Position numbers and translations under genes: made by a program
Source: a virus
Strand: one strand, 5' to 3'
Virus record (IMG/VR): IMGVR_UViG_3300046003_007336
Span: 1-64,000 of that record
Length of the DNA stretch: 64,000 bases
In this document: positions 1 through 64,000 of the stretch, piece by piece
Position numbering within the stretch: position 1 is the first letter of the stretch
How the letters are laid out: the number at the start of each line of letters is the position of its first letter
The notes under the pieces: generated by a model
What the model was told of the DNA's origin: nothing
The model's input: the letters and a program-made list of their open reading frames with translations, nothing else
Database searches by the model: none

Positions 1-1132
1 GCGCAGCATCCACGAGGGGGCCGCTCATGCCGCTACCACCGATGCCAGCAGCTACTTGGTTGAGAATCGAGTTCCGGTTGATGCCGTTCTGGGCAATACC
101 CGCGATAGCGGCCAGAGATCGGTTGCCAGTCAGCGAGTACGCGATCTCGGCGCCGTTGACACCACGACCGCTGATGAGACCGTTAGCCACGGCCCCGGCC
201 GCATTGCCGAAGTTGAAGTTTCCGAACGAACCCAAAACGCCGCCGATTCCCGAAGACGCTCCGCGCCCTCCAAGGCCCCCTAGGCTCCCAATACTTCCCA
301 GAGCACGCGAGACGCCAGAACCACCGAGGAACGAGCCCAGACCCCCTCCAAGCCCCCCGCTGGTGCCACCCGAAGGCGATACCTGAGCAAGGGGTTGGCC
401 TGGGGTGCCAGATACTTCGATGATGTCGCCATGCAGGCGCACATCAGCAAAGGCCTCCGCAAGCGCGGGGTCGGAATCGATGGCCTGGGGTGCGCCCCCG
501 TTGTCGTAGATCACCGCCTCATAGGCGAGAGTGACCTTGATCGACATGACGTTCATGTTCTCATAGTCAAGGTCTTCGGGGTCGAATGACGTGATCTTCG
601 GGTTCACGAGGTAAACGCGGGTGAACGCGTTTCGGAAGACCTGGAAAATCTCAATGGTGTTGAAGAAAAACTGCGAGTTGACGTCGAGTTCCTCGGGGAG
701 ATCGCGGGCTGGGGTATACCCGTAGCCAGTCTCAACCCCGAGCATAGAGGAATCAAACGAGACGACGTCATAGGCGTAGTTTTCCACCTTCTGGTTAAAA
801 TCCCCGAAGTGATAGCGGGAGTATTCATCCCACATTCTTGTGGCCATGCCATCGACCGTGTCATAGAACGTGACGTTCACCGGCTGGGTTTGGTAGCCAG
901 TGTAGATTTGTCTTTTGCGATTGTATTGATTGATTTCTTCGACCTTTGGCTGAATCTTCGGCTGGTCCATCGCCTTGACGAGGAAGCTGAGGTCTTTCTG
1001 CCAGTAGGATTCGCTCTGGACGCCATCGCCGCGCTTGAAGCGCACGAAGAACAGACCCTTCGGCCTCGGGGCTTGTGCGCCACCGAGGTCGAAAGTCGTC
1101 GCCGCCTGACGTCCGTTACGGATGAAGGTCAT
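1..1132 (-). CDS. Tail-tube-like baseplate/tube-initiator protein (T4 gp48/gp54-like) with Gly-rich C-terminal part; runs off the window start
   Basis: Not in the ORF track because it has no stop in the window. Hand translation from ATG 1132: MTFIRNGRQ...DLSFLVKAMDQPKIQPKVEEINQYNRKRQIYTGYQTQPVNVTFYDTVDG...NPKITSFDPEDLDYE...IKVTLAYE, a gp19/gp54-type tube pattern. Directly downstream of the tube gene. Confidence 0.7.
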   Translation of the reverse strand, partial: MTFIRNGRQAATTFDLGGAQAPRPKGLFFVRFKRGDGVQSESYWQKDLSFLVKAMDQPKIQPKVEEINQYNRKRQIYTGYQTQPVNVTFYDTVDGMATRMWDEYSRYHFGDFNQKVENYAYDVVSFDSSMLGVETGYGYTPARDLPEELDVNSQFFFNTIEIFQVFRNAFTRVYLVNPKITSFDPEDLDYENMNVMSIKVTLAYEAVIYDNGGAPQAIDSDPALAEAFADVRLHGDIIEVSGTPGQPLAQVSPSGGTSGGLGGGLGSFLGGSGVSRALGSIGSLGGLGGRGASSGIGGVLGSFGNFNFGNAAGAVANGLISGRGVNGAEIAYSLTGNRSLAAIAGIAQNGINRNSILNQVAAGIGGSGMSGPLVDAA

Positions 1133-1145
1133 AAGGGCGTTGCCC

Positions 1146-1730
1146 TTAGGTCATCAGCGGGCCGGTGCCGATTTGCGGGTTCAGCGGCATCAGGCCACCT
1201 TCCTGCGTCGCGTTGTCGTAGCGAATTGACAGCGTGATGGTCATCGGGTCAGCAGTCTGGTAGTCGAACGTGTCGTATTCCATGTTCTCAATCCAGCAGC
1301 CTTCGATGAACCACGTTTCCAGAACGGCATCGTCGCCACCATCCAGCGTTTCGATGAACATCTGGAACTTGTAGTTCGAGCCCGACAGAGCGGACGTCTG
1401 GGTGAAATGGTTGATCTGCTTCTGCTCCTGGTGGCCGCAGAGCTTCGACACCGAGTTGGTGACGTCATCACGGAGAACCAGGGAGATGGAGTTCCAGGTG
1501 TGCTTACCAGCGTAGTAAGCAACCGAGTTGTAGGAGTGAACCTCAACTGCGTTCTGAGCAATCGTGGGACGTCCGACAGTGTTGACCTGTTGAGACAGTT
1601 CGATGCCGCCAGCGACGGGACCGAAGTTGATCACGCGGACGCGGAACTTGTGCTTCGCTTTGGGTTGCAGAATGCCGCCACGGCCCTGACCACCACCGAG
1701 CGGCACACCGAAGTTCATAAGTGTAGCCAT
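1146..1730 (-). CDS. Tail tube protein (T4 gp19-like)
   Basis: 194 aa; GILQPKAKHKFRV, EVHSYNSVAYYAGKHTWNSISLVLRDD, ETWFIEGCWI...YDTFDY...ITLSIRYDNA. TAAATA late promoter upstream. Confidence 0.85.
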   Translation of the reverse strand: MATLMNFGVPLGGGQGRGGILQPKAKHKFRVRVINFGPVAGGIELSQQVNTVGRPTIAQNAVEVHSYNSVAYYAGKHTWNSISLVLRDDVTNSVSKLCGHQEQKQINHFTQTSALSGSNYKFQMFIETLDGGDDAVLETWFIEGCWIENMEYDTFDYQTADPMTITLSIRYDNATQEGGLMPLNPQIGTGPLMT

Positions 1731-1763
1731 GTAGTAAACCTCGCAAAAGAGAGTTGTTGCGAG

Positions 1764-1769
1764 TATTTA
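1764..1769 (-). promoter_or_regulatory. TAAATA late promoter of the tail tube gene
   Basis: Core of the T4 late consensus TATAAATA; the same hexamer recurs before most structural genes in the window. Confidence 0.7.
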
Positions 1770-1806
1770 TGATCATGACTTAAAGTCGTAGTTTTACGGC
1801 GTCAAA

Positions 1807-1812
1807 TAAATA
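1807..1812 (+). promoter_or_regulatory. TAAATA late promoter 5 nt before ATG 1818
   Basis: taaata-agtct-ATG. Confidence 0.65.
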
Positions 1813-1817
1813 AGTCT

Positions 1818-2294
1818 ATGAAATATGTAGATTTTCTCCTCACCGAAGCCGGTTTCGGCAATGGAACCTGGGGAGGAGCTTGGATTACCGTCGATGGTCA
1901 ATACCTTCCCTTGGTCAATACCGAGGATGAGGTCATGCACCACAAGCACATCCTGGAAGACTATTTCCCCGAACTCGACGACATGTTCTACGATCTATGG
2001 GATGAGGACGACGAGGTCTACGGTGAGGAAAGCGTCAACTACGCCATGGGCAAGGGCTGGCTCCGCGTCCGCACTCAGGGCATGGGAGAGAACGCCGAGT
2101 TCAACGTCCAGATGACAGTCAAGCCGAGTCGGGCCGCTCTCAAGACCCTTAAGGGTCATCTGGCAAACAACCACTACGGTTCCTATTTCTTCGACCACGA
2201 GACCGGCGAGGGCGGCGGCAACGCCAATGGCCTCCGCTGCGAAGAGCCCGAGGAACTCCTCCGGGCCATCAACCAGTTCTATTTCGCTGTGTAA
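1818..2294 (+). CDS. Hypothetical acidic late protein (possible virion protein)
   Basis: 158 aa ORF (MKYVDFLLTEA...) with late promoter and phage-like codon usage. Confidence 0.75.
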   Translation: MKYVDFLLTEAGFGNGTWGGAWITVDGQYLPLVNTEDEVMHHKHILEDYFPELDDMFYDLWDEDDEVYGEESVNYAMGKGWLRVRTQGMGENAEFNVQMTVKPSRAALKTLKGHLANNHYGSYFFDHETGEGGGNANGLRCEEPEELLRAINQFYFAV

Positions 2295-2298
2295 TTGC

Positions 2299-2326
2299 TT
2301 GACAAGTTTTCTCGGCCTGCTACTCT
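2299..2326 (+). promoter_or_regulatory. Host sigma70-type early promoter
   Basis: TTGACA-N14-GCTACTCT, resembling the Caulobacter RpoD consensus. Confidence 0.6.
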
Positions 2327-2355
2327 CTACTTCTCAGTAGGAACGGAGAAGAATC

Positions 2356-2697
2356 GTGGCCACCAATACGCAACGCTCGAAAGCCAGTCGGCGTGTCTGG
2401 GGCTGCCTCCGCGAAGTCGCCGGGCCCGATGAAGGGTTCGAGATGAAGAACGACCAACTCAACTATGAGGTCAACAAGTTCGGCATCAACGTCGAGCACG
2501 ACAGCCTCGGCCGCGCCGAAGAGATTCAGGATGGCACCATTGGCCTGCTGCGTCTTCAGGGTTGGGACGTCGAGAAATCGAAGACCGACGTCGTCCTCCT
2601 GGCGCCGAATGGCGTGCGGGTGTCGATGACCAAACCGTTCAGCCTCGACCAGTTCGGTCGTCCTGGCGGCGGCAAGTTCACCATTTCCGTGTCGTAA
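2356..2697 (+). CDS. Hypothetical protein
   Basis: 113 aa, GTG start after GGAGAAG. Confidence 0.7.
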   Translation: MATNTQRSKASRRVWGCLREVAGPDEGFEMKNDQLNYEVNKFGINVEHDSLGRAEEIQDGTIGLLRLQGWDVEKSKTDVVLLAPNGVRVSMTKPFSLDQFGRPGGGKFTISVS

Positions 2698-2700
2698 AGT

Positions 2701-2955
2701 GCGATGGCGTGCCACAGTGGGTGATGAACCCATCTGTGGTTCCAGAGAATCAAAGTCTCTGGGGGTCGGGCCGACCCACGCCACCGCTGCCCTGCCGGAT
2801 TTGTGAGTAAACTCTCACGCTCTCGTCGATCACCCGGATGCTAGCCGGATGATATCTTTATGCGTTCGCTTCCGCCTCCTAGTCACCCATCGACGAGCTT
2901 ATAGGTTCAGGGCCGAGGCCCTAGTCCGACGATTTTATGTATGCTCCCAGCATGC
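2701..2955 (-). ncRNA. Candidate structured ncRNA with a four-way junction
   Basis: Closing helix 2701-2711/2777-2787 encloses three hairpins; further helices 2803-2818, 2822-2830/2889-2897, 2909-2922. Two A-C mismatches on + are G-U pairs on -. Confidence 0.5.
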
Positions 2956-2961
2956 AGCAGT

Positions 2962-2992
2962 CAAACAAAAAGGGCCGGTTTCCCGGCCCTTT
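2962..2992 (-). terminator. Rho-independent terminator after the sheath gene
   Basis: aaagggccgg-tttc-ccggcccttt stem; T-tract on the - strand. Confidence 0.8.
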
Positions 2993-3014
2993 CTGCTCTC
3001 ACGAGAGACTTGGT

Positions 3015-5855
3015 TTAGAGAGTATCGCCCGAGTTGCGAATACGCACGGGGATGTAGATGAACTCGATGGCCTTCATTGGCTTGATCGCGATGTCAATCC
3101 AGAGTTCGTTGCGGTCACGACGCTCCGGGGTGTTGTTCGATTCATCGCAGACAACCGCGAAATCTTCGAGACCACGAAGTGCAACGAGACCAGTCAGGAA
3201 GCGTTCGACCGTGATGCGAGCGGCGTCGCGGGTCTGCGCGTCGTTCGGCTCATAGAGGAAGGCCTTGACCAGCTTGTCGAGGTTGAAGCGCAGGTAGTTG
3301 TCCAGACGGGCAACGTTGATGCGATCACGCGAGCTATCCAGCGAGTAAAGGGTCTTCTGTCCGAACGTGATCAGTCCACGGCCGGGCTCGGCATAGAACG
3401 GGTTGATCTTGTTCGTGTAGAGGACGTCGCGCTGACCCTGGTTGAGCAGGACCGAGCGGAACTCACCTTCGGCAGTCAGGAAGCCGACCGAGGTCGCACC
3501 ATCGACGACGCCGCGCTGGTAGCCAGCCGGTGCCATCCACGGGTAGGAGACTTGGTCGTTGTAGGCCATGACGCGCAGAGCGAGCGACGACGGCGGGACC
3601 ATGATTTCGGTTCCGTCGAGGTTGGTGCTCAGTCCCCACGGGTAGTAGAGGCCGACGTAAGGGTCGTTCGAGGTCAGGCCATCTTCGCCGTTCGACGCAG
3701 CGAGGTTGGTGTTCTTCGCCCAAGCATTGATCGCGGTTCCCGTGGGAGCCAGACGGGCCGGGGTGTCAGCAACGATGAACGAAACTTCGCGCTGGTCCTT
3801 GTTGAGGACGATCAGTTCGTCGATCAGTTCCGGGTAGCCCGGAGCAGCGATCAGGTTGAAGTAGGCGGCTTCCGAGCGGGCTTCTTCCGAGGCAGCAACC
3901 GCAGCAGCCATGGCACGGACGACCATGACGCGCTGAGCCTTGCGGCCCATGTAGGGAGAGCCGTCGAGACGGTTGCCCGAAACGGTGACCCAACGACCGG
4001 TGCTCGTAAGCGCGGGGAACTGGTATTCGTCATCACCGACGTCGTAGCCGACTTGGCTGTAGTTGGTGTTGGCGTCGTAGTTGCCTTCCGCGAAGTATTC
4101 GGGGTTCCACTCTTTGACGTTGTACGTCGAGAAGCGGGTGTTGAAGAGAAGCATATCAGCAGGATATGCGCGAGCGTCCGGGGCATCGGGGTCCAGGAAG
4201 TCCGACTTCAGCATGTCCGCCATGACTTCGGAGTTGTATTCGTAGTCATCCGCGTTCGGCATGCCGGTGAAGGCGGGGCCGGAATCCGCACGAGCATCAG
4301 CGAAGACGATGCCGAACGGCGTGGTCTGGTCGGCGTTGTTGACCAGTTTCCAACGCAGCGCAGTGGCGTCGTAGCGATAGATGCGCGGGTAGTTTTCCAG
4401 GTCTGACGAGTTAATCCACAGGTCATTGGCGACCAGCGGTGAACCATCGCTTTGCAGAAGCGGGGCCGAGCCGGAGATGATCGGACCAGCGGGGTCCGTG
4501 GTCGGGTAGGCGGTGCCGTAGGCGTGCCACTGCTGGCCGTCGCCGACCATGATGTCGGCACGGAAGTCAGAGGAGAACCACATGGTGCCAGCGGCAGGAG
4601 CCGATGACGGAGCAACCGCGCTACGCTGGTAGTCCAGAGCAGCCCACGCAGTGCCGGACCAACGACGAAGGCTGATCGCCCCCGTGGCGATGTCGAAGCC
4701 AGCGTAGATGGTTCCAGCAATCGGGCTACCCATGGCAGCGATAGCAGCCGTGTCAGCAGCCGGGTTGTTCGAGACTGCTTGGTTGTAGTCGAAAGCGTAG
4801 AAGGGAACGTCGAGGACGACCCACTGGCCAGTCGTTGCGTTGTAGCGACGGACCTTCCAGGCGGCACCACGGTTCGGGGCCGAGAGCTTGACCCAGACGT
4901 CGCCAGCGCGCGAGGCGGCCGGGTATTGCGGGGTGTTGGTGGTCTTGACTTCGATGGCCTTGACGGTTCCGACAGCGAGACCGAGAGCCGTAGCAACGGC
5001 ACCAGCGGTGATGGTGATCACGCCGCCAGCGTTGTTGGTCAGCAACAGGGCGCCTGCGCTGTCAGTTGCGGCGATGTTCGGAACGCTGGCCGAGGTGATC
5101 GCCGAGATGACGTTCGCCAGGGTGGTCGCGCCGGACAGGGTCGCGGTGACGCCGTTGATGACGAGCGTACCGTTCGACGGGATGGTCGGGTTCACGGAGC
5201 CACGGAGGGTGGTCTTGTGTGCAGCCTTCCAGCCGGTCGAGTTGATCTGATGCCAAGCACCGGCAACTTTTTCGTAGATGAAGTTCGTCACCGAAGGAAC
5301 GACAGCGAAATCGCCGTTCTCACCGAAGCCGGTGTCAGCCATGTTGGCTGAGGTCGCGACGACTACCGTCTGGGGTTCCCATGCGAGACCAGCCGAGGAG
5401 TTGCCGTTGGATTGGAAAACGCCCCACTCGGTTTCGGCAGTGTCGTGCCAGTGCGTACCCGAGATCGGGTCACCCTTCGGAGCAGAGTCCGAGGATTCGA
5501 GTTGAGCAAGATCGATGTCAGCGCGCATGATGTAGGCGCGGTTGCTGACGCCGTGGTAGGAATAGGCAGCGTGCAGGCCGTATTCGTTCAGTTCGTGGCC
5601 GTGCAGCGGGGTGCCGCCAGCCATCTTGAAGATCGGGGAGCCGAAGCTCTGGATGAGATCGCGCTGGCTGGTCGTGAGGACCAGTTTACCAGCCATATCG
5701 GGAACCGTATAAGGTGCAATCCCGGTTCCAGACGGTGAGGTCTTGTTAGAGGCGGTCGCGATGACGATGAGGGGAACAGTCCCCGCCCCTGCGCTACCGT
5801 AGAAGCTTTCGTCGATGATCTGAACATCCACGCCCGCTGAGACGAGTATTGCCAT
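3015..5855 (-). CDS. Contractile tail sheath protein (gp18-like, with large insertions)
   Basis: 946 aa; N-term LVSAGVDVQIIDESFY; C-term FNLIAAPGYPELIDEL, VPPSSLAL...PWMAPAGYQRG, KINPF...TFGQKT...DRINVARL, YEPND..TR, DESNNTPERRDRNELWIDIAIKPMKAIEFIYIP. Confidence 0.95.
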   Translation of the reverse strand: MAILVSAGVDVQIIDESFYGSAGAGTVPLIVIATASNKTSPSGTGIAPYTVPDMAGKLVLTTSQRDLIQSFGSPIFKMAGGTPLHGHELNEYGLHAAYSYHGVSNRAYIMRADIDLAQLESSDSAPKGDPISGTHWHDTAETEWGVFQSNGNSSAGLAWEPQTVVVATSANMADTGFGENGDFAVVPSVTNFIYEKVAGAWHQINSTGWKAAHKTTLRGSVNPTIPSNGTLVINGVTATLSGATTLANVISAITSASVPNIAATDSAGALLLTNNAGGVITITAGAVATALGLAVGTVKAIEVKTTNTPQYPAASRAGDVWVKLSAPNRGAAWKVRRYNATTGQWVVLDVPFYAFDYNQAVSNNPAADTAAIAAMGSPIAGTIYAGFDIATGAISLRRWSGTAWAALDYQRSAVAPSSAPAAGTMWFSSDFRADIMVGDGQQWHAYGTAYPTTDPAGPIISGSAPLLQSDGSPLVANDLWINSSDLENYPRIYRYDATALRWKLVNNADQTTPFGIVFADARADSGPAFTGMPNADDYEYNSEVMADMLKSDFLDPDAPDARAYPADMLLFNTRFSTYNVKEWNPEYFAEGNYDANTNYSQVGYDVGDDEYQFPALTSTGRWVTVSGNRLDGSPYMGRKAQRVMVVRAMAAAVAASEEARSEAAYFNLIAAPGYPELIDELIVLNKDQREVSFIVADTPARLAPTGTAINAWAKNTNLAASNGEDGLTSNDPYVGLYYPWGLSTNLDGTEIMVPPSSLALRVMAYNDQVSYPWMAPAGYQRGVVDGATSVGFLTAEGEFRSVLLNQGQRDVLYTNKINPFYAEPGRGLITFGQKTLYSLDSSRDRINVARLDNYLRFNLDKLVKAFLYEPNDAQTRDAARITVERFLTGLVALRGLEDFAVVCDESNNTPERRDRNELWIDIAIKPMKAIEFIYIPVRIRNSGDTL

Positions 5856-5889
5856 AGTTGGTTTCTCCTAGAAAAGGTCTTGGTGCCTT

Positions 5890-5895
5890 TATTTA
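5890..5895 (-). promoter_or_regulatory. TAAATA late promoter of the sheath gene
   Basis: cataaataaagg on the - strand, 34 nt before ATG. Confidence 0.7.
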
Positions 5896-5955
5896 TGACC
5901 AGGGTCCGAAACCTTGGTCATTTCAGGCACTGCTTTTCAGAGGAGCAGCGGTGGC

Positions 5956-6531
5956 CTATACTGAGGCTGGTGGGACGTATCCGAGCAAGTCTCGTATGGC
6001 TTTCTTGCCATCTAGGGTGAGTTCTCTGGAGCCAATCCCGGCCCAGACGCCAGTCGGCATCGGCGGTGGCTCATGTATTTCGGCCCACGCCTTAATCCAG
6101 ACGTTCCACCGGTTGGTCTGCTGATCGAAGACGAATGCGGGGCATTCCTCGCCCTCGTGGCGGTCGATGAACATCTGGACGGCCCAGGAAGTGCCGCCCG
6201 TCACCAAGCCGTTCTTGATCGAAGCGACAGCATAGACGGCGTCCGCCCACGCGACCTGATAGTAGTTCCGACGAAGCAGATTGGAGACGAAGTCAGATTT
6301 GACCGGCCAACGGCGGCCGAGGGTACGGTTGGCCACCTGGAGGAATGGGTCCGCTATAGCAAGCTGCTCCGGTGTGAGGACAACGACCTCATCGGCGGGT
6401 GCCAGACTACGATGCCCGGCAAAAGAAAAATGGCGGACAGCCTGTCCGGCCATCCCGGCGCACATGCCGAACTGCAAGTCTGCACCTTCGGCGCCGCCGC
6501 TCAGACAAATGTTTTCTATGTCGGCAATCAT
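5956..6531 (-). CDS. SLOG/YspA-like (DprA-related Rossmann) protein
   Basis: CLSGGAEGAD, LLRRNYYQV, GGTSWAV, AGIGSREL motifs. Start moved to ATG 6531, overlapping the upstream stop. Confidence 0.6.
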   Translation of the reverse strand: MIADIENICLSGGAEGADLQFGMCAGMAGQAVRHFSFAGHRSLAPADEVVVLTPEQLAIADPFLQVANRTLGRRWPVKSDFVSNLLRRNYYQVAWADAVYAVASIKNGLVTGGTSWAVQMFIDRHEGEECPAFVFDQQTNRWNVWIKAWAEIHEPPPMPTGVWAGIGSRELTLDGKKAIRDLLGYVPPASV

Positions 6532-6878
6532 GACCACGTCAGCGCGAACTCCAGAGCGTCTTTCTCGGCCACGAACGCGAATGGGCAAGGTTGCTCGCCC
6601 ACGCACAGAGAGCCGGGAAGCATGGGGCCGTTCAGGTCCAAGGGCTTTTGAAGTCCGACGCTGTAAACTTCCCCGACGAGTTTCTCCCTCATCCAGTCAT
6701 ACATTTCACCATAGCCGTTCCGGTCGAGCTTTCGGCATTCGACAAAGAATGCACCCATATCTTTCAGGTACTCTATGGCTTCTCGATGAGTCAGAAACTC
6801 ATCTCCAGATGATGGGAAGGCTTGGTAGAACGTCCCCAACTTCGTTTCTCGGCTGGCTGGAAGCATTCCATCTGTCAT
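6528..6878 (-). CDS. Hypothetical protein, D-A-x-x-F-x-L-x-W family
   Basis: ATG 6878 overlaps the dNMP kinase stop; ends AEKDALEFALTWS. Confidence 0.65.
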   Translation of the reverse strand: MTDGMLPASRETKLGTFYQAFPSSGDEFLTHREAIEYLKDMGAFFVECRKLDRNGYGEMYDWMREKLVGEVYSVGLQKPLDLNGPMLPGSLCVGEQPCPFAFVAEKDALEFALTWS

Positions 6879-7543
6879 TGCATGAGGTCCCGAACGGCAT
6901 CCTTGAGGTCTTCTTTGGTGCCGTCGTTGTTGATCACTCGGGTGATCGGATGTCCAATCCACGCCCATTCGCTTTCGTGGGCTTTGGCGTTCAGTGCCTT
7001 GACGCGGCGTTTGAGTTCCATGGCGGTCGGGTTGACGACTTTGCTCTCGAACGGAGAACGACGAATGGTCGTTACGGCCATGGCCTCGTCAAACCAATCG
7101 GGCTCGGGGCCCCGCTTGACCCGCACGGAGGTTCCGCCCATGCGGGTGACGAGATCGATTTCGTTGGGGAAACGTCCGTCGAGAACAACCACCTTGGCAT
7201 CCTGGCCCATGTTGAGGATGCGGCGTTCGACGTTGGTTATCCAGACGTCAGTGTTGAAATGCTGGCGCATCACGTCGGTGCCGAAATTGCGCATCGCCCA
7301 GCGAGGGGTCAGGTGCGGGATGTTGAGTTTCTCGGCCCACCACGGGTCCACCTGTTCCCGCCACTCCCGGCTCTCCGGCGTCACGCCCTCAAGGGCAGCG
7401 CGGTCCCAGCAAAAAATAGCAGCTACGCAGTCTTTGAGACAATCGGCGAAACTGATAGGAGTATAGCCGTAGTCTGCTACAAGCACGTCGCCGACCGTAT
7501 TCTTACCCGAACCCTGAAATCCAACAAGTATGATCTTATTCAT
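6875..7543 (-). CDS. Deoxynucleoside monophosphate kinase (T4 gp1-like)
   Basis: MNKIILVGFQGSGKNT P-loop, SFADCLKD, TPRWAMRNFGTDVMR, DGRFPNE, HESE. Confidence 0.9.
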   Translation of the reverse strand: MNKIILVGFQGSGKNTVGDVLVADYGYTPISFADCLKDCVAAIFCWDRAALEGVTPESREWREQVDPWWAEKLNIPHLTPRWAMRNFGTDVMRQHFNTDVWITNVERRILNMGQDAKVVVLDGRFPNEIDLVTRMGGTSVRVKRGPEPDWFDEAMAVTTIRRSPFESKVVNPTAMELKRRVKALNAKAHESEWAWIGHPITRVINNDGTKEDLKDAVRDLMQ

Positions 7544-7837
7544 GGACGCAGTATGGAGAAACCATACTGTCCGAGTCAAAATACATGTTGGGAAAAATGG
7601 GGAGGGTTTCCACCTCCCCGCTCACCGGCCGTCCGAGGACCGCCGAATGATCTGCTCGCCTAGCAGCAAGCCACCCCAGCACAAACAGGAGAACAATCCA
7701 GCCTAAGGCCGTCAGTTTGGAGGTTCGGGGGCCAACTTCCATGTGGAAATATGCCCGATTTAGTTCACCAACACAAGAGGTTTTTTCGTCATCATTGGGT
7801 GGGTCCTCTAGACAACCTCGTATTGACTAAATACTAG

Positions 7838-8404
7838 ATGAAAGAGAAAACTACTGATCTAACGGGGATGGACTTTGGTCTATGGAAAGTAGTTGGGTTC
7901 CACGGCTATGTAAATCGGAACGCTTACTGGAACTGTGTTTGCCGTTGTGGTCTTGAAAAAGAAGTGAAAGCCCAGTTCCTCAAAAGCGGTTCAAGCCGAA
8001 AATGCCAGACTTGTGCAAAAGAGCCGCGCGAATGGAAGTCGGTCCCTCCGTCCAGATGGTCGCGCATTCTCAGAAACGCTGAGAAAAGAAACATTCAGGT
8101 CGAGATTTCCGCCGACGAGGCGTGGGCGCAGTTCATTCTCCAGGAGAAAAATTGCGCCCTCTCTGGCCTACCACTAGAGCTTAATGGACGATCTAAGTGT
8201 TCCGCTTCTCTCGACCGTATAGACAGCACTCGCGGATACGCTCACGGCAATGTCCAGTGGGTTCACCGGGACATCAACATGATGAAGCATGTGTTTGACC
8301 AACAGCACTTCGTCGAAATGTGCCGTCTAGTTGCTATTCGTGATGATCAGCGTTCTGGAACGGCGGCAGTGTTTTCATGCGCGCGACAATCTCGTCCAGA
8401 TTAA
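7838..8404 (+). mobile_element. Free-standing HNH-type homing endonuclease
   Basis: WNCVCRCG Zn knuckle and CALSG...SLDRIDSTRGYAHGNVQWVHRDINMMK; own TAAATA at 7828-7833; inserted against local gene orientation. Confidence 0.8.
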
Positions 8405-8891
8405 CCGGCTTGAAATCCCAACAATCGACGCCGATGTCAAGCTGTTGGCTGTTTCCCGGCAGCGAGCCATGGGAGTGCCCATAAAGCTGGAGGGCGCCAT
8501 GATGGCTTCGGTTGAACACCGTCATTTTGTAGTGGCACAGAACCACATTGTATTTTGTTCCGTCTGAGGTTCGGTCCTTGATCTCCTTCAGGGGAGACGA
8601 GGACTTCCACATCGGGTGATTGCGGAGCCAGTCGGCGTCGTGGTTGCCCCAGATGAGATGCAGATTGCGGCAGTTGATCTGGTCGAGAAGCGGCATGATG
8701 CGCTCCTCCTTGGCGAACGTGATGTCACCGCCGAAATACAGGGTGTCGCCACGACCGACCCGCTCATTGATGTTGCGGATGATCGTCGCGTTCATCTCCT
8801 CGACGCCAGCCGGGCTCTTCTCGAAGGGACGCTTCGAGTACAGGATGACGTTCTCGTGGAAGAAGTGCGGGTCGCTGAGATAGAAGTTCAT
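8334..8891 (-). CDS. Calcineurin-like metallophosphoesterase
   Basis: SDPHFFH, GGDI, GNHD, LCHY, YGHSHG, DIGVD. Confidence 0.85.
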   Translation of the reverse strand: MNFYLSDPHFFHENVILYSKRPFEKSPAGVEEMNATIIRNINERVGRGDTLYFGGDITFAKEERIMPLLDQINCRNLHLIWGNHDADWLRNHPMWKSSSPLKEIKDRTSDGTKYNVVLCHYKMTVFNRSHHGALQLYGHSHGSLPGNSQQLDIGVDCWDFKPVNLDEIVARMKTLPPFQNADHHE

Positions 8892-9145
8892 CGGCCCACG
8901 ATCAGAGGTCGGGCGTCGGCGATGACCTCGGGGGTGCACTGGGCACCGGCCATGTTGCCGCTCGGGTAGGTTCCGGTGGCGACGTAAACCAGGAAGCAGT
9001 TCTTGTGCTCCGCGTCGTAGACGTAATAGGACGAGGCGCCGATTTCGGCGGCGCGGCCTGCCTTGCGTTCAGGGCTGTTGTTGTCACAGGAACCCAGAGC
9101 GGCGGCGGCTGCCATCAGGGCAGCGATATATATGATCTTTTTCAT
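8888..9145 (-). CDS. Small lipoprotein
   Basis: MKKIIYIAALMAAAAALGS-C signal peptide with lipobox. Confidence 0.7.
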   Translation of the reverse strand: MKKIIYIAALMAAAAALGSCDNNSPERKAGRAAEIGASSYYVYDAEHKNCFLVYVATGTYPSGNMAGAQCTPEVIADARPLIVGR

Positions 9146-9185
9146 GCCCGGCATTATGGACAACCATAATACTTTGGTCAACTAA

Positions 9186-9593
9186 TTATTTGAAGCGGGC
9201 GATCAGGCGTTCTGCATCGCGGTCTACGACGCTGTCGTGAAGGCGATCATATTTGGCATTTCCGGCATGGGCCTGAAGATCGGTGGTCGTTCCCACCGAT
9301 AGCTCTTCGATTTCGAACCGGCCGCCAATCATGGTGTCGAGGAAGCCCATTTCATCCAAGGGGCCACGGACGTCAAGATAGCGGCCATCGGGCATTTTGA
9401 CCCCAGCGTGGTCGATCAGGGAGAACGATGAGTCCGCTGCTCCGTAGGCCCGAACACCCACGATGGGCCAGCCGGTTTTCTCATGCAGGGCCAGGGCCAG
9501 ACGGAAGCAATGACCGTTCATGTAGAGGTCGCGGCGGCGGAACGGGATGTAGGATTCCAAGACCGGCTCGGCCATCATTTCATACAGGCGCAT
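9186..9593 (-). CDS. Hypothetical late protein with possible Cys-His-Asp triad
   Basis: MRLYE start; GHCFRLALALH...DHAGV...YLDVRG. Confidence 0.7.
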   Translation of the reverse strand: MRLYEMMAEPVLESYIPFRRRDLYMNGHCFRLALALHEKTGWPIVGVRAYGAADSSFSLIDHAGVKMPDGRYLDVRGPLDEMGFLDTMIGGRFEIEELSVGTTTDLQAHAGNAKYDRLHDSVVDRDAERLIARFK

Positions 9594-18815: not shown

Positions 18816-19454
18816 TCACACCCCTCGCGGAAGTCCAGACCACCGAGTGTATACCGACGAAACCTCGTCGATGTGGCAGTTCGACTCCAAGGCCTTCCCA
18901 TACGGGTCTTCGATCTCGAAAGTTCGAGTGCGAGTCGAATTCCCAGGTTGCCCGGCGAGTTCGAAATTCGTCGGGGTATTTGCCCCCATGGTGCCGACGA
19001 CAGTGCAGATCACGTTGATGTGGTCGATGGGATGATCGGACGTGTTCGTCACAGTGACGGACATCTGGCCCATGTCACATCCCCGGCAGACTTCCGAGAA
19101 CTGGACGTCGGACAACTCAACCGACGTGTTCATGATCATCTGGTAGTTGGCCGGAAGGGGCTGGCGATCAGTGAACGCAGTCAGGTAGAGGTCCCGGCCG
19201 GTGTTAATGACGAACGCCGAAGACATCCAGACCACCGCGACCAGGGCGAGGAAGATCATCGTGGCCCAGAACCCGCCGATCTCAGGCATATTGAACGTCA
19301 TACCGCTCGGGTCATCGTTCTCATAATCGAGACGATTGTCGAAGTTGTTCAGGAACCTGTCGGTGTCCCGCTTCGCCATGCGCTTGCCCTTGTCGGCGAA
19401 CATGGTCGCGACGCCAGCGAAGATCGCCGTGTTGGCCAGCCACTTCAACATCAC
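18816..19454 (-). CDS. Membrane protein with extracytoplasmic beta-sandwich-like domain
   Basis: TM segment FWATMIFLALVAVVWM; VTVTNTSDHPIDHINVICT. Confidence 0.65.
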   Translation of the reverse strand: MMLKWLANTAIFAGVATMFADKGKRMAKRDTDRFLNNFDNRLDYENDDPSGMTFNMPEIGGFWATMIFLALVAVVWMSSAFVINTGRDLYLTAFTDRQPLPANYQMIMNTSVELSDVQFSEVCRGCDMGQMSVTVTNTSDHPIDHINVICTVVGTMGANTPTNFELAGQPGNSTRTRTFEIEDPYGKALESNCHIDEVSSVYTRWSGLPRGV

Positions 19455-19840
19455 AGCACCCTCATCATTTCAAACGATTTCCTGCACGCACTCGGATTCT
19501 CTATGCGGCCCTCGCCGTAGAAACGAACCTCGCCCTCCACGGTCTCGCCAGGATTGACGACCTTGATGAACGGCGTCGAGTTGCCGAAGCGACTGCACTC
19601 GAACCTGATCAGGCGGATTTGTTGTTTGGGCGTGTCATTCCGAACCGTGAAGTGCAGAGTCTGCCCGAAAGCATTGGCGGTGGTGAACACATTGGATACC
19701 ACGACCTTGCGATCATAGTAGGAGTCCCACGGCAACATGACAGCCCTGGTTGCTAGAGCGACCACGCTCAGGACAATAAGTCCGAAGACGATCTGTCGCC
19801 AGAACGCCACCATTAGACCCAAGAGACCAGCAAGAACCAT
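19451..19840 (-). CDS. Membrane protein, likely paralog of its neighbour
   Basis: Hydrophobic N-terminus; FTVRNDTPKQQIRLIRFEC; start set at ATG 19840 after AGGAAGG. Confidence 0.65.
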   Translation of the reverse strand: MVLAGLLGLMVAFWRQIVFGLIVLSVVALATRAVMLPWDSYYDRKVVVSNVFTTANAFGQTLHFTVRNDTPKQQIRLIRFECSRFGNSTPFIKVVNPGETVEGEVRFYGEGRIENPSACRKSFEMMRVL

Positions 19841-19997
19841 GTTCAAAACCTTCCTTGACCTCACTCTATCGTGAAATTATGTCTTGTCAAGAAAATAATA
19901 CTTGACTTCGTGTTTGGGTTCCGATAACCGGGCCGGTTTTTTCGGTGAACGAGAATATTGACCAAACCTCTGATGACCTGTCAGAGTAAATACAGAC

Positions 19998-20471
19998 ATG
20001 TTCCTACTCTCAATCCTCACGGGCGGTGCCCGCCTATTCACAAACAAATCGACCATGCCCTTCATGATCGGTGGCATCTTGATTGCCCTGGTCCTCGGTG
20101 CTGGCGTCTGGGGTTGGAGCACGATTGCTGATCTCCGCCGCGACAAGGTCGAAACCGCTCTCAAGACTGAGAATGAAGACCTTCAGGAAACAGTGGCGGA
20201 ACACAACGCCATGATTGCCCGGATGTCGGCTGCTCAGGCGGACTTCGAAAATCGTGTCGGTCTGATCGCCAATGAGATGGAAGGCCTGAACCGCCAACTG
20301 TCCCGCAATGTGGTCCGCCGCCAGCAGACCTATGACAGCCTTACGGCTCCCACGGTTCCGGGTCAGCCCGTCAACACTGCTGACCTGGAAAGCCGCGCCA
20401 ACACGGGCATGTCATCGCTTTTCGGCGAACTCGAAACCCACAGCCAGGAGGTCGCCAATGCGCCCCGTTAA
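19998..20471 (+). CDS. Inner-membrane spanin (Rz-like)
   Basis: N-terminal TM then long coiled coil; TAAATA 5 nt upstream; overlaps the lipoprotein gene. Confidence 0.7.
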   Translation: MFLLSILTGGARLFTNKSTMPFMIGGILIALVLGAGVWGWSTIADLRRDKVETALKTENEDLQETVAEHNAMIARMSAAQADFENRVGLIANEMEGLNRQLSRNVVRRQQTYDSLTAPTVPGQPVNTADLESRANTGMSSLFGELETHSQEVANAPR

Positions 20472-20865
20472 ACTGATCGCCATTCTCGTGGCCTCGACCG
20501 CACTCTCTGGATGCGGCGGCCTGTTCGGAGGTGGACGTTTCACTCTACCCTCCTTGGTCGAAAACAAGCCCGTCCCGATCACCATCGTGCAACCCACGCC
20601 GATGGAACTCAACGACGTCACCTGGAAGGTCTACACGCCGGAGACCCTCGCCGCTGAGGTTCAGCAGGCGCCGACCGGCACTGTTTATTATGTCCTCACC
20701 CAGGACGAGTACAATGTGCTGGCCATGAACCTGTCCGAGATGCGCCGCTACATCGAAGACCAGTCGGCGGTGAACGCCACGCTCATTAACGCGATCAAGA
20801 TCAATGAGGGTGAGCGAACTCCCGCCGTTGAAGTCTCGCCCCCCGCCGCCCGTCCCGCGCAGTGA
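20458..20865 (+). CDS. Outer-membrane lipoprotein spanin (Rz1-like)
   Basis: AGGAGG RBS; MRPVKLIAILVASTALSG-C lipobox; Pro-rich; YNVLAMNLSEMRRYI. Confidence 0.7.
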   Translation: MRPVKLIAILVASTALSGCGGLFGGGRFTLPSLVENKPVPITIVQPTPMELNDVTWKVYTPETLAAEVQQAPTGTVYYVLTQDEYNVLAMNLSEMRRYIEDQSAVNATLINAIKINEGERTPAVEVSPPAARPAQ

Positions 20866-21677
20866 ACGACCCCCATAGTGTTCTCGGCGTCGCGCGAGAT
20901 GCAGATGCCGCGACGATCAAATCCGCCTATCGGAAACTTGCCAAGAAGTGTCACCCGGACCTCCACCCAGGTGACGACAAGGCTGAGGCGCGCTTCAAGG
21001 AAATTACGGCCGCCTACGATGCCTGTATGAAACCGCAGGGCCAGAGCGGACAGCAAGGCCAGCGCGAATGGGCCAACTACGACAACATGTCTGGCTTCAA
21101 TCGGGCATCGTTCGAGGAAATGTTCCGTCGCGCCGGTTTCAACGTCGAGCCGACCCTTGACGTCAACGCTGTCTGCGCGATCTCGCTTGAAAACGCTTTC
21201 TCCGGCTGTGAGATCGACGTCCAGATGCAGAGCACGGGTCAGGTTAGACGCGTCACCATTCCGATGGGGGTGCAGGATGGCCACCGTCTCAAGGTGTCGG
21301 GTGGCGGACGTCAGGGGCCGAGCGGCGTGGGTGACCTCATCCTGACCGTCCGGGTGCAGCAACATCCTGTCTGGGGTCGCGAGGGCGACGTCCTCATCCG
21401 TACTTTCGAACTGGACGCCCTGACCGCCGTAGTCGGCGGCAAGGTCATGGTCGAGACCATGGAGGGCGAAATCGTCGAGGTCGAGATTCCGGGGGGCATG
21501 CAGCACGGCGCCTATGTGATGGTCCCAGGTCGCGGAATGCCTCACGGGACGATGAATGCCCGTGGAGACATGGCAATTATCGCACAGATTGTGGTTCCCC
21601 AAAAAATTGGCCCAGAACACGCTAAAACGATCAAACGGCTGAAAGATTTATTGGCGGCCTCGAAAAAATCGGCATAG
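20862..21677 (+). CDS. dnaJ: DnaJ/CbpA-type co-chaperone (class B J-protein)
   Basis: VLGV..DA...IKSAYRKLAKKCHPD...RFKEITAAY J-domain; C-terminal GDLILTV...HPVW.REG...GRGMP...GD; no Zn-finger repeats. Confidence 0.85.
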   Translation: MNDPHSVLGVARDADAATIKSAYRKLAKKCHPDLHPGDDKAEARFKEITAAYDACMKPQGQSGQQGQREWANYDNMSGFNRASFEEMFRRAGFNVEPTLDVNAVCAISLENAFSGCEIDVQMQSTGQVRRVTIPMGVQDGHRLKVSGGGRQGPSGVGDLILTVRVQQHPVWGREGDVLIRTFELDALTAVVGGKVMVETMEGEIVEVEIPGGMQHGAYVMVPGRGMPHGTMNARGDMAIIAQIVVPQKIGPEHAKTIKRLKDLLAASKKSA

Positions 21678-21732
21678 GGTTCTCGAACACGGGGAGGCAT
21701 TTTGCTCCCTGTCGGTGTGACGAGTTTATTTT

Positions 21733-22374
21733 ATGCATACGGTTGGTGATTTTGATACCCACGCATCCATCCCCTACTACCCGACCCGCAAGCCCTACTG
21801 GGGCCGTTTCCCATACCGGGTGTCCATCCTCATAGACACCAAGACGGCTTCACAATACCGCAAGCTCGGCCCGCACTGGCTGGCCCACAAACGCAAGCAG
21901 CTTCTGGGCGGCGTGGCCGGGGCCGAATCGGCTGACAAGATGACGTGGCTGGCGGGCGGCGTAGCGTTTTTCTTCGATGACGCCGAGGTGGCCAAAACTT
22001 TCATCGACGCCAACGTGACCATCATCGAAGACGTGCATCGCCCGGTCGGCGGCCAGGAAGCCGTCATGGCCGACCCCAAGGTCCGCGTGCAGAAAAATCT
22101 CTACTGGCTCCAGTTCCGATACAAGATCAGCTTCAACGTCAAAACCTACCTTCGCGACGACTCCCGCGTGGCCGAGCTTGACGAATGGGCCCTGACTGAG
22201 TTCCCGTTCGATGACACGGACGGGCGCGGCCTCTATAGCGTATCGGACATCCGCACCCTCTACCTTCGGGACGAGCGCGACATTCTCCTTACCCAACTGA
22301 TGGTTGGCCATCATGTCAAGGATATCGAGAAGGTTATCCTGTTTAGCGAACTCGGCAGCGACAACGAGATTTAA
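21733..22374 (+). CDS. Hypothetical protein
   Basis: 213 aa ORF. Confidence 0.7.
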   Translation: MHTVGDFDTHASIPYYPTRKPYWGRFPYRVSILIDTKTASQYRKLGPHWLAHKRKQLLGGVAGAESADKMTWLAGGVAFFFDDAEVAKTFIDANVTIIEDVHRPVGGQEAVMADPKVRVQKNLYWLQFRYKISFNVKTYLRDDSRVAELDEWALTEFPFDDTDGRGLYSVSDIRTLYLRDERDILLTQLMVGHHVKDIEKVILFSELGSDNEI

Positions 22375-22455
22375 TCGAACTTTTCGGTTGCCAGATTTTC
22401 ATTTTGCTCTATACGTTGGGGCAATCCGTTTCACCGCTTATTTGCGAGAAATACC

Positions 22456-24774
22456 TTGAACTCAGATTCCAGCCATCCCGAACTCATTCGCTTCGCGTCG
22501 CAGATGGTGGACATCGCCCGTCGCCAGAAGCACGAAGCCGTCATGCTCGAACACGTCGTCATGACGTGCTTGAAGTCGGACGACGTCATCGAAGCCCTCG
22601 AAAAGCTGGACGTGGACGCCGAGGATGTCGAGGACGACCTGATCAACTATTTCAAGTCGGGCTACATCCCGCAAGTCCAGAATGCGAACCCGCCGCTCAG
22701 CACCACCGTCAACGAAGTGCTGTCGCGTGCCGCCCACTCGGCGAAGTCGCAGAGCCGCGCCGTCACCGGTCTGGATATCCTCGTGAAGGTGTTCGGCTAT
22801 ACGGCCGAAGACAGTTTCGCCGTCGAGGTTCTGACCAAGAACGGCCTGACGGGCTTCAAGCTGTCCAACTACATGGGCGAAGCCTCGGGTGAAGACCCCG
22901 CACTGGCCAACGGCAATCATGGCGGCGGCGCGTTCCAGATCACGAACGCCGACGAGGCCCGCATTTTCCTCGCCAAATACTGCGAGAACCTCAACGACCG
23001 CGCCAAGGAGTCGAAGATCGACCCCCTGATCGGTCGCGAGGATGAAGTCGCCCTGATCGTGCAGATCACGGCCCGTCGCACCAAGAACAACGCCATCCTG
23101 GTCGGTGAACCCGGCGTCGGCAAGACCGCCATCGCGGAGGGTCTGGCCAAGCAGATCGTCGAGGGCAACGTGCCCGCCATTCTGGCCAACGCCGAAGTGT
23201 GGAGCCTCGACGTCGGCGCCCTGATGGCCGGAACGAAATACCGGGGCGAAATGGAAGAGCGTCTGAAGCAGACGATCAAGGCGTTCGAATTCATCGACGA
23301 ATCCATCGTCTTCATCGACGAAATCCACACCATCATGGGTGCGGGCGGCGGCGGCTCCGCGCTCGACATCGCCAACCTGCTGAAGCCCGCCCTGTCCAAG
23401 GGCACGCTGCGCTGCATCGGTTCCACGACCTTCGAGGAGTTCCGCAAGCACTTCGAGAAGGACCGCGCCTTGCTGCGCCGGTTCAAGCGCGTGGACGTCA
23501 ACGAGCCCTCGCTCGAAACGACCAAGCTCATCCTGGCCGGGCTGAAGTTCAAATACGAAGAGTTCCACGGCGTCACCTACACCGACGAAGCCATCGACGC
23601 GGCGGCCGATCTCACCTACCGGTACATCAACAATGCCCTGCTGCCCGACAAGGCCATCGACATCATGGACGCCGCTGGTGCGGCCCAGAAGGTTCGTGGC
23701 GAGGAAGGCCTGAAGGTCATCACCCTCGGTGAGATCGAGACCGAAGTCGCCAAGGTGGCCCGCATCCCGCTCAAGACCATCGCGGAAGACGAGACCGACA
23801 AGCTCACCCATCTGGAAACCGATCTCCAGAAGAGCGTGTTCGGCCAGGACAAGGCCCTGACCGCCCTGTGCGACGCCGTGTTCGTCACCCGCGCCGGTCT
23901 GCGCGACACCAACAAGCCCTCGGGCTCGTTCCTGTTCGCCGGTCCCACGGGCGTCGGCAAGACCGAGGCCACGCGCCAACTCGCCGACACGCTGGGCGTG
24001 CCGCTGATCAAATACGACATGTCTGAGTTCATGGAGAAGCACACCATCTCCAAGCTGATCGGTTCGCCTCCGGGCTACGTTGGCTACGAGGACGGCGGCG
24101 CCGGGTCGGGCAAGCTCGTCAACGACATCGAGACGCACCCCTACTGTGTCCTGCTGCTCGACGAAATCGAGAAGGCTCACCCGGACATTTATTCGATCTT
24201 CCTTCAGGTCATGGATGACGGCGTCCTGACGTCCTCGTCCGGCAAGAAGGTCGATTTCCGCAACGTCATCATCGTCATGACGACGAACGCGGGCGCGTTC
24301 GAGCAGAGCCGGAACACCATCGGTTTCGGGGTGCAGACGGGCGGCGACCCCATGGAGGCGATCAAGCGGCTCTTCACGCCGGAGTTCCTGAACCGCCTCG
24401 ACGCCATCGTGGGCTTCAACCGCCTGTCCCAGGAGCACATCCTGAAGGTGGTGGACAAGTTCCTGCTCAAACTCGCCGAACAGGCCGGGGAGCGCGGCGT
24501 TACCATCGACGTCGGCCCGGAAGCCCGCACGTGGCTGGCCAAGCACGGCTTCGACGACAAGATGGGCGCGCGTCCGCTCAACCGGTCCATCCACGACCAC
24601 ATCAAGACGCCGCTCAGCCGTCAGATGACCATCGGTGATCTGAAGTTCGGCGGCACCGCCACCGTGACCGTGGACGGCGACAAGCTGGTCATCACCTCGG
24701 TGGCGGCCCCGGCCAAGCCGGTCATCGTTCCGGTGATCGAAGCCGAAGAAGAGAAGAGCGCGGTCTCGGTCTAA
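22456..24774 (+). CDS. clpA: ATP-dependent Clp protease ATP-binding subunit ClpA
   Basis: Two AAA+ modules (GEPGVGKT, FIDEIH; GPTGVGKT, LLLDEIEKAH), IDPLIGRE, LPDKAID, IGF loop (NTIGFG), MGARPL; no ClpB middle domain. Confidence 0.92.
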   Translation: MNSDSSHPELIRFASQMVDIARRQKHEAVMLEHVVMTCLKSDDVIEALEKLDVDAEDVEDDLINYFKSGYIPQVQNANPPLSTTVNEVLSRAAHSAKSQSRAVTGLDILVKVFGYTAEDSFAVEVLTKNGLTGFKLSNYMGEASGEDPALANGNHGGGAFQITNADEARIFLAKYCENLNDRAKESKIDPLIGREDEVALIVQITARRTKNNAILVGEPGVGKTAIAEGLAKQIVEGNVPAILANAEVWSLDVGALMAGTKYRGEMEERLKQTIKAFEFIDESIVFIDEIHTIMGAGGGGSALDIANLLKPALSKGTLRCIGSTTFEEFRKHFEKDRALLRRFKRVDVNEPSLETTKLILAGLKFKYEEFHGVTYTDEAIDAAADLTYRYINNALLPDKAIDIMDAAGAAQKVRGEEGLKVITLGEIETEVAKVARIPLKTIAEDETDKLTHLETDLQKSVFGQDKALTALCDAVFVTRAGLRDTNKPSGSFLFAGPTGVGKTEATRQLADTLGVPLIKYDMSEFMEKHTISKLIGSPPGYVGYEDGGAGSGKLVNDIETHPYCVLLLDEIEKAHPDIYSIFLQVMDDGVLTSSSGKKVDFRNVIIVMTTNAGAFEQSRNTIGFGVQTGGDPMEAIKRLFTPEFLNRLDAIVGFNRLSQEHILKVVDKFLLKLAEQAGERGVTIDVGPEARTWLAKHGFDDKMGARPLNRSIHDHIKTPLSRQMTIGDLKFGGTATVTVDGDKLVITSVAAPAKPVIVPVIEAEEEKSAVSV

Positions 24775-24791
24775 CCGAACTGCAAACGGCA

Positions 24792-24818
24792 GGTGGGAGG
24801 TCGCGGGGGCCTCCCACC
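24792..24818 (+). terminator. Stable hairpin after clpA (terminator-like, no T-tract)
   Basis: ggtgggagg...cctcccacc. Confidence 0.4.
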
Positions 24819-24838
24819 GGGGATAATGACTTCCGCTG

Positions 24839-25057
24839 GTGCACACTGTGCCCCTCACATTGAAGAATGCTGCCGACAAGCTGGTCGGTCCAATATTTTC
24901 TTGGAAAAATCAGCAAGGTCAGATGACCGTCGTGGATATGCGGAATGTCTCCGTGATCTTCGAGAACAATCTCCTGATATCCGGGGTGTGGTTCAACCCG
25001 CACGCCTACACGCACAAGGAACTACTCGACCTCTGGGACGAGTGGCGCGGCAAATGA
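24839..25057 (+). CDS. Hypothetical protein
   Basis: 72 aa ORF. Confidence 0.5.
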   Translation: MHTVPLTLKNAADKLVGPIFSWKNQQGQMTVVDMRNVSVIFENNLLISGVWFNPHAYTHKELLDLWDEWRGK

Positions 25058-25142
25058 CTTCACCTGGGGCGTCGTTATTGGCGTTCCGGGCATCTACATA
25101 CTTGACCTCAGACCGGGCCCGCCCGGAGAAATATTTTTCGAA

Positions 25143-25550
25143 ATGGACATCACCCTAGCCCGCAAGCTGATCGCCAAGGGCGCCATCCGCCAGAAGACCG
25201 AGATCGACGCCAAGTTCCGGGGCGTCGGCATCGACGGCAAGCGTTCTGCCCTCACACAGGGGACCTTCTTCATCAAGGGCGCCCGCATGACCGTGGACAA
25301 CCTCATCTTCGAGGCCGTAAACACCCAGGATGGCGACACCATCCGCATCGACGTCAACGACATCTACAAGGTCGATGGCATGGAGCCATCCCGTTTCGCC
25401 CAGATCAATGGTCTGGACGGCGACGGGGAGCCGGTGAAGCCGGGCAAGCGTCGTGGGCGGCGGACCAACGCAGAGAAGGCCGCCATGGCGGCTGCCGCCG
25501 AAGGCCTGTCAGACGATGATGACGATGATGATTTCGAGGATGACGCATGA
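25143..25550 (+). CDS. Hypothetical protein with acidic tail
   Basis: 135 aa; IYKVDGMEPSRFA. Confidence 0.7.
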   Translation: MDITLARKLIAKGAIRQKTEIDAKFRGVGIDGKRSALTQGTFFIKGARMTVDNLIFEAVNTQDGDTIRIDVNDIYKVDGMEPSRFAQINGLDGDGEPVKPGKRRGRRTNAEKAAMAAAAEGLSDDDDDDDFEDDA

Positions 25551-25753
25551 CCGATCTCAAAGAACTCCTTCAAGCCAGAGACGAAGCCTTGAAGGCCCGC
25601 GAGGAAGGACGCGTCCTCGTGTTCCCCAAAGGCGTCTCGCTCGACGAAGCCAAGCACATCCACGCGAAGTTCCTCGAAGCCGGTGGAGGCAATATCCAGT
25701 TTCCCGATGATGAGGAGATTCGAGACTGGCTCCTGTTCGGAGATCAGGTCTGA
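25547..25753 (+). CDS. Hypothetical protein
   Basis: ATGA overlap. Confidence 0.65.
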   Translation: MTDLKELLQARDEALKAREEGRVLVFPKGVSLDEAKHIHAKFLEAGGGNIQFPDDEEIRDWLLFGDQV

Positions 25754-26019
25754 AAGTTCTGAATAAAAAGAAGGTCGGGGTTCCTCCGGGCGCGGTCTAC
25801 ATCGGCCGGGGCTCACCGTGGGGGAACCCCTTCGTCATGGGGCGGGATGGTGACCGAGACGCGGTCATTCGGAAGTTTGAGACCTACGCGCGTGACCGCC
25901 TATCCCGTGAGCCCGATTGGTTCTCCGCCCTACGGGGGCATGATCTCGTATGTTTCTGCGCGCCCCTGGCCTGCCACGGCCATGTGATCGCGATTCTGAT
26001 TGAGGAAGAAGGCGCATGA
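25750..26019 (+). CDS. DUF4326-like protein, probable CTG start
   Basis: VYIGRGSPWGNPF...LRGHDLVCFCAPLACHGHVI; conserved motif lies upstream of the first ATG (25837). Confidence 0.75.
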   Translation: MKVLNKKKVGVPPGAVYIGRGSPWGNPFVMGRDGDRDAVIRKFETYARDRLSREPDWFSALRGHDLVCFCAPLACHGHVIAILIEEEGA

Positions 26020-26321
26020 ACAATTACGTTCAGGTGTGGGACGACGCTGATCATGTTTTCAAGATCGCCGAACTCGTGTCCGCTGGCTGGCATCTCATCT
26101 ACGCCGAAATACCCTACGGGCGAATGGAAACCGCGAAGACATGGTGTTCGGCAGCGGGCGAGGACGTTCTGCTGATCGGAGAGTTTGTCGAAGACAACGG
26201 CGAGGAAGACGAAGAAGAGGAAGATGAGGTCTACGAGATAGACCCCAACACCAGGGTCCGACACATTCTGCTGATCAAAGACAAACTGCGCGCCGCGCAG
26301 TTCTGCCTAGAGTTCCTCTAG
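26016..26321 (+). CDS. Hypothetical protein
   Basis: ATGA overlap; ends RAAQFCLEFL. Confidence 0.65.
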   Translation: MNNYVQVWDDADHVFKIAELVSAGWHLIYAEIPYGRMETAKTWCSAAGEDVLLIGEFVEDNGEEDEEEEDEVYEIDPNTRVRHILLIKDKLRAAQFCLEFL

Positions 26322-26827
26322 GAAAAAATGCGGGACATGTTGGCCGGGAACAGAGACAACTCTTCGGGCGTGACGTCGATCACGGCGACGTCCTGCGCAT
26401 CCTCGATATCGCGGATGGCCCGCTTGAGGCCGATGTAGCCGCTGTCGTCCTCGGACAGCTTGTCCATCAGAGCCGCGACCGCGTTCTGGCATGCGTCCAT
26501 CACGCCGCCGTCGTCGGCGGACTTGCACGCCTGCGGGGCGAACGGGTCATTCTCTTCATCCTCATCGTGGAGGAAACGCTTGATGGCGTCCTGTGGAATC
26601 TCCACACCCATCCGCCACAGCGATTCGGTCTCGCGCTGATCATCCTGGAGGTTGACCATCCCGGTCAGCCGTTGGGACACGAGCGCGGCGAACATCCTGG
26701 TGGACATCGGGATACCCATGACGCACGCGAGCATGATGGTCTCGCTACCGTCCGAGTAGGCACGAAAGCGCGCATCCTCGGCGAGGTAGGAGGTCAGAAG
26801 CTCGTTGTTGATCGTCTTAATAAGCAT
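26318..26827 (-). CDS. Hypothetical protein
   Basis: 169 aa ORF. Confidence 0.65.
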   Translation of the reverse strand: MLIKTINNELLTSYLAEDARFRAYSDGSETIMLACVMGIPMSTRMFAALVSQRLTGMVNLQDDQRETESLWRMGVEIPQDAIKRFLHDEDEENDPFAPQACKSADDGGVMDACQNAVAALMDKLSEDDSGYIGLKRAIRDIEDAQDVAVIDVTPEELSLFPANMSRIFS

Positions 26828-27413
26828 CCTGGTCCAGTTCGATCATGAAGTTCGCTCCCACGTGTTTCTCCTGCAATCCGTCCACGATCTTGCCCAACGT
26901 TCCAGCCTCGGGAGTGAACCCGCTGCGGCAGTATTTGGCCAGCCGGAACATAGATTTCCGAGCGGGCCCGAGCAGTCGAAGAACCTTACGCTCGCAGTCC
27001 AACCATGCTTCGTCTCTTCCCAGAACGGATACACCATCTGTGGCAAACCGGCAAACACTAAAATCGAAGTCGTCGAAGAGTTCATTCAGGCTTTCGAAGT
27101 AATTGCTCGTGATTAGCTGAATGCGGACGCCCCTGACCTTGAACTGATGGAAAGCCTTTGTGATCACCTCGTCATACAGGGTGTGATAGGCGTCGGTGAA
27201 CCATTTCATGGTTGCCTTGTATTGGTCCTCGTTGGCGAAGAAGATGTCGATGTCCGAGTTGCCTCGTTCGAGATGTTGGGAAATCTTCATCGCGGCACCA
27301 CCCGCGACCCACGGCCCCTTCTCGTAGTCGATGAAGTCCATTTCACTAATAACGCTGGTGAATATTCCAGTCATCGTAATCGGCTTGGTGGTGCATCCCT
27401 GAAGGGTGTTCAC
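26817..27413 (-). CDS. Pol-beta-superfamily nucleotidyltransferase
   Basis: WVAGGA...SDIDIFF...DFDFSVCRFA; start may be ATG 27377. Confidence 0.7.
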   Translation of the reverse strand: MNTLQGCTTKPITMTGIFTSVISEMDFIDYEKGPWVAGGAAMKISQHLERGNSDIDIFFANEDQYKATMKWFTDAYHTLYDEVITKAFHQFKVRGVRIQLITSNYFESLNELFDDFDFSVCRFATDGVSVLGRDEAWLDCERKVLRLLGPARKSMFRLAKYCRSGFTPEAGTLGKIVDGLQEKHVGANFMIELDQDAY

Positions 27414-27476
27414 AAAAAATCTCTGAGAAAAATCTACTGCGCATAAATATCGGGTCTTCTACATTGGTGTCAAAAT

Positions 27477-28823
27477 ATGTCTCTGCCGAACATCACGCTT
27501 CTATCGTCAACCCAGGGTGAAGTTAGCGTCACCGGTTCCGCCAAGCGTGCTAGCGGGTCGTCCCGCTCTGTCGGCAGCCTCTATACTGTCGTCATCACAT
27601 CTCTGAACCTTCAGGGTCGCGTCTACATTGAGGGAACTCTCGCGGCTTCGCCGACCGAGTACGACTGGTTCGCTATCCCGATGCCGGACTCGGACACCCC
27701 CTACATTGAGTTCCCCGAAATTCTCGGCGGCAACACCAGCGGCGCCCAAAACGTCGGCTTCAATTTCAAGGGCAATCTGGTCTGGGTTCGCGCTCGTCTC
27801 GACCGAGAGCACATGGACCTGGACGGCCTCTCCGAGCAGGCCCTGGCAGCCTACGGGTACATCGACCAGATCGTCATGAACACCGGTTCGTGGGTATCCG
27901 AAGACGGTCTCCCCGCATCCATCGTGGATGGCGGCGTCGGCGTTACCTCGGTGCGGGGCAACAACCTCGGCACGGGTGAGCGCATCTATACGAGTTCGGT
28001 CGGTCAGGCCAACGTACTCCTCAACTTCAAGACCCTGGTCGCTGGCAGCAACGTCAGCATCACGTCGAACGCGAATTCGATCACGATCAACTCCACCACC
28101 GATGGCTCTGGTGGTGGCGGAGATTCGGGACCAGTCTCGTTCCTGGACCTCACCGAGGCCCCGAGTGCGTTTGCGAATGGTATTGTGGCCGGTCGCAACG
28201 GCGATCTTGAGTTTCTGTCCGCTCCCACCGCAGCGAACCAGTCATTGCGCTGGAACGGCTCCGCCTATTACTGGGCCAACCCGGACGCCCAGTCCCCGAC
28301 TAACCTCATCATCAAGGACGACGGCACCGTGGTGACCAACACGGGGGGCGAGATCAACTTCGGCTCTGGTCTGGCCGTCCAGAACGTCGGCGGCGTCCCG
28401 CTCGTCACGGTGCCGGTGGGCTCAGCGGCTACCGCCGACCGCGAATACGTCATGCTCCAGTACACTGCTGGTAGCTCGGGCAACCTCAATTCGGTCGATG
28501 CCATCATCTCGCAGACGAGCGGCGTGACCGTCACGATCATCGACCCGGTCAACTGCGTAGTCGAGTTCACTTTTGCAAACCGCCAGTTCCCACCGTCATC
28601 CATCGCCCTTATGGGTCAGGCCCAGCAGACCAACGATTTCATTTTCTCGAACGTCAACCCCAGCATCGGCACCCGCAAGATTCGCGGTGGCGGTTCAGCG
28701 GCTTCGCCGACCCTGCTTGGTTCTTTCGCAGGCCCGATCACCCTCCAGATTCGTATGTCAGACGTCTCGGCCAGCGCAGCGGTTGGTCAGCGGGCCAAGG
28801 CCGTCGTGATGTTCAGGTTCTAA
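27477..28823 (+). CDS. Virion structural protein (fibre/baseplate-like)
   Basis: Late TAAATA near 27445; Gly/Ser/Thr/Val-rich; LLNFKTLVAGSNVSIT. Confidence 0.65.
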   Translation: MSLPNITLLSSTQGEVSVTGSAKRASGSSRSVGSLYTVVITSLNLQGRVYIEGTLAASPTEYDWFAIPMPDSDTPYIEFPEILGGNTSGAQNVGFNFKGNLVWVRARLDREHMDLDGLSEQALAAYGYIDQIVMNTGSWVSEDGLPASIVDGGVGVTSVRGNNLGTGERIYTSSVGQANVLLNFKTLVAGSNVSITSNANSITINSTTDGSGGGGDSGPVSFLDLTEAPSAFANGIVAGRNGDLEFLSAPTAANQSLRWNGSAYYWANPDAQSPTNLIIKDDGTVVTNTGGEINFGSGLAVQNVGGVPLVTVPVGSAATADREYVMLQYTAGSSGNLNSVDAIISQTSGVTVTIIDPVNCVVEFTFANRQFPPSSIALMGQAQQTNDFIFSNVNPSIGTRKIRGGGSAASPTLLGSFAGPITLQIRMSDVSASAAVGQRAKAVVMFRF

Positions 28824-28832
28824 GGAACACCT

Positions 28833-30803
28833 ATGAGTTATTTTGACGTCCCGGCCAAAGTTCTTGAATGCTTCGTTGAAACCCAGACAGGTGAAGAGTT
28901 CTGGCCGTTCGATGATGGCACCAACGACCCGTTCTGGCGATTTGGTCGCTCACCGAGAGACTTCCGGTGGAAGCTCACCATGCGAGTCACCGAACAGCGT
29001 CATAGCAGCCACAAAACCCGCGACCCCTATGTCTACAACGGCATGGATATCAAGGTCGGCGACTACGTCGCGAGTGCAACAGATGGCGTGGCCGTTCGAG
29101 TTGTCCGCATCGACCGCAAGACCGAAGACAGCGTGGTGTGCGTCGTAGAAGACGTTTTCCGCTACAACACCTTTCGGGACACCGCAGGGCTGGGTAACGG
29201 TATCTTCTCGTCCCCGACATCGGCCGTTGTATTCGAGGCCAACGATGCGGGCGTGCCCGTTGTTGACCCTCTCCCGGCATCCGGCGTCGGGCCCACGTTC
29301 TATGCCAACCTGATGTCGCGTTTCCAGAACCTGGAGAAAAACTCACACTTCCTGCTCTGGAAACCAAACCACGGCTTCGAGGTCGGCCAACTTGTGTCGG
29401 CGGACGCGGACAACAACTCCTTCGCCTTGACCGACGACGGCAACCCGTTCCTGGTCGGTCGAGTGTCGTTCGTCTATGGCGACAACCACTTCACCATCAA
29501 CCCCATCCAGAAAATCATCGATAATCTCGACAGCCTCGTCGGCGCGGTCGGCGATGTCCTCTACGCGGACCCCACAGTTCCGGGCGGCGTGACCATCAAC
29601 GAGGGCACGAACGCGGTCATGATCAAGCTCAGGGAACTCTCTGAGACTGAAATTATAGGAACGGTCATCGACGCCAGTACCGATGACGGCAACGCCATGC
29701 TGGTCAACGGCGTTGAGGTCCATATACCAGATGGCTCCATGGAGGCATTCTGTGAAGCTATCAACGATTCGACTGATGATCACGGCGTGACTGCTCGCGT
29801 GGCGCCGATCTCGACAGTCTCCAAGACGGTCATTGATCTCATCAATACCTTTTACGACGAACCCCTGCTGGCCATCGACCGTTCTGGGCCCGGTCGCCCT
29901 TCGGCCACCATCAACGGCGTCGTGGTCGAGTTCGACACAACCCGTATCGGGGAACTCAAGTATGATGAAACGCTCGCCACCGCCGAGGACATGGCAGAAG
30001 ACATCAATGCAGCCAACATCCCAAACCTGAAGGCTTCGTTTGTCGGCGTCTCTCTGGTTCTCACCCATGAACTCGGTTCGCCGATCAACATCACGAACGT
30101 TTCGCCGGATGCTCGCTCGCACAATTTCGCGGGCTCGAACTCTGGCTCCGGCCTTCGCATGGCGGAGTTCCCCGTTGAGGGAGAATACGTCCGTCTTGCC
30201 GCCATAGACGCTCGGGCAATCAACCTCGCAAACCTGATCGGAGACCCGGTCGATGATTTCGGTCTCTACAGTGTCGAGAACGGCGTCAAGGCCGCCGCCC
30301 TTTACGTCGAGCAAGGCATTCGTCAGGCCAGCAACCTCATGGTCCCCGACATCGCGTCCAGGAATGCCCTCGTGGCCATCCCTGGCGATCAGTCTTACGT
30401 GATCAACAAAGGCGATGGTGAGTGGGGCCAGTATATCTACGATGGTTCCCAGTGGCGCATGACGACCTCACAGGAAACCTCCAAGGTTGATTCGGACACC
30501 TACTCGGCCGAGGTCATGAACTCCACGGCCACGGTCGCTCTGGGTGAAGTCGGTGCCGGTTGCAAAGTCACCACGGTGATGATCGAGGTCACCCACGCAT
30601 TCGCGTCTTCGGCCACGATCTCGGTTGGAGACGCGGCCAATAACAGCCGACTAGCCGCCAATGATCACATCGACCTCTCCACGGTCGGGACCTATGCGGT
30701 TACGCCTAGCTACATCTACTCTGTTGACACCACGATCAACGTTTACATCACCGCCGCACTGTCCAACACTGGCCGCGCCATCGTGAGTATTACCTATCAA
30801 TAA
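28833..30803 (+). CDS. Virion structural protein
   Basis: 656 aa in the late operon; TINGV repeat as in the sheath insertion; C-terminal beta domain shared with the next gene. Confidence 0.65.
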   Translation: MSYFDVPAKVLECFVETQTGEEFWPFDDGTNDPFWRFGRSPRDFRWKLTMRVTEQRHSSHKTRDPYVYNGMDIKVGDYVASATDGVAVRVVRIDRKTEDSVVCVVEDVFRYNTFRDTAGLGNGIFSSPTSAVVFEANDAGVPVVDPLPASGVGPTFYANLMSRFQNLEKNSHFLLWKPNHGFEVGQLVSADADNNSFALTDDGNPFLVGRVSFVYGDNHFTINPIQKIIDNLDSLVGAVGDVLYADPTVPGGVTINEGTNAVMIKLRELSETEIIGTVIDASTDDGNAMLVNGVEVHIPDGSMEAFCEAINDSTDDHGVTARVAPISTVSKTVIDLINTFYDEPLLAIDRSGPGRPSATINGVVVEFDTTRIGELKYDETLATAEDMAEDINAANIPNLKASFVGVSLVLTHELGSPINITNVSPDARSHNFAGSNSGSGLRMAEFPVEGEYVRLAAIDARAINLANLIGDPVDDFGLYSVENGVKAAALYVEQGIRQASNLMVPDIASRNALVAIPGDQSYVINKGDGEWGQYIYDGSQWRMTTSQETSKVDSDTYSAEVMNSTATVALGEVGAGCKVTTVMIEVTHAFASSATISVGDAANNSRLAANDHIDLSTVGTYAVTPSYIYSVDTTINVYITAALSNTGRAIVSITYQ

Positions 30804-30865
30804 AACAGCGTCTAACATTCCTCTCATTTGCGTAAATAGAGAGATACTATTACTGAGGGAGCGGC

Positions 30866-33037
30866 ATGTCTTCTACTAAGAATTTCGGTGTGGATGGCAT
30901 TGGTTCGAATGTCCAGTTCGGCAAGGGCGGCTCTCGAATCGCCAATGACAGCGGAAGCCTGAAAGTCCTGAACCCATCCGGCGCCGCATTGGCGACACTC
31001 CGAGTCGCGTCTCCGGTTGCCGATGAAGACGCGATCACGTTTCTGCTCCACAAAAACGATCTCGGGACGATCAAGACCAACGTTGGCCTCGACGGCAACG
31101 GGCATTATGTCGCGAACACGTTCTCATCCTATATTGCGTCCGCCACTTCGTTCAAGACCGCAGATGACGCTCTGGACGGCGCGCTTGCCGCGCTTCAGAT
31201 CGAAGTCAACTCTATAGAGACCGGGACGGGCCTCAACGCGAACGGGACCCTGACCGTTCCTGGCTCCACCTATCTCGCCAACTCGACATCACTCCTTAAC
31301 GCGATCACTAAACTGGACACCGCTCTGAACACCGTTCAGGGCGAGTTGAACGTCACCCAAACCGGCGTCGGACTATCTACGAGCGGCACCTACGTGGTGC
31401 CGACTGGAACCAACTATCTTTCGGGCTCGACCACCCTGGCCTCGGCGACCATTCTTCTGGATACGGCCATCTTCGCCGTTCAGGGCGAACTCAACGTAGT
31501 CGAAACTGCGGTTGGTCTCGGCGGCGATGGCACCCTTCCTGCCTGGACGACCCCGAACTACATCAGCGGTTCGACCTCTCTCATCCAGGCCATTTCGTCA
31601 CTCGACGATCAACTCAAGTCCACCAACGACACCCTGACCTCAATGGGTTCCGCGCTCTCGTATCGCGGAACCGTGGCGGGCGGCGCCGCAGAAATTTCCG
31701 CGTTCGATCTCGATACCCTGTCCGAGACTACCGGCTCGTATTACAAGGTCTCGCAATCTGGTCATTTCTCTTATGACGGAGGAGACACGTTCTTCGCCAA
31801 CGTCAATGACGGTATCGTCAAGAACATGGACGGTGGTTGGGATATCATCGACAACACCAACGCGGCTGTCTTTGGTTCGTCAAACCGCATCGCCGTCACG
31901 GGCTCGCTAGATGATGGCTTCACGGTCGATATATCGTCCTCCTACGTGGGCCAGTCATCAATCACCACGCTGGGCACCATCACGAACGGCGTCTGGAACG
32001 GAACCGCTATCTCGGCCGTGCGCGGCGGCACCGGCCAGACCGTCTACGCGGTTGGCGATATTCTGGTTGCGACGTCCACGACTGCTCTGGAGAAACTCCC
32101 CCGTGGTTCTGCCAAGCAACAGCTTCGCATCAATAGCGCAGGTGAAACTCTCGAATACGCCGATCTCATTGCTGCGGACGTTGCGTTCTCGGATGGCTCG
32201 TACACAGCCACGAACGCATCGACGGCCCTGATTGAAGTCCGCACCAAGGTCAACGCGGTACAGACCGGCGCCGGTCTGACCAGCGCGGGAGACTTCGTAG
32301 CGAACACGTCCACTACCTACATTGCTGCCGCGACCTCGCTCAAACAGTCCGACAATCTTCTCGATGTAGCCATTTCCACTCTTGCGACCACGGTTGGGAA
32401 CATGACGGAGGCGGAAATCTTTTCTCCGAACACGTTCTACTCTGTCAAAACGACCAACACCCAGACGGAGTTCTACGGCAATGTCAACGCGGCCAAGGTT
32501 CTGGTCGGCAAGGTGGTCTCGGGGAACAACACCAACACGCGTTTCTCCATCGACATGGCGACCGCTGGCCGCGCCAAGCTGGCTGTCGAGAGCGGCACCC
32601 TCTCCAACGCAGACCTCGCCCTGGTCCCGCTCGGAACCGGTTCCATTGATGCCAGCGGCGCCCGGATGACCAATCTCGCCAACGCGACCCAGAACGCGGA
32701 CGCCGTGAGCTTCGGTTTCGCAAAATCGACCATGACCTCATATAAGACCGTGGCTTTCACGGAAGCCAACGCACCCGTCTCGCTCGGGACCCTGAACGGC
32801 CTCGTCAAGCGCGTCATCGTGCAGATCAACGATGCGTTCGCCGCCCCCTCCGGGGTGACGGTGGGAACGTCCGGGAACACCTCCCTTCTTGTCACTGGCG
32901 CCGACATCGACCACTCCGAAGAAGGTATCTACATCGTAGACGTCATCGCCTCGGTGAACGCAGTGGTCTCCGTTTACATCTCCGGGTCCGGTGCGGGCAC
33001 CGGCACGGTGATCGTCGAATATCTCGCGAGTCAATAA
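30866..33037 (+). CDS. Fibre-like virion protein with five internal repeats
   Basis: Five copies of xTxxGLxxxG...YIxxxTSLxxAxxxLDxAI; TAAATA at 30833-30838. Confidence 0.7.
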   Translation: MSSTKNFGVDGIGSNVQFGKGGSRIANDSGSLKVLNPSGAALATLRVASPVADEDAITFLLHKNDLGTIKTNVGLDGNGHYVANTFSSYIASATSFKTADDALDGALAALQIEVNSIETGTGLNANGTLTVPGSTYLANSTSLLNAITKLDTALNTVQGELNVTQTGVGLSTSGTYVVPTGTNYLSGSTTLASATILLDTAIFAVQGELNVVETAVGLGGDGTLPAWTTPNYISGSTSLIQAISSLDDQLKSTNDTLTSMGSALSYRGTVAGGAAEISAFDLDTLSETTGSYYKVSQSGHFSYDGGDTFFANVNDGIVKNMDGGWDIIDNTNAAVFGSSNRIAVTGSLDDGFTVDISSSYVGQSSITTLGTITNGVWNGTAISAVRGGTGQTVYAVGDILVATSTTALEKLPRGSAKQQLRINSAGETLEYADLIAADVAFSDGSYTATNASTALIEVRTKVNAVQTGAGLTSAGDFVANTSTTYIAAATSLKQSDNLLDVAISTLATTVGNMTEAEIFSPNTFYSVKTTNTQTEFYGNVNAAKVLVGKVVSGNNTNTRFSIDMATAGRAKLAVESGTLSNADLALVPLGTGSIDASGARMTNLANATQNADAVSFGFAKSTMTSYKTVAFTEANAPVSLGTLNGLVKRVIVQINDAFAAPSGVTVGTSGNTSLLVTGADIDHSEEGIYIVDVIASVNAVVSVYISGSGAGTGTVIVEYLASQ

Positions 33038-33082
33038 CGGGGCTCCCTGACATAAATACGTCTGACGTATTCAGGGAGAACC

Positions 33083-33631
33083 ATGAAAGTATTTGATACT
33101 CGAAACTCGGGCGGGTCTTTGGTCGTTCTTGGCCAGTCGCTCGTGCTCCCGAAGGAAACCCTTGACGGGACCGCGACTATTCACGGTGCCCTGCGCTATA
33201 ATTCATCTCTTAACCGGGTCGAGTTCCGATCATCCGGCAACGCGTGGAACCCTCTCGCCAGCGATGCTTCCACCTGGGAAAACTGGACACCGACGATCAC
33301 CACGACTGTCGCTGCTGGCTCGGGTTTCGCCTACACGGTCGTGTCGGCCCGCTACACCGTCCTGAACAAGCTCGTTGTCGCCACGTTCACGGCCACCATC
33401 ACCAACCTGGGCACGGGACCATCTGCTTCTGGGTTGGTGAATGCGACGATGCCCTTCGTGGCAGCGTACCCCGCATGCGGGCAAGGCTCCGAACCCGGCA
33501 TCACCGGCCACTTCCTTCAGGCCAACATGTCGTCTGCATCTAACCTCTTGACGATCAAGAAATACGACGGCTCGTCGCCAGTCGTCCTCAACGCCCAGAT
33601 TCGGGCCACCATTACCTACGAGGCCCAGTAA
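33083..33631 (+). CDS. Virion/tail-fibre-associated protein
   Basis: GALRYNSSLNRVEF, WENWTPTIT, ARYTVLNKLV; TAAATA at 33053-33058. Confidence 0.65.
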   Translation: MKVFDTRNSGGSLVVLGQSLVLPKETLDGTATIHGALRYNSSLNRVEFRSSGNAWNPLASDASTWENWTPTITTTVAAGSGFAYTVVSARYTVLNKLVVATFTATITNLGTGPSASGLVNATMPFVAAYPACGQGSEPGITGHFLQANMSSASNLLTIKKYDGSSPVVLNAQIRATITYEAQ

Positions 33632-33633
33632 GC

Positions 33634-34176
33634 ATGTCCAGAGCAGCCCCAGCCCGAAAGCCCGCGACCCGCAAGGCGCCGCCGAAGGTTGTTCCGGCTC
33701 TTCCCAAGACCCCTTTCTGGTATTCCTGGCGCCACCTTGCCGCCTACATCTACCTCTTCATCTGCTTCTTCGATTTTGTCGCCATGCCGGTCTATTACGA
33801 GTTCGCCCACAAGCCTCTCTCGAAGACCGAACTCGTGCGACTGGTCACCGGTCTCGACCCCACCAATCAGGTTCAGGCCATGCAGATTATCTCGACCGAG
33901 CAGCGTTGGGAGCCCCTGACCCTCGGCGAGAGCGGCCTATTCCACCTCGCCTTCGGCGCCATCCTGGGTGTCGCCGCGTGGACCCGTGGTAGCCAGCGTG
34001 GCTCCAGCAGCCGCCCCGGCTATTTCGACAGCTACGCTGGCGGCGAGCGGGGCGATGACGATTTCGAGTTCGAAGAAGAAGAAGAACCCGCCCCGACCCG
34101 CAGTCGCGTAGATCGTTCCGCCGAAACAGCCGATGGTCTCGACCCGTTTGCTGACAATAGCGGAGGAAACACATGA
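33634..34176 (+). CDS. Holin-like membrane protein (GTA-holin 3TM-like jumbo-phage family)
   Basis: WRHLAAYIYLFICFFDFVAMP...WEPLTLGESGLFHLAFGAILGVAAWTRG. Confidence 0.6.
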   Translation: MSRAAPARKPATRKAPPKVVPALPKTPFWYSWRHLAAYIYLFICFFDFVAMPVYYEFAHKPLSKTELVRLVTGLDPTNQVQAMQIISTEQRWEPLTLGESGLFHLAFGAILGVAAWTRGSQRGSSSRPGYFDSYAGGERGDDDFEFEEEEEPAPTRSRVDRSAETADGLDPFADNSGGNT

Positions 34177-34817
34177 CCCAACTACCCCTCGACGTGGCCC
34201 AATATATCAGCCTCATCAGCGCAGAGCCGCTCGCCGAAGACGTGTCTCGTCTGTGGTTCCACTGCGTGTGCGAGAACGCCCCGTCCGGCGTCGTGACCAC
34301 TCTCCAGTGTGATTCCGGGACCGAACTCAAATCGGTCTGCATGGTGGCCCGCAAAACCGAAGACGGGACCTCCTACGTGGTTCCGGTCACCCGCGCCCTG
34401 GCCGAGCGCGAAGTCGAACGCGTGGTCAACGCTTTCACCGAAGCCTACGACGGCGACTTCGACATTGAAGCCACCACCGTGCCGCAAGGCCAGTTGACTT
34501 CCAAGGACGCGGGCCCCTCGCTCGACATCGACGAAGAACACTATAAGGAACTTTGCGCCGCGTGGGCAAAGCGGAAACACAACGAGTGGGTGAAGTCCCG
34601 CACGGAATCCGGCTGGCGTTTCGGGCAACGGGTCAGCCTGAAAGACAAGACCCATCCGCTGCTGCGCCCGTGGGATGATCTCCCAGCGACCGCCCGCCAG
34701 ACCGACATGGACGAACCTCAGGAACTTCTCGATCTCATCGACGCCCACGGATACGTCGTGGTGACCAAGTCCGACCTCGAAACCCTGATGGGGCTTGTCC
34801 GTCGCGCCAAGATGTAG
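34173..34817 (+). CDS. RyR (ryanodine-receptor repeat) domain protein
   Basis: AKRKHNEWVKSRTESGWRFG...KTHPLLRPWDDLP. Confidence 0.8.
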   Translation: MTQLPLDVAQYISLISAEPLAEDVSRLWFHCVCENAPSGVVTTLQCDSGTELKSVCMVARKTEDGTSYVVPVTRALAEREVERVVNAFTEAYDGDFDIEATTVPQGQLTSKDAGPSLDIDEEHYKELCAAWAKRKHNEWVKSRTESGWRFGQRVSLKDKTHPLLRPWDDLPATARQTDMDEPQELLDLIDAHGYVVVTKSDLETLMGLVRRAKM

Positions 34818-34933
34818 GGTGCGACATTCCGCCACACATGTTGTGACGTCAGCGGAACTTGCGGAAGAAACGGAGATCGACTAGATAGGCATCACGGTCA
34901 CCTTGATCGTGTGTCTTTCGACGGAGTTCTTTA

Positions 34934-35311
34934 ATGACACGCACTCGCCCATCTTCACCCTTCGACACCAGCGACGCCCGCTGCAAGTTCCCGGTCTTCG
35001 GCGCCACCTGCGACGCGGCCCTGACGAAATCTGGCCGCACCGCGTCCGACATCGCCCGCGAATGCAAGATTTCGCCCGAGATGATGCGCGCCTATCGCCG
35101 GGGCTTCGCCTACCCCATGGATTCGACCCTGGCCAAGCTGGAAGCCGCCCTCGGCGTCACGCTGTCCGACAAGCCCAGGACCGGCATCATGGTTCGCGAC
35201 GTCGATCTGGCCACGCTGGACGCCATCGCCGCGCTGGCCACGGGTGCCGCGCAGGTTTCCCGCGACGGTGACCAGTACGTCTTCACCGTCCGGGTTCCTG
35301 CGGCGGCATAA
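34934..35311 (+). CDS. XRE-family HTH regulator
   Basis: TASDIARECKISPEMMRAYRRG..YP...LAKLEAALGV. Confidence 0.75.
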   Translation: MTRTRPSSPFDTSDARCKFPVFGATCDAALTKSGRTASDIARECKISPEMMRAYRRGFAYPMDSTLAKLEAALGVTLSDKPRTGIMVRDVDLATLDAIAALATGAAQVSRDGDQYVFTVRVPAAA

Positions 35312-35347
35312 TCCCCTCGGGGAGTTCGGTGTGGTGCTGAACGGAAG

Positions 35348-35378
35348 AGGCGGGGCGAAAGCTCCGCCTTTTCATTTT
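35348..35378 (+). terminator. Rho-independent terminator
   Basis: aggcggggc-GAAA-gctccgcct-tttcatttt. Confidence 0.75.
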
Positions 35379-35411
35379 GGTTTCCCAAAAGAGTGTGCAT
35401 ATACTGCGTAC

Positions 35412-36776
35412 ATGGACGCATCAGACATCATCGAACGCCTTGCGGCAGAACCAAGCCGCACCGGCAAAGAACAAATTCTCTATGACGCGTTCCAGAACGG
35501 TCACCGAGACTTCTTCATCGGCGCACAACTCGCCTACGACGCTCTCGTGAGCTTCGGGGTCAAGAAAGTCGCCAGCATCGAAGAGCCCGACGATGGCGAC
35601 CCCGGCACCTATACGTTCAAGGACTTCCTCGAACTCGCCGATGATCTGGCCAACCGCCGTCTGACCGGCCACGCCGCGCGCGACGCCATCAACGACGCCG
35701 CCAGCCGCTGCAACATCCGCACATGGCAGACTTTCTACCGCCGCGTTCTCCTGACGGATTTCAAATGCGGGTGCGAGACTTCCACGATCAACAAGATTCT
35801 GAAGAAGCTCAGCCAATCGAACCCCGAGGCTGAGAAATACATGGTCCCGGTCTTCGGCTGCCAGTTGGCCAAGGACGGCGCCGACCCCGCGCACGAGAAG
35901 AAGATCAAGGGCGTGCGGATGCTGGACGTCAAGCTCGACGGCGTCCGCCTCATCACCGTTCTGGACAAAGAAGCCGGAATGGTCACCCAGTTCAGCCGCA
36001 ACGGCCACGTCGTCGAGACTTTCGCTGAGGTCCGCGAGGCCCTGATGGGCCTGCTCGACGAACTGCCGGGCAGCGTCGTCCTCGACGGCGAGATCACCGC
36101 AGCATCCTTCCAGACGCTGATGACCCGCCTCCAGCGCAAGGTCGGCAAGAACACCGTCGAAGCCAAGCTGGCCCTGTTCGACATCATCCCGCTCGAAGAT
36201 TTCCGCAACGGTTTCTGCGCGACCTCGCAGCGGGAACGCCACGCTCACCTGATCTCGCTGGTGACCTCCGGCCTCCTGAAGGCCAAGACCGGCACTCTCT
36301 GCTACGTCGTGCCCAAGATCGAACTCGATCTCGACACGCCCGAGGGCCAGGAGGCTTTCGCCGAGTTCAATCGGCAAGCCATCGAAGCCGACTACGAAGG
36401 CATCATGATCAAGGACCCCGAGGCCGCCTACGAGATCAAACGCTCTATTGCGTGGCTGAAGATGAAGCCCTTCATCGAAGTCAGCCTGACCGTGACGGAA
36501 CTCCAACAGGGTGAAGCGGGCTCGAAATACGCCGACGTTCTCGGTGCCCTGATCTGTGAAGGCCGCGAAGACGGTAAGGACATTCGGGTCAGCGTCGGCT
36601 CCGGCATCACGGATGCGGAACGGAAGCTGTGGTGGAACAACCCCGGCCTCGTGAAGGGTTTCATCGCTGAGGTTCGCGCCGATTGCTTCAGCAAGGCACA
36701 GGACGGAGAAATCTGGTCGTTGCGTTTCCCCCGCCTGAAGGGCTGGCGCGGCCGGGTCGCTGGTGAGAAGCTCTGA
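35412..36776 (+). CDS. lig: ATP-dependent DNA ligase (T4 gp30-like)
   Basis: KLDGVR, LDGEI, YEGIMIK, WLKMK, VGSG, SLRFPR motifs; start moved to ATG 35412. Confidence 0.92.
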   Translation: MDASDIIERLAAEPSRTGKEQILYDAFQNGHRDFFIGAQLAYDALVSFGVKKVASIEEPDDGDPGTYTFKDFLELADDLANRRLTGHAARDAINDAASRCNIRTWQTFYRRVLLTDFKCGCETSTINKILKKLSQSNPEAEKYMVPVFGCQLAKDGADPAHEKKIKGVRMLDVKLDGVRLITVLDKEAGMVTQFSRNGHVVETFAEVREALMGLLDELPGSVVLDGEITAASFQTLMTRLQRKVGKNTVEAKLALFDIIPLEDFRNGFCATSQRERHAHLISLVTSGLLKAKTGTLCYVVPKIELDLDTPEGQEAFAEFNRQAIEADYEGIMIKDPEAAYEIKRSIAWLKMKPFIEVSLTVTELQQGEAGSKYADVLGALICEGREDGKDIRVSVGSGITDAERKLWWNNPGLVKGFIAEVRADCFSKAQDGEIWSLRFPRLKGWRGRVAGEKL

Positions 36777-36819
36777 GGTCAGGTGGGCCCCTCGGGCTAC
36801 CTTCAAGGAAACCGGCAGC

Positions 36820-37191
36820 GTGGACCTGAGCGGCTACTTCAACGATTTCTGGCCTTGTGACCACTGCGCCGCCGCGACCGGTTATGTCGGCCTAGGCGAT
36901 GCTGACCACTATGCGCGCACGCCAACGCGCATGATGCATGAGGAAGAGTTCCTCCCGATGATGGCGGCAAGGGGGTGGACTCGATTCGATTTCACCCGAA
37001 GGGAATGGCGCCCTACGCCGACGACCATGACTTTGCGCCTGAAGCCGTGGACGGTTATCCAACCTGTGCACTATTTCGATATGGCCAAGTTCCCTGATCT
37101 CAACGGAGACCATGACCCCATCCTGGTCTTCATGTCTGACCCCGAGGAATATTCTCGGCTGTTCTTCACACTAGGAATGCCCAATGGATAA
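36820..37191 (+). CDS. Hypothetical protein
   Basis: Probable GTG start within ORF 36763-37191. Confidence 0.55.
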   Translation: MDLSGYFNDFWPCDHCAAATGYVGLGDADHYARTPTRMMHEEEFLPMMAARGWTRFDFTRREWRPTPTTMTLRLKPWTVIQPVHYFDMAKFPDLNGDHDPILVFMSDPEEYSRLFFTLGMPNG

Positions 37192-37501
37192 TCTCACCGA
37201 TAGCGCAGTCGCGTGGATAGTAGACCCGTTGGGGGACTATACGCCGGGGCGCGGCAAGGAGATCGTCGATTGGTTGGATGCTTGGGGGAAACCATTTTTC
37301 CCCTCTGGTCGCTACTATATGCTCAAGCAGCACGGTGACATGATCTGGGCTGGCTACAAGTTCCATATCGGTCTCGCGACCGAAGAAGACGCCGACGAGT
37401 TCATCACGCGCTGGGGCGGATTCAAGTCTCCTGGTTCGGTGGCCAACGGCTCCTTCGTCACTGAGCCCGCGAACGCATGGGACCAATTCGGCCGTGGGTA
37501 A
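37184..37501 (+). CDS. Hypothetical protein
   Basis: LATEEDADEFITRW family motif. Confidence 0.65.
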   Translation: MDNLTDSAVAWIVDPLGDYTPGRGKEIVDWLDAWGKPFFPSGRYYMLKQHGDMIWAGYKFHIGLATEEDADEFITRWGGFKSPGSVANGSFVTEPANAWDQFGRG

Positions 37502-37997
37502 AATCTACACCACGGCGGAGGCTCAATCCCGTGCCCTGTTCCTGTTCCAGAAACCGACCCGACATATGTCGAACTGGACAGGCGACATTGAGCGCGAATT
37601 CCCGCACGTGGCCTCGATTCACCAGAGCTATTTTGTCGTTTTCCAGGACTACCGGGACGACGATCAGTTCACGCCGATCACGCACCGAGACACCTACCTC
37701 TTCGTTGAAGAGAACTGCGCCCACGACGCCATCATGCGCCACACCGAGGTGGAGTTCTATTTCACGCCGGATTACAAGGTCAGAGAGGCACAGAAGAAAT
37801 TCGTGTCCAGCTACGAGATGCGCCAGTCGGTGAAATCAGGCTGGGTGGAGTTTTTCTTCCGCTCCCACTCCGACCTCCTATTGTTCGTCCTTCATTTCGG
37901 AGAGGTGTGCTCGATCAGAGATGATCTCGTGCATCCGAACCGCAATTTCTCCGACACTGAACGGGCCTCTATTTCGAAGCACTCGGTGCTGTTTTAA
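37494..37997 (+). CDS. Hypothetical protein
   Basis: FRSHSDLLLFVLHF family motif. Confidence 0.65.
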   Translation: MGKIYTTAEAQSRALFLFQKPTRHMSNWTGDIEREFPHVASIHQSYFVVFQDYRDDDQFTPITHRDTYLFVEENCAHDAIMRHTEVEFYFTPDYKVREAQKKFVSSYEMRQSVKSGWVEFFFRSHSDLLLFVLHFGEVCSIRDDLVHPNRNFSDTERASISKHSVLF

Positions 37998-38080
37998 TTT
38001 TGAATCTCGCCTACCAAAAAACGTAGGGTGTCTTTGCCGGTCCAGTCGGGCCGGATATTTCAAAGGACACTTTACTCCCT

Positions 38081-38338
38081 ATGGCACTGAACAATCTCTC
38101 CCAGGACGACCAGCGCAAGCTCAACGAGTTCATGGACGCTGGCCTGCGCATCCTGCAAGACCAAGCTGACCTCCGTGAAGGTCTGTCGGAAAAGGCGAAA
38201 GACCTCGCCACCCACCTGGACATCAAGCCCGGCCTTCTGATGAAGTCGCTGCGCTCCGCCTTCAAGCAAACCCTGGCTGCCGACAAGGAAGTCATGGAAG
38301 GCGTCGAGGACATCCTCGAAATCACTGGCCACGCCTAA
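38081..38338 (+). CDS. dsDNA-binding protein (T4 DsbA/GapR-like)
   Basis: KLNEFMDAGLRILQDQADLREGLSEKAKDLATHLDIKPGLLMKSLRSAFK. Confidence 0.65.
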   Translation: MALNNLSQDDQRKLNEFMDAGLRILQDQADLREGLSEKAKDLATHLDIKPGLLMKSLRSAFKQTLAADKEVMEGVEDILEITGHA

Positions 38339-38345
38339 GGAGCGG

Positions 38346-38366
38346 GGGCGGGGAAACCCGCCCTTC
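38346..38366 (+). terminator. GAAA hairpin, terminator-like
   Basis: gggcggg-GAAA-cccgccc-ttc. Confidence 0.5.
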
Positions 38367-38371
38367 ATCCC

Positions 38372-38743
38372 ATGCAGAGGCCGACGCGCGCGGACGCTAT
38401 CCGCATCATCCGTGAAATGCTCTCAACGAGGCGAAACCTTATGGGCGATATGACTGGTGAGCAGGAGACCGCCTTCCTGTTCGCCGACGACTGGACCGTC
38501 GTCGCCGACTGCTCGAACCTGACGGATTGCCACTGGGCGCATGAAGTCGTGATGACGGTCGCCGAACTTCACCAGACGCTGGGTCATCACAAGTGGTGCG
38601 TGGCCAACTGCGAGGAAAACTGGTCGTCTTATCGACAAAATCTCCGCAGCATGCAGAACAGAAACGTGATTTTTACTTTCCGTTCCCCAAAGGATGCCAC
38701 GAAGTTCATTCTCCGTTTCTGTGATCAAGTGGTTCACAATTGA
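38372..38743 (+). CDS. Hypothetical protein
   Basis: FRSPKDATKFILRF family motif. Confidence 0.65.
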   Translation: MQRPTRADAIRIIREMLSTRRNLMGDMTGEQETAFLFADDWTVVADCSNLTDCHWAHEVVMTVAELHQTLGHHKWCVANCEENWSSYRQNLRSMQNRNVIFTFRSPKDATKFILRFCDQVVHN

Positions 38744-38781
38744 TTTTGATTCCAGAGTAATGAAACAACTACTATGGAGTC

Positions 38782-39171
38782 ATGAAACCTCACTTCCCTT
38801 GGATGCTCGAATGGACCGCCGACGACGTCGAGTGGGGGTTCTTGTCTGAGTGCAAGACCTTCGATTCCGCCTACGTCTTCGTGGACGCCATGACGTTCAA
38901 GATTCCAGTGGGGCTCTCACCTGTTCACGCCGAGGCTATCGGAATGGATGAACCCCTGCTGGCTTGTTACGCCAAGCCCGAGGACGACGACTACGATGTT
39001 CTGGTTTGGTGCGCGGACAACTGCCGTGGACGGTGGGGCGCGGTCGGCGAAGAGCAATGGGTTTCAATCACCCGTGGCGAGTTCGCCCTCATTGTGAAGT
39101 TCGAAGATCAAAAGGACGCCGCGCTCTTCCGGCTCTCCTTCAAAAACGCCGAAGAGTTCGAGACCGCCTGA
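38782..39171 (+). CDS. Hypothetical protein
   Basis: FEDQKDAALFRLSF family motif. Confidence 0.65.
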   Translation: MKPHFPWMLEWTADDVEWGFLSECKTFDSAYVFVDAMTFKIPVGLSPVHAEAIGMDEPLLACYAKPEDDDYDVLVWCADNCRGRWGAVGEEQWVSITRGEFALIVKFEDQKDAALFRLSFKNAEEFETA

Positions 39172-40865
39172 TGTCTTATGTCGATGCAATGTATGACCGC
39201 GCCAAGGACATCATCCACGTTGTGGAGCGCGTCAATGGTGAGCGAATCTATCGCGAGGACCGGGTAGAACACGTCTTCTACTACGGCCACCCGATGGGGA
39301 CCCACAAGTCGATTTTCGGCGACCCCTGCAAGCGATTCGCCATTCAGGATGGTCGCAAGTTCCGCAGCGAGGTCTTCAAGAAAAAGAAAGCCGGGGTCGA
39401 AATCTTCGAATCCGACATCCGCCCAGAGTTCCGCTATCTGGCCGATCACTACATGGGGGCCGAGACCCCTATCCTCAATGTCGGCTTCTTCGACATCGAG
39501 GCCGACTTCGATCTCGAACGCGGCTTCGCTCCGACCGATGACCCGTTCAACGCCGTGACGGCGATCACGCTGCACATTTCCAGCATGGACCGTCTCTTCA
39601 CCCTGGCCCTCATCCCCCCGACCATGACGCTCGAAGAGGGCATCGCCATCGGGGAGAAGTTCGAAGACACGATGATCTTCGACGATGAAGCGGAGATGCT
39701 GAGCAGTTTCCTCTACCTGATCGAAGACGTCGATGTCCTCTCGGGCTGGAACTCCGAAGGCTACGATATCCCCTACTTGGTCAACCGGGTGAAGCGTCTG
39801 CTCGGCAACGAGGCGTCAAAGCGTTTCTGCCTCTGGGATCAGTTCCCCCGCACGCGCGAGTACCTGAAGTTCGGCAAGGCCTTCAACACCTACGATCTCG
39901 TGGGCCGAGTTCACCTCGACTATCTGCTCCTCTATCAGAAGCACAACCCGCAACAGCTTCACAGCTACCGGCTCGACTACGTGGCTGAGATTGAAGTCGG
40001 GGACAACAAGGTCCCCTACGAGGGAACCCTCGACGATCTCTACAAGAAAGATTTCGAGAAGTTCATCGACTATAACCGCCAGGACGTCGCCCTGCTGGTC
40101 AAGATTGACGCGAAGCGGAAGTTCATCGAGCTAGCCAACCAGATCGCGCACTCAAACTGCGTGTTGCTGAAGACCACGATGGGCTCGGTGGCTCTGGTCG
40201 AGCAGGCGATCATCAACGAGATGCACAATCTGGGCTTCGTCGTGCCAGACCGGGTTCGCGAAGAAAAGCAGGAAAGCCTGCGACCAAAGCTGGCTCCGGC
40301 CGAAGACGATGATGAAGACGAGGATGAAGACGATGAGCGCACGCCCGTCGTCGGTGCCTACGTGGCCAAACCCAAGACGGGCATCCACCGAGAAGTCGCC
40401 TGCGTGGACATCAACTCCCTGTATCCGTCGTGCATCCGCGCGCTCAACATGTCGCCCGAAACCATCTTCGGACAGGTGCGCCCAGATGAGACCATGGCAC
40501 TCGTTCATGAGCGTATTGCGGCCGGGGTTCCGAGAGCAGAAGCATGGGAGGGGTTGTTCTGCACCCTGGAAGTTTCCCATATGATGGACCGGGATGACGC
40601 CCAACTCACGGTGGATTTCGAGGACGGGTCAACGGTTGTGATGACTGGGTCGCAACTTTACGATCTGGTATACGACCCCGCCTCTAGCCTGTGCATAACT
40701 GCAAACGGAACGCTTTTCCGAACCGACAAAGAAGGCATCATTCCCCAGCTTTTGGCGCAATGGTATTCGGAGCGTCAGAGCATGCAGGCGAAGGAAGCTG
40801 CTTTCAAAATTGCAGCCGGTGGCGTCGAGATTGATGACGAACTTGCTGTTTTGCTGGCCAACTAA
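39171..40865 (+). CDS. Family-B DNA polymerase, N-terminal subunit (exonuclease plus motif A; gp43A-like)
   Basis: FFDIEAD (ExoI), GWNSEGYDIPY (ExoII), FIDYNRQDV (ExoIII), VDINSLYPS (motif A); stops after QWYSERQSMQ, before motifs B and C. Confidence 0.9.
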   Translation: MSYVDAMYDRAKDIIHVVERVNGERIYREDRVEHVFYYGHPMGTHKSIFGDPCKRFAIQDGRKFRSEVFKKKKAGVEIFESDIRPEFRYLADHYMGAETPILNVGFFDIEADFDLERGFAPTDDPFNAVTAITLHISSMDRLFTLALIPPTMTLEEGIAIGEKFEDTMIFDDEAEMLSSFLYLIEDVDVLSGWNSEGYDIPYLVNRVKRLLGNEASKRFCLWDQFPRTREYLKFGKAFNTYDLVGRVHLDYLLLYQKHNPQQLHSYRLDYVAEIEVGDNKVPYEGTLDDLYKKDFEKFIDYNRQDVALLVKIDAKRKFIELANQIAHSNCVLLKTTMGSVALVEQAIINEMHNLGFVVPDRVREEKQESLRPKLAPAEDDDEDEDEDDERTPVVGAYVAKPKTGIHREVACVDINSLYPSCIRALNMSPETIFGQVRPDETMALVHERIAAGVPRAEAWEGLFCTLEVSHMMDRDDAQLTVDFEDGSTVVMTGSQLYDLVYDPASSLCITANGTLFRTDKEGIIPQLLAQWYSERQSMQAKEAAFKIAAGGVEIDDELAVLLAN

Positions 40866-41144
40866 GCTGAAAAAACACCGCGAGATGAAAAAAAATGTGA
40901 ATGATTTTCTCGGGATACCAGTTTTTCCACTACTGCGAAGATCGCCGCAGATGGTCAACGGGATAAATCAGTATGATGTCTCCTACAACCATTGAAATCA
41001 TTAAGCTATTTGTCCAAGTTTGGTTGGGTGGTGCGGCCTTGATGTGGGCCTTCCAGTTCTTCTCTAACAAGGAACCAGACACATTCGACGTGGCATTGTG
41101 GCCTATAAAATGGCTCTATGATCTGCTCTTCAAGTAAAAAGTAG

Positions 41145-41171
41145 TTGACGACGTCTTCAGTCTGACTATCT
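41145..41171 (+). promoter_or_regulatory. sigma70-type promoter of mucR
   Basis: TTGACG-N13-GACTATCT; GGGAG/GGAG RBS before ATG 41210. Confidence 0.5.
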
Positions 41172-41209
41172 TCTCCCAACATGCTCATTAGGGAGCACGG
41201 AGAAGACTG

Positions 41210-41845
41210 ATGACTGACACCACTGCCCCCTCGGGCGAAACCACGAACACCCACATCGGCCTCGTCGCCGACATCGTCGCCGCCTATGTTTCGAACAACA
41301 TCGTGCAGGCGTCGGACCTGGGCACCCTGATCTCGAACGTCGATCAGGCCATGCGCGCCATCGTCGGCGGCACGACCGAGGTCGAGCCCGCCGCCCCCGC
41401 CGAACCGGCCGTGCCGATTCGCAAGTCGATCACCCCCGACTTCCTGATCTGCCTCAACGACGGGCGCAAGTTCAAGTCGCTGAAGCGGCACCTGCGCACC
41501 AAATACAACATGAGCCCGGAAGACTATCGGGCCCAGTGGGGTCTGCCGCGCGACTACCCGATGGTCGCCCCGAACTACGCGCAGGCTCGTTCGGAACTCG
41601 CCAAGTCGATGGGCCTCGGCCGCAAGGCTGGTGAAACCGGCGCCGCCCACTCGGAACGCACCAAGACCGCTCCGAAGGCTTCGGCTCCGAAGGCCGCCGC
41701 CGTGAAGGCTCCGAAGGCCGCCAAGGCTCCGAAAGCCGCCGCGCCGAAGAAGACCGCCTCGAAGGCCGCTCGCCCGGCCAAGACGGTGGAACGCGAGTCC
41801 ACCCAGGCCGCCGCTGATCTGGCCGCCCCGGTTTCCGCCGAATAA
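41210..41845 (+). CDS. mucR: Ros/MucR-family regulator with Ala/Lys/Pro-rich tail
   Basis: ADIVAAYVSNN, PAVPIRKSITPDFLICLNDGRKFKSLKRHL, YRAQWGLPRDYPMVAPNYA..RSELAKSMGLG. Confidence 0.93.
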   Translation: MTDTTAPSGETTNTHIGLVADIVAAYVSNNIVQASDLGTLISNVDQAMRAIVGGTTEVEPAAPAEPAVPIRKSITPDFLICLNDGRKFKSLKRHLRTKYNMSPEDYRAQWGLPRDYPMVAPNYAQARSELAKSMGLGRKAGETGAAHSERTKTAPKASAPKAAAVKAPKAAKAPKAAAPKKTASKAARPAKTVERESTQAAADLAAPVSAE

Positions 41846-41870
41846 TCCATCGGCGGATTTGAGATGAATG

Positions 41871-41902
41871 ACCCCGCTCGGGAAACCGGGCGGGGTTTTT
41901 CT
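41871..41902 (+). terminator. Rho-independent terminator
   Basis: accccgctcgg-GAAA-ccgggcggggt-ttttt. Confidence 0.85.
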
Positions 41903-41954
41903 TAGGTGAACCAAAATATTGCGAGGTCATTCCCGGACAGGGTATTGTCTGTGA

Positions 41955-42569
41955 ATGAGTTCAACCCGTAAAAAGAAGATCGTTGAAGAAGTAGAACAGG
42001 GCGTAGTCCGGTTCGCCCTGCGTGACCCCAACACGGGTCTCTATTGGGATTGCCAGTTCCCCAAGGTTTCACGGAACCGCCGTTTCTACTGGGAGAGCCG
42101 CTCTCCACCCCCGGTGCTGGAACCGGTATTTCAGGCCCAGCCCACCTATCATGCTCGCCGCAACTTTCTGTCCACGATCTACACCAAGTATGAGATCGAG
42201 AGACGCTGTCGGGCCGAGGGGCTGTCCGAGTTGCCCAAGCTCGAAATGGTCGAACTCCGCGCCGTCTTCACAGTGGCCACGACATCCGAAATCGAGATCG
42301 ACGACAACATCATTCAGGCCGAGCGCATCAAACGCATCCACGGCACCGTGGTGGGAGATGCGGCCAACATCCTGGTCCAGAGAGGCGAGCGGTTGGCCGA
42401 TTTCGAATATGCGATCAAGCGCAAGGGCTCGACCTTCCTCCTCCTTCAGGAAAGCATGCCAGAGGCTCGAAACGCCAACATGGTGACCTTCCTCAAGAGC
42501 GAGAAGGATTTGTTCCAGGCCAAGTTGCTCATCTCGGAAAGCATCACCAAGGTCTACAAGCTCAGATAG
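41955..42569 (+). CDS. Hypothetical protein
   Basis: 204 aa ORF. Confidence 0.65.
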   Translation: MSSTRKKKIVEEVEQGVVRFALRDPNTGLYWDCQFPKVSRNRRFYWESRSPPPVLEPVFQAQPTYHARRNFLSTIYTKYEIERRCRAEGLSELPKLEMVELRAVFTVATTSEIEIDDNIIQAERIKRIHGTVVGDAANILVQRGERLADFEYAIKRKGSTFLLLQESMPEARNANMVTFLKSEKDLFQAKLLISESITKVYKLR

Positions 42570-42626
42570 CGGTTGCCTTGTAGGCATGATGTGATAAAAG
42601 CGGTCCACCAAAAAAAGGAAACTGAC

Positions 42627-43082
42627 ATGACTGCCCTGATCGAGAAGATCAAGTCCGACCAACTCCAGGCCCGCAAAGATCGCAACCCGGTCGCGACCGC
42701 AGTGCTGACCACCCTCATCGGTGAAGTCAGCAAGGTGGGCCCGGATGGCAATCGCGAGGTCACGGACGCCAAGGTGGTCAAGACCCTGAAGTCGTTCATC
42801 GGCAACATCGACCTCAGCCTCGTCGGAGACCCCGGAGAAGGCATCAAGCCCCTGCCTGAGACTGAAGTCGATACCCGTACCCGCCTGCAAACCGAGCGGG
42901 ACCTCCTGGTCGCCTACGTTCCGCCGCAACTCACCGAGGCCGAACTCCGCGCCGCCATTGCGGGCGTGGCTCCGGGCGAGACCCTGACCATGCGGGACAC
43001 CGGCCGCATCAAGGGCCTGCTGGAAGACCTTCACCCCGGCGCCGTGGACGGCAAGATGCTCTCCATGGTCCTCAAGGGCTGA
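42627..43082 (+). CDS. GatB/YqeY-domain protein
   Basis: LIEKIKSDQLQARKDR...VLTTLIGE...VTDAKVV...ERDLLVAYVPPQLTEAEL. Confidence 0.8.
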   Translation: MTALIEKIKSDQLQARKDRNPVATAVLTTLIGEVSKVGPDGNREVTDAKVVKTLKSFIGNIDLSLVGDPGEGIKPLPETEVDTRTRLQTERDLLVAYVPPQLTEAELRAAIAGVAPGETLTMRDTGRIKGLLEDLHPGAVDGKMLSMVLKG

Positions 43083-43297
43083 TGGCCAAGAAAACGGCCA
43101 AGATCGACGTCGCGATGTGCGAGCGCGTTGCTGGGTCAACCGGCATGCTCGCCATCGTGGCTGGTCTTCGACAGATGAAAGAGTGGGCGGCCCTTCACGA
43201 CCGGACTTTCAAATACGGAGCCCGCTCGATGAGGTTCACATTTGCGAGTTCGGAAACCGCCGATTCATTTCGCGCCACGTTCGGAGAGGCCGAATGA
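43082..43297 (+). CDS. Hypothetical protein
   Basis: Coupled start/stop. Confidence 0.6.
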   Translation: MAKKTAKIDVAMCERVAGSTGMLAIVAGLRQMKEWAALHDRTFKYGARSMRFTFASSETADSFRATFGEAE

Positions 43298-43467
43298 GTC
43301 TGTGGCCCTTCAATCTGTCGCCGAGTTTCTGGACCAACCGGAAGCCCGGCAACGGCAATCGCCGCTACCGGTGCAGTGATAAGACCTGTCCCCACAAGAC
43401 GACCAAGGGCCAACTCAAGGTCAACGGCGGCGTCTGTTTCTCCTGCAAGAGCCCGATAACGCGATGA
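43294..43467 (+). CDS. Small Zn-ribbon-like protein
   Basis: ATGA overlaps on both sides; CSDKTC...CFSC. Confidence 0.5.
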   Translation: MSLWPFNLSPSFWTNRKPGNGNRRYRCSDKTCPHKTTKGQLKVNGGVCFSCKSPITR

Positions 43468-44075
43468 TCATACTGGGCATGACTGGCGGCATCGGGGTCG
43501 GGAAATCGACCATCACTGCCGTGTTCCGCGCGACGAACATTCCGGTCCTCGACATGGATGCGGTCGTCCACGCCAGCTACGCTTCTGGCGCACACGGCGC
43601 GAAAGTGATCAAGCGACTCTTTCCATCGGCCATGAACGATGACGGGTCGGTCAACCGGACCAAGCTGTCCGAGATCGTCATGAATGACCCCAAGAACCTC
43701 GACGCTATCGAGGAAGGTATGTCCCCGATGATGGCCCTGAAGATGGGTGAGTTCGTCGGCACGCAGTCCCGTCTTCGCGCCCCCTTGGTCGTTATCGACG
43801 CCCCGACCCTGCTCGAAATGGGCTACAACCATTTCATGAGCCGCGTCCTGGTCGTGACGTGTGACCCCGAGGAACAGCGCAGGCGCGTCATGGCCCGCCC
43901 CGGCATGACGGAGGAAAAGTTTGCCTTCATAAACTCAAGGCAAATGCCCGAGGTCGAAAAGCTCAAACACGCCAACCACGTTATCGACACCACGGGTTCC
44001 ATCCAGGAAACTGTTGAAAAAGCCGAACGTCTTCTTGTAGAACTGGCCCTTCTCGACGGAGTAGTAGAGGGGTGA
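43464..44075 (+). CDS. coaE: Dephospho-CoA kinase
   Basis: LGMTGGIGVGKST, LDMDAVVH, VNRTKL, IDAPTLLE, RVMARPGMTEEKF, QMPEVEKLKHANHVIDT. Confidence 0.9.
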   Translation: MIILGMTGGIGVGKSTITAVFRATNIPVLDMDAVVHASYASGAHGAKVIKRLFPSAMNDDGSVNRTKLSEIVMNDPKNLDAIEEGMSPMMALKMGEFVGTQSRLRAPLVVIDAPTLLEMGYNHFMSRVLVVTCDPEEQRRRVMARPGMTEEKFAFINSRQMPEVEKLKHANHVIDTTGSIQETVEKAERLLVELALLDGVVEG

Positions 44076-44129
44076 TTTTTTACTTGACGAGTAATACTTT
44101 CCTGTTACCCTAAGAGCAGGAGGAAGATC

Positions 44130-44381
44130 ATGTCTCGCCAAGAAAACGCCGAAATCGCCATCGCAGACGTTATGCTGATGCGCGTGGGTGTTGCTCTCGA
44201 CGAGATCGATTACAGCTTGATGGCCGGGTATGTGGCCAGCCTGCCCTGTGATCGATATTCGGCCGAGGCGCCGACGTTCTTCCGTTCCTATCTGGAAACC
44301 GCGACGTGCGCCCGCCCCGACATCGAGCATTACGATGCCCTTGTCTCCCGCGTGGCCACCGCCTTGGGGAACGTTTACTGA
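44130..44381 (+). CDS. Hypothetical protein
   Basis: After TTGACG promoter at 44084; AGGAGG RBS. Confidence 0.65.
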   Translation: MSRQENAEIAIADVMLMRVGVALDEIDYSLMAGYVASLPCDRYSAEAPTFFRSYLETATCARPDIEHYDALVSRVATALGNVY

Positions 44382-44776
44382 TGACCGATGCTGCTCCCGC
44401 CGACACCCGTGTCGTTCTGTCCTTCCCGCTCGGCGAACCCGAAGCGATGACCCTGACCGGCGAAAGCGTCCGTCTGATCAAGACGCTGGAAGACCTCGAT
44501 ATGGCCTCCATTCTGAAAAAGGCCGATCTCCGCCCCTGCACGCGATACGAGGTCGTGATCAGCGTCAAGATGGAGCGCACCACCAGCGGCAGCCTGTGCG
44601 TGTCCGACACCCCGGTGATCGAGGCGGTGCTGCGCGGCTCCGGCGCAGGCCGCAAGCTCGCGAGCCTGCTCCAGAGTGAGGAGCATCCCGACAGCAAAAT
44701 CCACAGGGCATACCGCATCTATTCGTTCTTCGAAGACGGCTTCCAGTCCGTCGTGGAGATTCCGGCCAATGTCTGA
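44381..44776 (+). CDS. Hypothetical protein
   Basis: TGATG coupling. Confidence 0.6.
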   Translation: MTDAAPADTRVVLSFPLGEPEAMTLTGESVRLIKTLEDLDMASILKKADLRPCTRYEVVISVKMERTTSGSLCVSDTPVIEAVLRGSGAGRKLASLLQSEEHPDSKIHRAYRIYSFFEDGFQSVVEIPANV

Positions 44777-44915
44777 CGCCATTTTGCTGTCCGCCGCCAT
44801 GGCCCCGCCCATTGTCCTGATTGTGGCCACTTTCTGGGAAATGCGTCCTCGGCTGTCCCCCGCGACGATCACGGCCATGCGCCACGCCGTCGATGAATGG
44901 GAGAGAAACCACTGA
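44769..44915 (+). CDS. Small membrane protein
   Basis: Hydrophobic N-half. Confidence 0.5.
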   Translation: MSDAILLSAAMAPPIVLIVATFWEMRPRLSPATITAMRHAVDEWERNH

Positions 44916-45232
44916 TGAAAAACTCTGACCGCCCCATCCGCATCGCCGCGCACATCGAATGCGTCCTCATGGACGAGAGCCGCGAGGTCGAGTCCCGTAG
45001 CGAAGACTACGTCAACAAGAGCGAAGCCAAGGCCTTCGCCCGTGGCGTCTCCAAGGGGTTGTCCGACGCCGCCTCCATCGTTCGGGTCGAGACCGACAAG
45101 GTCACCCGTAGCCCGGCCGCCCTGTTGGCCGACCGCTGCTTCGAAGCTTCCCTGGCTTGTCCGGGAAGCCCGATCTCGGCTCTGCTGGTTGAGGTCGGCA
45201 ACTATCTCGATGTCTCGCAGGCCCGTGGCTAA
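44915..45232 (+). CDS. Hypothetical protein
   Basis: TGATG coupling. Confidence 0.6.
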   Translation: MKNSDRPIRIAAHIECVLMDESREVESRSEDYVNKSEAKAFARGVSKGLSDAASIVRVETDKVTRSPAALLADRCFEASLACPGSPISALLVEVGNYLDVSQARG

Positions 45233-45467
45233 GCGAATTCGGCGCATCAAGAACAAGGACGGCCTCTATACGCCGTCAGGTTTGAAAGGTCGCCTGATTG
45301 CCGAGGAAGGTATCGGCGTCCTCTTGGAGGAACTCCGCGAACGCGGATATAGCCATTGGGACGCCCATCAACTAATGTTGGATGTCCTACAAGGACCGTG
45401 GGAAACATTCCTCCAAGTTGGCGACATCATTGCAAAACGAGAACCCCTCTCCGACGACGACGATTGA
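45225..45467 (+). CDS. Hypothetical protein
   Basis: GTG start overlapping the upstream gene. Confidence 0.5.
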   Translation: MAKRIRRIKNKDGLYTPSGLKGRLIAEEGIGVLLEELRERGYSHWDAHQLMLDVLQGPWETFLQVGDIIAKREPLSDDDD

Positions 45468-45630
45468 AGACCGCGACTATCTTGTGGCCCGCGACCGCGC
45501 CGACCGCGAACTCCGTCTCGAAGCCTTGACCCTGGCGGTCAAGGTCTGCAACAACGACCCCTACGTGTGCATTCAGATCGCCGCCGACTTCGAGAACTAT
45601 CTGAGGAACGGACTACAAGATGGCGTATGA
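45382..45630 (+). CDS. Hypothetical protein (start uncertain)
   Basis: ELRLEALTLAV...IAADFENYL. Confidence 0.45.
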   Translation: MSYKDRGKHSSKLATSLQNENPSPTTTIEDRDYLVARDRADRELRLEALTLAVKVCNNDPYVCIQIAADFENYLRNGLQDGV

Positions 45631-45979
45631 AGGCGACCACAGAGAGCCCGTCTACCTGACTTTCGGGGCTCTCGACCGCTTCCCAAGCGATTGCCCGTTC
45701 AGGAGAGATCGCCAGCCCCGCCGTGAGACCATGTCTGCTGAGGCCACCGCGATGGGCTGGGAAACATGCTGCCTGATTCCTCTTCCCGATACGCTGAACA
45801 TGACGAGCATGAAAAGCAGTCTTCGTCGTCTCTACGGCCTTCGGGACGAGATTGACTCCTATAAGGAGGGCAACACGACGTGGCTGCTGAACAACAAATA
45901 TCGAATAGAACTCGGTGGCCATTGGGCCGTGCTGGGCCTCACAGATAGTGACGCCGTGAAATTGAAAATGTTATGGTAG
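45620..45979 (+). CDS. Hypothetical protein, ...GLxDxDAxKLKMLW family
   Basis: Ends WAVLGLTDSDAVKLKMLW. Confidence 0.7.
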   Translation: MAYEGDHREPVYLTFGALDRFPSDCPFRRDRQPRRETMSAEATAMGWETCCLIPLPDTLNMTSMKSSLRRLYGLRDEIDSYKEGNTTWLLNNKYRIELGGHWAVLGLTDSDAVKLKMLW

Positions 45980-45982
45980 AGC

Positions 45983-46897
45983 ATGCATATCCTTTCCGTA
46001 GATCAGTTTGATCGTGCCTTCATAGATCGTCTCTTCTATCGCGCTGGTCGCTACGACCGCCTTTCCGCCAGGGAGCGGCATCGCGAAAGCCCGGCCGCGA
46101 ACAAGCTCCTGACCAATCTCTTCTATGAGCCGAGCACGCGAACGTCCTCGTCCTTTCATGCCGCGATGACGAAGCTCGGCGGCTCCGTCATCCCGATCAA
46201 CGACGTCACGTATTCAAGCGTGTCCAAAGGCGAGACCCTCGAAGACACCATACGGACGATGGCCTCCTACAGCGACGTCATCGTTCTCCGCCACACCGAG
46301 GTCGGCGCCGCTGCTCGCGCCGCTGCCGTGTCCCCGGTCCCGATCATCAACGCCGGGGACGGCGTCGGTGAGCACCCCACGCAAGCCCTTCTTGACCTCT
46401 TCACCATCCTGTCCGAGCAGGACCGTATCGACGGCATCACAGTCACGCTCGTGGGCGATCTCAAGCATGGTCGGACGGTCCACAGCCTGTCGAAGCTCCT
46501 CCGTCTATTCGACGTCCAGGTCAACTTCGTCGCCCCTTCTCATCTCGGGATGCCAGACCAATACACTCGCCCCGAGGATGGTTTCTCCTCAACGCTCGGA
46601 GATTTCATCGACACCTCAGACGTCATCTACATGACGCGGGTCCAGAAGGAGAGGTTCGTGGCGCGCGACCCATGGCCGGGTCAAATCGAGACCGACCCTG
46701 TTCTTGCCGACACCGACTATGGCATCACCGTCGATGACATGAAGGCCGCCAAGCCGACCATGTCCCTCATGCATCCGTTCCCCCGGAACGAGGAAATTCC
46801 AGTCGAAATCGACGCCGACCCGCGAGCGGCTTACTTCCGCCAGATGCGCAACGGCCTCCTGGTCCGCATGGCCCTCCTGGAAAGCGTTCTGGCGTGA
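45983..46897 (+). CDS. pyrB: Aspartate carbamoyltransferase catalytic subunit
   Basis: FYEPSTRT, SSVSKGETLEDT, DVIVLRH, INAGDG..EHPTQALLD, GDLKHGRTVHSL, YMTRVQKERF, MHPFPR. Confidence 0.95.
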   Translation: MHILSVDQFDRAFIDRLFYRAGRYDRLSARERHRESPAANKLLTNLFYEPSTRTSSSFHAAMTKLGGSVIPINDVTYSSVSKGETLEDTIRTMASYSDVIVLRHTEVGAAARAAAVSPVPIINAGDGVGEHPTQALLDLFTILSEQDRIDGITVTLVGDLKHGRTVHSLSKLLRLFDVQVNFVAPSHLGMPDQYTRPEDGFSSTLGDFIDTSDVIYMTRVQKERFVARDPWPGQIETDPVLADTDYGITVDDMKAAKPTMSLMHPFPRNEEIPVEIDADPRAAYFRQMRNGLLVRMALLESVLA

Positions 46898-47235
46898 TTC
46901 TCTGCGACAACAGCAACCTGCGAGACATCGGCACGGCTGGCTATCTCCTCGATAAGATTGAAGACACATTCCCAGAAGAACGTGTCGGCGCCGGGTCCAT
47001 CAACCAGTGCGTTCTCGAATGGTGCGCCGCAGTTAATGGAACGCCGGATGCGAAAACGACCGACCACGATCAAGAGCACGCCCGCCTGCGAGAAATTCTC
47101 GCCGACGTAGAGCACCTTGGGTACTACTGGGTACGCGATTTTCGACGACGCCATTGCGAACCCAAGTCCCCCGGTTTCTGGGTCATCTACGGCTTGAGCG
47201 ACCGCGACGTCGTCAAGCTGAAGGTAATGTGGTGA
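46894..47235 (+). CDS. Hypothetical protein, KLKMLW family
   Basis: Ends WVIYGLSDRDVVKLKVMW. Confidence 0.7.
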   Translation: MILCDNSNLRDIGTAGYLLDKIEDTFPEERVGAGSINQCVLEWCAAVNGTPDAKTTDHDQEHARLREILADVEHLGYYWVRDFRRRHCEPKSPGFWVIYGLSDRDVVKLKVMW

Positions 47236-47465
47236 CCGCACCGCTCAGCACGTTCGAAGTCAAGGGAACCGACGCCACTGTGGTGGTCGAGTTCGATGAC
47301 CGCAATTACTTCGATGAGTTCCTTAGATTTTGCGGCATCCTCTATGAGGTGACGGGTAAATACACAACCAGGAACGTCATCGAAGGTGGGGATGAGAAGG
47401 GGGCATGGTGGAAAGTTATCGGCCTGACCGATGCACAGGTTATTCAGATCAAAATGCTGTGGTGA
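47232..47465 (+). CDS. Hypothetical protein, KLKMLW family
   Basis: Ends WKVIGLTDAQVIQIKMLW. Confidence 0.7.
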   Translation: MTAPLSTFEVKGTDATVVVEFDDRNYFDEFLRFCGILYEVTGKYTTRNVIEGGDEKGAWWKVIGLTDAQVIQIKMLW

Positions 47466-47728
47466 TCAACGTGGACTGGATGCCCAGCAAGCCAGTTGAT
47501 GTCCTTACCGCAGATGGCCCGAGCCGGTGCGTGCTACAGTCGCATACCCGATACACTCACAAGTTCCTCAGGCAAATAGACGAAAAGGAACTCGTCTATG
47601 AAATCCTGGGCCGCGTGGTTGAAGTCATCCGCCATATTGGACGCAATGACCAATGGGTTGTTGCCCACGACGTTACTGACTCGGAAGCCGTGATGCTGAA
47701 AATGATGTGGCCTCTTCTTAAGAAATAA
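47462..47728 (+). CDS. Hypothetical protein, KLKMLW family
   Basis: WVVAHDVTDSEAVMLKMMW. Confidence 0.7.
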   Translation: MINVDWMPSKPVDVLTADGPSRCVLQSHTRYTHKFLRQIDEKELVYEILGRVVEVIRHIGRNDQWVVAHDVTDSEAVMLKMMWPLLKK

Positions 47729-47764
47729 TTCGGGTTCTGCTTTGAGTCCGAGTAGTATCTAGGG

Positions 47765-48151
47765 ATGAAAGACACAAAAGTCATCCAACTGTTCGGCAAC
47801 GCTCCTCCGGTCACCACCTTCATCGTGGAAACCGAAGAAGACGCCCTTCAGAAGTTTTTCGACGCCCTCAAGGAACGTCGTGCGATCTTCGAACACATCA
47901 CCGAAGAAACGCAGATGGATTTTGTTCTCTTCATCAACGCAACGGAGACTTGCCAGTATCGGCAAATCGTCTCCGAGATCATAGCCGACGAACGCAACCA
48001 GGACCCTGTGTCGAACGAACTGTTCCTCACCCGTTTGGTTGAAGACCTCGTCTTCGATGGCGTATCCCCTCCCGGCACCTCCATGGCGGTCTTCGTGGAC
48101 CCGTGGAACACCTATATGGAAGATGTCCGCACGGTCCTGCGAGGCGAGTGA
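47765..48151 (+). CDS. Hypothetical protein
   Basis: 128 aa ORF. Confidence 0.65.
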   Translation: MKDTKVIQLFGNAPPVTTFIVETEEDALQKFFDALKERRAIFEHITEETQMDFVLFINATETCQYRQIVSEIIADERNQDPVSNELFLTRLVEDLVFDGVSPPGTSMAVFVDPWNTYMEDVRTVLRGE

Positions 48152-48192
48152 TTTATTTTGCAGATTTTGGACCACCCGGCTAATGAGCAGGA

Positions 48193-48474
48193 ATGGACAA
48201 TCTCTTCCTCGACGTCGAAACCCCTTACGCCGATGTTCGGCGCCAGATGGAAGCGAACTTCTTCGCCACCCGGCAGCCCGGCCAGTATGATTTCTGGGTC
48301 CGCAAGGGTATCCCGACCTGGGGCGCCGTGTCAGTCTTCGACATGCCTCCCCTGCTTGACGACGAGGAGCCCTGCAAGGTGGTCCGCTTCCAGTTTGATT
48401 CTGACAACGAAGCCCTGGCTTTCTACCTCCGCAACGCCAACATCTTGCTCCGCATGGAGGGCATGACGAAGTGA
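48193..48474 (+). CDS. Hypothetical protein
   Basis: RFQFDSDNEALAFYLRN. Confidence 0.65.
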   Translation: MDNLFLDVETPYADVRRQMEANFFATRQPGQYDFWVRKGIPTWGAVSVFDMPPLLDDEEPCKVVRFQFDSDNEALAFYLRNANILLRMEGMTK

Positions 48475-48731
48475 AAGCCAACAGCGCGGCTATGGGCTTG
48501 CTTCCAACCTTGGCCGATCTCATGGAACGCAATCCAGAGGCCGAGCCCGGCGATCTCGATGTGGCTTTCACTGCGGTGAATCAACCGGCCTTCCGGGAAT
48601 GCGCTCGCTATCTCGGCTACACCCCTGATCATGGCTTCGTCTATCGGCTTCGCTTCCCGACCCGGAACGACGCGCTTGAATATCTCCTCCGGCACAACCC
48701 CAGCTACTGGTTATATCGTGATCATCAATGA
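48471..48731 (+). CDS. Hypothetical protein
   Basis: YRLRFPTRNDALEYLLRH. Confidence 0.65.
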   Translation: MKANSAAMGLLPTLADLMERNPEAEPGDLDVAFTAVNQPAFRECARYLGYTPDHGFVYRLRFPTRNDALEYLLRHNPSYWLYRDHQ

Positions 48732-48996
48732 GAGCCATGAGCACCTGACGTTGGACCGATCAGATTTCGGACCACCGGGCCCTGATGAATATGACTTCGC
48801 CATCAAGCGAAATTCACCCACCATCAACAACCTGAATGGCGAATGCATCGGTAACTGGGAGATTGACCAGTCTCAGATAGAACGTCGGCGAAACCTCATG
48901 CACGGTTATCTGTACCGGCTCCGGTTTCCTTCAGAGACAGCCGTGCTGGCCTTCTACATGACCCACTCCGACTACGTGATCTGGTTCAGGAATTAA
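48718..48996 (+). CDS. Hypothetical protein
   Basis: YRLRFPSETAVLAFYMTH; close paralog of the previous two. Confidence 0.6.
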   Translation: MIINESHEHLTLDRSDFGPPGPDEYDFAIKRNSPTINNLNGECIGNWEIDQSQIERRRNLMHGYLYRLRFPSETAVLAFYMTHSDYVIWFRN

Positions 48997-49031
48997 TTGA
49001 CCGGTTTCGGTTTCCCCAATAGGGTGCCGAA

Positions 49032-49436
49032 ATGCAGGAGCCACTCTACAGAACAGGCACGAGCCTCCGTGTCCCATATTTTCGGGATGATCTCCTGCTC
49101 GTGAACTGCACGTCCGAGGATGCGAGCATCGTCGTGCTCGTTATCGCTGATGGGGAACGCGAGGGCATCCTGGCTCGATACACGCCCGTCCTGCGGGGAT
49201 GGGCCTATCAGTTGCACACTCGCTCCTTTGAGCTTCTCTCCCAGCCCCTGCTGGACCCTTATGAAACCGAACCCCGCAATCCCCAACCGGGCATTCGAGA
49301 TGTCTTCGCCACCATCAATGACGTCTGTAAGGGCCGCTGGGGTTTCAACGGGCGTGACATGATCGACGGCGTCGTCACTCTCATTTTCGAGGACGAACGG
49401 GACGCGGCAGTGTTCAGGCTGGCCGACCGATGGTGA
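49032..49436 (+). CDS. Hypothetical protein
   Basis: FEDERDAAVFRL. Confidence 0.65.
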   Translation: MQEPLYRTGTSLRVPYFRDDLLLVNCTSEDASIVVLVIADGEREGILARYTPVLRGWAYQLHTRSFELLSQPLLDPYETEPRNPQPGIRDVFATINDVCKGRWGFNGRDMIDGVVTLIFEDERDAAVFRLADRW

Positions 49437-49711
49437 ATGAGATCATTTGGCAAGGAGACCCCGTTCGGGCTCCCCGGTGCGTCCTCTCGACCAAGATCAC
49501 CCACACGGGCAATTCGTCGCCGGACTACCACAGCCACATGGCTGAGCGCGACACCCTTGTCGCCCTCATCGAAGAGCTTGCCCTGAAGTCCTATGCGTCC
49601 GGCCGCCTGCTCTTCAAGCGTCAGGGCGTCGCCCGCTATGACGGCGTGTGGGAAATCTATTGGTTGAGCGACGCCGACGCCATGGCCCTCAAGATCGCGT
49701 GGGAAGGATGA
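49430..49711 (+). CDS. Hypothetical protein, KLKMLW family
   Basis: WEIYWLSDADAMALKIAW. Confidence 0.65.
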   Translation: MVNEIIWQGDPVRAPRCVLSTKITHTGNSSPDYHSHMAERDTLVALIEELALKSYASGRLLFKRQGVARYDGVWEIYWLSDADAMALKIAWEG

Positions 49712-50133
49712 TTCGCAAACCCTTCAGAGAGATGGTGGGTCTACACAGTTTTGGGGCTGTGGCCGACTGGATTGTCAGTCACCCCCAGGTCTTGATCGAC
49801 AATCAGAACACATCCATGCGGCTCTTTTTCGCAGCCCGGTATGCCGCTCATCTCTCCCCGGTCATCGTCTGCCCGGACTTCGAGATCAAGAAGGTGAGCT
49901 TCAACATGAGACAGCCCGAGGGGCGGTTCATCTATGGGGATATGTTGATCGTGTGGTCGGGGGCCAAAGACTTCAACCCGTTCACCGGATTTGAGAGCAG
50001 TGGTCTCGTTCTGACCGGACGTGGTTGCGCGACCCGCGACGATGACGAAAACCAACGTCACCGGTATGATGTTAGGTTCACGCGCACGGTCTGGCACCGG
50101 ATGATCACTCGCATGATGTTGGAAGCCGAATGA
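49708..50133 (+). CDS. Hypothetical protein
   Basis: ATGA overlap. Confidence 0.55.
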   Translation: MIRKPFREMVGLHSFGAVADWIVSHPQVLIDNQNTSMRLFFAARYAAHLSPVIVCPDFEIKKVSFNMRQPEGRFIYGDMLIVWSGAKDFNPFTGFESSGLVLTGRGCATRDDDENQRHRYDVRFTRTVWHRMITRMMLEAE

Positions 50134-50516
50134 CGATGCTGCGATTCTATGCTATCGACGAGGACGGTATCGAGATCAGGACCGCTCATCTGATGCGCGT
50201 GAACCCGTTCGGCGCCGAGCACGACAAAAAAAATCGCCCGATTCGAAAAGGGACGTTTGCGCGGTATCGGAGAGGGGTTCCCAATCCCTTCATCTGCGCG
50301 CGGTTTTCCCTCCAGGCCGCCGACTATTATTCTGGGTGCCCCGTAACTCGTGATCGAATTCAGTGGATTCACGACAACACAACCGGCTGCTGGTCGATCT
50401 ATTCGTACACCACGAAGGCCGCCCGCCGCATGGGTTCCTCCAATGATCTTTGGTGGTTCACCTTCGGGTTTCAGGACCGCGCCGATGCCGCCAAATACAA
50501 GATGGTGTGGGAATGA
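50130..50516 (+). CDS. Hypothetical protein
   Basis: FGFQDRADAAKYKMVW. Confidence 0.65.
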   Translation: MTMLRFYAIDEDGIEIRTAHLMRVNPFGAEHDKKNRPIRKGTFARYRRGVPNPFICARFSLQAADYYSGCPVTRDRIQWIHDNTTGCWSIYSYTTKAARRMGSSNDLWWFTFGFQDRADAAKYKMVWE

Positions 50517-50719
50517 CCTCAATCTGCCTACCGAGTAATCTCTGTGATATCGAGTTCCGACGCGCTGGCACGACCGACGCCGTGTTGAAATGGTGTGAGG
50601 AACACATAGGAAACCGCGTCGAGGTCAAGGCCGAGTGGATTACTCGACGATATGCGCAGGTGTGGATGCATTTCGAGCGCGACACGGACTTCGTCGCCTT
50701 CAAACTAGCGTGGCTCTGA
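50513..50719 (+). CDS. Hypothetical protein
   Basis: FERDTDFVAFKLAW. Confidence 0.65.
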   Translation: MTSICLPSNLCDIEFRRAGTTDAVLKWCEEHIGNRVEVKAEWITRRYAQVWMHFERDTDFVAFKLAWL

Positions 50720-51060
50720 TGGACGAAGATGCAGAAACTGAGATCGAAGCTCTTAAGGCCAAGATCGTCACCATGTTTCACAAGTCTCAAAATTTCTTGC
50801 AAGAGAAAAAAGAGGCCGATGAAGCGGCGAACTTTATGTGGACGGTGCTGAAGAATCTCAACGATGGCTGGCATGCTTTCCATACGGCACCCCTAGACGA
50901 AGACGACAAGAATGCAATTCTCCGCTGGGTTCGCCGCTATGTGGACATGCCAGACCGGACGTGGTGCTATCGAGAGTACGGTTCCAGGATGTCCTTTATT
51001 TTCGCCTTCCGCCACGCCAGTGATTGCGCGAAGGCCAAGCTGATGTTCGATCATGATTGA
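50719..51060 (+). CDS. Hypothetical protein
   Basis: FAFRHASDCAKAKLMF. Confidence 0.65.
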   Translation: MDEDAETEIEALKAKIVTMFHKSQNFLQEKKEADEAANFMWTVLKNLNDGWHAFHTAPLDEDDKNAILRWVRRYVDMPDRTWCYREYGSRMSFIFAFRHASDCAKAKLMFDHD

Positions 51061-51295
51061 CGAGAACTCCCACCCGGACCTCCACACAGCCAACCTGCTC
51101 TTGAAGCTCCACAACGTCCCGGCGATCATCAAGGACCGGAGCTATCGGGCCGACCGTGACCCCCGCCCGTATCGGCTCTCCTATGGGCTGGCGCGGTTTA
51201 ACCGTGAGGCAGACAACGCTCGGTCCTATGAGTGGACCCGCGTATACAAGACGCCCGCGAGCCTCCTGGCTGGCGTGAGGAGACTGGTAGAATGA
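51053..51295 (+). CDS. Hypothetical protein
   Basis: 80 aa coupled ORF. Confidence 0.55.
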   Translation: MIDENSHPDLHTANLLLKLHNVPAIIKDRSYRADRDPRPYRLSYGLARFNREADNARSYEWTRVYKTPASLLAGVRRLVE

Positions 51296-51639
51296 ACGAC
51301 GATTTCATCTACGACGCCGAACTGAAGAGGAACGTCTTTGTCGGCGATCTCGAAAAGTTGAAGGCGTCGTTCATCTGGGACAAGCCACCCGACGATCTTG
51401 ATATCGCCACCTATACGGTTGCTGGTCGAGGCTTTGTCTGGCACGAGCTAAAGCGTGCCGAACTCCATTTGCTTCGGGCCGCGTTCGCGGCTGACACCTT
51501 CGAGGACTTCGAACGCCACATGGCCTCCGCGCAGAAAACGCGGTGGGCGGCCCGCTATGCCCTACCGGTCGATGACTATTTCCACCCAGACGCTGAGGCG
51601 GCACGCCAAAAGACTATCTTGGAGAAGATGCGTCGGTAA
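51292..51639 (+). CDS. Hypothetical protein
   Basis: ATGA overlap. Confidence 0.6.
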   Translation: MNDDFIYDAELKRNVFVGDLEKLKASFIWDKPPDDLDIATYTVAGRGFVWHELKRAELHLLRAAFAADTFEDFERHMASAQKTRWAARYALPVDDYFHPDAEAARQKTILEKMRR

Positions 51640-51678
51640 TTACTTGACGTGTGTGTCCAGTAGTGTAAAGGTTTTGGG

Positions 51679-52113
51679 ATGAAACTCGCGACCTATCAGT
51701 GCCAGTCCTGCAACAAGGATTTCGCCGCCCGCCCGGTTGACCGTGCGCGAGGCTGGGCGCGCTTCTGCTCCAAATCCTGCAAGGGTATTCGGCAGAAACA
51801 GAACGGCGGCACCCTCCCGAGGAAAGCCAAGCACGTGGCCGCGAACAAGACCCGTGCGGCGAACCGCAACGCGGGGATGACCGAGGTTCAAAAGCTTCGG
51901 GCACGCGCCGCAGGAGCCGCTCGCGCACAGGGCGTGGATATCAGGACGTGGTTGGAATACCGGCACACCTACGGGGGCAACCCGCAGTTTGATCGCCGGG
52001 GCAACTACGAGGGTTTCTCGGCTCGGTTCTCTGAGGAGGTCGAATACGACGAGTTCGAAGACCTCTACCGGGACATGAACATCGACAAGGTGGACGACGG
52101 CGGGCATCTGTGA
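51679..52113 (+). CDS. Zn-ribbon protein
   Basis: CQSC.KDF...RFCSKSC; TTGACG promoter at 51644. Confidence 0.65.
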   Translation: MKLATYQCQSCNKDFAARPVDRARGWARFCSKSCKGIRQKQNGGTLPRKAKHVAANKTRAANRNAGMTEVQKLRARAAGAARAQGVDIRTWLEYRHTYGGNPQFDRRGNYEGFSARFSEEVEYDEFEDLYRDMNIDKVDDGGHL

Positions 52114-52328
52114 GCGACGTCGAGATCGACCTTATAGTTCGGTCATCCGACCTCAGCTACGGAGTCCTCTCGCGCGAGCGAGAGGAACTCATCCAACTGG
52201 TCCAGCACGTTTCTCCAGGATGGGCGTCCCATTTTGCGCTGCGATGGCCAACTGACCCCACCGAGCCCCGATGGACCGTACTCGGCCTCACCGCCCACGA
52301 GGGAAGCAAGGTCATGCTGCTATGGTAG
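52110..52328 (+). CDS. Hypothetical protein, KLKMLW family
   Basis: WTVLGLTAHEGSKVMLLW. Confidence 0.65.
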   Translation: MSDVEIDLIVRSSDLSYGVLSREREELIQLVQHVSPGWASHFALRWPTDPTEPRWTVLGLTAHEGSKVMLLW

Positions 52329-52672
52329 AGGGAACGTGGTTCTGGTCCCACGGCTTCAAAGCCCTTGAGCCCGATCAGGCACCGCGCCCGTTTCGCTATA
52401 CGCTGAGTCAGCTTGAGGCGATGTCATGGGAAGACCAGATCAAGTCATTCCTGTCGAGATGGAACGTCACCGCAGAGGGCGAGGAAAAACCCATCGAGCG
52501 AATGGCGTTCATCCTCGAACACGGTATCAAGTTCCATAGCCATGTGGAACACCTGTCACGCGAAATGGCGACTTTCTACTATGTGAGCGTCCTCCTGCCC
52601 CCACGCCGCGCCGTTGAGTTCACACTCCGGTGGGATTTCTGGATGGAAGACGAATCGCCGGTCCCCAGCTAG
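52322..52672 (+). CDS. Hypothetical protein
   Basis: RAVEFTLRW. Confidence 0.55.
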   Translation: MVEGTWFWSHGFKALEPDQAPRPFRYTLSQLEAMSWEDQIKSFLSRWNVTAEGEEKPIERMAFILEHGIKFHSHVEHLSREMATFYYVSVLLPPRRAVEFTLRWDFWMEDESPVPS

Positions 52673-52729
52673 GCATAAATCGACGTTGTTGAATAAATAT
52701 GGGTCAACCCCTCTTGCAGGAGACCCCAC

Positions 52730-53137
52730 ATGGTCGATATTACTGATTTCAACGCTGATTGCGCCCGCTCGTCACTTGACGACGTGCTCAAGCACCTTCC
52801 CGGCATCGTCGCCGACGTCTACAACGATTCCGTCGTCACTGTCGCCGGAACCGCCTATACCCTCGACCCCCTGACTTCGGGCAAGGTCATTGAGTTCACC
52901 GCTGGCACCGCCGTAACGGTCACCCTGCCGAACTCGCTGCCGGTCGGCTTCCAAGTCACCGTTCGCCAAGCTGGCGCCGGTCAGGTCGGTTTCGCGGTCG
53001 CTTCTGGCGCAGTTCTCCGCAACCGCGCTTCGCAGACCAAGCTCAACGCCATCTGGGCTGTCGGCGCCCTGGCCGTTCGTGCCAACTCCAACGGAGCCAC
53101 CGCAGAATACGTTCTGAGCGGCGACACCGGAGCCTAA
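52730..53137 (+). CDS. Late virion protein (fibre/decoration-like beta domain)
   Basis: TAAATA near 52694; VTVTLPNSLPVGFQVTVRQAGAGQV; isolated late gene among early ORFs. Confidence 0.7.
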   Translation: MVDITDFNADCARSSLDDVLKHLPGIVADVYNDSVVTVAGTAYTLDPLTSGKVIEFTAGTAVTVTLPNSLPVGFQVTVRQAGAGQVGFAVASGAVLRNRASQTKLNAIWAVGALAVRANSNGATAEYVLSGDTGA

Positions 53138-53143
53138 TACCAA

Positions 53144-53165
53144 GAGGGGCACTTCGGTGCCCCTC
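53144..53165 (+). terminator. UUCG hairpin after the late gene
   Basis: gaggggcac-TTCG-gtgcccctc. Confidence 0.6.
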
Positions 53166-53204
53166 GCCCCTTGCACCAATATGGTGTTTCGCCGTAGATC
53201 GACT

Positions 53205-53399
53205 ATGGCCAGAATCGATCTTCCGATCAAAACACAAGACCTAAAACAACTCCCCATCGAGTTGGATTTTCTGTGCGATCTCATGCGCTCCTACGAAATC
53301 AGCTATCAGATAGTGTGGCCGCCAAACAAAAACTGGTGGTTCTGGTCTATCAGTGGCCTCGACGATAGCGACGCGACCAAACTGACGCTGCTGTGGTGA
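53205..53399 (+). CDS. Hypothetical protein, KLKMLW family
   Basis: WSISGLDDSDATKLTLLW. Confidence 0.65.
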   Translation: MARIDLPIKTQDLKQLPIELDFLCDLMRSYEISYQIVWPPNKNWWFWSISGLDDSDATKLTLLW

Positions 53400-53437
53400 C
53401 CGGCCGGAAATAAATCTCACCACCCGCATTTTTCTTA

Positions 53438-53468
53438 TTGACGCCAAATCGTCCTCGAAGTATAAATA
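53438..53468 (+). promoter_or_regulatory. Overlapping sigma70 and T4-type late promoter of the Ala/Pro operon
   Basis: TTGACG-N17-TATAAA, whose -10 box is also a perfect TATAAATA. Confidence 0.8.
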
Positions 53469-53475
53469 GGACGTT

Positions 53476-53583
53476 ATGTTGATCCTGTTCACCCTCGCTG
53501 CTCTGACCGCAGCCGCTGCCATCGCAGCGGGACAGGCCCCCGTGCGCTTCGCACCAGCCCCGGCTAGCCGACCGCGACCCTAA
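53476..53583 (+). CDS. Ala/Pro-rich leader peptide (35 aa)
   Basis: MLILFTLAALTAAAAIAAGQAPVRFAPAPASRPRP; 12 Ala (all four codons) and 5 Pro; starts 7 nt after the promoter. Confidence 0.55.
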   Translation: MLILFTLAALTAAAAIAAGQAPVRFAPAPASRPRP

Positions 53584-53666
53584 AGGGTAGCGGTATATAA
53601 GCAGCCAGGATGGTGATCGGCGCGATGCCGATACGTCCAGCAAAACAATCTAGGAAACGTGGCCTT

Positions 53667-53742
<76 letters not shown>

Positions 53743-53767
53743 CGTCCTAGTATTCACGATGTGTCAT

Positions 53768-53844
53768 CGGGGTATAGCTCAGTCTGGTAGAGCACTCGCT
53801 TTGGGAGCGAGGGGTCAAGAGTTCGAATCCCTTTACCCCGACCA
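53768..53844 (+). tRNA. tRNA-Pro(UGG)
   Basis: Cloverleaf, C1:G72, encoded CCA. Confidence 0.95.
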
Positions 53845-53874
53845 CACGTGAATCCTTCAAGGTATCTGCTCAGT

Positions 53875-53948
53875 CGGGGTGTAGCGCAGTCTGGTAGCGC
53901 ACTGGTCTCGGAGTCCAGGGGTCGTAGGTTCGAGTCCTACCGTCCCGA
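53875..53948 (+). tRNA. tRNA-Pro(CGG), CCA not encoded
   Basis: Cloverleaf with CT-CGG-AG loop; ends ...CCCG-A-CT. Confidence 0.85.
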
Positions 53949-53969
53949 CTGAACAGATAGTTTGATCAT

Positions 53970-54026
53970 CGGGGGAGGCCGTGAGAGGCCAGTGCACTGA
54001 GGTGAAAATCCTCCACCCCCCGTCCA
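53970..54026 (+). ncRNA. 57-nt mini tRNA-like element without an anticodon arm
   Basis: CGGGGG/CCCCCG stem, GGCC-GTGAGA-GGCC arm, GAGG-TGAAAAT-CCTC T-like arm, 3' TCCA. Confidence 0.5.
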
Positions 54027-54035
54027 AACCATCTT

Positions 54036-54111
54036 GGGGTCTTAGCTCATCTGGTAGAGCGCAACACTGGCAGTGTTGAGGTGGCGGGTTCGAGTCCCGC
54101 AGATTCCACCA
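54036..54111 (+). tRNA. tRNA-Ala(GGC)
   Basis: Cloverleaf, G3:U70, CCA. Confidence 0.95.
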
Positions 54112-54115
54112 TTCA

Positions 54116-54215
54116 TGGGCGTGTCGGCGACAACGGGGGCTACCCCGCTAGGCCACCTGCGGTCGGCCCGAAAGGGGGCTTCAGGGAGAGGTGCAAGGCC
54201 TCTCGCGTTCCACCA
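54116..54215 (+). ncRNA. Non-canonical tRNA-like RNA with Ala identity (100 nt)
   Basis: TGGGCGT/GCGTTCC-A-CCA acceptor (G3:U70); GAGAGG-TGCAAGG-CCTCTC T-like arm; extra internal hairpins. Confidence 0.6.
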
Positions 54216-54248
54216 ACCCCGGCGCAATCCCGCGCCACGAGAACCGAT

Positions 54249-54419
54249 ATGGACAAGAAGACGGAGAAGAAAAAGAAGAAACTGCTAGATCGCATCGCCG
54301 AACTGGAAACCGAACTCCGGCAGTCGCTGGGGAAGAAGGATAGTCGCACCGTCGAGATCGACGTGCCGTCCCAGATGCGGAAGATCGCCGATTTGCAGGC
54401 ACAAGTATCGCGGATGTAA
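54249..54419 (+). CDS. Small basic coiled-coil protein inside the tRNA cluster
   Basis: MDKKTEKKKKKLLDRIAELETELRQSLGKK... Confidence 0.65.
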   Translation: MDKKTEKKKKKLLDRIAELETELRQSLGKKDSRTVEIDVPSQMRKIADLQAQVSRM

Positions 54420-54425
54420 ATCCAC

Positions 54426-54500
54426 GGGGATATAGCTTAACGGGTAAAGCGCGCCCCTCGCACGGGCAAGTCTGCGGTTCGATTCCGCATATCTCCACCA
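54426..54500 (+). tRNA. tRNA-Ala(CGC)
   Basis: Cloverleaf, CT-CGC-AC loop, G3:U70, CCA. Confidence 0.9.
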
Positions 54501-54505
54501 ACAAC

Positions 54506-54577
54506 GGGCGGCACAGCCAGTGCAATGGGAATAAGCTTTCCCAGAAGAGTGGGAGTGGCTCTCCCCTCCGTCCACCA
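54506..54577 (+). ncRNA. Degenerate tRNA-like RNA with Ala identity (72 nt)
   Basis: GGGCGG/CCGTCC-A-CCA (G3:U70); TGGGAA-TAAGCT-TTCCCA and GGGAG-TGGCT-CTCCC arms. Confidence 0.55.
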
Positions 54578-54582
54578 AACAG

Positions 54583-54661
54583 GGGCCAGAGAACCACAGG
54601 CGTGGTTCGACGGTGAAGGGGGTCGCTCCTCCATGGGGTTCGATGCCCCACTGGTCCACCA
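54583..54661 (+). ncRNA. Non-canonical tRNA-like RNA with Ala identity (79 nt)
   Basis: GGGCCAG/CTGGTCC-A-CCA (G3:U70); 7-bp D-like arm with 4-nt loop; TGGGG-TTCGATG-CCCCA T arm; no canonical anticodon loop. Confidence 0.65.
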
Positions 54662-54690
54662 TTTCAACACCAACATCCTGGGAGGATGCT

Positions 54691-55544
54691 ATGACACTGC
54701 GGGACGCCTAACAGAGACCTACCGGACTTTCTGCCTCGAACGCGGCATTGAGTTTCATGAGGTCAAGAGTGTGAGACCACACGACAACACGACCTTGTTC
54801 TGCCCTGCGGGGATGCAGCAGTTCAAGGAAGACTACCGGGGACATCGTCGCGGGACCGTATCCAATATTCAGTCCTGCATCCGGCTCAATGATCTGGATG
54901 AAATCGGCGACCAAACCCACCACCTAACCTTCGACATGATCGGGCTGTTTTCGTTCCGTGACATGAGCGTTCTGGAGACCATCGATTTCTGGTTCGAATT
55001 CCTCTCCAAGATTGGCATCAAGCCCGACGTGGTCACCATCCACCCGGACAAGATGCTGGACTGGCGAGAACTCTATCGGGGCCGCGACGTAGAAATACGG
55101 CCGGACCCGGAGTGCACGTGGTCGGACGGCGGCATGGGTGGATACTGCACGGAGTTCTACGTCAGAGGCGTGGAGATCGGCAACATCGTGAATACCAACG
55201 GAGATTCAATCGACGTCGGTTTCGGGATGGAACGCCTTCTCTGGGTTCTCGGCGAAGAAACGCCACCGCGTGGGGACATCCTGGTCCGCACCATCGACCG
55301 CATCGTTGAGTCGGGATACCGGCCCAGCGGCAAGCAGCAGGGTCATGTGCTCCGGCGCCTGATCGGGTTGCTGACAGACGAGGGCAGCCATCCCAACCAC
55401 CCCGAGGTCGTCAGCGAGACGTCCAGACGGGTGAAGCTCTCGGAACGCTTCGACCGCCTTTGGCCGAAGCATCAAGACAAGTCGCCAGAGTGGTGGCTGG
55501 ACACCCACGGTATCGTGGTGTCTGAAATGGTCCTCAGGGTGTAG
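54691..55544 (+). CDS. alaS: Minimal alanyl-tRNA synthetase (aminoacylation core only); SD-linked ATG 54691 is out of frame with the body
   Basis: TTLFCPAGMQQFK, QSCIRLNDLDEIG...HHLTFDMIGLFSF, IDVGFGMERL, GYRPSGKQQGHVLRRL and WLDTHG match the AlaRS core motifs in order; ~280 aa, no editing or C-Ala domain. Confidence 0.85.
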
Positions 55545-55609
55545 CTCAGTGGCAGAGCGCACGGTCGGGAATCGTGAGGCCGGGATTTCAAAATTCCCCA
55601 CCCTGACCA
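55535..55609 (+). tRNA. tRNA-Pro(GGG), overlapping the alaS stop
   Basis: CAGGGTG/CACCCTG-A-CCA; loop TC-GGG-AA (C33 instead of U33). Confidence 0.85.
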
Positions 55610-55654
55610 TTTCATCTGAACCTCAGCACATGAGGTCCGAAGATAAATAGATGC

Positions 55655-56083
55655 ATGAAGTCATGCACCAAATGTAAACACATACTCACAGACGATCAGT
55701 TCTCAGCGAAAAATTTGACTAAAAACGCTGCGTGGTGTCGCCCCTGCATCAAGGCATATGATCAGGCCAGATGGTCTGCCGGTTCTCGACGAGAAACCAA
55801 AATCGAACAGACAAAAATTTGTCGCCGAAGAAACCGTCAGCATGTTTGGGACTACCTGACTAGGAATCCATGTCCTTGCGGCGAGACAGACCCCATCGTT
55901 CTAGAATTTGACCACCGCGATGGAATGGAAACAAAACGAGGCAATATATGCGAGATGGCCTCACGGGGCCTGTCGATAGAAACTATCGATGCGGAGATCG
56001 CCAAATGCGACGTGCTATGTGCGAACTGCCATAGACGAAAAACGGCAAAGCAGTTCGGCTGGCACGCCGATCTTATTACTTGA
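55655..56083 (+). mobile_element. HNH endonuclease with N-terminal Zn finger
   Basis: CTKC...WCRPC; CPCGETDPIVLEFDH...KCDVLCANCHRRKT; TAAATA at 55644-55649. Confidence 0.8.
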
Positions 56084-56137
56084 CAAGTATCCCACGGCTG
56101 CTATGTTGGTCCCTACACAGACCCGAGGAACGCCCCG

Positions 56138-56454
56138 TGGACGCCATCGATTTCCAAGACGCCAAGCTGCGCATGATGCCGACCGGCCAGGAGCGGGAAC
56201 TCGCCCTGATGCTGTGGCGCGCGCAAGCCGAGGTCAAGCGTGCCGAGGAGGCCATGGAAGCCTACTACGCCCCGCTCGTTCATGCCTGCTCGACCCCGGA
56301 AGAGTTGCAGAAGATCATGCCCCGGATGCCCGACGCGGTGTTCAAGGTCTTCGTCTGCGACTATCTCAAATACGGTCGCGACTGGTCGAAGACCCACGAG
56401 GCCAGCGAAGCCGCTCGCATCGCCGCCAACGAAGCCAGGAAGGCCGCCCAATGA
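56138..56454 (+). CDS. Hypothetical protein
   Basis: GTG after GAGG; TTGACA-GCTATGTT promoter at 56080. Confidence 0.6.
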
Positions 56455-56600
56455 CCGAAGCCGAACTCCTCAAGATCGAGGACAACGAGGAATTCCTCAA
56501 GGCCCTCGCAGCCACCCTGTCGCCTGCTCTGCGGGAGCGCGTCGTGGATTGCGCCGATTCGCTTGGCAGCTACGCCGCTGACGACTATGACCGCCAACAA
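56451..56600 (+). CDS. Small hypothetical protein
   Basis: ATGA overlap. Confidence 0.5.
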
Positions 56601-56611
56601 GGAGACGGAAC

Positions 56612-56869
56612 GTGCCGTTGAGACCTGAACTCCAGCCCGCCTTCAATGCCGCACAGGACGAGCGGGACAAATGGCTCAAGGCCGCGCTGAAGCACAAGCG
56701 GCCCAGCGGCGCCCATTCCGACCACGCTGCTCGCGATCTCGAACGCGCCAAGATCGCGCAGAACATCATGAATCGCATCGAGGCCATTCAGCCCATGTCC
56801 GAAGCAGAATCCGCGTATACGGGTCCTGATGCGAAAGCATGGGAACGGTTAGAGGGAGCGACCGGGTGA
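56612..56869 (+). CDS. Hypothetical protein
   Basis: 85 aa. Confidence 0.55.
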   Translation: MPLRPELQPAFNAAQDERDKWLKAALKHKRPSGAHSDHAARDLERAKIAQNIMNRIEAIQPMSEAESAYTGPDAKAWERLEGATG

Positions 56870-57138
56870 TGATCGACCCCAAGGACCCCTGGCTCAAGAT
56901 GGCCGAAGAGTGCCGCAAGATCGGCCCCCGGCCCGCGAACCCCGCTCTGGGCTTCGTCGCCAACCTGATCATTCAGGACCCCGAGATCGTCTCCCGCACC
57001 CACGACGAGGGCTTTGACGCCCGCGTGGCCGGGAAGACGCTGGACGAAAACCCCTACCACCTCGACGGCACCTACGGGTTCTGGCGCACTGGCTGGTTCG
57101 CCGCCGACAGCGAACTCGACCAAGGAGACGAAGCATGA
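56869..57138 (+). CDS. Hypothetical protein (Rmf/CrpP-like H.EG..A...NPY...W..GW tail)
   Basis: HDEGFDARVAG...ENPY...FWRTGW. Confidence 0.55.
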   Translation: MIDPKDPWLKMAEECRKIGPRPANPALGFVANLIIQDPEIVSRTHDEGFDARVAGKTLDENPYHLDGTYGFWRTGWFAADSELDQGDEA

Positions 57139-57338
57139 GGAGCCTCATCAACAACGTGACCGGCTGGGTCGCGGCACTGCTTGCGATCTTTGGCGTCCTT
57201 GCCATCGCCGATGGTGGCCAGCCGTGGTTTTTTTTCTCCTGCATGGGTGGAGCCGTACTGGCCCTGGTGGTCGGCGTCGGCTCCCGCATCGTGTTCGACC
57301 GCTTCGGCGCCCCCGACATCATCGCGGACGACGATTGA
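57135..57338 (+). CDS. Small two-TM membrane protein
   Basis: Two hydrophobic segments. Confidence 0.6.
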   Translation: MRSLINNVTGWVAALLAIFGVLAIADGGQPWFFFSCMGGAVLALVVGVGSRIVFDRFGAPDIIADDD

Positions 57339-57375
57339 TTTTCGACTTCCATGAAGGCATTTGCCATAATGTCTC

Positions 57376-57813
57376 ATGGACCTAGAAATCAAAGTAGACG
57401 AGCACGGACAGCGATGGTTGGTTGATGTCCAGGTTCCCTGCGAGCCTAACGATCACCTTCAGTTTTACGGCCACTACGAGTGCCTCGTCCGTCTCGAAGG
57501 CGACGAAGACCCGTTCAGTGGCGAAGGCCGCTGGGAACATTTTGCGCCCCGCCCGTTCTTCTACCTTCAGCGCGTGACCGGCGTCGCCACCGTGAACCAG
57601 AAACGCCGGGCGTTCTTGATGCGGTTCGACTACGAGCGCATCGGCGACCTCATCGACGTGGCTGCCGGTCTGGCCCGCGAATCCTGGAGCATCGTCTCCG
57701 ACTACAGCGAAATCCATTTCTGCTTCGAGAGTGAGCGGGACTGCATGGAATTTTCGCTGTCGTGCCCGGAGACCATCCGCCACGCCGAAAGCATAATAAT
57801 GTTGAATGATTGA
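57376..57813 (+). CDS. Hypothetical protein
   Basis: FCFESERDCMEFSL family motif. Confidence 0.65.
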   Translation: MDLEIKVDEHGQRWLVDVQVPCEPNDHLQFYGHYECLVRLEGDEDPFSGEGRWEHFAPRPFFYLQRVTGVATVNQKRRAFLMRFDYERIGDLIDVAAGLARESWSIVSDYSEIHFCFESERDCMEFSLSCPETIRHAESIIMLND

Positions 57814-57834
57814 CGATCTGTGATAGTAGAACCC

Positions 57835-58320
57835 ATGGTTCACCTGATCAGACGTCGCCCGGAAGTCGCTCCTGTTTCGCGCCTCAACGCCGCGATGGAC
57901 GCAGAGACTGTCTACTTCACGTTCAAATATGACATCTCGGTCGGTGATCGGGCTCTGATCGCCGAAACTCTCGCCGACAAACACTTCGGCTATTCGCTGG
58001 CCGCGTTCCGCATCGAGTGTGTGGATATCGACGACAGTGAGTTCAACGCCGCCATTCGAGTTGATGGCCGCCTTGCTCGCCTGAGCCTCACGCCGCAAGA
58101 ACACATCGTGGTCCTGCTCGCCTATCCGAAACAAGCATCAAACTGGGCGAACGTCCAAGACTCTCTCTTCACCGACACGACTGACGCCATCGACTGGATT
58201 GCTCAGAACACGAAGGGGCTCTGGTCGATGATGCCCGCTATCCTACCTGATCGTCTTGCTCCGGCGTTCTCGTTCACGGATGAGCGAGAGGCCCTGACCT
58301 TCCAGATGACCTTCGGCTAG
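57835..58320 (+). CDS. Hypothetical protein
   Basis: FSFTDEREALTFQMTF family motif. Confidence 0.65.
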   Translation: MVHLIRRRPEVAPVSRLNAAMDAETVYFTFKYDISVGDRALIAETLADKHFGYSLAAFRIECVDIDDSEFNAAIRVDGRLARLSLTPQEHIVVLLAYPKQASNWANVQDSLFTDTTDAIDWIAQNTKGLWSMMPAILPDRLAPAFSFTDEREALTFQMTFG

Positions 58321-58321
58321 A

Positions 58322-59668
58322 TCACCCGATTTGGGCGGCGATTTCACTCGACGCCACCTGGAGGTACTGAACAGTCGTCGTGCTCGCTTCCGCAACTGCG
58401 ACGAGGTTCGGGGTCGTCAGAGCCAGCCACCAGCATGCCGTGGTCGCGACAAGCATCACGGCGCGGCTCAACCACCGTCCCTTCGGCTGAACGACCGGCA
58501 CCACAACCGGCACAGCAGGCCGTACAGGGGTGACCGGCGTCGCCGTCTGAACTCGCACAGGCTTGGCGGCTTTCGGTTTCTCAATCGCCTTCGGGTGAGA
58601 GATTATTTTCTCCATATCGATGCGGGTCCGTTGCACCATCTTGGGCACACCGTTCTCGTCCAGGAGGGACACCAGGGCCTCACCAACGCCGAGCGTTTGA
58701 ATCGTCTGGGCGGTGTCGAAGGCCGGGTTCGGCCGGAACGAGGACGCGGCTGCCTTCAGGGCTTTCTGCTCGGTCGGCGTATAGGCCCGCAGCGCGTGCT
58801 GGATGCGGTTGCCGAGTTGGGCGAGCACCGGGTCCGGGATGTCGGCGGGGCTCTGGGTGACGAAGTAGACGCCAACGCCCTTGGAGCGAATCAGGCGCAC
58901 AACTTGCTCGACTTTCTGGAGGAAGGTCTTGGACGCGTTCTGGAACAAGAGGTGGGCTTCGTCGAAAAAGAATACCAGCTTGGGCGCGGGCAGATCGCCG
59001 ACCTCGGGCAGTTTGCGGAACAGTTCACTCAGGAGCCAGAACAGGAACACGGCATAGACGCTCGGCTCGTGAATCAAATCCTCGGCGCGGAGGATGTTGA
59101 CGCCCGGCTTGATGTCGTTGATCGAGAAGTTGGTCTTGCCGAAAAACTTCCCGGCCCCGCCTTCGCGGAGCATCAGGAGCTTGCGCTGAATGGTGGCAAT
59201 CGTTCGGGCATCGACATGGCCGTAGTCCTGAGCCACGGCGGCTTGGTCCTCGACGATGGTATTGAGAACCTTGCGGACGTCCAGCAGGGTTTCCAGCTTG
59301 AGACCGTTCTCCCGCGCGTAGACGAACAAGATCGTGACGACACCTTCCTGAGTTTCGTTCAGATCGAGCAGACGCGAAAACAGCGTCGAGCCAATGTCAT
59401 GGACCGAGACGGTGATTCGTTTGCCCCGCTCCCCGCCCAGGTCCCAGAACACGGTCGGGGTATTGGACGAGATGGCCGACAGGTCGCCCTTCACATCGGG
59501 GGCGAATACGGGCACGCCTTGCTCGGCCAGCCGAATCGCCAGGGTCTGGAGCGTGACGGTCTTGCCGGTGCCGGTCGCACCAGCAACGACCCCGTGGCGG
59601 TTGATGCGGCGGAGCAGAAGGGTTTCATCGCCCTGATCAGATGCGCCAACACGAATGCCAATGGTCAT
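58322..59668 (-). CDS. HerA/FtsK-like ATPase (DUF853/YjgR family)
   Basis: NRHGVVAGATGTGKT, DVKGDLS, FFDEAHLLF, RLIRSKGVGVYFVTQSP.D, LGNRIQHALRAYTP. Confidence 0.85.
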   Translation of the reverse strand: MTIGIRVGASDQGDETLLLRRINRHGVVAGATGTGKTVTLQTLAIRLAEQGVPVFAPDVKGDLSAISSNTPTVFWDLGGERGKRITVSVHDIGSTLFSRLLDLNETQEGVVTILFVYARENGLKLETLLDVRKVLNTIVEDQAAVAQDYGHVDARTIATIQRKLLMLREGGAGKFFGKTNFSINDIKPGVNILRAEDLIHEPSVYAVFLFWLLSELFRKLPEVGDLPAPKLVFFFDEAHLLFQNASKTFLQKVEQVVRLIRSKGVGVYFVTQSPADIPDPVLAQLGNRIQHALRAYTPTEQKALKAAASSFRPNPAFDTAQTIQTLGVGEALVSLLDENGVPKMVQRTRIDMEKIISHPKAIEKPKAAKPVRVQTATPVTPVRPAVPVVVPVVQPKGRWLSRAVMLVATTACWWLALTTPNLVAVAEASTTTVQYLQVASSEIAAQIG

Positions 59669-59790
59669 TTTCAGTCCTCGTTTTTCTGTTCCCCTTTTAG
59701 ACGAAAACCTCGTTCTGTCAACATTTGATTGACAAATGAAGCCAACCATTCGGGTTGACATTTGGTTGATTATGCCGTTGATCTATTTGG

Positions 59791-60066
59791 ATGTCGCGCG
59801 AACTCCTTGAAGACGAATACCGTATCCTGATGAAGATCATTTTCCGCCTCAGTGCTGGGCGCGATGATTTCTTCGAGGGCGAGAAGGTCATAGATTGCGG
59901 GTTCGATCTCAAGGTCACCACTATGCCGTCCATGGCGGGCACTCGCTACTGGCTCTTTCAGGCACCGACCTGGACCGCCAACATCCACCTCACCGATTTG
60001 GTCGAGTTCTCTGACGCCGACCAATTTGACCGCGACCTTGTCGCCATCCGGCTCGCAACATCATGA
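59791..60066 (+). CDS. Hypothetical protein
   Basis: After TTGACA promoter near 59755. Confidence 0.6.
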   Translation: MSRELLEDEYRILMKIIFRLSAGRDDFFEGEKVIDCGFDLKVTTMPSMAGTRYWLFQAPTWTANIHLTDLVEFSDADQFDRDLVAIRLATS

Positions 60067-60377
60067 AGCCGAAATGGAGAGAAGCCACCGTCGCGGAGAT
60101 CGACATTGCGAGACAGGTCTTTCATCTCGGCGTTACTGCCTCGCGAGGAAGACGCGGCCCAGCTTGGAAAGATGAATGGCACGCCTCCGTGCACCTAAAC
60201 GGCGTGACAGTTCATGTCCGGGGTGGCGACTCGCCGATGTGGGTCTCGGGAGGCTCCGGCAAGACCCGTTGGCGAATATCGCTCGGTGACCGTGCCGGTA
60301 GTTTCTTCGGCGTGCGGGCATTCTGCGAGGAGACGCTGAAACGTGACCTCGCCAAAATCATGCTGGTGATCGACTAG
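60063..60377 (+). CDS. Hypothetical protein
   Basis: ATGA overlap. Confidence 0.55.
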   Translation: MKPKWREATVAEIDIARQVFHLGVTASRGRRGPAWKDEWHASVHLNGVTVHVRGGDSPMWVSGGSGKTRWRISLGDRAGSFFGVRAFCEETLKRDLAKIMLVID

Positions 60378-60848
60378 CTATTCGTCGGCGCCGAAGGTCC
60401 CCCAGAGTTTGGGGTCACCATAGTAGGTGTGAATTTCTTCCTGATCGGCCGGGTCCTGTAGGTCCAACACCGCATTGGGTCTGCCGGGAAAAATCTTGGC
60501 CCAACTGTCAATCAGGTAGCGACCGTCCAGAACGGCGAAGTCGTGCCCGTCATAGCCATCGGCGTGAAGGGCAGGGGAGTTTTTCGACAGCACGTATTTG
60601 ATCTCGGCACGGTCACCGTAATGGTCTCGCACCATGCGGGCCCAGTTCGTACAGGTGGCGGCGTATTTGCCGTTGGGTAGATGTGACGCCCCCATATCGC
60701 GCTCGGGGTCGTCGCCTTCTTCGGCATCCGGGTAATGGATGCCCCAGTCCTCATCCTTGTCTCGGCCCCAGTGGGCTTCGAGGTCGGCCTTGCTCTCCGG
60801 CTGTTCTCCCAGGATGCTTTCAACGATGATGTCTGCGTAGGTCTTCAT
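60378..60848 (-). CDS. Late protein with possible Cys-His-Asp triad
   Basis: taaata-cgccc-ATG; MKTYADIIVESILGE; ATCTNWA...GHDFAVLDGRYLIDSW. Confidence 0.7.
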   Translation of the reverse strand: MKTYADIIVESILGEQPESKADLEAHWGRDKDEDWGIHYPDAEEGDDPERDMGASHLPNGKYAATCTNWARMVRDHYGDRAEIKYVLSKNSPALHADGYDGHDFAVLDGRYLIDSWAKIFPGRPNAVLDLQDPADQEEIHTYYGDPKLWGTFGADE

Positions 60849-60873
60849 GGGCGTATTTAGGTGAAAAAAGTTA

Positions 60874-60902
60874 TTGACACATGGTGGAGCTTCAGGCATA
60901 TT
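60874..60902 (+). promoter_or_regulatory. sigma70-type promoter of the small RNA
   Basis: TTGACA-N16-GCATATT. Confidence 0.6.
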
Positions 60903-60906
60903 GATC

Positions 60907-60982
60907 ATGCAGAAAGCGCATAGGCGTGCTTCCTTCTATTTTATTTTTGGAAAAAACCAGCTACCTGATTTGCTGTCTGCAC
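60907..60982 (+). ncRNA. Candidate Y-RNA-like small RNA
   Basis: 5' and 3' ends pair (gcaga/tctgc; agc/gct; AGG[C]GT/ACCT with bulged C) around a pyrimidine-rich loop; own promoter and terminator. Confidence 0.55.
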
Positions 60983-60985
60983 CTG

Positions 60986-61015
60986 AAAGGGCCCCTCCTC
61001 GGAGCGGGCCTTTTT
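60986..61015 (+). terminator. Rho-independent terminator of the small RNA
   Basis: ggccc-ctc-ctcg-gag-c-gggcc-ttttt. Confidence 0.75.
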
Positions 61016-61085
61016 CAATTCCAGATTATTTGGTTGACGAAATAAAGTCACCGGCATAGGTTGTCCTCAAATCGTGAGGACTACA

Positions 61086-63236
61086 ATGCAAAACGAACTC
61101 CTGATCAGCCTGTTCAACCGCATCCGCGTCACCGAGCCGACGAGCGGCGAAACCGTTGACCCGACCTGGGTCCATGGGCTGAATCTCGAACTGGGCGTTC
61201 TGGGCTTCACCCTCGACGGTCCCACCATGGACGCCATCAAGGGCCTGTCCAGGGATGCCTTCATCGCCCTTCAGAGCGAAGTCCGCACCGCCGTCGTGAC
61301 CATCTCGGGCACGGGCGTGAACCACCGCGTGCTGTTCAACAAGTTCCCCTACGCGACGCCGGAACAGAACCTCTACATGGCCAAGCGCATTCTGGGTCAT
61401 TTCGATTCCCAGACGGCGTCCAACTATCAGGTGCTGTCGTGCGGCCACGCCATCGACCCCGATCTCTTCAACCTGTCGGATTTCGGCGCGTGCCCGATCT
61501 GCCAGCGTGAGGTTCCCGAACTGGCCTCGAACGAAAACATCCGTCACGACTTCCGCTCCATCACGCCGCTGCGCGTGCTCGGTGCCGCCGATGACGCCTT
61601 CCTTGCGGAGGCCGCCACCGCCCTGCTGGGCCGCACCTCCTCGCTGTCCGTGCAGGAGCGACAGTTCGTCCTTGAGGCCGCCACGTTGGTGGAAATCACG
61701 GGACCGACCCAGACCTTCCGCGAAACCCTGCCGCTCGTCTACGCCGTATCGGGTGTCGAGGGCGTGCGCCCGCTGGTCAACTCGGCCACGGATGTGCTCC
61801 GCATCGCCACGTTCCTGAGCGACGTCAACTCGGACCTGTCGCTGTCCACGAACGTGAAGTTCAAGATCAAGACGCGCGACAAGAAGAACCTCCTGTCGTT
61901 GCTCGACCAGACCGGCAACCTCGGCGAAGACATGATGCGTCATCGCGAGCGGTGGCTCCGCTTGGGCGAACGCCTGAACCCGGCTGCCAAGGTCAACGCC
62001 GCCCGCTATCCGTTCGCCGCCAAGGCCTTCGACGAACTCCGCAACGCGCCCAAGACGATCTCGACGTTCAACCGCGTCGTGGAGAAGAAGACGCGCGCCT
62101 ACCAGATCGACACCGTCCTGCTCGAAACGCTCAAGAAGCGTCCGGGCGAACTGATGCGCCGGTTGGACAATCTGCTCCGTCACGCGGGCGATGACGTGAC
62201 CTCGGCAAAAGTTCTGGCCGCCCTCGACGACGTCCTGCACTCCGTACCGACGAAGCTCATCTTCGACGTGCTGAAATATTTCAACCACCGTCTGTCCGTG
62301 CAGGGTGCGTCCGCCGACCGGGTGTTCTTCCTCAAGGGCGAGAAGACCAAGATGGTCGTCATCCCCGATAACAGGCTGCCGGTCGATGCTACGAGCATCA
62401 CCCTGGCCTGCAACCTGATGCGCGGCGAGCTTCAGCGTCGTTTCGCTAAGCTGCCCCGGATGGGCAAGGTCTTCCTGGCCGAAGACCTCAAGGGCGTCGT
62501 GCTGCCCTTCAACCGTCGCGGCGACTCGGCGACCGCCCAACCGGTCGTGAAGGGTTCGCGGTATCCGATCAACCCTCTGACGGAGGTCGTCCGTCTGTTC
62601 GTATGGTGGAAGGGATACATCGACGTCGATCTGTCGGCCGTCCTGCTGGGTGAGAACTTCGACTACGTCGAGCAGGTTTCCTATACGAACCTGCGCTCGC
62701 GCAAGGTCGTGCACAGCGGCGACGTACAGTCGGCCCCCAACGGAGCCACGGAGTTCATCGACTTCGACATCGCCGATCTGCGCCAGCAGGGCATCCGCTA
62801 CGTCGCCATCGCGGTCATCTCGTATCGCGGTCAGGCCTTCAATGAGTTCCCGTGCTTCGCCGGGTTCATGGAGCGCGACGGGCTCAAATCCGGCGCCCGC
62901 TACGAGCCCGAGTCGGTGCGGCTGAAGTTCGACATCGACACCAACTCGACGTCGCACCTCCCGCTTGCGTTCGACCTCGAAACCCGCGAACTCGTCTTCG
63001 TCGATCTCACCCAACAGGCCGGTCGTCACCAAGGGGTGGCCGGTCAAGGCGACCGCTATGCCGCCGCGACCCGCTCCGTGCTGGAGACCACCCAGCGGAA
63101 GCCGACCTTCCACGATGTCCTGTTCGCCCACGCGTTGGCGCGCGGAACCATCGTCTCCACTCGCGAGGAGGCCGACACCGTCTATGAACTCGACGGTCTC
63201 GATATCGAAGCCATCATGGGGGAGATGCTTGCCTGA
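61086..63236 (+). CDS. Prokaryotic RING + helical (TROVE-like) + TerD-domain protein
   Basis: CGHAIDP...CPIC; TDVLRIA, RHRERWLRLGERL, RPGELMRRLD; C-terminal DVDLSAV...VHSGDVQSAPNGATEFID (TerD-like); own TTGACG promoter at 61034 and GAGGA RBS. Confidence 0.75.
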   Translation: MQNELLISLFNRIRVTEPTSGETVDPTWVHGLNLELGVLGFTLDGPTMDAIKGLSRDAFIALQSEVRTAVVTISGTGVNHRVLFNKFPYATPEQNLYMAKRILGHFDSQTASNYQVLSCGHAIDPDLFNLSDFGACPICQREVPELASNENIRHDFRSITPLRVLGAADDAFLAEAATALLGRTSSLSVQERQFVLEAATLVEITGPTQTFRETLPLVYAVSGVEGVRPLVNSATDVLRIATFLSDVNSDLSLSTNVKFKIKTRDKKNLLSLLDQTGNLGEDMMRHRERWLRLGERLNPAAKVNAARYPFAAKAFDELRNAPKTISTFNRVVEKKTRAYQIDTVLLETLKKRPGELMRRLDNLLRHAGDDVTSAKVLAALDDVLHSVPTKLIFDVLKYFNHRLSVQGASADRVFFLKGEKTKMVVIPDNRLPVDATSITLACNLMRGELQRRFAKLPRMGKVFLAEDLKGVVLPFNRRGDSATAQPVVKGSRYPINPLTEVVRLFVWWKGYIDVDLSAVLLGENFDYVEQVSYTNLRSRKVVHSGDVQSAPNGATEFIDFDIADLRQQGIRYVAIAVISYRGQAFNEFPCFAGFMERDGLKSGARYEPESVRLKFDIDTNSTSHLPLAFDLETRELVFVDLTQQAGRHQGVAGQGDRYAAATRSVLETTQRKPTFHDVLFAHALARGTIVSTREEADTVYELDGLDIEAIMGEMLA

Positions 63237-63298
63237 AATGGAAACGGTGGAGATCACGAACGTAGAGCGCGCATTTCTCATTAACGTGCTGGAGGAGG

Positions 63299-63598
63299 TT
63301 GCTCCTGGCATATCGGATACGCACTCCATCGAGCCGTTTGGGAGTCCCCGGCGTTTACTCCGTGATGGTCGGCGGCATCAACATGACCGCCACGCTGATC
63401 GGAAACCACAAGAAAAATATTGCGACCGAATACATCCTTGAAGGAGACGGGTGGCTTCTATTCTACAGAATCATTGCTGGAGAAACAGACGAAACCACCA
63501 TCGCCACATCTGGTTGTACGATTTCCAACCGAGAACACTACCTCCGTCAACTGGCCATTTTGCGCCTAGCAGGGATTGAACTATGGCCTACACAGTAA
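63299..63598 (+). CDS. Hypothetical protein (start uncertain)
   Basis: ORF overlapping the next gene. Confidence 0.4.
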   Translation: MLLAYRIRTPSSRLGVPGVYSVMVGGINMTATLIGNHKKNIATEYILEGDGWLLFYRIIAGETDETTIATSGCTISNREHYLRQLAILRLAGIELWPTQ

Positions 63599-63930
63599 AT
63601 TTCTTCGGCTGGTGCACCGACCAGGGCCACGACAAGGTCTGGGGCTACGTCACTCTCGGCGGTGGCGAACTCTATAATTTCTGGGGCAAGCGCGGCGCCA
63701 AGTTCACTTTCCAGGAGCATCCGGGGTCCTATCGGGATTCCATCATGCTCCAGAAGCGTGCAGCCCAGAAGGTCCGTCGCCGCGCCAATGGCCGCTATGA
63801 CGAGATCGACGTCACCAAGATCGAGACAGTAATCCCCGGCTTCTACGACGAGTTCGAGAAGCAGTTGATGATGGCCAAACTGTTCGACAATTTCTTCGGC
63901 AAGAAACCAGACGAGAAGGACGACGGATGA
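63583..63930 (+). CDS. WGR-like domain protein
   Basis: HDKVWG...NFWGKRG...QKVRR..GRYDEI. Confidence 0.6.
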   Translation: MAYTVNFFGWCTDQGHDKVWGYVTLGGGELYNFWGKRGAKFTFQEHPGSYRDSIMLQKRAAQKVRRRANGRYDEIDVTKIETVIPGFYDEFEKQLMMAKLFDNFFGKKPDEKDDG

Positions 63931-64000
63931 CCTATACGATGACCCTGATGCCTCGCGAAGAGGACGAGGCGACGAAGGCCCGCAACGCCCAGAGGGAAGC
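63927..64000 (+). CDS. Hypothetical protein, runs off the window end
   Basis: ATGA overlap; MTYTMTLMPREEDEA... Confidence 0.4.
   Translation, partial: MTYTMTLMPREEDEATKARNAQRE

Follow-up and report, generated by a model that had tools for sequence, protein, structure and literature searches.

Among the described systems with which the locus analyzed here can be compared are the leader-peptide attenuators of Escherichia coli—trpL, hisL, leuL, pheL, the multivalent thrL and ilvL, and pheM, the last of which stands before pheST—and to our knowledge leaders for Ala and Pro are not among that classical set. In the mgtP (mgtCBR) and mgtL (mgtA) of Salmonella, as well as in tnaC, a ribosome that stalls on Pro codons, or where a Pro codon meets the stop, alters downstream transcription, which leaders act without a classical trp-type terminator, being either Rho-dependent or structure-dependent; and coupling of the pyrBI type is likewise established in E. 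coli. The tRNA genes of phages, for their part, are usually seen either as a fixed complement to codon usage or as replacements for tRNAs that defense systems cleave, and little is known to us about what sets their expression. The closest precedent in the literature is a cyanobacterial tRNA array under the control of a repressor: the trn operon of Anabaena is induced by translational stress through TrcR, a DNA-binding repressor that acts at direct repeats over the -10 element and the start site and that is not amino-acid specific (PMC8421152, PMC10272220). The words leader, attenuator, and terminator are absent from PMC8421152, and our search of the full-text literature turned up no account of tRNA genes controlled by a leader peptide, whether in phages or in cells.

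The DNA that we analyzed, hereafter the window, is a stretch of 64 kb that constitutes the first part of the 198.5-kb IMG/VR virus record IMGVR_UViG_3300046003_007336; positions beyond the window are given as those of the genome, by which we mean the whole record. The record has 58% GC and a completeness of about 44% (CheckV), and in its DNA polymerase it comes closest to a pair of complete phages (424 and 457 kb; about 60% identity in that protein). From the tmRNA, which is made in two pieces and belongs to the alphaproteobacterial type, we infer an alphaproteobacterial host. The sequence of the record was present in several lake-water metagenome runs, in four of which the pieces covering the leader—at low depth—were identical to the window, so that those copies offered no variation usable for a microdiversity analysis. 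Along the record the tRNA genes called by ARAGORN are grouped by amino acid, with a single tRNA-Met located apart from the following multi-tRNA clusters:

53667-55609, + strand: six Ala/Pro tRNA genes (three Ala, three Pro)
genome 65868-66302: five Gly/Glu tRNA genes
genome 80619-81169: five Leu tRNA genes

A further ARAGORN call, a tRNA-Gln at 2709-2790 (- strand), was considered as a fourth case and rejected, as the Rfam tRNA model gave no match there and no Gln-rich ORF was present. This call is 82 nt long and places the anticodon at position 38; in the region upstream (2791-2965), about 170 nt away, there are a promoter-like site and a terminator, and the locus may correspond to a different small RNA.

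All three of the multi-tRNA clusters (3/3) are preceded by a promoter and by a leader ORF that is matched to the amino acids of the cluster itself. We propose, with a probability that we would place at roughly 0.55, that the leader ORF before the Ala/Pro cluster is a functional codon-matched sensor, which ORF would set the output of the operon behind it. The promoter and the leader consist of these parts:

53438-53466, + strand: sigma-70-type promoter, near consensus (TTGACG, 17-nt spacer, TATAAA)
53473-53666, + strand: structured 5' leader of about 194 nt in the predicted transcript
53476-53583, + strand: 35-codon leader ORF (12 Ala, 5 Pro) with a putative start of the leaderless type
53497-53532, + strand: Ala run, with 8 Ala in 12 codons (codons 8-19)
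53551-53580, + strand: C-terminal sensor block formed by the final 10 codons, with 3 Ala and 4 Pro, ending in CGA-CCG-CGA-CCC before the stop

The operon that follows comprises six tRNA genes—each scoring above the Rfam tRNA threshold—and two further ORFs:

53667-53742, + strand: tRNA-Ala(UGC)
53768-53844, + strand: tRNA-Pro(UGG)
53875-53949, + strand: tRNA-Pro(CGG)
54036-54111, + strand: tRNA-Ala(GGC)
54249-54419, + strand: Lys-rich ORF of 56 codons between tRNA-Ala(GGC) and tRNA-Ala(CGC), probably a coiled coil, without a Pfam family
54426-54500, + strand: tRNA-Ala(CGC)
54525-55544, + strand: mini alanyl-tRNA synthetase (AlaRS)-like ORF with the class II core only (PF01411)
55535-55609, + strand: tRNA-Pro(GGG), overlapping the final codons of the AlaRS-like ORF

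The mini-AlaRS-like ORF matches PF01411 over residues 64-173 with E = 3e-18, the homology to its relatives (47-58% identity) beginning near 54690, and would be co-transcribed with the tRNAs. It can be read as a single open frame from 54525 or from an ATG at 54633; an ATG at 54691 preceded by a Shine-Dalgarno (SD) site belongs to a different frame, which frame ends after six codons. Around the tRNA clusters, several small neighboring ORFs (52110-53399 of the window; genome 64886-65397, 66979-67755, and 79828-80103) possess a similar aromatic/Leu C-terminal motif, such as ...MLLW, ...LTLLW, ...FQLAF, ...FQLRFC, or ...LRLFFG, which similarity suggests that they form a large paralogous protein family. 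Two other candidates in the region were discarded: a gene on the - strand that would overlap the leader (ORFs 53350-53643 and 53241-53522), in that the neighbors are all on the + strand and those ORFs would cross the promoter; and a recurring CGTCCA...AAAC motif near the hairpins of the operon, whose copies throughout the genome are too few and too scattered.

In its general design the Ala/Pro leader resembles the E. coli attenuators, being a short ORF right behind a promoter and rich in the codons of the supply that would be sensed; with thrL and ilvL it would share the sensing of two amino acids, and with pheM a controlled product that is part of the translation apparatus. It differs from all of those in that the genes controlled would be tRNA genes together with a mini-AlaRS, in a phage, and in having neither a U-tract terminator nor an SD site, the geometry being that of a leaderless start. 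The likeness to the trn operon of Anabaena lies in an accessory tRNA array that would respond to the state of translation, whereas the control of trn is exerted by a DNA-binding repressor devoid of amino-acid specificity.

As strong sigma-70 promoters we counted sites with TTGACN, a spacer of 16-18 nt, and at least 5/6 of TATAAT, of which only three occur in the 198.5-kb record (53438, 65645, and 100993), the site at 65645 being the one that heads the Gly/Glu leader. One promoter scan, which demands a T at position 6 of the -10, passed over 53438-53466. Transcription would start at about 53473, 7 nt past the -10, and the leader ORF begins with the first ATG behind the promoter, which ATG lies 9 nt past the -10 in both the Ala/Pro and the Gly/Glu leaders. 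As the ORF starts at the first ATG after the promoter in all three leaders, there was no freedom of choice in selecting it; and, since an in-frame stop is located at 53467-53469, three codons before the ATG, no longer version of the Ala/Pro ORF exists. Within the predicted transcript of that leader we found no SD site; the fixed spacing between the -10 and the ATG suggests a leaderless or near-leaderless start with about three extra 5' nucleotides, from which the ORF would be translated. In Caulobacter, leaderless mRNAs are translated as efficiently as leadered ones (PMC4117421). For the tRNA-Met and the tmRNA of the same phage, the promoter abuts the gene with no leader in between, so that a leader of about 190 nt is not required merely to make a tRNA.

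The first-pass annotation of this DNA had described an Ala/Pro-rich leader peptide beginning at 53476 and had related its two amino acids to the tRNAs served downstream, which description holds: the ORF is present with the 12 Ala and 5 Pro codons and reads as given, and each of the six downstream anticodons (Ala UGC, GGC, and CGC; Pro UGG, CGG, and GGG) finds at least one cognate codon within it. Because all the types of Ala and Pro codons needed for that purpose occur—GCT four times, GCC four times, GCA three times, and GCG once; CCC twice, CCG twice, and CCA once—every downstream anticodon is queried. Ala and Pro make up 17 of the 34 residues, whereas in the six-frame translation of the genome they account for 15.8% (binomial p = 3.6e-6), and of the roughly 865 comparably sized ORFs in the record none but the leader ORF reaches that fraction; the two remaining frames of the same region contain 9 and 7. 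The same annotation had cautioned that GC-rich DNA by itself enriches for such codons, and had named a shuffled background as the check. In dinucleotide-preserving shuffles of the ORF we obtained 11.0 ± 2.1 Ala plus Pro in frame, with 17 or more in 29/5000, and therefore the local GC-rich composition accounts for part of the enrichment—11 of the 17—but not for all, an excess in frame being left. Residues 2-19 of the peptide are nearly all hydrophobic and lead into an Ala-X-Ala-like stretch; the N-terminal half resembles a signal peptide.

The whole leader (197 nt) has a minimum free energy of about -78 kcal/mol (z = -2.6), a value as good being reached by 3/200 shuffles. Three hairpins that had been listed in the first pass (53542-53554, 53561-53570, and 53571-53594) proved real; they are given here, with their fold energies, together with the other elements predicted:

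53513-53530, + strand: 7-bp hairpin within the Ala run, -12.2 kcal/mol
53542-53554, + strand: hairpin, -4.7 kcal/mol
53561-53570, + strand: weak palindrome, -1.2 kcal/mol
53571-53594, + strand: hairpin (-13.8 kcal/mol) whose tetraloop holds the UAA stop codon; the sequence after it, TATATAAG, is rich in A and U
53552-53615, + strand: alternative long helix (53552-53567 with 53600-53615) around the stop hairpin, of antiterminator-like topology
53611-53639, + strand: last hairpin before the tRNAs, -12.0 kcal/mol, with an A-rich stretch and no U tract behind
53651-53663, + strand: segment 4-16 nt before the first tRNA, which in the fold without a ribosome pairs with the region of the start codon (53473-53487)

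In the modeled fold without a ribosome, the Ala codons at 53497-53502 also pair with 53600-53605, so that the leader closes on itself. With a ribosome placed over the Ala run, the long helix 53552-53567:53600-53615 attains a pair probability of about 1.0, as opposed to 0.09-0.17 otherwise. The lower stem of the hairpin 53611-53639 competes with this helix: its probability is 0.00 with the ribosome stalled in the Ala run and rises to 0.62 once the ribosome has reached the stop. In the same modeling, a ribosome located on the C-terminal Pro codons or on the stop prevents the long helix from forming, and the lower stem closes. As modeled thermodynamically, then, the leader has mutually exclusive pairings between which the position of the ribosome chooses, which behavior is that expected of an attenuator; and in that alternation, as in having the stop codon within a hairpin loop, it is like the E. 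coli systems. The hairpins are built from GCUGC/GCAGC arms, and because Ala codons are intrinsically self-complementary, some of the leader structure may simply follow from the use of these codons. A sequestration of the first tRNA by the leader was considered and rejected, in that the cloverleaf forms in every state modeled, for the Ala/Pro as well as for the Gly/Glu leader.

Regarding the output of such a device, no hairpin followed by a U tract occurs in 53473-53680; the output element of a classical attenuator is therefore missing, and lacking an intrinsic terminator the Ala/Pro leader is not filed here as a proven attenuator. A textbook U-tract terminator is present after the tRNA-Met of the same phage (74170-74215), and canonical U-tract terminators over 44-64 kb are no commoner than in shuffles. 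The hairpin 53571-53594 was rejected as a terminator, since its tail has only about three U among A's, and since it would have the wrong sign for Ala because stalls in the Ala run leave it intact. With respect to a T-box, no Rfam match was obtained at E <= 1 in 52500-56500, nor did any Rfam family match the Ala/Pro leader convincingly, a weak YrlA-like match having been dismissed (23 bits, where the gathering score is 69). The C/G ratio is 1.3-1.6 over the leader ORF and 0.7-0.9 past the stop; the 95th percentile of the genome is 1.73. The values of the leader fall under that percentile and are not distinctive, and no Rho entry site is evident. With mgtP, mgtL, and tnaC the Ala/Pro leader shares the Pro codons in the ORF and the lack of a trp-type terminator; unlike those leaders, which control protein-coding genes, it stands before tRNA genes, and it has no standout rut-like signal.

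The two other multi-tRNA clusters are headed by leaders of the same design:

genome 65645-65867: Gly/Glu leader, with an ORF at 65683-65796 of 37 codons, 9 Gly and 2 Glu (11/36)
genome 80397-80618: Leu leader, with an SD-preceded ORF at 80463-80513 of 16 codons, 6/15 Leu

The Gly/Glu leader also contains a hairpin at 65746-65783 (-22.5 kcal/mol), after which a moderately U-rich tail is found inside the ORF. The Leu ORF has four consecutive Leu codons, and the promoter before the Leu cluster is similar to that of the Gly/Glu leader. When the three leaders were compared with the three clusters in a 3x3 matrix, the diagonal p values were 3.6e-6, 2.1e-3, and 4.2e-4, whereas off the diagonal all were at least 0.2 except the lowest, 0.04, which reflects a marginal Leu excess in the Gly/Glu ORF; the joint Fisher p for three matched leader-cluster pairs is about 1e-9. 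In dinucleotide shuffles of the two sister ORFs the observed match was reached in 3/5000 and 53/5000.

Beyond the codon match, the Ala/Pro and Gly/Glu ORFs open with similar codons, the stop codon is placed in a hairpin tetraloop in two of the three leaders (Ala/Pro and Leu), and all three ORFs have CGA as codon -4, followed at -3 by a cognate codon (CCG, GGT, and CTG), although CGA represents 1.1% of the codons in the long ORFs of the genome. On these resemblances of sequence, the three leaders look like paralogues whose test codons would have been re-tailored for each cluster. A C-terminal Pro slows termination, as is known from TnaC and from SsrA-tagging studies, and in yeast a CGA in the P site, read by inosine wobble, impairs the decoding of the next codon; by analogy, one or the other effect could sharpen the CGA-CCG-CGA-CCC-stop end of the Ala/Pro ORF as a test site.

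A more complete system of this kind is found in the 424-kb relative, G006 (IMG/VR UViG 3300017565_000001), which phage has a leader-peptide attenuator at L100:3640-3862, corresponding to about 171940-172160 of its record. The leader ORF is SD-preceded and 36 codons long, with 15 Ser/Tyr/Glu, a number reached by 0/5000 shuffles, and with Ser/Tyr/Glu/Gly/Cys accounting for 24/36 residues; directly behind it is a Ser-Tyr-Glu-Tyr-Glu tRNA array, continued by Glu and Gly-Gly-Cys. The final codons of the ORF pair, as a 15-bp antiterminator, with the 5' arm of a strong U-tract hairpin, which antiterminator helix is the stable fold before the 3' arm has been made (-31.7 kcal/mol); in the modeling, a ribosome at the stop codon masks the antiterminator, and only the terminator is left. 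As modeled, this leader is a textbook attenuator in which stalling leads to read-through; it would qualify as a ribosome-mediated one, and is apparently unpublished, as we did not find it described. The Ala/Pro leader resembles it in belonging to the same phage clade and in having a cognate-enriched ORF whose stop codon falls in the loop of a hairpin that is itself enclosed by a helix; but whereas the G006 leader has an SD site, the 15-bp antiterminator, and the U-tract terminator, the Ala/Pro leader has topological equivalents only.

As a control we scanned 51 tRNA sub-clusters of G006, of G007—these two being related megaphages—and of Xanthomonas phage XacN1, and obtained one convincing match (the G006 attenuator), one spurious, and one borderline. 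The spurious match (corrected p = 1.7e-4) was a mini-ORF of G006 that is rich in Arg and precedes an Arg/Ala pair; it was rejected, as it lies inside a tRNA-like remnant with a T-arm and a CCA-like end (L101:8470-8550) that ARAGORN does not call; that a corrected p of this size arose among the controls implies that codon-match statistics alone can mislead. The borderline one, in XacN1 (AP018399.1, about 46100-46230; L148:9746-9870), is an ORF of 41 codons that stands in front of a Phe-Asp tRNA pair and contains 7 Asp and 2 Phe (corrected p about 0.013), which makes this cultured phage a borderline candidate for carrying the design. No orthologues of the Ala/Pro leader were found in viral or metagenome contigs; the AlaRS-like relatives in such contigs reach at most 58% identity, and the DNA-polymerase relatives at most 64%. 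An adjacent Ala/Pro tRNA array was absent from the viral AlaRS-like loci, and neither an exact 30-mer of tRNA-Pro(CGG) nor a degenerate peptide pattern for the Ala run gave any match in viral contigs.

If, as one alternative, the leader were an untranslated structured 5' part of the tRNA precursor that served in processing or stability, the Ala/Pro frame would be a by-product of GCN-periodic hairpin arms. The self-complementary GCUGC/GCAGC arms that make the hairpins, the 11/34 Ala plus Pro that the shuffles already yield, and the spurious Arg-rich ORF in one control region would all be compatible with such an origin, as would the lack of an SD site and of a U-tract terminator; what that origin leaves unexplained is that three leaders are each enriched, in frame, for the amino acids of their own cluster, that they have in common the CGA-plus-cognate pair before the stop, and that the distance from the -10 to the ATG is constant in two of them. 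With a complete attenuator of the same logic in G006 as an additional argument against it, we consider this explanation doubtful.

We therefore return to the codon-matched sensor, of which the first-pass annotation had anticipated the general form in proposing that ribosome stalling upon depletion of Ala or Pro tRNA switches on the tRNA genes. That attenuator reading stands in part: the promoter-first ORF, the codon match, the two sister leaders, and the G006 system argue in its favor, whereas the hairpins that had been listed do not provide a terminator/antiterminator pair. According to our proposal, the leader ORF would be translated, and in so being would report the speed of the ribosome on Ala and Pro codons. 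Were a ribosome to halt in the Ala run, the helix 53552-53567:53600-53615 would form around the stop-codon hairpin and the base of the hairpin 53611-53639 would open. Slow decoding, due to a scarcity of charged tRNA-Ala or tRNA-Pro, would thus favor the open state, with more read-through or more productive precursor as the consequence, and fast decoding the closed state, with less output from the operon; the net effect would be an amino-acid-specific feedback on the phage tRNA supply. Of this scheme, the sensing part is likely; the output step could lie in 5' processing of the precursor, in a pause, or in a stop that is non-canonical or depends on a factor. The sign of the response is one that we would assign to the Ala/Pro leader by analogy with the G006 attenuator.

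The ORF might, on the other hand, be translated and yet be coupled with the opposite sign or in a nonregulatory manner, a ribosome that follows the RNA polymerase helping it onward through the hairpins or shielding the transcript from Rho, in which circumstance good decoding would result in more tRNA and stalling in less. In the lack of a terminator/antiterminator pair, the pyrBI-type coupling is the known alternative, and the leader is indeed hairpin-rich; the ORF region, moreover, is moderately C-rich (C/G up to 1.6), though still under the 95th percentile, and with the Gly/Glu leader being G-rich no Rho entry site common to the leaders is evident. Since, in addition, a positive feedback on the tRNA supply would be without obvious benefit, and since the geometry of G006 gives read-through upon a stall, we judge this second alternative to be improbable. 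Finally, a small hydrophobic peptide—signal-peptide-like or membrane-active—having a function of its own, with the tRNA match as something coincidental or secondary, is very unlikely, because although the hydrophobic residues 2-19 with the Ala-X-Ala-like stretch after them and the likewise signal-like peptide of the Leu leader would fit such a role, the Gly/Glu peptide is not hydrophobic and yet has the same design, no homologues of the peptide were found in viral contigs, the flanking proteins scanned matched no family, and hydrophobicity is an automatic result of the richness in Ala and Leu.

A broader form of the codon-matched sensor, which we put forward tentatively as a possibility, would be an amino-acid-resolved tRNA homeostat, in which each cluster has a paralogous leader ORF with a sensitized CGA-cognate test site located three codons ahead of a stop codon in a hairpin loop; in the Ala/Pro and Leu copies the stalled ribosome would then act through an output other than an intrinsic terminator. 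The Ala/Pro leader, in presenting the topology of an attenuator without the U-tract terminator, may point to a different output step. If the sensor reading is true, the tRNA supply of this phage would be self-adjusting, one amino-acid family at a time, and a textbook bacterial mechanism would extend from the genes for amino-acid synthesis and for synthetases to tRNA genes and to viruses; and if the homeostat is true as well, a depletion of tRNAs—for example, by anticodon nucleases of the host—would be answered with exactly the matching tRNAs, along with the AlaRS.

Follow-up and report, generated by a model that had tools for sequence, protein, structure and literature searches.

The window analysed here is the first 64 kb (64,000 nt) of a 198.5-kb IMG/VR record, IMGVR_UViG_3300046003_007336, which represents part of a lake-water giant phage of the T4-like kind; the record is itself a fragment. 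The tRNA genes of this phage lie in clusters grouped by amino acid (Ala/Pro, Gly/Glu, Met and Leu), and it has its own tmRNA, a permuted molecule of the alphaproteobacterial type at genome positions 76109–76601. The Ala/Pro cluster is an operon on the plus strand, at the head of which we read by eye a promoter-like TTGACG-N17-TATAAA (53438–53466) that is missing from the list of our consensus scan because its second hexamer ends in A. There follow an Ala/Pro-rich leader ORF of 35 codons (53476–53583), recognized from the sequence, and the canonical genes for tRNA-Ala(UGC) (53667–53742, 70.8 bits with the Rfam tRNA model), tRNA-Pro(UGG) (53768–53844), tRNA-Pro(CGG) (53875–53949) and tRNA-Ala(GGC) (54036–54111). 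Directly 3' of the last of these lies element B, the subject of this report, a 99–100-nt Ala-type tRNA-like RNA that begins at 54116 or 54117 and ends at 54215, as read from sequence and folds. Beyond it come a lysine-rich small ORF of 56 aa (54249–54419), tRNA-Ala(CGC) (54426–54500), two further Ala-type tRNA-like RNAs assigned by sequence and fold, element C (72 nt, 54506–54577) and element D (79 nt, 54583–54661), an ORF of about 285 aa for a paralogue of the AlaRS catalytic domain (54690–55544; annotated "alanine--tRNA ligase-related protein", Pfam PF01411), and tRNA-Pro(GGG) (55535–55609), which overlaps the 3' end of the AlaRS-like ORF. The canonical tRNA genes are supported by both ARAGORN and Rfam, and all three tRNA-Ala genes encode their CCA. 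The consensus scan found no internal promoter-like or terminator-like sites between 53640 and 55600.

Between tRNA-Pro(CGG) and tRNA-Ala(GGC) there is an 86-nt structured spacer (53950–54035) with a G5/C5 helix, two hairpins (one with the 7-nt loop UGAAAAU) and the tail ...AAACCA; it has no G3:U70 and matches no model. Directly behind the operon, a Cys-rich ORF of 142 aa (55655–56083) resembles by eye an HNH-type homing endonuclease and is without a Pfam match up to E = 0.01. Its position recalls segB, a gene in the T4 tRNA cluster. Further along the genome, a long stretch free of genes behind tRNA-Met contains a set of tRNA-like hairpins (74621–74678; L142:1622-1678) that has a canonical T arm, is without CCA and gives a weak mascRNA match (26.2 bits, E = 0.096).

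A preliminary description of this stretch had reported a single oversized element; the size holds, but B is one of three non-canonical elements, with C and D, in the same Ala/Pro operon. The start of each lies exactly 5 nt past the CCA of the preceding gene. The motif TCCACCA occurs at 22 sites on the plus strand of the 198.5-kb record, six of which fall within 920 nt here, three in the canonical tRNA-Ala genes and three in B, C and D. Contigs from four other lake-water runs span the B region without a single difference, and element B is therefore not an assembly artefact.

The acceptor helix of B is formed by 54117–54123 and 54204–54210 through seven pairs, three of them G·U; with both registers considered, its 3' strand extends over 54204–54211. 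Numbered from U54116, it opens with a U1xC72 mismatch followed by G2-C71 and G3·U70, the pairing that the preliminary description had given, and an alternative register with U54208 bulged yields G1-C72, G2-C71 and again G3·U70. The two registers are isoenergetic (-46.4 versus -46.5 kcal/mol), and under either of them a G·U at 3:70 stands ahead of A73 (54212) and an encoded CCA (54213–54215). A T-like arm (54186–54204) stacks directly on the acceptor; its 6-bp stem (GAGAGG/CCUCUC) and loop (UGCAAGG) are as first described, and the stem in the T position has a length of 5–7 bp. Compared with the UUCRANN type, the loop keeps U54, C56, A57 and A58 and has G, not U, at position 55; the T loop of the phage's own tmRNA (UGCGAAU) also has G55. 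In place of the D and anticodon arms, B has two irregular hairpin arms, arm I at approximately 54126–54154 and arm II at approximately 54156–54185, the latter with a CCC-GAAA-GGG cap, and its minimum-energy fold is a cloverleaf-like junction from which these two long arms extend. No 7-nt anticodon loop appears in the folds of B. All the motifs quoted in the preliminary description are found where it had placed them, including those of three interior hairpins, but these three cannot coexist, as the second and third share C51-C52 in the 99-nt numbering. The alanine determinants G3:U70 and A73 are likewise in place, together with CCA, and the likeness to tRNA is confined to the acceptor/T end: acceptor, A73, CCA and a stacked T arm are there, and a D arm and an anticodon arm are not.

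Pair 4:69 of B differs from the G-C of the operon's canonical tRNA-Ala genes, and its acceptor is unlike all three of these genes at pairs 4–7, so that B is not a fresh copy of any of them. The fold energy of B compared with shuffled sequences is not significant (z = -0.72). When background pairings of the form GGG...UCC-ACCA elsewhere in the genome were inspected, an adjacent T-like hairpin was present in 0 of 24. The combination of position and features in B is far from chance, unlike the fold energy alone.

The comparison with tRNA, tmRNA and Y-RNA covariance models that the preliminary description had proposed gave no match over B. ARAGORN calls the six canonical tRNAs of the operon and neither a tRNA nor a tmRNA over B, and the Rfam tRNA clan has no match over 54116–54215, even at E up to 10 and in a 131-nt search. 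A tRNA carrying an insertion or intron was rejected after every single deletion of 3–69 nt had been submitted again to ARAGORN, which made no call for any of the 1414 deletion variants of B and none for those of C or D either. The tmRNA models RF00023, RF01849, RF04321 and their relatives do not match B, again even in the 131-nt search; at 99 nt the element is too short for a tag frame and pseudoknots, and the sole stop in its body is without a tag-like ending. The model for Y RNA/YrlA (RF02553) gives weak matches over the upstream canonical tRNAs and none over B, and mascRNA was rejected with no Rfam match over B.

We also considered a TLD-only mini-tmRNA. The TLD-only tmRNA of mycobacteriophage DS6A, located at JN698994 28478–28560, was used as a positive control and scored 34.7 bits with the Rfam tmRNA model in a comparable search. 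A TLD-only covariance model (R1), built from DS6A and the IMG/VR look-alikes L234 and L276, gives 37–54 bits for three further look-alikes (L213, L267 and L225), 25–27 bits for canonical tRNA-Ala genes and 22.8 bits for element D; B reaches no more than a local match of 6.3 bits with filters off, and this candidate was rejected. The GG-CGAC that follows the acceptor of B is also found in the phage's own tmRNA, and the TLD-only marks missing from B are the single closing P2 helix, in whose place there are two arms, and GGAC before the T stem. Neither SmpB nor FemAB genes were found in the 198 kb of the record, itself a fragment. With both the Rfam tmRNA models and the TLD-only covariance model negative over B, the earlier statement that it has no tag ORF and is not a tmRNA stands.

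The two sister elements show the same ends in shorter bodies. Element C has G1-C72, G2-C71, G3·U70, A73 and CCA, with a 5-nt loop in the T position and without an anticodon loop, and it matches neither Rfam nor the TLD-only model. Element D has a perfect 7-bp acceptor with G3·U70, A73 and CCA and a canonical T arm; its interior has a 7-bp tetraloop hairpin in the D position and no 7-nt anticodon loop. The best Rfam match of D is tRNA-Sec (25.8 bits, below the cut-off).

The small ORF behind B belongs to no Pfam or PHROG family. Its protein homologues are all 55–56 aa long; the closest (68%) is encoded on an 89-kb contig, another stands at 64%, and one lies inside a tRNA cluster of the complete 578-kb phage G005. 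The ORFs that overlap B match no PHROG family and, taken together with the 55–56-aa length of the small protein's homologues, this indicates that B is not coding.

A sequence homologue of B was found neither in IMG/VR or INPHARED nor in any of the collected loci. An exact 32-mer of its T arm and acceptor had no match in IMG/VR, and its acceptor-strand pattern had six, all chance-like sequence of coding type without a T arm; blastn of the B region against 50,697 phage records matched the canonical tRNAs alone, and blastn-short of B against all collected loci returned nothing. The phage G005, which was reached through its small-ORF homologue, has a 106-nt element (L199:1944-2049) between tRNA-Ala(GGC) and tRNA-Ala(CGC), the same position as that of B, with G1-C72, G2-C71, G3·U70, A73, CCA and a canonical T arm. 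G001, a phage of 424 kb related by its DNA polymerase, carries an element of 107 nt whose ends are the same (L196:8239-8345). Rfam recognizes nothing in these two elements outside the T arm. Both CCA and G3:U70, whose free loss among homologues the preliminary description had named as the mark of a pseudo-tRNA, are kept in the G005 counterpart and the G001 analogue. MAFFT and RNAalifold gave no meaningful alignment between B and the elements of G005 and G001, and interior alignment scores among B, C, D and these two are at the level of shuffled sequences. B, C, D, L199:1944-2049 and L196:8239-8345 share a place in a tRNA array, G3:U70, A73, CCA, a T-position arm and the lack of an anticodon loop; as their interiors cannot be aligned, this working group rests on the ends. 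Such kept ends with dissimilar interiors point to selection acting on the ends alone.

G001 has four more tRNA-like sequences of 84–131 nt (L195:4433-4520, L195:9030-9119, L196:7629-7712 and L196:13045-13175), with perfect or near-perfect acceptors, canonical T arms, CCA and non-Ala ends, which are called neither by ARAGORN nor by Rfam; in the 131-nt one a normal D arm is retained and a body of about 60 nt replaces the anticodon arm.

The AlaRS-like ORF matches Pfam PF01411 with 66.5 bits and AlaRS entries of the PDB at E = 1e-12. It belongs to a family of 888 homologues of about 290 aa found in Rhizobium, Inquilinus, Caulobacteraceae and many phages, in the alignment of which the alanine- and ATP-binding motifs are invariant columns. 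The phage enzyme is without the elbow-binding C-Ala domain and should therefore read the acceptor end alone. The mini-AlaRS of Tupanvirus, which also does without C-Ala, charges bare acceptor helices well (Antika et al. 2023, PMC10036535), and by analogy with this viral enzyme B, C and D are plausible substrates. Most of the approximately 140 paralogue loci examined have no tRNA-like element beside the gene, and no match to the paralogue was found in G001 or G005, so that coupling of such elements to the enzyme is not general.

The start of the AlaRS-like ORF is itself unusual. There is no ordinary start codon; an SD-served ATG at 54691 lies in another frame that stops after six codons, and the family-invariant A-G-R-L is encoded in the AlaRS frame from 54699, inside this six-codon frame. 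The Met of the homologues aligns with a CTG at 54678, and the only in-frame ATG (54633) falls in the T-arm sequence of element D. The sequence of this region (54678–54722) is borne out by independent contigs, and a frameshift, if there is any, would lie within the first two or three codons. A second odd synthetase start is that of a HisRS-like ORF in G005 (region L198:2940-3400), whose start region (ATG 3071) is out of frame with the conserved body; it lies in a His/Ser/Tyr tRNA cluster, which also houses the small-ORF homologue, and an uncalled class-II-like tRNA-like sequence without CCA is found 24 nt 5' of it.

Two of the paralogue's settings elsewhere may be recorded here. A 635-kb uncultured huge phage of 29% G+C (L447; LR745206.1 361938-374759) encodes a short AlaRS paralogue of 53% identity within a 13-gene tRNA array; a tRNA-Ala(UGC) lies about 400 nt downstream, and no CCA-encoded Ala-type mimic was seen in the array. 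Phages with the paralogue also give 88-nt calls of "tRNA-Ala(agc)" (L005:1585-1672, L011:2368-2455 and L018:2356-2443), in which a GCAA-capped extra hairpin replaces the anticodon loop; the acceptor is that of the neighbouring tRNA-Phe and 3:70 is U:A, which is not Ala identity.

In IMG/VR we looked for GGGC followed, after a gap, by a T-loop core and an Ala-type 3' end, with C70 in place of U70 as the control. Among the matches listed, 10 of 39 with Ala-type ends and 1 of 50 with control ends were shorter than 95 nt and uncalled by ARAGORN (Fisher p = 0.0009 for the excess among these matches). At 95 nt or more there was no Ala excess, with 3 uncalled Ala-type and 7 uncalled control elements among the matches listed. 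From these matches, the non-canonical Ala-type tRNA-like elements of viral contigs form a genuine population that is under-annotated, and B is of its rarer, oversize kind. Several of the 10 short elements are TLD-only-like. The look-alikes from IMG/VR, L234:5315-5398(-), L276:10494-10574(+), L225:5115-5246(-), L213:4915-4997(+) and L267:9660-9740(-), are 81–132 nt long and uncalled by ARAGORN, and from such sequences phage TLD-only mini-tmRNAs seem far commoner than the single published case.

Our tentative interpretation, to which we would give a little less than an even chance, is that B is a processed, alanine-chargeable and non-decoding mimic of tRNA. RNase P would cleave the polycistronic transcript at G54117 (or U54116), and trimming would take the 3' end back to the CCA in the manner of the neighbouring tRNAs; the product would be alanylated through G3:U70 by the host AlaRS, the phage enzyme or both and, having no anticodon, would be excluded from normal decoding. 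The weakest step is the role, which may be that of an alanine-accepting ligand, decoy or sink for whatever reads the acceptor end of tRNA-Ala, AlaRS being the first candidate. This interpretation draws on the retention of G3:U70, A73, CCA and a T arm in the G005 and G001 elements despite unlike interiors, on the 5-nt spacing, the clustering of TCCACCA, the lack of T-like arms in the background pairings and of an internal promoter or terminator, and on the Ala-type excess of short uncalled elements and the invariant motifs of the AlaRS paralogue. A wider proposal, which we consider improbable, joins B, C and D to the paralogue of about 285 aa in a phage-borne orthogonal alanyl-RNA system outside decoding, in which anticodon-less carriers would be charged by a synthetase that reads the acceptor stem alone and might donate alanine, regulate the enzyme or act as decoys for factors by which the acceptor end of tRNA-Ala is attacked or modified; the related carriers of other giant phages would then depend on the host AlaRS.

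Against the reading of B as a mimic stand its imperfect acceptor (slip or bulge, with three G·U pairs), G55, a 4:69 pair that is not G-C, the odd non-Ala tRNA-like sequences of G001, the oversize elements without Ala enrichment and the unremarkable fold z-score. Much of this would fit the main rival, which we judge rather unlikely, namely that B is a decayed duplicate of tRNA-Ala (or of a tmRNA end) kept as a processing spacer with no role of its own. Only the minihelix needed for RNase P and 3' trimming would then be maintained, freeing the neighbouring tRNAs and the small-ORF message, and G3:U70 would be a relic. A slipped acceptor, T loops that are degenerate in both B and C, interiors unrelated among all five elements, similar odd elements in G001 with other ends, the lack of specificity of oversize elements for Ala-type ends and the failure to find a homologue of B are all as such decay would have it. 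Yet a G·U that is neutral to RNase P should often turn into G-C or A-U, and at 3:70 it is kept in 5 of 5 elements of Ala clusters; moreover, none of B, C and D yields a detectable tRNA on any single deletion, and short non-canonical elements are enriched at Ala-type ends among the matches listed from viral contigs. We regard it as very unlikely that B is a highly derived TLD-only mini-tmRNA that binds SmpB (with AlaRS and EF-Tu) and modulates or blocks host trans-translation. DS6A is a precedent (Hudson et al. 2014, PMC4131195), the phage invests in ribosome rescue through its own permuted tmRNA, GG-CGAC follows the acceptor, the T loop has G55 as in the phage tmRNA, and such elements are common among the uncalled Ala-type elements of IMG/VR. 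On the other hand, the Rfam tmRNA models that give DS6A 34.7 bits find nothing in B, R1 ranks it (at about 6 bits) below canonical tRNA-Ala, there are two arms where one P2 helix is expected and no GGAC before the T stem, and no SmpB gene occurs in the 198 kb of the record.

The same low probability attaches in our view to a role in cis, in which B would be a leader or processing signal for the 56-aa ORF or the operon mRNA and its likeness to tRNA would be no more than a means of recruiting RNase P or of fixing the ends or stability of the mRNA. From the end of B to the small ORF there are 33 nt, the AlaRS-like ORF comes directly after C and D, and the uncalled tRNA-like sequence of G005 is 24 nt before a HisRS-like ORF. 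But the counterpart of B in G005 precedes a tRNA and not an ORF, the small-ORF homologue of that phage is in a different tRNA cluster with no such element directly before it, canonical tRNAs could serve equally well, and the kept G3:U70 would be left unexplained. That a chance structure, or a piece of coding sequence (the ORF 54081–54419 or ORFs of the minus strand), accounts for B is barely credible: open frames do cross the region in DNA of 57% G+C, and the fold energy is unexceptional, but the upstream extension of the small ORF is not conserved in its homologues, no overlapping ORF has a PHROG family, the frame would need a start inside a tRNA, and position and features together are far from chance.

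Should B, C and D prove to be expressed and charged with alanine, giant phages would possess genes for alanine acceptors unable to decode and distinct both from tmRNA and from the sole described TLD-only phage tmRNA. They would be a new player in phage control of host translation, with AlaRS, EF-Tu, ribosome rescue and defences against tRNA ends as candidate targets, and would provide natural substrates for a family of very short AlaRS paralogues with a wide distribution among phages and alphaproteobacteria. For the matches listed, the control scan suggests that viral non-canonical tRNA-like genes concentrate on Ala-type ends and are missed by tRNA and tmRNA finders.

With canonical tRNA-Ala (RF00005), B shares G3:U70 in the acceptor helix, A73, CCA and a T arm set on the acceptor; it differs in lacking a D arm and an anticodon stem-loop, in G55, in a 4:69 pair that is not G-C and in its length of 99 nt. 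Non-decoding acceptor/T mimics that are handled by tRNA enzymes include the 3' tRNA-like structures of plant RNA viruses, with Val, His or Tyr identity, and the mascRNA-type RNAs. The former are 3'-terminal parts of genomes and the latter eukaryotic nuclear transcripts, unlike B, over which Rfam has no match. The species I and II RNAs of phage T4 are co-transcribed with eight tRNAs (PMC2330249). Compared by description only, they are like B small non-tRNA RNA genes within a phage tRNA operon, and they are stable and matured from the same precursor as the tRNAs. Their function was long unknown, and we know of no alanine identity for them.

In minihelix and microhelix substrates, alanylation by AlaRS needs only an acceptor end with G3:U70 and A73-CCA (PMC10036535). 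These substrates are laboratory constructs, whereas B occurs naturally as a gene, has extra arms amounting to about 60 nt and is predicted to be charged. The phage AlaRS, which comes from a divergent family of paralogues, has about 285 aa and is far smaller than TuAlaRS. A close parallel among phages is the TLD-only tmRNA of mycobacteriophage DS6A (tmRNA Website tmID 11587; Hudson, Lau & Williams 2014, PMC4131195), and a TLD-only-like molecule inhibits tmRNA, perhaps through titration of SmpB (PMC4131195). Both DS6A and B are phage-encoded and have G3:U70, A73 and a T arm with neither an anticodon nor a tag frame, and recognition by AlaRS is expected for DS6A. However, DS6A retains a D-loop analogue, GG..UCGAC, and a single closing helix, in contrast to the two unrelated arms and degenerate T loop of B, and B lies in a tRNA operon and has an encoded CCA, which DS6A lacks. 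Non-decoding, alanine-accepting mimics are thus already known in tmRNA and DS6A; B falls outside both by the tests that recognize their members and is built on a different body.

Follow-up and report, generated by a model that had tools for sequence, protein, structure and literature searches.

The window analyzed here comprises the first 64 kb of an IMG/VR record of 198.5 kb (CheckV completeness, 44%; G+C content, ~58%) that originated from lake-water metagenomes and derives from a giant phage encoding a tail sheath and a DNA polymerase. With default settings, ARAGORN called 18 tRNA genes and one tmRNA gene in the record. The latter is a separate and complete permuted tmRNA (record positions 76109 to 76601) whose acceptor stem is unlike that of the element described below. 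An Ala/Pro tRNA cluster occupies positions 53667 to 55609 on the plus strand, in the order Ala(UGC), Pro(UGG), Pro(CGG), Ala(GGC), Ala(CGC), TL3, mini-AlaRS, and Pro(GGG), and its canonical tRNA genes are 25 to 86 nt apart. A consensus scan of the plus strand detected no terminator- or promoter-like sites within the cluster, including the stretch between TL3 and the AlaRS gene. The cluster also contains a 56-amino-acid (aa) lysine-rich coiled-coil open reading frame (ORF) (54251 to 54419), and an HNH-like ORF (CANCHRRKT motif; 55655 to 56083) lies just 3' of it.

TL3 (54583 to 54661, plus strand) is a 79-nt gene for an alanine-acceptor tRNA-like RNA without an anticodon. Divided into its structural parts, the sequence is GGGCCAG-A-GAACCAC-AGGC-GUGGUUC-GACGG-UGAAGGGG-GUCG-CUCCUCCA-UGGGG-UUCGAUG-CCCCA-CUGGUCC-A-CCA. 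The acceptor 5' strand GGGCCAG (G1, G2, G3, C4, etc.; 54583 to 54589) forms 7 of 7 pairs, G3:U70 included, with positions 54651 to 54657, and the 3' part (54651 to 54661) consists of CUGGUCC (containing U70), A73, and an encoded CCA. At the D position is the hairpin GAACCAC-AGGC-GUGGUUC (54591 to 54608), which has 7 bp (6 bp without G9-C26) and a 4-nt loop containing GG, and which is present in both the MFE and the centroid folds. Partly paired inside this hairpin is GGUUCGAC (54604 to 54611), a D-loop motif of the tmRNA type. A closed central helix (54614 to 54633) stands in the place of the anticodon arm and is followed by the T arm UGGGG-UUCGAUG-CCCCA (54634 to 54650; 5 bp). A previous reading made from the sequence only had described a perfect alanine acceptor stem with G3:U70, A73, CCA, and a TTCGA T loop, a D-like arm of 6 to 7 bp with a 4-nt loop, the lack of a canonical anticodon arm, and a location immediately before a mini-AlaRS. 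Our analysis recovered each of these features, with AGGC as the D-like loop and with the 3' end of TL3 lying 29 nt upstream of ATG 54691 of the mini-AlaRS region.

The same sequence-only reading proposed two folds for the middle of the molecule, both of which exist: an 8-bp helix (TL3 positions 32 to 39 with 44 to 51; one A.C and one G.U) capped by a GUCG tetraloop, and a 4-bp stem (26 to 29 with 40 to 43) with the 10-nt loop GGUGAAGGGG. We found a third register, in which positions 36 to 40 pair with 46 to 50 (5 bp; 54618 to 54632) around the loop UCGCU and which is approximately as likely as the 8-bp helix (pair probabilities, 0.52 versus 0.40). The whole-molecule energies were -39.7 kcal/mol for the 8-bp register, which is the MFE (z = -2.48; 200 dinucleotide shuffles), -37.1 kcal/mol for the 5-bp UCGCU register, -29.3 kcal/mol for the fold that exposes GAA, and -28.6 kcal/mol for a molecule with no central helix. 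All helices of TL3 are intact (7/7, 7/7, 7/8, and 5/5 pairs) and its T loop equals the consensus. Helices in this condition are not what neutral decay would yield.

The combination of a 7-bp acceptor stem, a canonical T arm, and an NCCA end occurred 10 times in the 198.5-kb record, compared with 0.03 times per shuffle (30 shuffles). TL3 was the sole tRNA-sized, CCA-ending unit of this architecture in the whole record that lacked an ARAGORN call. Logan contigs from other lake-water runs and other studies exhibited no differences from the window (X4, covering 54067 to 54657; X6, covering 54524 to 54674), and the same was true of contig X5 from another study (54674 to 55000). Given that TL3 is identical in contigs of independent studies, it is not an assembly artefact; the contigs over TL3 and the AlaRS start are letter-identical and thus display no natural variation among themselves. 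We conclude that TL3 is a real, structured alanine-identity mimic of a tRNA or of a tRNA-like domain (TLD), without an anticodon.

Regarding its relation to known RNA families, TL3 was absent from the default ARAGORN calls and from the Rfam tRNA hits (RF00005) at the gathering threshold. The top Rfam match was tRNA-Sec (RF01852), which gave 25.8 bits (threshold, 47) owing to the length of the TL3 D stem; as this was the best score in the clan, the tmRNA model scores TL3 lower. Neither group I introns nor other Rfam families matched TL3 or the 287-nt element of a related phage described below. Features of canonical elongator tRNAs that are present include the 7-bp acceptor stem, the 5-bp T stem, and the 7-nt T loop (UUCRA), while a 5-bp anticodon stem with a 7-nt loop (U33 and a purine at position 37) located one base past the D stem was not found in TL3. 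The sequence-only reading had also assigned a Sec-tRNA-like geometry to the D-like arm. TL3 indeed shares with tRNA-Sec and with allo-tRNAs (Mukai et al. 2017; PMC5389517) a long D stem (6 bp in tRNA-Sec) that ends in a 4-nt loop, but its acceptor/T stack is 7/5 rather than the 8/5, 9/4, 8/4, or 9/3 of those RNAs (13 bp, as 8/5 or 9/4, in tRNA-Sec), there is no UCA or other anticodon loop, and the tRNA-Sec score is below threshold. The tmRNA-type motif in the 5' half makes the tRNA-like domain of tmRNA a nearer analogue than tRNA-Sec.

The bacterial alanine identity set that we used consists of A73, G2-C71, G3:U70, G4-C69, and G20 (PMC9976931). TL3 keeps A73, G2-C71, and G3:U70; its 4:69 position is C-G, differing from the G4-C69 of the set, and G20 has no clear equivalent because the D loop is AGGC. 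The three retained elements, the 7/5 acceptor/T stack, and the CCA end are also common to tRNA-Ala and alanine minihelices, from which TL3 differs by C4-G69, the missing anticodon arm, and the 7-bp/4-nt D hairpin; it is also larger than a minihelix. Charging of alanine minihelices by AlaRS is established (Francklyn and Schimmel 1989, as cited in PMC9976931), and the mini-AlaRS of Tupanvirus charges an RNA consisting of the acceptor stem only, in a G3:U70-dependent manner (PMC10036535).

Like TL3, tmRNAs (RF00023; permuted form, RF04321) combine an alanine acceptor and a T arm with the lack of an anticodon arm. Scanning viral contigs for the TL3 3' frame GGGGTTCGANNCCCCNNNNGTCCACCA produced at least 122 matches; those listed comprised 65 tRNA-Ala genes, 16 one-piece tmRNAs, approximately 18 probable acceptor pieces of permuted tmRNAs, and a few small uncalled RNAs. 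As a tmRNA criterion, we used GG(N)UUCGAY located 3 to 5 nt past the acceptor stem and followed by helix P2a. Among the matches listed, GG(N)UUCGAY was present in the 5' half of 12 of 16 one-piece and 10 of 13 permuted phage tmRNAs and in none of the 65 tRNA-Ala genes sharing the TL3 3' frame. Three probable phage permuted tmRNAs (L269, L287, and L369) had exactly the acceptor pair of TL3, GGGCCAG/CUGGUCCACCA, and a T arm near-identical to that of TL3. Their 5' pieces read GGGCCAG-N4-GGUUUCGAC-GGGG..., compared with GGGCCAG-N14-GGUUCGAC-GGUG... in TL3.

The TL3 motif occupies positions 22 to 29, with a helix following it; it starts 14 nt past the acceptor stem, with half of it buried in the hairpin, its first base being number 22 versus 12 to 14 in tmRNAs (8 to 9 nt farther from the acceptor). 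The GGAC linker that precedes the T arm in tmRNAs is missing from TL3. Moreover, TL3 is one short piece that has no P2, pseudoknots, resume codon, or tag ORF, and only 21 nt separate its motif from its T arm. On the basis of the motif, the closed helix, and the shared acceptor pair, we read TL3 as a tRNA-like-domain-only mimic. Judged by its sequence, it looks like a tmRNA TLD whose two halves have been joined by a short helix with a capping loop, plus an extra stretch that base pairs with part of the motif.

A TLD-only (message-less) tmRNA gene has been mentioned, in one line, for mycobacteriophage DS6A (Hudson et al. 2014; PMC4131195). As read from JN698994 (~28478 to 28560), this gene is 83 nt long and scores 43.2 bits on the Rfam tmRNA model. 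It is the closest described system to TL3 and the only described natural analogue that we found. Both RNAs are phage encoded and ~80 nt long, have a G3:U70 alanine acceptor and a T arm, and carry a single closed helix where P2 and the message would be, with neither an anticodon nor a tag frame. Each also has a motif of the (G)GU-CGAC type 3' of the acceptor stem, which in TL3 lies ~10 nt farther from that stem and is half paired in the 7-bp hairpin. The two also differ in the linker before the T arm (GGAC/GCAC, missing in TL3), in the 3' end (CCA encoded in TL3 and CUA in DS6A), and in genomic context, since TL3, unlike the DS6A gene, is in a tRNA operon beside an AlaRS gene. Given its lower score (the best in its clan being 25.8 bits) and the missing GGAC linker, TL3 is filed here as TLD-only-like and not as a member of the tmRNA family. 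Small alanine-frame RNAs without an anticodon arm were also observed in other phage contigs, one example being a 70-nt RNA in L290 (548 to 617; GGGCCGU.../...ACGGUCCACCA, with G3:U70), with a TATAAT box directly upstream. By analogy, these RNAs, the DS6A gene, and a 68-nt tRNA-Ala(GGC) described below may be regarded as precedents for an RNA of the TL3 kind. The tRNA gene cluster of phage T4 also encodes two small stable RNAs of unknown function, designated C and D (species 1 and 2), that are cotranscribed and processed with the phage tRNAs; they are not known to carry alanine identity.

Two further look-alikes with G3:U70, A73, and CCA precede TL3 in the cluster. TL2 (54506 to 54577, plus strand; z = -2.69) is a 72-nt cloverleaf-like RNA with the acceptor GGGCGG/CCGUCC, a T-like arm with a 5-nt loop and no T-loop motif, and a middle hairpin with the loop UAAGCU (containing AGC). 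TL1 (54117 to 54215, plus strand; z = -0.72) is a weaker 99-nt alanine-acceptor look-alike with G1-C72, G2-C71, and a bulged U. The spacing is uniform: TL1 starts 5 nt past tRNA-Ala(GGC), TL2 starts 5 nt past the canonical tRNA-Ala(CGC) (54426 to 54500, plus strand), which lies directly 5' of TL2 and TL3, and TL2 ends 5 nt before TL3, so that all three units (Ala(GGC)-UUCAU-TL1 and Ala(CGC)-ACAAC-TL2-AACAG-TL3) begin exactly 5 nt after a CCA end. Acceptor matches of the form GGG...TCC-ACCA occurred nine times genome-wide (5.45 expected from shuffles), five of them in the 1-kb operon stretch. The TL2 interior GGGAAUAAGCUU resembles the 5' end of the neighboring tRNA-Ala(CGC), GGGGAUAUAGCUU. A permuted tmRNA composed of the TL2 3' end and the TL3 5' end was considered and rejected: only 4 bp pair, compared with the 7/7 of TL3 itself.

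The mini-AlaRS region (54691 to 55544, plus strand) encodes ~280 aa and ends with a TAG stop codon (55542 to 55544). ATG 54691, served by the SD sequence GGGAGGA (54680 to 54686), opens a frame that encodes MTLRDA and then stops; relative to this ATG, AlaRS is in the -1 frame, at an Ala codon. Put the other way, a strong SD and ATG (54680 to 54711) are offset by +1 from the conserved AlaRS frame. The same out-of-frame SD and ATG are present in three relatives (L133, 2489 to 2523; L136, ~2493 to 2526; L190, ~2485 to 2515), whose AlaRS sequences are 50 to 62% identical. The peptide encoded from the out-of-frame start is M(T/S)(L/S)RDA-stop, and in L190 it is MRDA-stop. At the position of the in-frame AlaRS Met of its relatives, L133 carries a stop codon. 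The closest AlaRS relatives (P0002 to P0010) are 59 to 61% identical. At the other end of the gene, the stop codon corresponds to U8-A9-G10 of tRNA-Pro(GGG) (55535 to 55609, plus strand), so that an RNase P cut 7 nt before the stop would be predicted to leave a nonstop mRNA. The mini-AlaRS genes of other phages are usually in or beside a tRNA cluster and often directly after a tRNA (for example, in L134, L152, L165, L167, L183, and L195), and in two cases it is tRNA-Ala (L167 and L183). In L190, the gene directly follows a 68-nt tRNA-Ala(GGC) (2417 to 2484) that has lost the 3' half of its anticodon arm by a 9-nt deletion; its relative L183 has an intact tRNA-Ala(GGC) at the corresponding position (2372 to 2445). 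The AlaRS match of L134 extends as far as the first base (3310) of a tRNA-Ala(GGC).

We found no homologue sharing the interior of TL3 among phage loci totaling 2.7 Mb, among two related giant phages, or in pattern scans of viral and metagenome contigs. Comparisons of TL1 to TL3 with the 2.7 Mb of phage loci by blastn and nhmmer matched the 3' frame only, and a single-sequence covariance model of TL3 (R1) detected ordinary tRNAs only, none of which scored above 32.5 bits. As a search pattern in viral contigs, the TL3 acceptor pair yielded only ordinary tRNA-Ala genes and chance matches, and the exact pattern of T arm plus acceptor had no match. The 60 matches of GTGGTTCGACGG-N15-35-GGGGTTCGA in metagenome contigs were all located in coding or repeat sequences of unrelated organisms. 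The two related giant phages (59 to 60% DNA polymerase identity) had no AlaRS. In the 198-kb fragment, which is 44% complete and says nothing about host SmpB, profiles of SmpB, FemAB, and LPG_synthase_C had no match, an uninformative result.

A large tRNA-like RNA was observed in the tRNA cluster of G001, a related 424-kb phage with 59% DNA polymerase identity. This 287-nt RNA (208115 to 208400; L258, 1287 to 1573) has a perfect GGGCCCU/AGGGUCC stem with G3:U70, A73, CCA, and a canonical T arm near-identical to that of TL3. Its D arm resembles that of a tRNA, and a P2-like helix closes its large, branched interior. It is located before a small ORF and tRNA-Pro(GGG), a place comparable to that of TL3. 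ARAGORN did not call it, and the Rfam tmRNA model gave 18.6 bits on its last 81 nt; G001 has a separate permuted tmRNA at 41648 to 42040. The likeness to TL3 that we found comprises the acceptor/T frame and one 8-mer.

Our preferred reading, to which we assign a probability of roughly 0.55, is that TL3 is a real and maintained small-RNA gene of the tRNA type whose product would be a chargeable but nondecoding alanine acceptor or decoy. TL3 keeps what appears to be the accepting half of an alanine tRNA or tmRNA (i.e., the G3:U70 acceptor, A73, CCA, the T arm, and a GG capable of forming the elbow), and the closed helix would stand in for the anticodon arm of a tRNA or for the P2 and message domain of a tmRNA. 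The RNA would be transcribed together with the Ala/Pro tRNA operon and released by tRNA-processing enzymes at the 5-nt spacers; most probably, it is excised with the phage tRNAs and chargeable. AlaRS generally reads only the acceptor stem (PMC9976931; PMC10036535), and we therefore infer that TL3 may be alanylated by the host enzyme, by the phage mini-AlaRS encoded 29 nt downstream, or by both. Its likeliest job would be that of a nondecoding alanine acceptor or decoy occupying a factor that recognizes the acceptor/T-arm half, candidate targets being AlaRS, EF-Tu, SmpB, and a host enzyme that attacks tRNA ends. The sequence-only reading had likewise suggested a chargeable, nondecoding RNA, and this part of its interpretation fits the anatomy, given the alanine acceptor determinants and the missing anticodon arm; its other suggestion, that a GAA loop might insert Ala at Phe codons, was not supported.

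That suggestion requires the 4-bp stem with the 10-nt loop at -29.3 kcal/mol, approximately 10 kcal/mol worse than the closed central helix at -39.7 kcal/mol, which makes decoding unlikely. At a lowered threshold, ARAGORN did call a tRNA at exactly 54583 to 54661, with the four-base anticodon GAAG, but this threshold produced 280 calls in the record versus 18 tRNAs and 1 tmRNA by default. Decoding could also take the form of a quadruplet reading by GAAG or of a doublet reading by the loop UCGCU, which contains the alanine anticodon CGC, and the latter might promote the -1 shift, at an Ala codon, that the AlaRS gene seems to require relative to its SD and ATG. The D hairpin and the central helix are nine unpaired bases apart, and at most one base lies between that helix and the T arm, so that the L-shape distance to an anticodon is lost, and L133 and L136 share the frameshift site without a TL3-like element nearby. 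TL3 is thus unlikely to read codons, and the specific decoding roles proposed above strike us as exceedingly improbable. We give equally little credence to the view that the stretch is coding sequence, namely, an N-terminal extension within a 339-aa ORF (54525 to 55544). From ATG 54525 through TL3, no stop codon interrupts the AlaRS frame, but ~45 stop-free codons are not unusual at 58% G+C (a rough estimate), and the tRNA architecture is expected by chance only 0.03 times per genome. The homologues begin with MEVVYV.AGRL, aligned with position 54678 onward, their upstream extensions are mutually unrelated, and L133 has a stop codon directly before the homologue start point; for these reasons, we read the ORF through TL3 as coincidental.

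More serious, although we still consider it unlikely, is the proposal that TL3 is a relic: a decayed duplicate of a tRNA-Ala or a tmRNA TLD that has lost its center and has no function of its own, serving at most as processing punctuation that gives the AlaRS message a free 5' end. The phage loci and contigs scanned contained no conserved TL3 homologue, TL1 and TL2 appear progressively more worn, which could mean decay, and the tRNA-Ala(GGC) of L190 offers a case of simple deletion where the L183 gene is intact. Because a mini-AlaRS often starts after some tRNA, any tRNA-shaped unit would serve as punctuation; the canonical tRNA-Ala(CGC) 82 nt upstream, however, could already do so. Also against a relic, the TL3 helices are intact, the interior is built from new helices that pair well and does not retain an old anticodon arm with mismatches, and CCA, A73, and G3:U70 are retained in three units with differing interiors. 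We are more doubtful that TL3 acts in cis as the leader of the mini-AlaRS message, whether as an autoregulatory tRNA-Ala mimic, as a message-stabilizing 5' structure, or through masking of the SD GGGAGGA by CUCCUCC (54626 to 54632). An autoregulatory mimic would resemble that of thrS, through which ThrRS governs its own production. No terminator- or promoter-like site lies in the 29 nt between the end of TL3 and the start codon, and six bases of the central helix complement the SD, a pairing that the fold of 54560 to 54700 uses. Within 54583 to 54720, however, the cloverleaf (-48.8 kcal/mol; free MFE, -49.0) was favored over the SD-masking fold (-44.3), and the extended folds were no better than shuffles (z = -0.34 and -0.96). 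The closest AlaRS relatives, L133 and L136, share the start arrangement without an upstream tRNA-like element, and the encoded CCA and the 5-nt spacers suggest that TL3 is cut out as a free RNA.

A wider reading goes beyond the nondecoding alanine acceptor that we prefer for TL3, and we offer it with considerable reservation: the three look-alikes and the mini-AlaRS might form one phage module in which an enzyme that reads only the acceptor stem loads nondecoding RNAs, either as alanyl donors outside decoding or as tagless TLD RNAs that tune ribosome rescue. Because the AlaRS stop codon is inside tRNA-Pro(GGG), giving a potentially nonstop message, ribosome rescue would matter for the operon itself; the phage also encodes its own tmRNA. 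AlaRS ignores the anticodon, so that the loss of all decoding ability need not prevent an RNA from being charged. What is new here is the presence of three copies, the tmRNA-type motif, and the physical link to a phage mini-AlaRS. With a mimic, in three copies, and an alanine-activating enzyme in one transcription unit, the locus gives the most direct hint from genome sequence to date that RNAs of this kind are meant to encounter an AlaRS. One enzyme and one 79-nt RNA would make a compact, testable pair for a nondecoding role of alanyl-RNA in infection.

Other unusual tRNA-like RNAs were observed among the viral contigs. Two marine phages encode a 91- to 92-nt tRNA-like pair without a D arm (L171, 1600 to 1690; L199, 1587 to 1678), whose central loops are 7 and 8 nt long and of which one has G3:U70 and the other G3-C70. 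In a class of phage tRNA-Ala(UGC) genes, the anticodon arms are normal but the D regions are odd and compact, reading CAUGUACCAAGGC... or forming a 4-bp stem with a 4-nt loop; its members include L152 (3348 to 3424), L183 (599 to 675), L205 (694 to 772), L277 (8287 to 8358), L072, and L364. Most of these genes were missed by ARAGORN, and several adjoin mini-AlaRS genes.

What the first reader, a model, noticed from the sequence alone, without database searches (positions are those of the whole stretch)
54691..55544. Minimal ~280-aa alanyl-tRNA synthetase lacking editing and C-Ala domains
Seen: AlaRS core motifs in order (TLFCPAGMQQFK; QSCIRLNDLDEIG..HHLTFDMIGLFSF; IDVGFGMERL; PSGKQQGHVLRRL; LDTHG), ending right after the tRNA-recognition helices. 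Established: bacterial AlaRS is ~880 aa and needs its editing domain to remove Ser/Gly mischarges; the PSN Asn and YDTYG Asp are implicated in G3:U70 readout. Seen: the Asn position is Gly here (PSG) while the Asp is kept. Inference: a non-editing, possibly relaxed-specificity AlaRS that may prefer the neighbouring RNAs or mischarge Ser/Gly.
Basis: partly seen in the sequence, partly recalled or inferred. Interest (0 to 1): 0.85.

Follow-up and report, generated by a model that had tools for sequence, protein, structure and literature searches.

The report
Frameshift-gated tiny alanyl-tRNA synthetase
A jumbo phage carries an alanine-loading enzyme a third of the normal size whose gene can apparently be read only if the ribosome slips back one base at an alanine codon, so it probably works as a backup that switches itself on when charged alanine tRNA runs short; I found no paper describing this control.

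Summary
The motifs are real and the fold is an AlaRS aminoacylation module with no editing or C-Ala domain. But 54691-55544 is not one reading frame: the SD-led ATG reads six codons (ending Asp-Ala) and stops, and the synthetase continues in the -1 frame. This is not an error. The same cassette (start, X|XYZ codon, Ala codon, stop) opens 128 of 204 homologous loci, in rhizobia and in AT-rich huge phages; the null rate is 0.3%. The Ala codon is invariant and all four GCN codons occur. Best reading: a 284-aa backup AlaRS made by one-tRNA -1 slippage at a 'hungry' Ala codon. It sits in an Ala/Pro tRNA operon headed by an Ala/Pro-rich leader peptide, a second likely shortage sensor. All alanine/ATP-binding residues are kept. 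This copy does also lose a 99%-conserved Arg. Nothing is shown biochemically. This scan noted the family, the slippage idea and such leaders before on other genomes.

The parts
54705..55544 (+). Mini-AlaRS coding frame (-1 frame; 279 codons; predicted product 284 aa with the 5 leader codons)
54680..54685 (+). Shine-Dalgarno sequence of the short leader
   Evidence: sequence; GGAGG conserved in most cassette-bearing homologs
54691..54711 (+). Six-codon leader ORF ending Asp-Ala-stop, out of frame with the synthetase
54702..54708 (+). Predicted -1 shift site G|GAC-GCC (P-site Asp codon can re-pair on GGA; A-site Ala codon; -1 frame resumes at CGC)
   Evidence: 64 distinct cassettes: G|GAC 59, G|GAA 3, A|AAC 2; next codon always GCN. 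Shift itself inferred
55329..55331 (+). Gly at the N303-equivalent site
   Evidence: family Asn 70, Pro 19, Gly 5%
55365..55367 (+). Gly at the R314-equivalent site, rare in the family
53476..53583 (+). 35-codon leader ORF of the tRNA operon, 12 Ala + 5 Pro codons
   Evidence: binomial p 8e-6; 0.04% of short ORFs of the genome are as extreme
53667..53742 (+). tRNA-Ala(TGC)
53768..53844 (+). tRNA-Pro(TGG)
53875..53949 (+). tRNA-Pro(CGG)
54036..54111 (+). tRNA-Ala(GGC)
54116..54215 (+). E1: 100-nt tRNA-like element, G3:U70, CCA end, U1-C72 mismatch; weakest of the three
   Evidence: fold z -0.7; not called by ARAGORN or Rfam
54426..54500 (+). tRNA-Ala(CGC)
54506..54577 (+). E2: 72-nt tRNA-like element, G3:U70, A73, CCA end, non-canonical arms
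   Evidence: (z -2.7); no relatives found
54583..54661 (+). E3: 79-nt tRNA-like element with a full Ala acceptor stem and T-arm, odd D and anticodon arms
   Evidence: (z -2.1); same acceptor stem as 63 ARAGORN-called phage tRNA-Ala genes
55535..55609 (+). tRNA-Pro(GGG), overlapping the last 10 nt of the synthetase gene including its stop codon

Best explanation
The gene encodes a 284-aa stand-alone, non-editing alanyl-tRNA synthetase that serves as a backup supply of Ala-tRNA-Ala and is switched on by lack of its own product. Ribosomes start at ATG 54691. With charged tRNA-Ala plentiful they read GCC, meet TAA and release a hexapeptide. When it is scarce the A site stays empty, the P-site tRNA-Asp slips from GAC to GGA (-1), tRNA-Arg reads CGC and the synthetase is made. 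Upstream, the Ala/Pro-rich leader probably gates transcription of the whole Ala/Pro tRNA operon by the same shortage. Shown: frames, conservation of the cassette, fold, residues. Inferred: the slippage, its dependence on Ala-tRNA, enzyme activity, leader control, and the trigger (host starvation, or a defence system, toxin or antibiotic that lowers Ala charging).
For: Cassette in 128 of 204 full-length loci, 31 of 54 representatives at <80% identity, GC 29-71%. The same rule hits 0.3% of shuffles and 2 and 1 of 54 in the other two frames. A-site codon always Ala, with all four codons used (GCC 48, GCA 11, GCT 3, GCG 2). The base before the P-site codon matches that codon's first base in all 64 cassettes (G|G 62, A|A 2). 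The stop lies 0-6 codons after the Ala codon, so it is not the trigger in 12 of 64. No hairpin after the site (z -1.0), as described for one-tRNA 'hungry' slippage, which includes a GAA-to-GGA case (PMC6771820). Leader plus -1 frame gives the same N-terminal length as the 67 in-frame homologs; L207/L209 are in frame through a 2-nt deletion at the site relative to L201/L202. Sites aligned to R69, W170, N212, D235, G237, R242 are 99-100% conserved. Four alphaproteobacterial genomes checked keep a full AlaRS as well. Synonymous changes exceed non-synonymous ones in most close pairs. All three multi-tRNA operons of this phage have a leader rich in the cognate amino acids; across 12 operons the match beats 300 permutations.
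Against: No expression, proteomic or biochemical data; reads could not be examined. Re-pairing of tRNA-Asp on GGA leaves a third-position mismatch, and hungry slippage is described as very slow. The SD lies about 17 nt from the site here, outside the 9-14 nt stimulator range (PMC5009743). About a third of the family has a plain in-frame start. The E. coli N461 fragment binds tRNA poorly and fails to complement, so a 284-aa enzyme needs some compensation that I have not identified. This copy lacks the R314-equivalent Arg. No intrinsic terminator was found behind the Ala/Pro leader.
Confidence: 0.65

Rival explanations
1. The -1 shift is real but not an alanine sensor: it occurs at a constant low rate, or after Ala is incorporated while the ribosome waits on the stop codon, and only keeps a potentially error-prone enzyme scarce.
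For: The stop follows the Ala codon directly in 52 of 64 cassettes; several leader bases 5' of the site are invariant for reasons the hungry-codon model does not explain.
Against: 12 of 64 cassettes have 1-6 codons between Ala and the stop; Ala is invariant as an amino acid while its third base varies; tRNA-Ala re-pairing on CGC is poor.
Confidence: 0.12
2. One reading: this copy has relaxed or redirected specificity and is dedicated to the neighbouring tRNA-like RNAs E1-E3, or mischarges Ser/Gly.
For: This copy has Gly at both the N303 and R314 sites and His for Tyr308; E2 and E3 are the only non-tRNA G3:U70/CCA elements found on the + strand of the 198-kb genome and lie within 200 nt of the gene; no editing domain.
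Against: G237 and D235 sites are kept; D400 site is kept; Tupanvirus mini-AlaRS stays specific without Asn and Asp; most homologs have no such RNAs; no relatives of E1-E3 found, which fits local decay of tRNA-Ala copies.
Confidence: 0.1
3. The synthetase is made by translational coupling: re-initiation at the codon overlapping the leader's stop.
For: The stop overlaps a -1 frame CTG in 45 and TTG in 3 of 64 cassettes, the usual geometry of coupling.
Against: That codon is never ATG or GTG; here it is CTA, and elsewhere GTA, TTA or ATA; the overlap is forced by any stop in that frame; coupling does not explain the invariant Ala codon or the X|XYZ pattern.
Confidence: 0.06
4. This particular copy is a decaying or inactive gene (or the missing base is an assembly error).
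For: Loss of the R314-equivalent Arg; long terminal branch; five rhizobial and one phage locus carry additional internal frameshifts, so the gene is dispensable in some lineages.
Against: The out-of-frame start is shared with 127 other loci including isolate genomes; 279 open codons with every catalytic residue intact; confident model (mean pLDDT 82, 280 of 339 modelled residues at 70 or more, the low ones being the artificial extension).
Confidence: 0.07

Closest known systems
Tupanvirus mini-AlaRS (TuAlaRS, 461 aa; Antika et al. 2023, PMC10036535)
   Same: Viral, stand-alone aminoacylation module with no editing or C-Ala domain; departs from the N/D pair that reads G3:U70.
   Different: This one is 284 aa and internally condensed, belongs to a large family in phages and alphaproteobacteria, keeps the Asp, and has an out-of-frame start. 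TuAlaRS is shown to be active; this one is not.
Bacterial AlaRS (alaS; TIGR00344)
   Same: Catalytic fold and Ala/ATP-binding residues.
   Different: 77 bits against a cut-off of 457; about 22% identity; no editing or C-Ala domain; family-wide changes such as GNF to GLF and EIWN to EIGN.
RF2 (prfB) and antizyme autoregulatory frameshifting (PMC5009743)
   Same: A short first ORF and a frameshift near the 5' end that acts as sensor and effector of a feedback loop.
   Different: Those are +1 shifts at a stop codon; here a -1 shift at a sense codon of the enzyme's own amino acid is predicted.
One-tRNA 'hungry' -1 slippage (dnaX under starvation, HIV-1 FFR route; PMC6771820)
   Same: Empty A site, single P-site tRNA re-pairing, no downstream structure.
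   Different: Not described there as a conserved switch for an aminoacyl-tRNA synthetase.
Auxiliary aaRS paralogs (TrpRS1, SerRS2, IleRS2, LysU; PMC9437257)
   Same: Second copy beside the housekeeping enzyme, used under stress or inhibition.
   Different: Full-length enzymes; the review lists no auxiliary AlaRS and no frameshift control.
AcmF of ascamycin biosynthesis (PMC12945691)
   Same: Truncated AlaRS-like protein with only aminoacylation and tRNA-recognition domains.
   Different: AcmF has lost ATP/Ala-binding residues (N219Q, D232E) and is a transferase in a gene cluster; here those residues are kept and no biosynthetic cluster is shared among loci.

Membership tests
AlaRS aminoacylation module (class II) | Match to tRNA-synt_2c and AlaRS catalytic fold | tested here: met
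AlaRS aminoacylation module (class II) | Ala/ATP-binding residues (R69, W170, N212, D235, G237, R242 in E. coli; roles from my own knowledge) | tested here: met
   aligned to Salmonella AlaRS and 99-100% conserved in 171 family sequences
AlaRS aminoacylation module (class II) | G3:U70-reading Asn and Asp (N303, D400) | tested here: inconclusive
   Asp kept, Asn site Gly here (family 70% Asn); TuAlaRS shows the pair is dispensable
AlaRS aminoacylation module (class II) | Charges tRNA-Ala with alanine | not testable with these tools
   needs an assay
Canonical bacterial AlaRS (alaS) | Editing and C-Ala domains, about 880 aa | tested here: not met
   stop at 55544; family length 265-285 aa from the N-terminal helix; 77 bits against 457
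Tupanvirus-type mini-AlaRS | About 460 aa, intact tRNA-recognition domain, eukaryotic affinity | tested here: not met
   284 aa; nearest giant-virus AlaRS models are 18-20% identical
Programmed autoregulatory frameshift genes | Conserved disruption of the ORF at one site across distant homologs | tested here: met
Programmed autoregulatory frameshift genes | Trans-frame product shown and level responds to the gene's product | not testable with these tools
   needs reporter, ribosome profiling or mass spectrometry
Classical tandem -1 PRF | X XXY YYZ heptamer with a 3' structure or an SD 9-14 nt upstream | tested here: not met
   only X|XYZ; no 3' structure; SD about 17 nt away here, 11-13 nt in some homologs
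AcmF-type AlaRS-like transferase | Loss of adenylation residues; biosynthetic gene cluster | tested here: not met
Leader-peptide transcription attenuator | Short leader ORF rich in cognate codons after a promoter | tested here: met
   promoter-like TTGACG...TATAAA seen by eye, not called by the scan
Leader-peptide transcription attenuator | Alternative terminator/antiterminator structures | tested here: inconclusive
   hairpins follow the leader but no U-tract terminator

The most novel reading that the evidence does not exclude
A family of the smallest working alanyl-tRNA synthetases (about 285 aa), carried by jumbo phages and rhizobial plasmids, whose synthesis is gated by a conserved hungry-codon -1 frameshift at its own amino acid's codon: a protein-free, structure-free sensor of tRNA charging. 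In this phage it is nested under a second sensor (leader peptide) in an Ala/Pro tRNA operon, pointing to an unrecognised host defence, toxin or stress that cuts off Ala-tRNA.
Probability: 0.55. Interest if true: 0.88.

Novelty: new variant of a known kind. Interest (0 to 1): 0.78.

Why it matters
Hungry-codon slippage is usually treated as a starvation error; a conserved gene that uses it as its on-switch would add a new mode of aaRS autoregulation beside T-boxes and attenuators, and the 20-nt cassette is directly testable and could serve as a reporter of tRNA charging. An active 284-aa AlaRS would lower the known size limit (461 aa) and show how acceptor-stem recognition works without C-Ala. 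Annotation pipelines miscall the start of these genes (for example a 246-aa product in CP007068), so the family's true N-terminus and control are hidden in databases. Cultured Rhizobium strains carry it on plasmids (88 PLSDB records), so it can be tested without the uncultured phage.

Tried and rejected
Upstream in-frame ATGs (54525, 54633) as true starts: they lie inside E2/E3, are not conserved, and model at pLDDT ~30. An Armatimonadota MAG with only the mini-AlaRS looked like housekeeping use; rejected because nearly all of 60 relatives have full AlaRS and the flanks look phage-like. tmRNA or Y-RNA identity for E1-E3: only sub-threshold Rfam hits driven by neighbouring tRNA arms. Relatives of E2/E3 in IMG/VR: only canonical tRNA-Ala or chance matches. 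A -7 hop to an upstream GCN: absent in the GTG-start subgroup. A conserved gene neighbourhood in bacteria: none. Relatives of this phage could not be drawn; the leader peptide was too short to search. The tree is a quick one with open deep forks and one very long outgroup; it shows the cassette spread over both main groups (8 changes) but gives no root or order of events. Seven literature searches on the enzyme, its control and the leaders (among them) and two recoding surveys gave no description of the family or of a frameshift in an AlaRS gene; most subscription papers are not held.

Full report
Setting. The window is the first 64 kb of a 198.5-kb linear virus record, estimated 44% complete. 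It carries 18 tRNA genes and a permuted tmRNA with an ANDN-type tag, which from my own knowledge points to an alphaproteobacterial host; the closest protein relatives are in Caulobacteraceae, rhizobia and other jumbo phages. The gene lies at the end of a cluster of three tRNA-Ala and two tRNA-Pro genes and overlaps a third tRNA-Pro.

The observation. The five motifs are in one open frame ending at 55544. Pfam, PDB sequence search and a confident AlphaFold model all give the AlaRS aminoacylation module. There is no editing or C-Ala domain. Aligned to Salmonella AlaRS, about 400 residues are condensed into about 275, and the sites for R69, W170, N212, D235, G237 and R242 are present and 99-100% conserved in 171 family sequences. 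The family is large: 1,061 proteins of 156-499 aa pass E 0.001 (this count can include fragments of ordinary AlaRS), the best 120 at 50-63% identity and 241-330 aa; it occurs in a 635-kb phage and on 88 Rhizobium plasmids. Four alphaproteobacterial carriers checked also have a full-length AlaRS, so it is an extra copy.

The span given is 854 nt. The SD-led ATG at 54691 reads six codons and stops at 54711; the synthetase is in the -1 frame and has no usable start. In 204 full-length homologous loci, 128 have the same arrangement, 67 have an in-frame ATG, and 9 were unassigned by the rule (two of these have the cassette with a TTG start, two are in frame by a 2-nt deletion at the site). Among 64 distinct cassettes the codon before the Ala codon is GAC after G (59), GAA after G (3) or AAC after A (2); the next codon is always GCN, with all four used; the stop follows after 0-6 codons; the -1 codon over the stop is never ATG or GTG; the first in-frame ATG is usually the motif Met 36 codons on. 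I derived the rule from these data, so its match rate is partly by construction; the independent points are that it fires in 31 of 54 representatives in one frame against 2 and 1 in the other frames and 0.3% of shuffles, that it holds from 29% to 71% GC, and that almost every locus without an in-frame start has it. Downstream of the site, variation peaks at the third position of the -1 frame.

Mechanism. One-tRNA slippage at an empty A site is an established route to -1 frameshifting; it needs no 3' structure, is slow, and includes tRNA-Glu moving from GAA to GGA (PMC6771820). The cassette has that anatomy, with the empty codon being the one the enzyme serves. I therefore infer a feedback loop: plenty of Ala-tRNA gives a hexapeptide, shortage gives a 284-aa synthetase. 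I reached this reading before looking at the scan's earlier notes (notebook); those notes report the same idea on other genomes and are not independent support. Re-initiation at the stop is the main alternative for CTG/TTG members but cannot reasonably apply to CTA here.

A second sensor. It is there: 53476-53583, 12 Ala and 5 Pro in 35 codons. The other two multi-tRNA operons of the genome have matching leaders: Gly/Glu-rich at G000:65683 and Leu-rich at G000:80463, each enriched for its own set and not clearly for the others. Across 12 operons in this and related loci the summed match was 28.2 against a permuted mean of 12.9, never reached in 300 permutations (some of these phages are related). 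I found no intrinsic terminator behind the Ala/Pro leader, so how it gates transcription is open. The scan has reported such leaders on many other genomes.

Specificity. The Asn-to-Gly change is real but the site varies in the family (Asn 70%), and TuAlaRS lacks both Asn and Asp while staying G3:U70-specific and non-toxic with added serine (PMC10036535). More unusual is Gly at the site aligned to E. coli R314, where 99% of the family has Arg; from my own knowledge that Arg matters for the tRNA-dependent step. With three odd G3:U70/CCA RNAs just upstream, altered tRNA reading in this copy cannot be excluded, but these RNAs have no relatives that I could find and may be decayed tRNA-Ala genes.

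Why a phage would keep it. Inferred, not shown: to keep Ala-tRNA (and alanylated tmRNA) available when the host's supply is cut. One 570-kb relative has the gene next to NAD-salvage, NADAR and macro-domain genes, a counter-defence-like setting; in bacteria it is a lone gene in varying places and is broken in a few strains, as expected for a conditional accessory gene.

Comparison and verdict. It works like TuAlaRS (editing-less viral AlaRS) in anatomy and like prfB in regulatory logic, but is a member of neither group: it is much smaller than TuAlaRS and the predicted shift is -1 at a sense codon. I found no paper on the family or the cassette. Novelty: new variant of a known kind. Interest 0.78, resting mainly on the conserved frameshift cassette; every functional step awaits experiment.

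Noticed in passing
G000:65683-65796 and G000:80463-80513 (outside the window): Gly/Glu-rich and Leu-rich leader ORFs head the Gly/Glu and Leu tRNA operons, matching the Ala/Pro leader at 53476; all three multi-tRNA operons of this phage have one.
   Followed up: yes
L030:166-288, L011:1497-1592, L032:1548-1634, L053:243-329, L139:3625-3714: Other huge phages carrying the mini-AlaRS also have short leaders spelled in the amino acids of the tRNA operon behind them.
   Followed up: partly
window 55535-55544: The synthetase stop codon lies inside tRNA-Pro(GGG); 5' processing of the tRNA would leave a non-stop mRNA, a substrate for tmRNA, which itself needs alanylation. Speculative.
   Followed up: no
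window 53969-54031: A further degenerate tRNA-like hairpin cluster (Pro-like C1-G72 stem, T-arm-like hairpin) between tRNA-Pro(CGG) and tRNA-Ala(GGC); fold z -1.4.
   Followed up: partly
window 54674-54689: A small predicted hairpin covers the Shine-Dalgarno sequence of the six-codon leader.
   Followed up: no
window 54180-54419 (+): A short Lys-rich ORF (likely start ATG 54249) between E1 and tRNA-Ala(CGC), inside the tRNA operon.
   Followed up: no
window 55655-56083: HNH endonuclease directly after tRNA-Pro(GGG).
   Followed up: partly
G000:76109-76601: Phage-encoded permuted tmRNA with an ANDN-type tag.
   Followed up: no
L201/L202 versus L207/L209 and L032: Close relatives that have lost the frameshift, by a 2-nt deletion at the site or by a new in-frame ATG; natural constitutive variants.
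   Followed up: partly
L047:3938-4018: tRNA-Ala(TGC)-like element with G3:U70 and an odd D arm, missed by ARAGORN, near another cassette-bearing mini-AlaRS.
   Followed up: no
L120 (Armatimonadota MAG, 1.36-Mb contig): Phage-like genes around the mini-AlaRS on a very long MAG contig, and no full AlaRS found in that MAG.
   Followed up: partly
window 45983-46897, 43464-44075, 61086-63236: An aspartate carbamoyltransferase-like gene, a dephospho-CoA kinase-like gene and a long TerD/vWA-type stress protein-like gene (by eye).
   Followed up: no
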